Shown: piece after piece, positions 1-11,463 of the stretch
Numbering within the stretch: the first letter of the stretch is position 1
Layout of the letters: every line of letters starts with the position of its first letter
Origin: a virus
Lineage: Duplodnaviria > Heunggongvirae > Uroviricota > Caudoviricetes
Direction: 5' to 3' (one strand)
IMG/VR virus record: IMGVR_UViG_3300046506_000279
DNA: 11,463 nt
Program-made: the position numbers and the translations under genes
The notes under the pieces: model-generated
What the model saw: only the letters and a program-made list of their open reading frames with translations
The model's database searches: none
What the model was told of the DNA's origin: nothing

Positions 1-2569
1 GGGCGGGGGCGGGCGCGGCGGCTGTGGGCGCGGCGGCCTTGCGCTCGGGTACCGCGTCGACCAGTTCGTTGGGGGCGGCAAACACCGGTTCGTTGAAGGC
101 CTGCGCGGCGGCGCCGTGGCGCTCGACGTGGGCGATTTCGTCGGCGCTCGGCGCGCTGTTGCGGTAGCCGTCGCGGCGCAGGCGCTCGGCGAACACGGCC
201 AGTTGCTGCTTGGCCGGGACGGTCGGCAGTTCGCCCAGCACCTGGTCGAGCACGTCAAGGCGGTTGTTGCGCGAGGTGGCGGCCTGGTGGGCGTCGAGGC
301 GGCCGTTGACGGCTTCCAGCTCGGAAGCGCGCTGCAGGCGCTGGGTGGCCAGGTAGTCGGCCTGGGCCTGGGTGGCGGCGGCGGCTTGGCGGGCGGCAGC
401 AGCTTGCTGCTCGGCGGCAGCGGCGTGTGCCTTCTCTGCGGCCTCGGCAGCAGCGACGCGCCGGGCGATTTCGGCGGCGTCTTGCTCGTTGTCCCAGTCG
501 TCGATCTCGCCGGCGTGCTGTTGCGTGGCCTGCTCCCGGGCCGCTTCGGCGGCCAAGGCGTTGGCCACTTCATTCGGGTCGTCGGCGGCGCGCAGGCGGC
601 CGTCGTAGTCGATGCCGTTGTCGTAGGCCGGGGCGGCGCCGCCGCCTTCCTGCAGCGGGGTGATCGGGGTGCGCTTGTGCGCGCCCTGCATGTCGCGGTT
701 GCCTTCGAAGTCGAGCGCGTTGGGGTCGGTCGGGGTCAGTGCCATGCCTGGCGCGGCAGCCACCGGCACCGCCGGTACCGGGGTGGCCTGGTACGGGATC
801 GGGTTGTACGGGGCGTTGGCGGCGGCAGCGGCAGCGGTGGCGGCCGCATGCGCGGCGGTGGCCAGCGGGCCGGCGTTGGGGGCCAGCGGCGGTACCGGCG
901 CGGCGACCGGGGCCGGGGCGCGTTGCGGGGTACGCTGCGGGGCGCTGACAGCGCCGCCGACGGTGCCCATCACGCCACCGCCCAGGGTGCCCAGCGCGGC
1001 GGCGTCTTCGGCCTGGGCGCGCGAGGCGTTGCTGAACGGGTCGTTGCCCTTGCCGTATTCTTCAAGCAGGGTCTGGCCGTATTCGGTGGCGCCTTCGATC
1101 GGCGCGGCGCCCAGTGCGCCCAGCCCACCACGGGCGGCGCGGCCCTGGATGCCGGGCAGGGCGGCGGCCGGCTTCATGAAGCGCGACTTGCCCAGCATGA
1201 CGTCGAGGCCGATCTTGTCGCCGACGAATTCCAGACCACCGGCTGCCAGCGTGGCGCCGAAGGCCTTGGCCAGTTCGGCGCCGCTCAAGACGCGGTCGGG
1301 GTTGCTGCTGGTCAGGTCGCCGTAGATTTCGCCGCCTTCCATGCCCAGGGCGGAAGCGCCGATGGCGGCGGTCTGGCCCAGGTGGGCGGCGACGTTGGTG
1401 GTGGCCTGTTTGGTCAGCTGGGCGCTGGTGGTGCGGGTGGCGATGTTGGTGGCGGCCTGGCGCGCCAGTTGTTCGGCGCTCAGCTGGGCGCCGCCGTTTG
1501 CCGCAGCCAGCCGTGCGCTTTCGTTGGCCACCATGGCTTCGGTCAGGCGCGCGCTTTCCTTGGCCACCATGCCGGCCGCCAGTTTTTCGGCCACCGCAGT
1601 GGCGCCGGCCTTGCCGACGAACGAACCGATGCCGGCGGTGGCCAGCATCTGCACGCCCTGGCCGCCGGCGTAGCCGATGCCGTGCGTGAGCCAGTCGACC
1701 AATGCGCCCAGGTCGCCCTGCTTGGCCTGGTCGTAGGCATAGTTGAACGAATCGCTGGGCTTGGCATCCTGCGCGATCTTGTTGCCCCAGTCCTTGTAGC
1801 CGGCCATGCCGGCTTGCTTGATGCCGGTCGCAATCCCGCCTTCGCCCACCAGGCTCTCGGCCTGGGCGCCGGCGCCGGCCAGCAGGCCGTAGCCGAGCTG
1901 CGGCAGTTGCTGGAAGGCTTCCTTGGCGCCGCGCATCAGGTTGCTGCTGGTGTCCTTCGGCGGGGCCGCCGGGGTGTCGACGTAGGCGTTGAAGGCGTCC
2001 CAGTTCAGGTCGCCCTGCGGTGCGCCGAGGTAGGCCGGCTGCGGCTTGCCGCTTGGCGTGGGGCCGGCGCCTGGTTGTCCCATGCGGCCCAGCACCATGT
2101 CGGCGTAGGCGCGCGGGGTGGTGCCGTTGGCGTCGGCGCGGTCGGCGCGGATGCTGCCGTCGGCCAGGATCGCGCCGCGGCCGCCGATGTAGGCGGCGGC
2201 GGTCTTGCGCAGGTCGCCGCCGAAGTGGGCGTAGTCGGCGTCAAGCTTGCGGTTGGCCGCAGCCACGCGGTCGTCTTCGTTGTCGAAGGTTTCGCCGGGC
2301 AGCGCATAGTCGTGGAAGGTGGGCGCGGTGATCTGCATGGCGCCGCGCGCGTCCTGCTTGCTGACCGCTTCCGGGTTGCCGCGCGACTCCACGTGGCGGA
2401 TCGCCGCCTTCAGCTGGCCCAGCGGGTCGAGCGCGTCGGCGCCGGGCGTGCCGGCGTCGGGCGCGTCGCTGCCGTCGGCGGCGGCGCCGTTCACGTAGGC
2501 GTTGAACGCGTCCCAGTTCAGGGATTGGGCGGGGTTCTGGAGGTAGTCGGGCTGCGGTTTGGTGGCCAT
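1..2569 (-). CDS. Large internal virion/ejection protein with N-terminal lytic transglycosylase (SLT) domain; 3' end outside window (>856 aa)
   Basis: Manually translated from ATG at 2569 (MATKPQPDYLQNPAQSLNWDAFNAYV...) with no stop through position 1 and strong G/C third-codon bias. SLT motifs: AAIRHVE61SRGNPEAVS, G76AMQI, AAAY127IGG (domain ~2084-2422). Followed by an Ala/Gly-rich helical region, a Pro/Ala linker and an Ala/Glu/Gln-rich coiled-coil-like region. Not in the ORF track because it has no stop in the window. Confidence 0.88.
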   Translation of the reverse strand, partial: MATKPQPDYLQNPAQSLNWDAFNAYVNGAAADGSDAPDAGTPGADALDPLGQLKAAIRHVESRGNPEAVSKQDARGAMQITAPTFHDYALPGETFDNEDDRVAAANRKLDADYAHFGGDLRKTAAAYIGGRGAILADGSIRADRADANGTTPRAYADMVLGRMGQPGAGPTPSGKPQPAYLGAPQGDLNWDAFNAYVDTPAAPPKDTSSNLMRGAKEAFQQLPQLGYGLLAGAGAQAESLVGEGGIATGIKQAGMAGYKDWGNKIAQDAKPSDSFNYAYDQAKQGDLGALVDWLTHGIGYAGGQGVQMLATAGIGSFVGKAGATAVAEKLAAGMVAKESARLTEAMVANESARLAAANGGAQLSAEQLARQAATNIATRTTSAQLTKQATTNVAAHLGQTAAIGASALGMEGGEIYGDLTSSNPDRVLSGAELAKAFGATLAAGGLEFVGDKIGLDVMLGKSRFMKPAAALPGIQGRAARGGLGALGAAPIEGATEYGQTLLEEYGKGNDPFSNASRAQAEDAAALGTLGGGVMGTVGGAVSAPQRTPQRAPAPVAAPVPPLAPNAGPLATAAHAAATAAAAAANAPYNPIPYQATPVPAVPVAAAPGMALTPTDPNALDFEGNRDMQGAHKRTPITPLQEGGGAAPAYDNGIDYDGRLRAADDPNEVANALAAEAAREQATQQHAGEIDDWDNEQDAAEIARRVAAAEAAEKAHAAAAEQQAAAARQAAAATQAQADYLATQRLQRASELEAVNGRLDAHQAATSRNNRLDVLDQVLGELPTVPAKQQLAVFAERLRRDGYRNSAPSADEIAHVERHGAAAQAFNEPVFAAPNELVDAVPERKAAAPTAAAPAPA
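1388..1570 (-). repeat. Two short intragenic tandem duplications (36-nt and 51-nt period)
   Basis: MVAKESARL / MVANESARL (1544-1570, 1508-1534; period 36). QLARQAATNIA / QLTKQATTNVA (1439-1471, 1388-1420; period 51). Confidence 0.8.
1980..2560 (-). repeat. Direct repeat pair (1980-2047 and 2493-2560), 513 bp apart, flanking the SLT domain
   Basis: Peptides KPQPDYLQNPAQSLNWDAFNAYV (aa 4-26) and KPQPAYLGAPQGDLNWDAFNAYV (aa 175-197). DNA core acgtaggcgttgaa[c/g]gcgtcccagttcagg is 29/30 identical (1980-2009 vs 2493-2522). Confidence 0.95.
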
Positions 2570-2592
2570 GGGTATGTGCGCTTATTCGGGGG

Positions 2593-4740
2593 TTACAGGC
2601 CGGCGACGCGGCGGGCGTCGCGCACGGCTTTCAGCTGGGCGTTGGAGAGGGTGCCGGCCTCGGTCTGGTCGGCAAACCACGCCAGCTCCTGTTGCAGCGT
2701 GGCGCGCGCGGCGCCGTGCTTGAGCGCGGCCAGGTGGGTCGCGAAGCTGGCGGCGACGTCGGCGCGGCGGGCGTCCATCGCGCTCTCGTAGCGGTTGCGC
2801 GAGTTGCTGCCGCCCACGCGCTGGTTGAAGGCCTCCATCTGCTGCTGGCGTTCGGCCACGCTGGCGGCGCTGGGCAGCACGCGCGGCGCCTCGGGCGCGG
2901 CGGCCGGCTTGCCGGCGGCCGGGGCGGGCGCGCCGGGGCCGGCCGGGGCCGGCTGGGTCGCGGCCGACATCAGTTCCTGCAGCGACTTGCTGCGGAACGC
3001 CGCCAGCAGGCGCGCGGCATCGCCGGCCGGCGGCAGCGACTGGGCGCGGAACTGGGCCAGCAGCTTGGCCGAGTCGCTGTCGGGCGGGAGGTTCGGGTTG
3101 GCGGCATCGGCGGCGGCCTTGGCCTGCAGCGCGGCGTCCTTGGCCACGGCAAACGCGCGCGCGCTGGCGGCGTCGCCGCCGTTGCTGCGGGAACGGGCCA
3201 GCGCCACCTGCTTGGCGTACTGGAAACCGTTGCCGTCCAGCGTCGGGCTGCCGTTGTCGTTCTTGCTGGTGTACAGGGTTTCCAGCGCCTTGTCGTCGTC
3301 GGGAGCCCACACCGGGGCGCTGCCGCTGCCGCCGTGCAGTTTGGCCCAGGCTTCGGCGGCCTTGATCCGGTCTTCGCGCTTCATGTGCTCGTTCTGGTCG
3401 CTGCGGTAGCCGGCGGTGGTCTCGGCGTTCTTCTCGGCGGCGGCGGCGGTGCGGCCCTGGTTGGCCAGCGTGCCCTGGTGGAAAGCGGCGGTGTCCTGGC
3501 GCGTGGCGGCCTTGTCCAGCAGGTCGAGGCGGGACTTCAGGTCCAGCGTCTGGTACAGGTTGAGCGCGGTGTCGATCTCGGCGCGGCTGCCGTCGGCGTT
3601 GGCCACGGTCAGCTTGTAGGTCGGCACCGTTTCGCCGCTGGGCAGGGTGGTGGTGGTATGCACCGGGGTGCCCACGATTTTGCCGCTGCGGTTGTCGCCC
3701 AGGCCGTTGTACAGGGCCATGCCGCCTTGGAAGTCGCCGCGGTCGAAGGCCTGGGTGGCCTGAATCACGCCTTCGCTGGCCATCTTGGCCAGCAACTGCT
3801 TGGTCTGGGCATAGGTTTGCGGGTCGACGTCGCCGGCCCTGGCCTGGGCGTCCAGCACGTAGCTGTAGCGGCCCAGTACGCTGGCCATCTGGCGCGGCGG
3901 CGGGATGCCGGCGGCGGCGGGCAGCAGCGGCGCGGCGGGCGTTCCCGTATGCGCGGGAACGGCGGCCGGGGCGGCCAGCAGCGCGGCCTGGTCGTTGTGC
4001 AACTGCTGGGCGTAGGCGGTGGCGGCGGCCGGGGTGGCGAAGATGCCCAGGTGCTTGCCGGTTTGCTGGTACCGGGCGGCGGCCTCGTCGTTGCTCATGA
4101 CGCGGCCGTCGTCGCTGACGGTCGGGATCAGGACTTCGCCCTGGTCGGTGCCGATCGAGATCGAGCGTACCGTGCTGGTGGTGCCGTCCGGGTTCTGCAC
4201 GCGCGGGCGGTTGGCGAGGTCGATGTTGCCGGGGGCCAGCTGGCCGGGCACCGCAGCGGCGCCTTGGGCGGCCGGGGCCAGCGCACGCGCTTGGGGGGCG
4301 CCGGCCAGGTCGGCGGCCAGCGGGGCGGCGTGGCTGGCCGCGCCCTGCAGCGGGGCGCTGGTGACGTGCTCGGCCGGGTTGTCCACCGGGTAGCTCTGCA
4401 CGCCGGGGCTGGCCGGGTCGTTCATGCCGCCCGGGGCACTGGGGGCGGTCGGGGCGCTGGCGGTCTGGGGCGCGGGGGCGCTCGGCGTGCTGGGGGCGGC
4501 GGCCGGCGCGGCGAACTTGGCGTCGTACTCGGCACCGGCGCGTTTCTTGTCGTCGCGGATGCGGTCGGCCTCGCTCCAGTCGTAGCGCTGGCGCGAGCGC
4601 ACTTCTTCCTGGTAGGCGCGGTCCTTCTCGGCCTGCGCATCCTGGGCGGCGCGGCGGGCGTCGTCTTCCTGCTGGCGCAGTTCGTCCTTGTAGGCCTTGT
4701 AGCCGGCGGCCATGCCGGTGATGTTCAGTCCGAAACCCAT
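2593..4740 (-). CDS. Probable internal virion/DNA ejection protein (715 aa) with Pro/Ala-rich linkers and an embedded ~81-aa globular module
   Basis: GGAG SD before ATG; strong GC3 bias. N-terminus [27 protein letters not shown] followed by a charged coiled coil is typical of podoviral ejection proteins. It lies between a pilot-like gene and the SLT-containing large gene. Confidence 0.8.
2980..3075 (-). repeat. Intragenic tandem duplication (54-nt period)
   Basis: [14 protein letters not shown] (3034-3075) and [14 protein letters not shown] (2980-3021). Confidence 0.75.
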
Positions 4741-4779
4741 AGGTGCTCCGTCGGTGTTGGTTCAGTCAAGTGGGCGGTT

Positions 4780-5130
4780 TCAGCGTTTGCGGAAAGGCCG
4801 TAATCCGGGGGCCGGCAACAGCCAGCTGCCGCCCCGTGGCCAGGTGCCGCGCTGGCGCAACTTGGCGTCGAGCGCGCGCAGGGTCGCGGGCGTCAGGGGC
4901 GGCGGCGCCGGGGCCGCGCTGCTGGTGATGAAGCGGAAGCTTTCAATCCTGCCAATCTCGCCGGTCAGCGGTTCCATGCTGGGCAGGTAGGCATCCGGGC
5001 GCCGCGCAAAGCGGGCCTGGCTCTGCGCGCGCAGGTAGCTGGCGCGCGCCGACAACGGCCCAAAGTCTTGGCCGCGCCACATGCGCTGCGGGGCGCGCCA
5101 CAATCGCTTGAAGCCGTAGTCGGCTGCCAT
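4780..5130 (-). CDS. Small basic Arg-rich hypothetical protein (116 aa)
   Basis: ATG at 5130 overlaps the TGA of the upstream gene (TGATG); GC3-biased codons; fills the gap between two virion genes. It is the C-terminal part of ORF-track entry 4780..5820. Confidence 0.7.
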   Translation of the reverse strand: MAADYGFKRLWRAPQRMWRGQDFGPLSARASYLRAQSQARFARRPDAYLPSMEPLTGEIGRIESFRFITSSAAPAPPPLTPATLRALDAKLRQRGTWPRGGSWLLPAPGLRPFRKR

Positions 5131-5825
5131 CAGGTGCCCATGCTTTCGCCGTTCGGCAAGGTGTAGCCGTCGTTGCCGCCGCTGTACATGTTGGCGTTGC
5201 TCATGCCGTTGCCGGGGCTGGAACCGAAGCCGAACTTGTTCCAGTCCACCTTCGACAGGCCACCGATCAAATTGCCGGCGGCGCTGCCCAGCGCGGTGCC
5301 GTTGGCCTGCTCGTTGGCGGCAATCCGGCTGGCGCTGTTGGCGGCGTTGGCCATGCCGGTGGTGGCGTTGGCCACCAGCCCCTTGCCCAGGCCCAGCGCG
5401 TCCAGCTGGTGGGCGTAGGCGGTATCCTTCACCTGCTTCCTGGCCGTGTTCTGGGCGGTCGCGCCCATGGCGGCGCCTTGCAGGTTCAGGTTGGTCTGCG
5501 CGACCTGGGCGGCGGCGCTGGACGGGTCGAAACCGACCGTCCTGCTCAGGCGGTCTTCGGCCTTGCCCAGTTCGCTCGAGACCCCGGCCTGGGCTTCGGC
5601 GGCGGCCGCGTTCCTCGCTGCGGGGGTGTCGTAGTTGGTGGCATCGGCCACCATCTTCTGTTCCAAGGGCTGGTAGGTGGTCTTGTAGCTGTTCCACTGG
5701 TCCTTGGCGATCTCGCCCTGGTAGGCGTTGGCGTCGATCGCGCGGTCCTGGGCGTCGCTGGCGTTCTTCGACGACTCGTATTGCATGACGCCGCCAAAGA
5801 CGGCGGCTGCGGCTCCCCATGGCAT
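5130..5825 (-). CDS. Probable DNA ejection/pilot protein (231 aa; P22 gp7-like architecture)
   Basis: GAGGAG SD. N-terminus MPWGAAAAVFGGVMQYESSKNASDAQDRAIDANAYQ (hydrophobic Gly/Ala segment followed by S/K/A/Q-rich helix) is typical of podoviral ejection proteins; Ala/Gly/Asn-rich throughout. Confidence 0.75.
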   Translation of the reverse strand: MPWGAAAAVFGGVMQYESSKNASDAQDRAIDANAYQGEIAKDQWNSYKTTYQPLEQKMVADATNYDTPAARNAAAAEAQAGVSSELGKAEDRLSRTVGFDPSSAAAQVAQTNLNLQGAAMGATAQNTARKQVKDTAYAHQLDALGLGKGLVANATTGMANAANSASRIAANEQANGTALGSAAGNLIGGLSKVDWNKFGFGSSPGNGMSNANMYSGGNDGYTLPNGESMGT

Positions 5826-5826
5826 G

Positions 5827-6144
5827 TCAGTTCTCCTCGATCAGGGTGGCGTCGATGGCGTCGACGTCGGTCTCGCTGGTGGCGTGGATGCAGAACCAGT
5901 CGATGGCGGTGATGGCGGTGATGGTGTGTTCGCGCCCGGCGGCAATGGTGATGCCGGCCGGGCCGCTGTAGCTGGTGGCGACGCCGTCCACTTCGACCAC
6001 GGCGCGCCCGCGCGCCAGGATGCTCAGGTGGTCGAAGCGGTGCTTGTGGGTCGCCACCGCCTGGCCGGCCGCCAGGTGCATCTGCTTGGCGTAGACGGCG
6101 GGGCCGAAGTGGTGGGTGATCTGGTAGTCAATCGGGTCAGTCAT
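5827..6144 (-). CDS. Cupin-fold metalloprotein (105 aa)
   Basis: True start is ATG at 6144 (GGAGA SD, ATGA overlap with upstream stop). Cupin motif 1 TH33KH35RFDH39LSILARG and motif 2 TIAAGREH73TITA give a 4-His metal site. Confidence 0.85.
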   Translation of the reverse strand: MTDPIDYQITHHFGPAVYAKQMHLAAGQAVATHKHRFDHLSILARGRAVVEVDGVATSYSGPAGITIAAGREHTITAITAIDWFCIHATSETDVDAIDATLIEEN

Positions 6145-6731
6145 GCAATTCTCCCGCCCGGGTGGGCGTACAGGGCGGTCTTGATGCAGACGATCAGGGC
6201 CAGGCGTTCGGTGGTGCTGTTGTTGTGGACCGCGTGCGGCACGCTGTTGTCGAACCACCAGCAGTCGCCATCCTCGGCGGCAATGGCGCCGTCGGGGAAG
6301 CCGAACAGGGCGCCGGGCGGGTTGGCGATCGCGATGTAGAACTTCTCGTAGTAGTCGGCGTGCCAGCCGGTGTCGACATGGGGCGCGATCACGCCGCCCG
6401 GCGGCAGCTTGGTGATCAGGATCCCGCCCAGCCGTTCGCCTTCCACCCGCCGCATCAGGTCGAACACCAGCGCGTGCAGTTCCGGCAGCTGCTGCCAGGC
6501 CGGGTACCACACGGCGTCGTGTTCGTCGTTGAAGGCGGGGCCGAGATTGTGCGGGGCGTTGTAGCGCACCCAGATATCGGTCATGGCCCGGTGCGGCGAG
6601 CCGGCGTAGGCGCGCGCGCCGTGGGCGCCGAACAGGTCGGGCTGGCGGGCCAGCGCGGCGCGCAGCGGCGCTACCGCCAGGCCGGTGCAGACGGGCTGGA
6701 AGTGGGGCACGGCGGCGGCGGGCTGGGGCAT
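6141..6731 (-). CDS. 2-oxoglutarate/Fe(II) oxygenase, aspartyl/asparaginyl beta-hydroxylase family (196 aa)
   Basis: LGGILITKLPPGGVIAPH118VD120 ... WWFDNSVPH166AVHNNSTTER176LALIV: intact HxD...H facial triad plus the 2OG-binding Arg. No transmembrane segments. Confidence 0.85.
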   Translation of the reverse strand: MPQPAAAVPHFQPVCTGLAVAPLRAALARQPDLFGAHGARAYAGSPHRAMTDIWVRYNAPHNLGPAFNDEHDAVWYPAWQQLPELHALVFDLMRRVEGERLGGILITKLPPGGVIAPHVDTGWHADYYEKFYIAIANPPGALFGFPDGAIAAEDGDCWWFDNSVPHAVHNNSTTERLALIVCIKTALYAHPGGRIA

Positions 6732-6760
6732 GGCGGCGCTTTCATTGCTGAGTGCATGAA

Positions 6761-6766
6761 ATTGTA
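6761..6766 (-). promoter_or_regulatory. Possible -10 element (TACAAT) for the hydroxylase/ejection operon
   Basis: TACAAT on the minus strand ~30 nt upstream of ATG 6731, in an AT-richer intergenic region (6741-6860, ~46% GC by hand count). No recognisable -35 at 16-18 bp spacing. Confidence 0.3.
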
Positions 6767-6801
6767 GGGCGTGCTACCACTTCTACACAGCAAAAGATTG
6801 C

Positions 6802-6830
6802 TTGACCCCATGGTTCACGTACGTGAGAAT
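6802..6830 (+). promoter_or_regulatory. Sigma70-like promoter P1 (TTGACC-N17-GAGAAT) driving the + strand cassette
   Basis: -35 TTGACC 6802-6807 (5/6 consensus), 17-bp spacer, -10 GAGAAT 6825-6830 (4/6), 30 nt upstream of ATG 6860. Confidence 0.7.
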
Positions 6831-6841
6831 GGGCAATTCTC
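6815..6841. promoter_or_regulatory. Putative operator: perfect 12-bp palindrome TCACGTACGTGA plus inverted repeat GAGAAT-N5-ATTCTC
   Basis: Palindrome 6815-6826 covers the spacer and the start of the -10. The second IR (6825-6830 / 6836-6841) covers the -10 and the expected transcription start. Confidence 0.6.
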
Positions 6842-6859
6842 TTGTTACGGGGTATTCCA

Positions 6860-7291
6860 ATGGGCCACAGGCTGCACTTCGCCGACGACAACCTGACCAT
6901 CATCACCAAACTGGCCGAGGGCAATCTCGGTGCGGTGTCGGTGCTGCTGCGCAGCTTGCAGGAGGGGGCCGCGATCGACCCCGACAACGCCTTCGGCGGC
7001 GGCGGCGCCGCGTTCGCGCTCGATACCGACGATATCTACGGCGGCCGCATCTGGCAGCTGTACAAGGATGTGTGCGGGCAGGATCTGGTGCGGATGCTGG
7101 GCGTGCTGCGCGCGGTGCAGCTGGGGCTGTTGCCGCGCGCGCGCCTGCAGGCGGCGATCGACGGCCAGCGTAAGGTGGCGCCGGCACAACACCCGCTGAC
7201 GGCGGGCGAGCTCGATGCGCTGCTGGTGCAGGTGCGCGACCGCTTGCCGCGGTTCGGGGTACAACCATCTCATCAGGCGAGGACATCATGA
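6860..7291 (+). CDS. Phage hypothetical protein (143 aa)
   Basis: ATG 6860 preferred over TTG 6842 given the promoter position; GC3 bias; globular composition (IYGGRIWQLYKDVCGQDLVRMLGVLRAVQLG, a pattern I recall from phage hypothetical proteins); stop overlaps next start. Confidence 0.8.
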   Translation: MGHRLHFADDNLTIITKLAEGNLGAVSVLLRSLQEGAAIDPDNAFGGGGAAFALDTDDIYGGRIWQLYKDVCGQDLVRMLGVLRAVQLGLLPRARLQAAIDGQRKVAPAQHPLTAGELDALLVQVRDRLPRFGVQPSHQARTS

Positions 7292-7587
7292 ATCACGCAG
7301 CACAGGGCACGGACGCCGCAGCAGTGCTGGAACAGCAGCGCGAACTCAACCGGGCGGCGCTCAAGGCCTTGAGCCTGGCGCTGGGCAATACGATGGCCGA
7401 GGCGGTGGTCCACTCGCCGCTCAGTCCACGCGGCGTGATGTATTGCGCGGCCATCGCGCTGCGCGCGTTCACCACCGGGGCGCGCGCGGTCGAAGGCTGG
7501 ACTGTGGAACAGGCCGAAGCCTACCTGGCCGAGGCGCTGGCCGATGCCAGGGCCGATCTGGCCAAATCGGACGCGCCCGCCGCATGA
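7288..7587 (+). CDS. Hypothetical alpha-helical protein (99 aa)
   Basis: GAGGA SD, ATGA overlaps at both ends, GC3 bias. Confidence 0.8.
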   Translation: MNHAAQGTDAAAVLEQQRELNRAALKALSLALGNTMAEAVVHSPLSPRGVMYCAAIALRAFTTGARAVEGWTVEQAEAYLAEALADARADLAKSDAPAA

Positions 7588-8105
7588 ACGGGGTCGAAAC
7601 ACTGCCGCTGGGGGCGCTGCTGGCGGCAATCCGCGCCGAATGCCTGGGGTCGTGGCCGGGGGCCACCGGCGAACGGCGCGCCGATGGGGTGCGGGCGCTG
7701 CTGGACAGGGTGCTGCCGGAATACGCCAGCGCGCTGGGGCTGACCCAGCAAGCGGTGCTGCAGGCGATCGAGCAGCGGCGCGATTATTCGGCCGTCAATT
7801 ACTACCAGGAGGGGAATTTCCCGCCGCTGGACGGGGTGCTGCTGTTTGGCACCGTGGCCAAGTTCAAGCACATGTTCCCGTCCGGGCGCTACCGCTGCCC
7901 GGCCTGCGACGGGGTGTCGTCCGATCCGTATGCCTGCAATGCCGGCACGGTGCGCGATGGCGAGGCGTGCGACTGGAAGGCCTACGGCTTGTTCCGCACG
8001 CTGGGCAAGGGCTTGCGGGTGATCATTACCGACAACTTCCTGACTTGTCCGGTGGTGCAGGACATCTTCATGCCGGTCGAGCGGGCTGGCGGGGGTGCGG
8101 CATGA
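7584..8105 (+). CDS. Hypothetical protein with putative Zn-binding Cys cluster (173 aa)
   Basis: True start ATG 7584 (ATGA overlap); C-x2-C-x9-C-x10-C motif (RCPACDGVSSDPYACNAGTVRDGEACDWKAYGLF). Confidence 0.8.
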   Translation: MNGVETLPLGALLAAIRAECLGSWPGATGERRADGVRALLDRVLPEYASALGLTQQAVLQAIEQRRDYSAVNYYQEGNFPPLDGVLLFGTVAKFKHMFPSGRYRCPACDGVSSDPYACNAGTVRDGEACDWKAYGLFRTLGKGLRVIITDNFLTCPVVQDIFMPVERAGGGAA

Positions 8106-8245
8106 GCGGCGCTGCTGCCAAGGCGCTGGCCTCGCTGGCCGCCAGCGCCGGCTGCGCCGCGATCGCGTGGGCCGCGCCGCCAGTGGCGATGCTGGTGGTA
8201 ATCGCGCTGCCGGTGTCCCTGTATGTGATCTGGCGCAACGCATGA
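8102..8245 (+). CDS. Small hydrophobic, probably membrane, protein (47 aa)
   Basis: ATGA overlap at 8102-8105. MSGAAAKALASLAASAGCAAIAWAAPPVAMLVVIALPVSLYVIWRNA is almost entirely apolar with a C-terminal W-R anchor. It is the C-terminal part of ORF-track entry 7544..8245. Confidence 0.7.
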   Translation: MSGAAAKALASLAASAGCAAIAWAAPPVAMLVVIALPVSLYVIWRNA

Positions 8246-8262
8246 TGGGCGCGGGAACATGA
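8242..8262 (+). other. 6-codon mini-ORF (MMGAGT*) overlapping both neighbours by ATGA
   Basis: ATG ATG GGC GCG GGA ACA TGA: start overlaps the stop at 8243-8245, and its stop (8260-8262) overlaps the ATG at 8259. Confidence 0.5.
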
Positions 8263-8780
8263 ACGATTGGCAACGGCAGTTCGCGCTCGGCGCGCAGATC
8301 AAGGAATTTCGGATCGAGCGCGGGCTGACCCAGCAACAATTGGCCACTGCGGTCGGACTCGAGCGCACCAGCATCACCAACATCGAAGGCGGCAACCAAC
8401 GGGTGGCGGTCGACATGCTGTATGCGATCGGGGCCGCGCTCGGGTACCAGGTCACGGTGGGGTTCGAAGCGCTGGCCGGGTGGCAGCCCGGCACGCGCGG
8501 CCAGCGGCAGCCGGATGCGGATGATGTCGAGCGCGTGGCGCCGTGGCCCGACTTCGCCGGCCAGCCGATCCATGTCGGCGCTGTGCTGCGCCATCCGTCG
8601 GGCGAACAGGGCACCGTGGTGTTCCTGGCCGCGGCACTCGATCCCGGCGACCAGTGGCGCATCGATTACGGCGCGGCCGGGGTGTCGCGGCTGTGCCTGC
8701 AAATCGGCGACAAGGGGCGGGCGGTGGTGGTGGCCGGGCCAGTGAATGTGAATCAATCTGAGAAAGCGGAAACCCCATGA
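8259..8780 (+). CDS. XRE/Cro-C1-type HTH protein fused to a C-terminal small beta-rich domain (173 aa)
   Basis: LGAQIKEFRIERGLTQQQLATAVGLERTSITNIEGGNQRVAVDMLYAIGAALG is a canonical HTH_3 pattern. C-terminal PWPDFAGQPIHVGAVLRHPSGEQGTVVF...WRIDYG...RLCLQIGDKGRAVVV looks like an SH3-like barrel. Confidence 0.88.
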   Translation: MNDWQRQFALGAQIKEFRIERGLTQQQLATAVGLERTSITNIEGGNQRVAVDMLYAIGAALGYQVTVGFEALAGWQPGTRGQRQPDADDVERVAPWPDFAGQPIHVGAVLRHPSGEQGTVVFLAAALDPGDQWRIDYGAAGVSRLCLQIGDKGRAVVVAGPVNVNQSEKAETP

Positions 8781-9007
8781 TTAAAGCGCGCGCCGGCAAC
8801 GTCGTCATTCTCGGGCTCGAAGCCCGCAACGTCGAGTTGCTGAAGGAGGGCAAGCCGATGTACATCAAGCTGGCCGAACTGGGCCTGCCGGATATCGGCA
8901 TTGTCATCATGTACGGCGATACCCCGGACCAGATCGTGGCGCGGATCGAGTCCACCACCGGCTTGAAGGTGCCGGAAATTGATCCGGTCAACGAGCTGCC
9001 GGTATGA
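8777..9007 (+). CDS. Hypothetical protein (76 aa)
   Basis: ATGA overlaps at both ends, GC3 bias, alpha/beta globular composition. Confidence 0.8.
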   Translation: MIKARAGNVVILGLEARNVELLKEGKPMYIKLAELGLPDIGIVIMYGDTPDQIVARIESTTGLKVPEIDPVNELPV

Positions 9008-9276
9008 GTACCGCGCTGGCCGCCCTGCGCCCGGCCTTGCTGATGCGGCTGCAGTTCATCGAATCCCTGCTCGCCCACTACGGCCACCTCAACCGCAGCG
9101 TGCTGATGGATTTCTTTGCGCTGTCGGCACCGCAGGCCACGCGCGATTTCCGCGTGTACCTGGAACTGGCGCCGGGCAATGCGGTGTACGATCCGGCGGC
9201 GCGGGTGTATCTGCGCGGGGGCGGGTTTGCGCGCCTGTGGCCGGTCGGCGATCAATCTGAACAAGGAACACCATGA
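9004..9276 (+). CDS. Stand-alone winged-HTH protein resembling the N-terminal DNA-binding domain of CapW/BrxR-type WYL repressors (90 aa)
   Basis: RLQFIESLLAHYGHLNRSVLMDFFALSAPQATRDFRVYLELAPGNAVYDPAARVYLRGGGF matches from memory the pattern RLxFI...GxxNRxxLMxxFxxSxPQAxxD...Y...APxNxxYD...xY of CapW-type wHTH domains. The ORF ends before any WYL domain. Confidence 0.75.
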   Translation: MSTALAALRPALLMRLQFIESLLAHYGHLNRSVLMDFFALSAPQATRDFRVYLELAPGNAVYDPAARVYLRGGGFARLWPVGDQSEQGTP

Positions 9277-9509
9277 GTCACGGACCCATTGAAGAACAGC
9301 ACCACCAGATGATGAACGCGGTCGCCGCAGTCTTGCGCGATGCGTTCAAGGGCTACGGCTTCTGCCTGCTGGTGTACGACCAGGACAGCAGCGACGGGCG
9401 CATGAACTACGTCTGCAATTCACGGCGCGAAGACATGATCGTCGCCATGAAGGAATTCATCGCCCACCACGAAGGGCGGGTACCAGCGGCACCGACGGCG
9501 CGCCAGTAA
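9273..9509 (+). CDS. Phage hypothetical protein (78 aa)
   Basis: AAGGA SD, ATGA overlap; GFCLLVY...GRMNYVCNSRREDMIVAMKEFI pattern that I recall from small phage proteins. Confidence 0.8.
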   Translation: MSHGPIEEQHHQMMNAVAAVLRDAFKGYGFCLLVYDQDSSDGRMNYVCNSRREDMIVAMKEFIAHHEGRVPAAPTARQ

Positions 9510-9526
9510 GCGCTGCGCGTGGCGAC

Positions 9527-9555
9527 TTGACCGCCGGCACGGCTTGGCGGATACT
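9527..9555 (+). promoter_or_regulatory. Sigma70-like promoter P2 (TTGACC-N17-GATACT)
   Basis: -35 TTGACC 9527-9532, 17-bp spacer, -10 GATACT 9550-9555 (the same -10 hexamer as lambda pL); same -35 hexamer as P1. Confidence 0.65.
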
Positions 9556-9560
9556 GGCTG

Positions 9561-9645
9561 GGCTCACTTTCAGGTGCGGCACCCCTAGTCTTAGTAGTAA
9601 CTGCATTGGCCCGGCACAATACCCTTGTGCCGGGCCTTTTTTTTT
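9561..9645 (+). ncRNA. Candidate ~85-nt small RNA
   Basis: Lies between P2 and the intrinsic terminator; no SD-preceded ORF; contains small stems (GGTG-CGG-CACC) and an A/U-rich single-stranded stretch CTAGTCTTAGTAGTAACT. Confidence 0.5.
9608..9645 (+). terminator. Rho-independent terminator
   Basis: Perfect 12-bp stem GGCCCGGCACAA / TTGTGCCGGGCC, 5-nt loop TACCC, followed by T9. There is no U-tract on the minus-strand side. Confidence 0.95.
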
Positions 9646-9647
9646 GG

Positions 9648-9986
9648 CTACAGCTGCAGCGCGCGGATCGCCGCCTGCACGTCGCCCGTCGCCAGGCTCA
9701 GGCGCTCGTTGAGGTCGTCGAGCTGGCACGCCAGCAGCACCTTGGCGGCCACGCCGTTGGCGCCGGCCTTCGCTTGCTCGCCCGGTTCCAGTTGGCCCGT
9801 CACCGGCTCGAGCCGGCGCAGCAGCATGGCCACGGTTTCGACGTGGAAGTCGAGCGCGTTGCGCAGGTGCTCGAGCGCGGCGTCGACCTGCAGCGGGACG
9901 GTGGCGTCGATGCCGGGCGCCATGGCGCTCTGGGCGGCGAGGTAGGCGCGGGTGGTCGGTGGGTGTTGGCGGTCAGGCAGGTGCAT
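9648..9986 (-). CDS. Hypothetical helical-hairpin/coiled-coil protein (112 aa)
   Basis: GGAGA SD 6 nt before ATG; heptad-like Leu pattern in two helices; stop is 2 nt from the terminator T-tract. Confidence 0.8.
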   Translation of the reverse strand: MHLPDRQHPPTTRAYLAAQSAMAPGIDATVPLQVDAALEHLRNALDFHVETVAMLLRRLEPVTGQLEPGEQAKAGANGVAAKVLLACQLDDLNERLSLATGDVQAAIRALQL

Positions 9987-9998
9987 GGTGGTTCTCCG

Positions 9999-10027
9999 GT
10001 GAAGGTCGTGGGGGCCGGCGCCTTCAC
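9999..10027 (-). other. Intergenic hairpin immediately upstream of an SD
   Basis: GTGAAGG (9999-10005) / CCTTCAC (10021-10027) inverted repeat; on the minus strand the stem ends one base before GGAGA. No U-tract. Confidence 0.45.
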
Positions 10028-10052
10028 AGGCTTGCGGGAAACTGTTGGCGGG

Positions 10053-10637
10053 TCAGGCGGCCACCGGCAGCAGCAGCAGCGCCCAGAAACCCAGGCTGTA
10101 GCTGCCGCTGCCGTCATTGCCGGCGTGCAGGGTCAGCGCGTAGTCGCCGGCCTCCAATCTGAACGTGTCGCTGGCCAGGTAGGAATCGGCGTAGCCGCCG
10201 CGCATGCTGTTGCTTTGGGATAGCAGCACCACGCCGGTGCCGTTGTGGACTTCGATGCGGGTGTTGCCGCTGGCGGTGCCCACCGCCTGCCAGTGGGCCA
10301 GCGCCTGGAAGCTGGCGGCGCGGTCGAGGGAGAGGTTGATGTTGGTCAGGGCGTCCGACAGCGAGCCGGGGCCGAACGGGCCGCCGCCAAAGCCGTGCGC
10401 GTAGCGGGCCAGCAGGCGCGGGGCGGTGCCGGGGGCGCTGGCGTTGTCGGCGCGTACCGCAGCCAGCGCCTGGCGGGTGGTGATGAAGGCTTCGCTGCCG
10501 GAACCGGCCAGGTTGTTGCGCACGTTGTGGGTCGAGACCAGCGCGCGCAGCACGTCGCGCACGCCGGGGTCGGCGATGGCGTCGAGGGCAGCCAGCGGGA
10601 TGCCGGGGATGATCTTGCCGGTTTGGTCTAGGGCCAT
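10053..10637 (-). CDS. Probable tail-associated protein (194 aa)
   Basis: ATG 10637 overlaps the methyltransferase TGA (TGATG). N-terminus IPGIPLAALDAIADPGVRDVLRALVSTHNVRNNLAGSGSEAFIT resembles from memory the N-terminal segment of tail fibre/tip proteins of related phages; C-terminal half is beta-sandwich-like. The product call is tentative. Confidence 0.65.
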   Translation of the reverse strand: MALDQTGKIIPGIPLAALDAIADPGVRDVLRALVSTHNVRNNLAGSGSEAFITTRQALAAVRADNASAPGTAPRLLARYAHGFGGGPFGPGSLSDALTNINLSLDRAASFQALAHWQAVGTASGNTRIEVHNGTGVVLLSQSNSMRGGYADSYLASDTFRLEAGDYALTLHAGNDGSGSYSLGFWALLLLPVAA

Positions 10638-11463
10638 CAACTTGCCTCGGTCAGGTGCGGCGGCGCCGCGAACAGGTCGAGCTGGGGCGCGGCCACCTTG
10701 GCCGCTTCGGCGCGCGCCGTGGCCTTGGCCTGCTCGCTGGCGATGCGGGCCTCGGCAATCGCCAGGTAGTCGGGCGACAGTTCGGCGCCGATGAAGCGAA
10801 AGCCTTCGCGCATGGCGGCCTTGCCGGTGCTGCCCGAACCCATGAAGGGGTCCAGCACCACGCCGCCCGGGGGCGTCACCAGCCGCACCAGGTAGGCCAT
10901 CAGGTCGGTAGGCTTGACGGTGGGGTGGGTGTTGGCGCGTTCGGTGTTGGTCCGTTCGCCTTCGGTTCGCCCTTCGCGCGCGTCAACCGACGTTTTCAGG
11001 CCGTACTGTTGCGATACGCCTACGACCGGCATATTCTCGCAGCCCTCGTTACGGTCGCTTTTGCTGGCCTTGGCGCAGTAGAAGAAGCGGGCGGCGCTGC
11101 CGCTGTCGTCATAGAACTGGCCCGGCACGCGGCCCGCGAACTTGCCATAGATCGCGTCAGTCACGCTGCTTGGCTCGGTGCCGCGTACCGGGGCGCTGGC
11201 GCCCGCATTGGCCGGGAACAGGGCCACCACTTCGGCGCTGCCGTCGTGGATCAGGTTCGCGGGCCAGCGGCCGGCCAGGTCAGGCGTTACAACGCGGCGC
11301 TCTGGCTCATGGGCGATGATGTTGCCGCCATTGCCCCCGTTGATGTGCGAGCGCAGGTGCGGGTTCAGCGCTAAATTTCCATCGCCCACGGTGACGTGCG
11401 CCACCCGACAGCCGTCAATATTGAGCGCCCCGGTGCCGTGGGCCAGCACGTTGGCGGCCACGG
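10637..11463 (-). CDS. Site-specific DNA methyltransferase (N6-adenine/N4-cytosine, beta class), 5' part outside window
   Basis: VAANVLAHGTGALNIDGCRV, GRWPANLIHDGS, AARFFYCAKASKSDR, HPTVKPTDLMAYLVRLVTPPGGVVLDPFMGSGSTGKAA..EGFRFIGAE: motif X and motif I (FxGxG) at the C-terminus, the beta-class order. The GTG at 11461 is internal; catalytic motif IV must be upstream of the window. Confidence 0.93.
   Translation of the reverse strand, partial: VAANVLAHGTGALNIDGCRVAHVTVGDGNLALNPHLRSHINGGNGGNIIAHEPERRVVTPDLAGRWPANLIHDGSAEVVALFPANAGASAPVRGTEPSSVTDAIYGKFAGRVPGQFYDDSGSAARFFYCAKASKSDRNEGCENMPVVGVSQQYGLKTSVDAREGRTEGERTNTERANTHPTVKPTDLMAYLVRLVTPPGGVVLDPFMGSGSTGKAAMREGFRFIGAELSPDYLAIAEARIASEQAKATARAEAAKVAAPQLDLFAAPPHLTEAS

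Follow-up and report, generated by a model that had tools for sequence, protein, structure and literature searches.

Why a run of small genes should read against the virion genes on either side of it in a large uncultured phage, and whether such a run is accessory cargo or a piece of the phage's own early programme, are the questions raised by this locus. The window analysed here is an 11,463-nt stretch (IMGVR_UViG_3300046506_000279) of a genome of 94.7 kb. GC content at codon position 3 placed coding on the + strand from ~6830 to 9510 and on the minus strand either side, and codon-position GC identified eight genuine + strand genes (c1 to c8, 6860–9509) flanked by minus-strand virion genes. 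The left flank encodes a virion structural protein, a protein of a cupin/tail-fibre-adhesin PHROG and a giant ORF bearing an SLT domain, the right flank a tail-fibre-related protein and a DNA methyltransferase. The flanking genes are virion or late-type, hence an initial reading of the DNA made from sequence only (the sequence-only reading) was right to place a + strand unit between minus-strand late-type genes. The eight small ORFs it listed (143, 99, 173, 47, 173, 76, 90 and 78 aa) were recovered at exactly these sizes. Their chaining by ATGA overlaps, also proposed, holds at six of the seven junctions but not between c4 and c5, the sole junction without one, where 13 nt separate the genes.

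The cassette has a GC content of 0.62–0.69, compared with 0.70–0.77 in the flanks, and its genes have a GC3 of 0.78–0.87, compared with 0.84 ± 0.05 in the phage's own non-structural genes. As the codon composition equals that of the non-structural genes, the cassette may be made up of early genes that have been displaced, and not of foreign morons.

Comparison with related phages, set as a test of the sequence-only reading, showed that the cassette is not invariant core. Five related contigs carried 1.2–6.1 kb of differing cargo between the homologues of genes H and F, which bound the slot, and these relatives (~60–92 kb) retain both the slot and the divergent-promoter region. The slot of L034 spans 6.1 kb and includes homologues of c2, c6 and the c5 HTH, that of L035/L045 spans 2.06 kb with homologues of c2, c4 and c7 plus three other genes, and that of L051 holds c2, c3, an HTH-only c5, a new 75-aa gene, c6 and c7. 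Two unrelated genes fill the 1.7 kb slot of L030, and the ~1.2 kb slot of L031 contains no cassette homologue. Part of the cargo thus comes from a common pool (c2, c3, c4, c5-HTH, c6 and c7). Since the slot and the small RNA described below persist in relatives while the genes are swapped, the cassette is, judged from these sequences, real accessory cargo. However, none of the relatives seen has an empty slot and several cargo genes turn up repeatedly, hence the unit could be, instead of free cargo, an early or regulatory region that is semi-conserved. A DNA-binding-looking protein was present in the slot of every relative, be it an XRE-HTH, a WHD_BrxR or a PHROG 4405 protein of 178–224 aa.

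The cassette was proposed to have its own sigma70-like promoter, a second promoter and a strong terminator, and all three were found by scanning the sequence. The predicted cassette promoter P1 (TTGACC-17-GAGAAT, + strand, 6802–6830) is a 9/12 match, and a second predicted promoter, P2 (TTGACC-17-GATACT, + strand, 9527–9555), lies downstream of c8. The scan returned two promoter-like sites, compared with 0.5 ± 0.6 in shuffled sequences. Other + strand units of the genome are also preceded by sigma70-like promoters, and relatives carry a sigma70-like TTGAAA-N18-TATCCT where P1 would be. The intrinsic terminator (+ strand, 9608–9645) consists of a 12-bp perfect stem, a 5-nt loop and T9, and its stem varies among relatives with compensatory changes.

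The inverted repeats said to overlap the promoter are present but statistically modest, with roughly 0.02–0.04 expected by chance for each by our own estimate. A perfect 10-bp palindrome, CACGTACGTG, can be read directly within the P1 spacer (6816–6825), and a candidate operator with 10-bp arms (8/10 complementary) and a 5-bp spacer extends over the -10 and +1 (6821–6845). Each occurs once in the 94.7-kb genome. BrxR operators (R-boxes) have arms of 10–11 bp and a spacer of 5 bp (PMC9122601), and CapW sites overlap the -10 (bioRxiv 10.1101/2022.01.04.474952), the 10-5-10 repeat therefore resembles these operators in both geometry and position, and is a putative protein-binding site. Among the relatives with a c7 homologue that were compared, a comparable 10-5-10 repeat was found only in L066, and the operator-like repeat is not conserved in the promoters of L045, L046 and L068.

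On the minus strand, a -10-like TACAAT (6766–6761) lies within a GTAG-N6-CTAC inverted repeat (6757–6783), and the motif GAAATTnTAGGG...GCTACC is kept at the matching position in L030, L034 and L035/L045. This conserved element would be the promoter of the virion operon that begins with genes F, E and D and runs to the giant ORF. Its proximity to the cassette start (~70 bp), together with a good match at -10 (TACAAT/TAGAAT) and a poor one at -35, a combination typical of factor-dependent promoters, raises the alternative that c5 and c7 are an early/late switch acting mainly on this divergent promoter, with the small genes as normal early genes. Their codon composition and the presence of a DNA-binding-looking protein in every relative's slot would fit such developmental control. 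However, the regulators vary, with neither c5 nor c7 in L030, no c7 in L034 and no XRE-HTH in L045, which is odd for an essential switch on a conserved promoter, and it is the cassette promoter, not the conserved element, that carries the inverted repeats. We therefore consider this alternative possible but unlikely.

Both DNA-binding proteins predicted from sequence, an XRE-HTH fusion and a CapW-like winged helix, stood up to profile searches. The first, c5 (8259–8780, + strand), comprises an XRE-type HTH (residues 1–60; Pfam HTH_31, E 1.1e-10), a disordered linker (65–85) and a small beta domain (93–160, PHROG 19209). This beta domain occurs as a stand-alone protein of ~70–80 aa in 27 other viral contigs, and the close relative L051 has the c5 HTH without it. 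The nearest folds to the HTH are C-proteins and HipB (Foldseek E 5e-4 to 1e-2), and it is also nearest to the PADLOC ‘control protein’ models. The cassette differs from such systems in that its operon encodes neither a restriction endonuclease nor a toxin partner, and in the extra C-terminal beta domain of c5. Assignment as a restriction-modification C-protein was rejected as, despite the matching fold, the operon holds no endonuclease; the methyltransferase close by belongs to a different operon on the opposite strand.

The second, c7 (9004–9276, + strand), is a stand-alone BrxR/CapW-type winged helix (Pfam WHD_BrxR, PF26109). Its profile matches were confined to the N-terminal wHTH of CapW and BrxR (E 6.6e-19 to 5.8e-8), including CapW 7TB5 (E 6.6e-19, residues 14–80), and it is ~45% identical to the wHTH of Pseudomonas aeruginosa CapW, as counted by us on the profile alignment. 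The CapW DNA-contact residues R32, S42, Q45 and S47 (bioRxiv 10.1101/2022.01.04.474952) correspond to R31, S41, Q44 and T46 of c7, the first three of which are invariant among eight c7 homologues, with the fourth position being S in five and T in three. CapW and BrxR are wHTH-WYL-WCX repressors of CBASS, BREX and other defence islands (7TB5, 7TB6, 9C5G, 7QFZ, 7T8K; bioRxiv 10.1101/2022.01.04.474952; PMC9122601). Although homologous to their winged-helix domain, c7 is phage-encoded, adjoins no defence genes and ends at residue 90, ~10 residues past the wing, without a WYL sensor or WCX dimerisation domain, nor did the next ORF, c8, which it overlaps by ATGA, give a WYL match. Classification as a full CapW/BrxR regulator was rejected on the missing WYL and WCX domains and the lack of a defence gene in the window, and without the dimerisation parts of its full-length relatives, dimeric DNA binding by c7 is only putative.

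Short forms made up 72 of 158 WHD_BrxR sequences (the best 150 matches plus the eight query-set homologues), and their median C-terminal tail was 0 residues, i.e. they end at the domain boundary. Short and long forms interchange at least seven times on the tree, which indicates that BrxR/CapW heads are repeatedly split from, or joined to, sensors. Stand-alone heads were often found where an ordinary regulator would be expected in a phage early region, for example divergent from an MqsA-type HTH, beside an H-NS-like gene or in first position at a divergent promoter. In the window, L046, L047, L051 and L066, a small XRE-HTH gene is no more than three genes away from a WHD_BrxR gene.

These properties of c7 suggest a second alternative, repressor mimicry, whereby the sensor-less protein would occupy host operators of CBASS, BREX or other WYL-controlled defences and hold repression when the host repressor is released, with the small RNA and other cargo adding host silencing. 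The similarity to CapW, the retention of all DNA-contact positions including a CapW-specific Arg, the precise truncation of the short forms and their repeated interchange with long forms are consistent with this. Furthermore, derepression of WYL-controlled defence increases protection against phage (bioRxiv 10.1101/2025.11.13.688357), hence blocking it would pay. Against it, stand-alone heads often occupy ordinary regulator positions, a cognate-looking site is already available at the cassette's own promoter and no known anti-defence gene lies nearby, here or in relatives. We regard mimicry as distinctly improbable.

The proposed anti-defence function is only putative: PADLOC, Pfam, PHROGs and NCBIfam returned no known anti-defence gene in the cassette, only generic HTH matches, and the slot cargo of relatives, all annotated as ‘unknown function’, also contained none. 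No cargo gene had a recognised function in these four databases. For the c1 gene (6860–7291; 143 aa from ATG, 149 aa if TTG at 6842 is used), relatives have no homologue at the slot, and a language model gave only a weak lead, to the winged-helix domains of STAND NTPases. The helical c2 (7288–7587) is the most widely shared cargo gene (L051 73%, L034 41%, L047 38%, L035/L045 35%). A helical bundle and a 4-Cys zinc-ribbon-like domain make up c3 (7584–8105), whose family is widespread in phages and plasmids (65 clusters) with invariant C105, C108, C118, C129 and W131; its AF2 model is confident (pLDDT 94.5) and had no PDB, BFVD or named AFDB match, i.e. no known fold. The hydrophobic peptide c4 (8102–8245) is probably a single-pass membrane protein, judging by its sequence, with weak homologues in L045 and L047. 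High conservation was seen for c6 (8777–9007; 86% identity in L051, 69% in L047, 63% in L034), and c8 (9273–9509; PHROG 35296, E 2.8e-13) has distant homologues in Paracoccus and Mycobacterium phages. All are on the + strand.

The most widely shared piece of the cassette is a predicted small RNA of ~84 nt (+ strand, 9562–9645), with a C/U-rich 5' part containing an invariant CCCUAGU core followed by the terminator hairpin. The unit, comprising promoter hexamers, a 30-nt core and a terminator that covaries, is conserved in seven other contigs, and the P2 hexamers and their spacing are kept in L051, L055, L056 and L062. Four phage contigs that contain it have neither a cassette protein nor a flanking protein in common with this phage. 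The small RNA resembles the Betaproteobacteria ‘toxic’, or double-hairpin, sRNAs of RF02278 (Burkholderia ncS03, ncS05, ncS27 and ncS62; PMC5688073) in length (~60–85 nt), in its 5' end (UGUCUCUUUCA, RF02278 consensus UGUCUCCUCCA), in a candidate C/U-rich first hairpin or loop with the terminator as second hairpin, and in having its own predicted promoter. It differs in being phage-borne and in its first hairpin, which was in the minimum-energy fold of three of six relatives folded (loop CAUCCCU) and is weak and not covarying. Membership of RF02278 was rejected, as covariance-model scores (15.7 bits for the window; 35.6, 32.6, 32.3 and 25 for relatives) were all below the 50-bit gathering threshold.

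In overall architecture the cassette is similar to acr-aca operons, which are likewise short operons of small, fast-swapping genes of unknown fold within a conserved phage backbone, with a strong host-type promoter, inverted repeats and a co-transcribed HTH as possible repressor. Here, c5 and c7 provide an XRE-HTH and a wHTH in one translationally coupled operon. The cassette differs in having two DNA-binding proteins of distinct classes, eight genes (far longer) and its own small-RNA gene; it gave no match to a known Acr in Pfam, PHROGs, NCBIfam or PADLOC, and no Aca-family assignment was possible. Phage morons in the lambda/HK97 sense are also alike, being promoter-to-terminator units in opposite orientation among late genes, with GC below that of the flanks and content that varies between related phages. 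The promoter and terminator here are consensus matches of predicted activity running opposite to the flanks, and the five related contigs differ at the locus; in contrast to morons, however, the slot is never empty, draws on a recurring pool and matches the phage's non-structural genes in codon composition. That the cassette is a moron for lysogenic conversion or superinfection immunity, active in a prophage or episome, is very improbable: the autonomous promoter-terminator unit, the membrane peptide c4 and a repressor-like protein of XRE type would suit it, and a divergent HTH pair elsewhere in the genome (28722–29427) could be a CI/Cro-like switch, but a search of the genome found no tyrosine integrase, leaving the proposed expression in a lysogen without basis, a single genome scan with c7 gave no close prophage copy, and the 127-bp terminal repeat looks to us like the assembly overlap of a circular contig.

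We therefore favour, with moderate confidence, an autonomous variable-cargo accessory operon with predicted expression, autoregulation and host effect, which partly supports the sequence-only reading. Its slot appears fixed, with a tail-fibre-related gene on one side and the hydroxylase-cupin-virion-protein operon on the other, in a phage family of ~60–95 kb with a giant polyvalent virion ORF. In such an operon, host sigma70 RNA polymerase would start at P1, near position 6837, and produce a single translationally coupled mRNA from c1 to c8 that ends at the 9608–9645 terminator. One or both of c7 and c5 would then return to the palindrome or the 10-5-10 repeat and shut the operon once a first burst of expression is over, in the manner of Aca proteins and restriction-modification C-proteins. 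P2 would make a separate double-hairpin-like small RNA of ~65–85 nt that shares the terminator with the operon, and c3, the c4 membrane peptide, c1, c2, c6 and c8 would be the cargo acting on the host cell.

Long ORFs occur in all frames of the GC-rich window DNA, hence GC content by codon position was used for gene calling. This gave a plus-strand pattern from ~6830 to ~9510 and a minus-strand pattern on both sides, bearing out the plus-strand unit between minus-strand genes proposed in the sequence-only reading, and the frame of the pattern switches exactly at the reported ORF junctions. The eight small ORFs of the cassette (c1–c8, 6860–9509) have the lengths first reported (143, 99, 173, 47, 173, 76, 90 and 78 aa). 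Their description as chained by ATGA overlaps holds for six junctions but not for c4–c5, which are separated by a 13-nt gap. Chance ORFs are ruled out by the GC3 periodicity and by homologues of seven of the eight genes.

A consensus scan recovered both proposed sigma70-like promoters, P1 at the head of the cassette (6802–6830) and P2 downstream of c8 (9527–9555), two sites vs 0.5 ± 0.6 expected, and one strong terminator (9608–9636 plus T9). The inverted repeats said to overlap P1 were also found: a perfect palindrome, CACGTACGTG (6816–6825), lies in the P1 spacer, and an inverted repeat with 10-bp arms (8/10 complementary) and a 5-bp spacer (6821–6845) spans the −10 and expected start. Neither has a second copy in the genome. 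The intergenic leader is 49% GC vs ~70% around it, and in relatives this region conserves a −10-like TACAAT/TAGAAT directed at the F operon together with a sigma70-like promoter directed at the cassette. The −10-like TACAAT for the F operon is overlapped by a conserved inverted repeat, GTAG-N6-CTAC (within GAAATTnTAGGG...GCTACC, 6757–6783); this element has a poor −35, as do factor-dependent late promoters. A CCCTA(G/C) core is common to the 6757–6783 element and the candidate small RNA (sRNA, 9562–9645).

The window represents bases 73111–84573 of a 94,661-bp IMG/VR viral contig (~70% GC) with a 127-bp terminal repeat, behind which there is probably a circular assembly. Annotation of the largest proteins showed a single long minus-strand structural array wrapping the genome map: small terminase, portal and major head protein; a 699-aa tail protein, DNA methyltransferase (I) and tail-fibre-related protein (H); hydroxylase (F), cupin (E) and virion structural protein (D); and a 715-aa protein (B) followed by a 7,371-aa ORF. 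The latter (minus strand, window 2–2569, genome 53564–75679) extends past the left end of the window and has an SLT lytic transglycosylase domain close to the N-terminus; its 6,822-aa counterpart in the related contig L045 has glucosaminidase, helicase and ART-PolyVal matches. The cassette sits between H and F, hence its placement inside the virion module was correct. Among 50,697 phage records there were no DNA-level relatives except for short methyltransferase and c3 stretches.

Other plus-strand units of the genome are also preceded by sigma70-like promoters, which makes use of host polymerase by this phage generally plausible. These units include a second backwards island of approximately four small genes inside the structural array (genome 87462–90777; locus L041, 3463–6778), whose promoter has an extended −10 (TTGCCA-18-GATAGT). 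Elsewhere, a divergent HTH gene pair (genome 28722–29427, loci L042/L044; 65 aa minus, 147 aa plus) resembles a CI/Cro-type switch and has a sigma70-like promoter close by.

Related contigs were retrieved via F and H homologues, and further ones via c7 homologues. In all retrieved relatives, H and F-E-D-B keep their synteny on a single strand, and the intervening interval, the slot, is on the opposite one. The interval is 6.1 kb in L034, with at least 15 ORFs including c2-, c6- and c5-HTH-like genes; 2.06 kb in L035/L045, with c2-like, c4-like and c7-like genes followed by genes of 80, 91 and 178 aa; 1.7 kb in L030, with two unrelated genes; and ~1.2 kb in L031, with no homologues of cassette genes. 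The contig of the closest relative, L051, starts inside c2 and encodes c2, c3, an HTH-only c5, a new gene, c6 and c7, without c1, c4, c8 or G. As slot content changes between these relatives, the cassette is not invariant core content, nor is that content random. Part of the cargo pool travels outside the slot as well: L047 carries c6, c2, c4, two c7 paralogues and a c5-type HTH, and in L046, a 43-kb phage that is unrelated, a comparable backwards cassette adjoins the portal gene (c7 74% identical, HTH 50% identical). Ten further cargo proteins of relatives yielded no known functions, only DUF7694 and PHROGs without annotated function.

The flanks vary too. Gene G (9648–9986, minus strand, 112 aa) has a GC3 of 0.94, like late genes, and no homologue in any relative; there H ends directly at the sRNA terminator, which makes G an additional late-strand insertion. 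The DNA methyltransferase locus (window 10637–11461 and onward, genome 83747–85333), which separates the 699-aa tail protein from H, varies as well: this phage and L035/L045 have the gene (with an HTH insert in L035/L045), and L030 and L034 do not. Beside H, L051 instead has a different protein of 208 aa that faintly matches MazG, though its contig stops short of the tail gene. In H (10053–10640), the C-terminal half (residues ~100–193) shows 33–36% identity to the C-terminal end of the 690-aa tail protein encoded upstream in relatives (L029, L030, L035), and in L031 the H position is occupied by a 516-aa fibre-like protein with the same ends, which suggests a swappable receptor-binding tip.

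On the best-supported reading, the cassette is an accessory operon that host polymerase transcribes and that limits its own expression. P1 would fire, c1–c8 would be made from one coupled message, and c7 and/or c5 would bind the repeats over the −10/+1, closing the operon. BrxR R-boxes have 10–11 bp arms and a 5-bp spacer (PMC9122601), the same geometry as the 6821–6845 repeat, which also holds the position of CapW sites in overlapping the −10; by this analogy we tentatively assign 6821–6845 to c7 as a candidate operator, leaving the palindrome as the tentative site of the XRE protein. Of the other genes compared that encode the BrxR-type winged helix (WHD_BrxR), only the one at L066 has a similar inverted repeat upstream, and those at L045, L046 and L068 have none. 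This lack of conservation in relatives with c7 is a weak point of the autoregulation reading. The location of the cassette would also suit a simple developmental switch acting on the adjacent virion operon, but the regulators differ from relative to relative and we regard that explanation as unlikely.

One of the two candidate regulators, c7, had no match among local Pfam models, but precomputed annotation assigns PF26109 (WHD_BrxR) to its eight short homologues. A profile of these eight matched CapW (7TB5, E 6.6e-19), in support of the CapW-like winged helix originally proposed, and aligned only to the N-terminal winged helix of CapW (7TB5, 7TB6, 9C5G) and BrxR (7QFZ, 7T8K). Mutation has shown that DNA binding by CapW needs Arg32, Ser42, Gln45 and Ser47 (bioRxiv 10.1101/2022.01.04.474952). 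Their counterparts in c7 are R31, S41, Q44 and T46, the first three invariant and the last a Ser in five of eight homologues and a Thr in three. The protein ends ~10 residues past the wing, with no WYL or WCX domain after it. A homodimer prediction for c7 (median 0.36 vs a mark of 0.42) is counted neither for nor against dimerisation.

A word-indexed search for longer c7 relatives found none; it was superseded by an exhaustive HMM search in which 1,543 cluster representatives matched the c7-type domain, the best 43 of them all <170 aa. We analysed 158 sequences, the best 150 of the 1,543 plus the eight query-set homologues: 72 were <130 aa and ended exactly at the domain (median C-tail 0), and 39 were full-length (~290–350 aa). 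On a maximum-likelihood domain tree the short and long forms were clustered (13 changes vs 32 ± 2 in shuffles) yet not separate, the starred branches force at least seven short/long changes, and c7 falls in a small all-short clade. BrxR/CapW heads have thus been split off from sensors, or fused to them, on repeated occasions. In another phage-like contig (L067, 4702–5249), a stand-alone WHD_BrxR gene directly follows an H-NS-like (Histone_HNS) gene with a 4-bp overlap, placing two potential silencers side by side. Scanning a genome collection with the c7 profile for a host or prophage gave three uninformative metagenome-assembled matches. The idea that c7 is a repressor mimic acting on host defence regulators is attractive; however, other stand-alone heads sit at what look like ordinary phage regulator positions, and we consider mimicry decidedly unlikely.

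The second DNA-binding protein, c5, is as proposed an XRE-HTH fusion, with a clear XRE-type HTH (HTH_31, E 1.1e-10) joined to a PHROG 19209 domain (residues 91–159, E 4e-18). The C-terminal piece is a free-standing protein of 67–104 aa in 27 other viral contigs (37–67% GC), whereas in L051 the counterpart of c5 consists of just the HTH (81 aa), and an unrelated gene of 75 aa comes next. The AF2 model has two domains with a disordered linker between them, hence c5 looks like a recent gene fusion. PHROG 19209 (c5 residues 92–173, window 8532–8777; loci L002–L028), ~70 aa and beta-rich with an invariant motif, SRLCLQIGDKG, is widespread among phages of 37–67% GC, and in many ~37-kb low-GC contigs its gene lies within 1 kb of the contig end. 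The nearest folds to the c5 HTH were restriction-modification C-proteins and HipB, the full-length fold search being dominated by the HTH domain. PADLOC, run on nine small proteins, returned only generic XRE-HTH matches for c5 (CapH, C-proteins, RmrA), which we did not accept as a sign of defence linkage.

Among the remaining cargo, the c3 family comprises at least 65 clusters (38–82% identity) on 40–115 kb contigs, including enterobacterial plasmid-like elements with StbA partition genes, and has four cysteines, one tryptophan and several glycines invariant. Its model is very confident (pLDDT 94.5, pTM 0.84). Foldseek gave no match at E ≤ 0.001 in either PDB or BFVD, exhaustive structural alignment (VIA-align) gave a best Z of 5.8 to a generic helical bundle, AFDB clusters held only unnamed relatives and one "phage protein", and the ESM Atlas nothing informative. 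The protein represents a well-conserved four-cysteine family on phages and plasmid-like elements with no known fold. The hydrophobic peptide c4 is 47 aa long, c8 matches PHROG 35296 (no function annotated), and c1, c2 and c6 had no named matches. Language-model look-alikes of c1 (6860–7291) were winged-helix domains of STAND/NLR-type NTPases (WHD_TANC1, WHD_NWD1, WHD_MalT; scores 0.90–0.92), its Atlas model is poor (pLDDT 0.44), and this possible resemblance is a weak lead. A phi29 p56-like UDG inhibitor was rejected for c6: the Pfam match was sub-threshold (E 0.013), and neither a four-sequence profile against solved structures nor tblastn against phages found anything similar.

No part of the locus is as widely shared as the stretch 3′ of c8. 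The P2 hexamers are kept in sequence and spacing in L051, L030/L055, L035/L045/L056 and L062, while L057 and L060 keep the −10 hexamer with a weaker −35 (TAGCCA, TAGACT). A ~30-nt sRNA core is nearly invariant (in relatives GUCUCUUUCAGGACAUCCCUAGUUUUGGACUU), and the terminator stems vary with compensatory changes; covariation supports the terminator hairpin only. These patterns point to a likely real, separately promoted small RNA gene after c8. L057, L059, L060 and L062 have no cassette or flanking proteins in common with this phage (one unrelated protein of 81–82 aa does match in L062), hence the sRNA unit is itself mobile.

Relatives gave full-length but sub-threshold matches to Rfam RF02278 (35.6, 32.6, 32.3 and 25 bits vs 50). 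The window copy, with a 14-nt insertion and a diverged 5′ part, scored 15.7 bits and is not a member by Rfam's criterion; Rfam over 6600–9800 found nothing at E ≤ 1, and a narrow scan only terminator-driven noise. RF02278 RNAs are Burkholderia "double-hairpin" sRNAs whose C/U-rich stretches have ribosome-binding sites as predicted pairing partners; growth slows when one of these RNAs, ncS27, is overexpressed (PMC5688073, PMC4603805). A first hairpin exposing CAUCCCU was weakly predicted in three of six relatives folded, and the phage sRNA could work like RF02278 sRNAs at best by analogy. It is improbable, in our view, that the cassette is a two-layer host-silencing kit, in which the sensor-less head would block induction at WYL-controlled defence operators and a phage copy of a host double-hairpin anti-RBS sRNA would damp translation, both from one self-limiting early operon, with the other small proteins, including the four-cysteine protein, as further undescribed inhibitors. 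A lysogenic-conversion role is very improbable, as no tyrosine integrase and no sign of lysogeny were found in the genome.

Phages keep counter-defence and host-takeover genes in variable, self-promoted slots, and backwards cassettes of this kind with an HTH regulator are known as morons and acr-aca operons. New here are the fixed frame of a conserved divergent promoter and a conserved sRNA-terminator, the combination of an XRE-HTH protein and a BrxR/CapW head lacking a sensor, the cassette's own small RNA, and a cargo protein family (c3) without a known fold. The cassette is real and provides several testable leads; any function of it is putative. If the sensor-less head, sRNA and four-cysteine protein all lack host action, the cassette would be an ordinary, displaced early-gene block. 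If the head silences defence operons, this would be a transcription-level anti-defence mechanism of which we found no description in the literature searched. The phage small RNA, present with a conserved promoter in at least eight contigs that differ in GC, and the four-cysteine family are testable leads as well. The slot is easily recognised from the conserved divergent promoter that borders it on one side and the conserved small RNA plus terminator on the other, and hence could act as a genomic landmark for collecting uncharacterised cargo from an entire family of large environmental phages.

What the first reader, a model, noticed from the sequence alone, without database searches (positions are those of the whole stretch)
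9004..9276. Sensor-less CapW/BrxR-like repressor domain on a phage: possible silencer of host defence operons
Seen: a 90-aa protein consisting only of a wHTH with the CapW-type signature, cleanly started and stopped by ATGA overlaps, so it is not a frameshifted remnant; no WYL/WCX coding sequence follows in the flanking ORFs. Established: CapW, BrxR and related WYL proteins repress CBASS, BREX and RM-associated operons via the N-terminal wHTH and are released when the WYL domain senses a ligand (ssDNA reported). Inference: a phage copy lacking the sensor could be a non-inducible repressor that keeps defence islands off, a dominant-negative partner, or a repurposed regulator of this cassette. 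Caveat: WYL domains supply dimerisation, so a lone wHTH may need a partner (e.g. the coupled 76- or 78-aa neighbours).
Basis: partly seen in the sequence, partly recalled or inferred. Interest (0 to 1): 0.75.

Follow-up and report, generated by a model that had tools for sequence, protein, structure and literature searches.

The report
Phage sensor-less CapW/BrxR DNA-binding head
A complete 94.6-kb phage carries a small intact gene for only the DNA-binding head of the bacterial CapW/BrxR regulators that control anti-phage defences; it belongs to an old, apparently phage-borne and unstudied group that seems to have evolved its own way of pairing up, but which DNA it binds is still unknown.

Summary
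ORF 9004-9276(+) is a real 90-aa gene with ATGA overlaps at both ends. It is only a CapW/BrxR-type winged helix (PF26109). A profile search of the PDB hits only CapW and BrxR (E 6.6e-19), and the fold matches at about 1 A rmsd. The complete phage genome has no WYL domain in any frame.

New here:
- Stand-alone forms sit on their own side of a well-supported tree branch, so they are not recent truncations.
- In 400 bacterial genomes, 47 of 48 matches were full-length and the other was a split full-length gene. All fetched stand-alone copies lie in phage-like contigs.
- Every experimentally defined DNA-contact residue is kept.
- The five columns that best separate the two groups lie on the helix 1-2 face, which is also the predicted homodimer interface.
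- The 76-aa and 78-aa neighbours are not conserved partners, and no neighbour family recurs.

The DNA target is unresolved. I found no CapW-type operator in the phage and no shared palindrome among related phages. Published non-inducible CapW mutants still protect fully, which weakens the defence-silencer reading.

My split is about 0.42 phage-own (Aca-like) regulator and about 0.22 silencer of host defence operons. This scan has noted the same family before on other DNA.

The parts
9004..9276 (+). Gene for the 90-aa stand-alone CapW/BrxR-type winged helix (PF26109 WHD_BrxR). It ends 10 residues after the wing.
9031..9081 (+). Helix 1 (residues 10-26). Together with helix 2 it forms the predicted homodimer face. 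It holds the clade-discriminating positions 17, 22, 25 and 26, and R15, the equivalent of the essential BrxR(Efer) R17.
   Evidence: PMC9122601
9127..9168 (+). Recognition helix (residues 42-55). With S41, the stretch SAPQATRD holds the equivalents of Sm CapW S42, Q45 and S47.
   Evidence: PMC9122588
9181..9216 (+). Wing: beta hairpin, residues 60-71.
6802..6830 (+). Sigma-70-like promoter (TTGACC, 17 nt, GAGAAT) heading the eight-gene plus-strand cassette that contains the wHTH gene.
6815..6826 (.). Perfect 12-bp palindrome TCACGTACGTGA between the -35 and -10 hexamers, unique in the genome. It is a candidate operator for the wHTH or the XRE protein; which one is unassigned.
6842..8245 (+). 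Upstream cassette genes chained by overlaps: 149 aa (6842-7291), 99 aa (7288-7587), Cys-rich 173 aa (7584-8105) and a 47-aa membrane-like peptide (8102-8245).
8259..8780 (+). 173-aa XRE-type HTH protein with a C-terminal phrog_19209 domain. It is the second DNA-binding protein of the cassette.
8777..9007 (+). 76-aa protein of unknown function, coupled upstream. It is not conserved beside other stand-alone wHTH genes.
9273..9509 (+). 78-aa protein (phrog_35296, unknown function), coupled downstream. It is not conserved beside other stand-alone wHTH genes.
9608..9636 (+). Intrinsic terminator (12-bp stem followed by a T run) closing the cassette.

Best explanation
The gene encodes a signal-blind, self-dimerising operator-binding protein. 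It is the DNA-binding head of the CapW/BrxR family without the WYL sensor and WCX clamp, and it belongs to an old, apparently phage-borne clade. Shown: the fold, the family, retention of all tested DNA-contact residues, absence of any sensor in the genome, and membership of a separate clade. Predicted: it pairs through a hydrophobic helix 1-2 face that this clade has remodelled (L22, Y26, A/V33 and Y/F37 in place of R, E/D, D and mixed residues), so it could bind a two-fold symmetric site constitutively. Inferred: it is made from a host-RNA-polymerase (sigma-70-like) promoter as the seventh of eight coupled genes in an accessory cassette of an integrase-less phage. My most likely target is phage DNA. 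In that reading it works as a feedback or timing repressor of the phage's own accessory or early promoters, as Aca proteins do for anti-defence operons. That would fit a conserved regulator surrounded by ever-changing small genes.
For: Family and fold. DNA-contact residues (Sm CapW R32, S42, Q45, S47; BrxR(Efer) R17; PMC9122588, PMC9122601) correspond to R31, S41, Q44, T46 and R15 here, and are conserved in both clades. No WYL, integrase or resolvase in the complete, direct-terminal-repeat, 100%-complete genome. A separate clade of 68 short proteins that all end right after the wing. Homodimer model score 0.45 against best control 0.01; that mark was reached by 20 of 30 solved pairs and 1 of 23 single chains; run-to-run contact agreement was at least 86% and partner pLDDT at least 84. 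The five most clade-discriminating columns all lie in that interface (6 of the top 10, p = 0.0014). Promoter and terminator. Aca-like pattern: 18 other loci carry the gene among non-homologous small genes, and no family recurs among 31 neighbours. One natural fusion joins a CI-type XRE HTH to this wHTH (P0051).
Against: No operator could be assigned. No 10-N-10 palindrome lies in the window's intergenic regions apart from the terminator. No palindromic motif is shared by 11 related phage loci beyond composition or coding homology. The gene is not next to a promoter in most loci. No neighbour is a recognised anti-defence gene. The dimer model may partly echo solved CapW/BrxR dimers. The close similarity to the cellular defence regulators (43% identity, near-identical recognition helix) would also fit a host target.
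Confidence: 0.42

Rival explanations
1. Silencer of host defence operons. The phage dimer occupies operators of host CapW/BrxR-type regulators. Because it has no ssDNA sensor, it keeps CBASS, BREX or RM islands repressed when the host repressor is released.
For: The homology is specifically to the defence-associated clade, and all DNA-contact residues are kept. Stand-alone forms were found only in phage-like contigs, while 47 of 48 matches in 400 bacterial genomes are full-length and the other is a split full-length gene. Possible targets are common: 46 of 400 genomes carry a full-length relative. The cassette has a host-type promoter and the phage has no integrase. One homologue is coupled to a phage H-NS-like gene. 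Derepression primes immunity against counter-defence phages in Vibrio (bioRxiv 10.1101/2025.11.13.688357).
Against: Constitutively repressing CapW mutants protect as well as wild type (PMC9122588), and loss of BrxR protein does not compromise BREX (cited there), so blocking induction gives the infecting phage little. The clade is old and separate rather than repeatedly captured from hosts. Candidate operators upstream of 15 full-length relatives are diverse, so one protein could fit few hosts. The host of this phage is unknown.
Confidence: 0.22
2. Host-takeover regulator of other host promoters, or of loci on rival mobile elements, unrelated to CapW/BrxR operators.
For: It sits in early-type accessory gene runs beside replication and regulator genes. 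Variable recognition-helix positions (42, 43, 47) and two diverged paralogues in one phage (46% identity) suggest varied specificities.
Against: There is no positive evidence for any host site. The same lack of a motif applies as for the other readings.
Confidence: 0.15
3. A DNA-binding accessory factor that is not a transcription regulator, for example in replication origin, partition or packaging.
For: Some homologues lie next to primase, O-like initiator, RdgC and sliding-clamp genes. Small winged helices serve such roles elsewhere (pNOB8 AspA appears among weak fold matches).
Against: The nearest relatives are all transcription repressors. There is no repeat array or iteron near the gene. 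The contexts are not consistently replication modules.
Confidence: 0.1
4. Dominant-negative partner that poisons host CapW/BrxR dimers by pairing with their wHTH.
For: The solved CapW and BrxR dimers place their two wHTH domains side by side (PMC9122588).
Against: The helix 1-2 face differs sharply between clades (L22 against R, H/Q25 against W, Y26 against E/D, A/V33 against D). Host dimers are held by the WYL and WCX domains. Derepressing defence would harm the phage.
Confidence: 0.03
5. Decaying remnant of a full-length regulator.
For: Such split genes do exist in bacteria (L040: a 91-aa wHTH ORF followed by a 199-aa WYL ORF).
Against: The genome has no WYL domain in six frames. The gene is cleanly coupled at both ends, under purifying selection, and belongs to a clade of 68 representatives that end at the same boundary.
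Confidence: 0.02

Closest known systems
CapW (CBASS-associated wHTH-WYL-WCX repressor; S. maltophilia 7TB6, P. aeruginosa PA17 7TB5, R. leguminosarum 9C5G)
   Same: The same winged-helix fold and family (43% identity, rmsd 0.7-3.5 A). The same DNA-binding residues (R32, S42, Q45, S47 equivalents). Probably dimeric binding of a symmetric site.
   Different: No WYL sensor, no WCX clamp and no crossover helix. The helix 1-2 surface is remodelled. It is encoded by a phage rather than beside a defence operon. It falls in a separate clade on the domain tree.
BrxR (BREX and defence-island regulator; E. fergusonii 7QFZ, Acinetobacter 7T8K/7T8L)
   Same: The same fold (rmsd about 1 A, 31-36% identity). 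The essential Arg on helix 1 (R17 in the E. fergusonii protein) is kept as R15.
   Different: The same differences as for CapW. Also, the Acinetobacter SRQQ recognition motif is replaced here by SAPQAT, which is closer to CapW.
Aca proteins (anti-CRISPR / anti-defence-associated autorepressors of phages and plasmids)
   Same: A small DNA-binding protein that is conserved across phages while the small genes around it change. It is expressed from a strong host-type promoter.
   Different: A different DNA-binding fold family (CapW/BrxR winged helix, not the HTH families of known Aca proteins). No recognised anti-defence gene lies in the cassette and no operator has been demonstrated. Sequence relationship to Aca1-13 was not tested.
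Uncharacterised phage homologues: Stenotrophomonas phage Sonora gp088 (75 aa, QYW02189.1) and a Pantoea phage vB_PagM_LIET2 97-aa protein (A0A411AW77)
   Same: The same stand-alone architecture (45% identity to Sonora gp088; the LIET2 protein is the only BFVD fold match with E <= 0.001, at E 3e-5). They lie in runs of small hypothetical genes.
   Different: They come from different phage types and hosts, and neither has been studied. Sonora has a culturable host, so it is the practical test case.

Membership tests
WHD_BrxR winged-helix domain (Pfam PF26109) | Sequence match to the family | tested here: met
   PF26109 is precomputed on this protein's cluster and all 8 close homologues. The Atlas cluster is 100% PF26109. 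The profile hits only CapW/BrxR in the PDB, E 6.6e-19. The local Pfam copy lacks the model.
WHD_BrxR winged-helix domain (Pfam PF26109) | Three-helix plus beta-hairpin winged-helix fold that superposes on solved members | tested here: met
   Model pLDDT 92.5. The top 15 PDB matches are all CapW/BrxR, with TM by query 0.68-0.81 and rmsd about 1 A.
WHD_BrxR winged-helix domain (Pfam PF26109) | Experimentally required DNA-binding residues | tested here: met
   R15, R31, S41, Q44 and T46 align to BrxR(Efer) R17 and Sm CapW R32, S42, Q45, S47 (PMC9122588, PMC9122601).
CapW/BrxR wHTH-WYL-WCX regulators | Central WYL ligand-binding (ssDNA-sensing) domain | tested here: not met
   The protein is 90 aa. 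There is no WYL (PF13280) match in the neighbours or in six frames of the complete genome, and the control genomes were positive.
CapW/BrxR wHTH-WYL-WCX regulators | C-terminal WCX dimerisation domain and crossover helix | tested here: not met
   The chain ends 10 residues after the wing. All 68 members of the clade end at this boundary. The WCX models themselves were not searched against the genome.
CapW/BrxR wHTH-WYL-WCX regulators | Encoded beside, and repressing, a defence operon | tested here: not met
   It is flanked by virion genes, a DNA methyltransferase and small unknown genes in a phage. None of the seven cassette proteins scanned has a PADLOC hit except the generic XRE HTH.
CapW/BrxR wHTH-WYL-WCX regulators | 19-27-bp palindromic operator overlapping the regulated promoter | tested here: inconclusive
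   Only a 12-bp palindrome lies in the cassette promoter. There is no 10-N-10 repeat in the intergenic DNA. Candidate operators of full-length relatives are too diverse to give a search pattern.
CapW/BrxR wHTH-WYL-WCX regulators | Release from DNA on ssDNA binding | not testable with these tools
   This needs biochemistry. With no WYL domain present, I expect no release.
Aca-type autorepressors of anti-defence operons | A small DNA-binding gene conserved among mobile elements while adjacent small genes vary | tested here: met
   18 other loci carry the gene. The 76-aa and 78-aa neighbours have no homologue in them. No family recurs among 31 neighbours.
Aca-type autorepressors of anti-defence operons | A known anti-defence gene in the same operon | tested here: not met
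   No cassette protein matches a known family of that kind. The libraries used hold few anti-defence families, so this is a weak negative.
Aca-type autorepressors of anti-defence operons | Binds inverted repeats in its own promoter | tested here: inconclusive
   There is a candidate 12-bp palindrome at 6815-6826. It cannot be assigned to the wHTH rather than the XRE protein.

The most novel reading that the evidence does not exclude
The phage protein is an uninducible stand-in for host CapW/BrxR repressors. It dimerises on its own, sits on their operators and blocks the ssDNA-triggered rise in CBASS, BREX or RM expression. That would be a transcription-level counter-defence by regulator mimicry, carried by a whole phage-borne protein clade.
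Probability: 0.2. Interest if true: 0.85.

Novelty: new variant of a known kind. Interest (0 to 1): 0.55.

Why it matters
CapW and BrxR are the best-studied switches that set the expression level of bacterial anti-phage systems. Here the DNA-reading part of that switch is found without its sensor in a diversified clade. I found that clade only in phage-like contigs, and it has its own predicted pairing surface. This means phages have kept this module for a long time for some purpose of their own.

If the targets are host operators, this would be a new class of counter-defence that works on transcription rather than on defence proteins. It would also bear on why defence operons are inducible at all.

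If the targets are phage promoters, the gene becomes a useful marker, like aca genes, for finding new accessory or anti-defence genes in the variable small ORFs beside it.

Either way the question can be tested directly with one small protein. A culturable relative exists: Stenotrophomonas phage Sonora gp088, whose host species includes the CapW model strain.

Tried and rejected
- **Local Pfam, PHROGs, NCBIfam and PADLOC** gave nothing for the 90-aa protein. The local Pfam copy simply lacks PF26109.
- **First fold** with 8 sequences was poor (pLDDT 64.8). It was replaced by a 68-row alignment.
- **My own error:** I translated 7631-8102 in the wrong frame. The real gene is 7584-8105 and was rescanned.
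- **The 'longer' word-index search** found no fused forms. The exhaustive search did find full-length relatives.
With A1 the genome collection gave only 3 loci: two are full-length genes and the third was too short to read.
- **Neighbours as partners:** rejected. XRE genes lie within 3 kb in only 4 of about 17 distinct loci.
- **Operator hunting gave nothing usable:**
  - 10-N-10 palindromes.
  - The ATCA-N3-TGAT core seen upstream of four full-length relatives occurs once in the phage, outside the window.
  - Palindromes shared among 11 related loci were either G+C-driven or inside coding homology.
  - Published operator sequences are only in figures and not in the held text.
- **The conserved element** TTGTAGGG-N4-CTACCA is limited to the syntenic phage lineage, so it cannot be tied to the wHTH.
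- **The capH hit** of the XRE protein is generic HTH similarity. The PDB search ranks R-M controller proteins first.
- **Host and expression data:** The host is therefore inferred only loosely from distant Bcep22-like Burkholderia and Ralstonia phages.
- **The one apparent stand-alone copy in 400 bacterial genomes** is a split full-length gene.
- **Literature:** searches found no paper on phage-borne or WYL-less forms.

Full report
**The observation**

ORF 9004-9276 on the plus strand encodes 90 residues. Its start overlaps the stop of a 76-aa ORF, and its stop overlaps the start of a 78-aa ORF, both as ATGA. Third-position G+C is 0.78, against 0.50 for the overlapping alternative frame. dN/dS against eight phage homologues is 0.2-0.6. 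It is a real gene under purifying selection.

**What the protein is**

Local Pfam, PHROGs, NCBIfam and PADLOC found nothing. The local Pfam copy lacks the relevant model. The large protein database tags this protein and its eight closest relatives PF26109, named WHD_BrxR, and the ESM Atlas agrees.

- A profile of the eight relatives hits five distinct PDB sequences, all CapW or BrxR, with the match confined to their N-terminal 80-90 residues (best E 6.6e-19).
- The single sequence gives E 2e-11 to S. maltophilia CapW.
- A model built on 68 relatives has pLDDT 92.5, with three helices and a beta-hairpin wing.
- Its 15 best PDB matches are all CapW/BrxR chains, at about 1 A rmsd and 31-43% identity. 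Generic winged helices follow only at E > 0.01.

The residues shown by mutagenesis to be needed for DNA binding are all present. Sm CapW R32, S42, Q45 and S47 (PMC9122588) and E. fergusonii BrxR R17 (PMC9122601) correspond here to R31, S41, Q44, T46 and R15.

**What is missing**

The chain ends ten residues after the wing. The genome in which the window lies is a complete 94,661-bp virus record with direct terminal repeats, CheckV completeness 100% and 68% G+C.

- It has no WYL domain in any of six frames. The control genomes were positive.
- It has only one copy of this wHTH.
- It has no tyrosine integrase or resolvase.

So this is not a split or frameshifted regulator. The phage is probably virulent. 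Its virion proteins are distantly related to Bcep22-like Burkholderia and Ralstonia podophages.

**Context in the window**

Minus-strand virion genes lie on one side: an SLT-domain protein, a virion structural protein, a cupin and an Asp/Asn-hydroxylase-like protein. A minus-strand DNA methyltransferase lies on the other side.

Between them is a plus-strand cassette of eight overlapping genes encoding 149, 99, 173, 47, 173 (XRE HTH), 76, 90 (this gene) and 78 residues. It has a sigma-70-like promoter at 6802-6830 and an intrinsic terminator at 9608-9636. A perfect 12-bp palindrome, unique in the genome, lies between the two promoter hexamers.

**The family**

An exhaustive search of 1.84 billion representatives gave 536 hits. 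Of the top 150 plus the 8 close relatives:

- 83 proteins end within one residue of the wing: 62 are wHTH only and 21 have N-terminal extensions.
- 33 carry about 200 further residues and are full-length regulators.
- 42 are intermediate, most probably contig-end fragments.

On a maximum-likelihood tree of the domain, one starred branch (SH-aLRT 99) puts 68 short proteins on one side. All 75 long or intermediate proteins fall on the other side. The tree is unrooted and built on only 85 columns. Still, it argues that stand-alone forms are an old lineage and not repeated recent truncations of host genes.

**Where the stand-alone forms live**

- All 15 IMG/VR loci recovered with the close profile are stand-alone genes, in viral contigs of 5-118 kb. 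One contig carries two paralogues that are 46% identical.
- Four further metagenomic contigs are phage-like (portal, giant polyvalent virion protein, RdgC, sliding clamp, holin).
- Stenotrophomonas phage Sonora gp088 is a 75-aa member.
- Pantoea phage LIET2 has a 97-aa member.

In contrast, 46 of 400 bacterial genomes sampled from one class had a match. Of the 48 matches, 47 lie in open frames of 272-428 aa. The single 92-aa frame is followed directly by a 199-aa WYL ORF, so it is a split full-length gene.

The close-pattern scan of 185,579 species genomes gave only full-length genes where readable.

One caveat applies. Atlas clusters of short members carry 'Bacteria' labels for the few members with a record. 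These may be prophages or binned phage contigs. I therefore claim 'phage-borne in all contexts I read', not 'absent from cells'.

**How a lone head could work**

I compared 68 stand-alone and 75 long or intermediate sequences column by column.

- The DNA-facing residues are conserved in both groups: R15, R31, S41, Q44, S/T46, D48, Y52, N59, Y62, K/R67 and Y69.
- The five most discriminating columns are 22 (L against R), 25 (H/Q against W), 33 (A/V against D), 26 (Y against E/D) and 17 (R against E).
- The stand-alone group also gains basic residues at 47, 71 and 77.

A two-copy complex prediction passed. The score was 0.45 against a best control of 0.01. That mark was reached by 20 of 30 solved pairs and by 1 of 23 single chains. 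Contact agreement between runs was at least 86% and partner pLDDT at least 84.

Its interface is helix 1 (residues 17-26) and helix 2 (residues 32-39). All five top discriminating columns, and 6 of the top 10, lie in that interface (hypergeometric p = 0.0014; rank test p = 9e-4).

The pass may partly reflect memory of the solved CapW/BrxR dimers, in which the two heads lie side by side. The residue statistics do not depend on that model. I read this as the clade replacing a polar surface with a hydrophobic self-pairing one. In the full-length proteins I infer, without having checked it on coordinates, that this surface faces the partner's WYL domain or head. The change would compensate for the lost WYL/WCX clamp.

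**Partners**

Neither has any homologue in the 18 other loci. Among 31 immediate neighbours of stand-alone genes, no PHROG or Pfam family occurs twice. XRE-HTH genes lie within 3 kb in only 4 of about 17 distinct loci. One natural fusion, P0051, joins a CI-type XRE HTH to this wHTH. Other N-terminal extensions look like zinc ribbons or charged helices.

**The target remains unresolved**

- The window's intergenic DNA has no 10-N-10 inverted repeat apart from the terminator.
- Upstream of 15 full-length relatives I found candidate operators, but they differ: an ATCA-N3-TGAT core in four loci, CCAGATAGT-type arms in two, and others. No family-wide pattern can be projected onto the phage.
- The ATCA-N3-TGAT core occurs once in the phage, outside the window.
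- No palindrome is shared by 11 related phage loci beyond G+C-driven or coding matches.
- A conserved element, TTGTAGGG-N4-CTACCA, at 6762-6779 is limited to the syntenic lineage.

**Weighing the readings**

For silencing of host defence operons:
- the homology is specific to the defence-regulator clade;
- the DNA-contact residues are retained;
- the distribution is phage-borne;
- the cassette has a host-type promoter;
- full-length relatives are common in bacteria;
- one homologue is coupled to a phage H-NS-like gene.

Against it:
- CapW mutants that repress constitutively protect against phage as well as wild type, and loss of BrxR protein does not abolish BREX (PMC9122588). In Vibrio, derepression is not needed to stop the first infection (bioRxiv 10.1101/2025.11.13.688357). 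Locking the operator would therefore give the infecting phage little.
- The clade is old rather than repeatedly captured.
- Operators are diverse.

For a phage-own role:
- small DNA-binding proteins in phage accessory regions usually regulate phage promoters;
- a conserved regulator among ever-changing small genes is the Aca signature;
- a CI-type fusion exists.

Against it: no operator was found, and no known anti-defence gene lies nearby.

My split is 0.42 phage-own, 0.22 host-defence silencer, 0.15 other host-directed regulation, 0.10 non-transcriptional DNA binding, and 0.05 for a dominant-negative partner or a remnant.

**Novelty**

The domain family is catalogued (PF26109) and automatic names already call such proteins 'BrxR wHTH domain-containing'. 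Full-text searches found no paper on phage-borne or WYL-less forms.

This scan has noted the same family on other DNA: e1-5409607, e1-5348542, e1-5355626 and e1-5321161. Those reports reached the same 'target unknown' verdict.

I class it as a new variant of a known kind.

Noticed in passing
window 8259-8780: The 173-aa XRE-HTH protein of the same cassette has capH (the CBASS CapH repressor model) as its best PADLOC hit (E 7.7e-12). R-M controller C proteins are its best PDB matches, and 7t5u, a 69-aa 'helix-turn-helix domain-containing protein', also appears at E 7e-4. All matches cover only the generic HTH. Its C-terminal half matches phrog_19209 (unknown function). So the cassette holds two heads that resemble defence-operon regulators, though this one may be generic.
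   Followed up: partly
window 8745-8780 and 9244-9276: The XRE protein and the wHTH protein end in similar tails (…NQSEKAETP and …DQSEQGTP). Both share the DNA word TCAATCTGA about 20 nt before the ATGA overlap with the next small gene. This looks like a duplicated junction or coupling module.
   Followed up: no
window 6762-6779; L003 7444-7461; L018 2073-2090: A conserved intergenic element, TTGTAGGG-N4-CTACCA, is unique in the 94.6-kb genome and shared by the syntenic phages only. On the minus strand it contains TACAAT, a likely -10 for the virion operon, within an imperfect inverted repeat.
   Followed up: partly
L023 6702-7249: In another phage-like contig the stand-alone wHTH gene is translationally coupled directly after a 100-aa H-NS-like gene (PF00816), which encodes a DNA silencer.
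   Followed up: no
P0051 (145 aa); P0019, P0050; P0023, P0056: Members of the stand-alone clade with N-terminal additions: a CI-type XRE HTH fused to the wHTH (P0051), CxxC zinc-ribbon-like heads (P0019, P0050) and charged helical heads (P0023, P0056). The wHTH is always at the C-terminal end.
   Followed up: partly
L040 4463-5391 (minus strand): A bacterial genome carries the regulator split into a 91-aa wHTH ORF and a 199-aa WYL ORF. This is a broken or two-part full-length gene, and a useful contrast to the phage gene.
   Followed up: partly
L028, L029, L033, L034 upstream regions: Candidate operators of four full-length relatives share an ATCA-N3-TGAT core inside 19-25-bp palindromes. L035 and L036 share GTCCAGATAGT-N6-ACAATCTGGAC. 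These are computed candidates and are not validated.
   Followed up: partly
L004 1599-1820 (-) and 5001-5261 (+): One 70-kb viral contig carries two diverged stand-alone paralogues (46% identity) with different recognition helices (…SMPQASLD… and …GPAQASRD…).
   Followed up: partly
window 7584-8105: A 173-aa Cys-rich protein (CPAC…C…C motifs) with only a weak sub-threshold NCBIfam hit (CxxC_VVA0879, E 0.0012). Function unknown.
   Followed up: no
window 9527-9555: A second sigma-70-like site (TTGACC, 17 nt, GATACT) lies between the last cassette gene and the terminator, with no ORF after it. Another first-stage finding in this scan already noted it as a possible small RNA.
   Followed up: no
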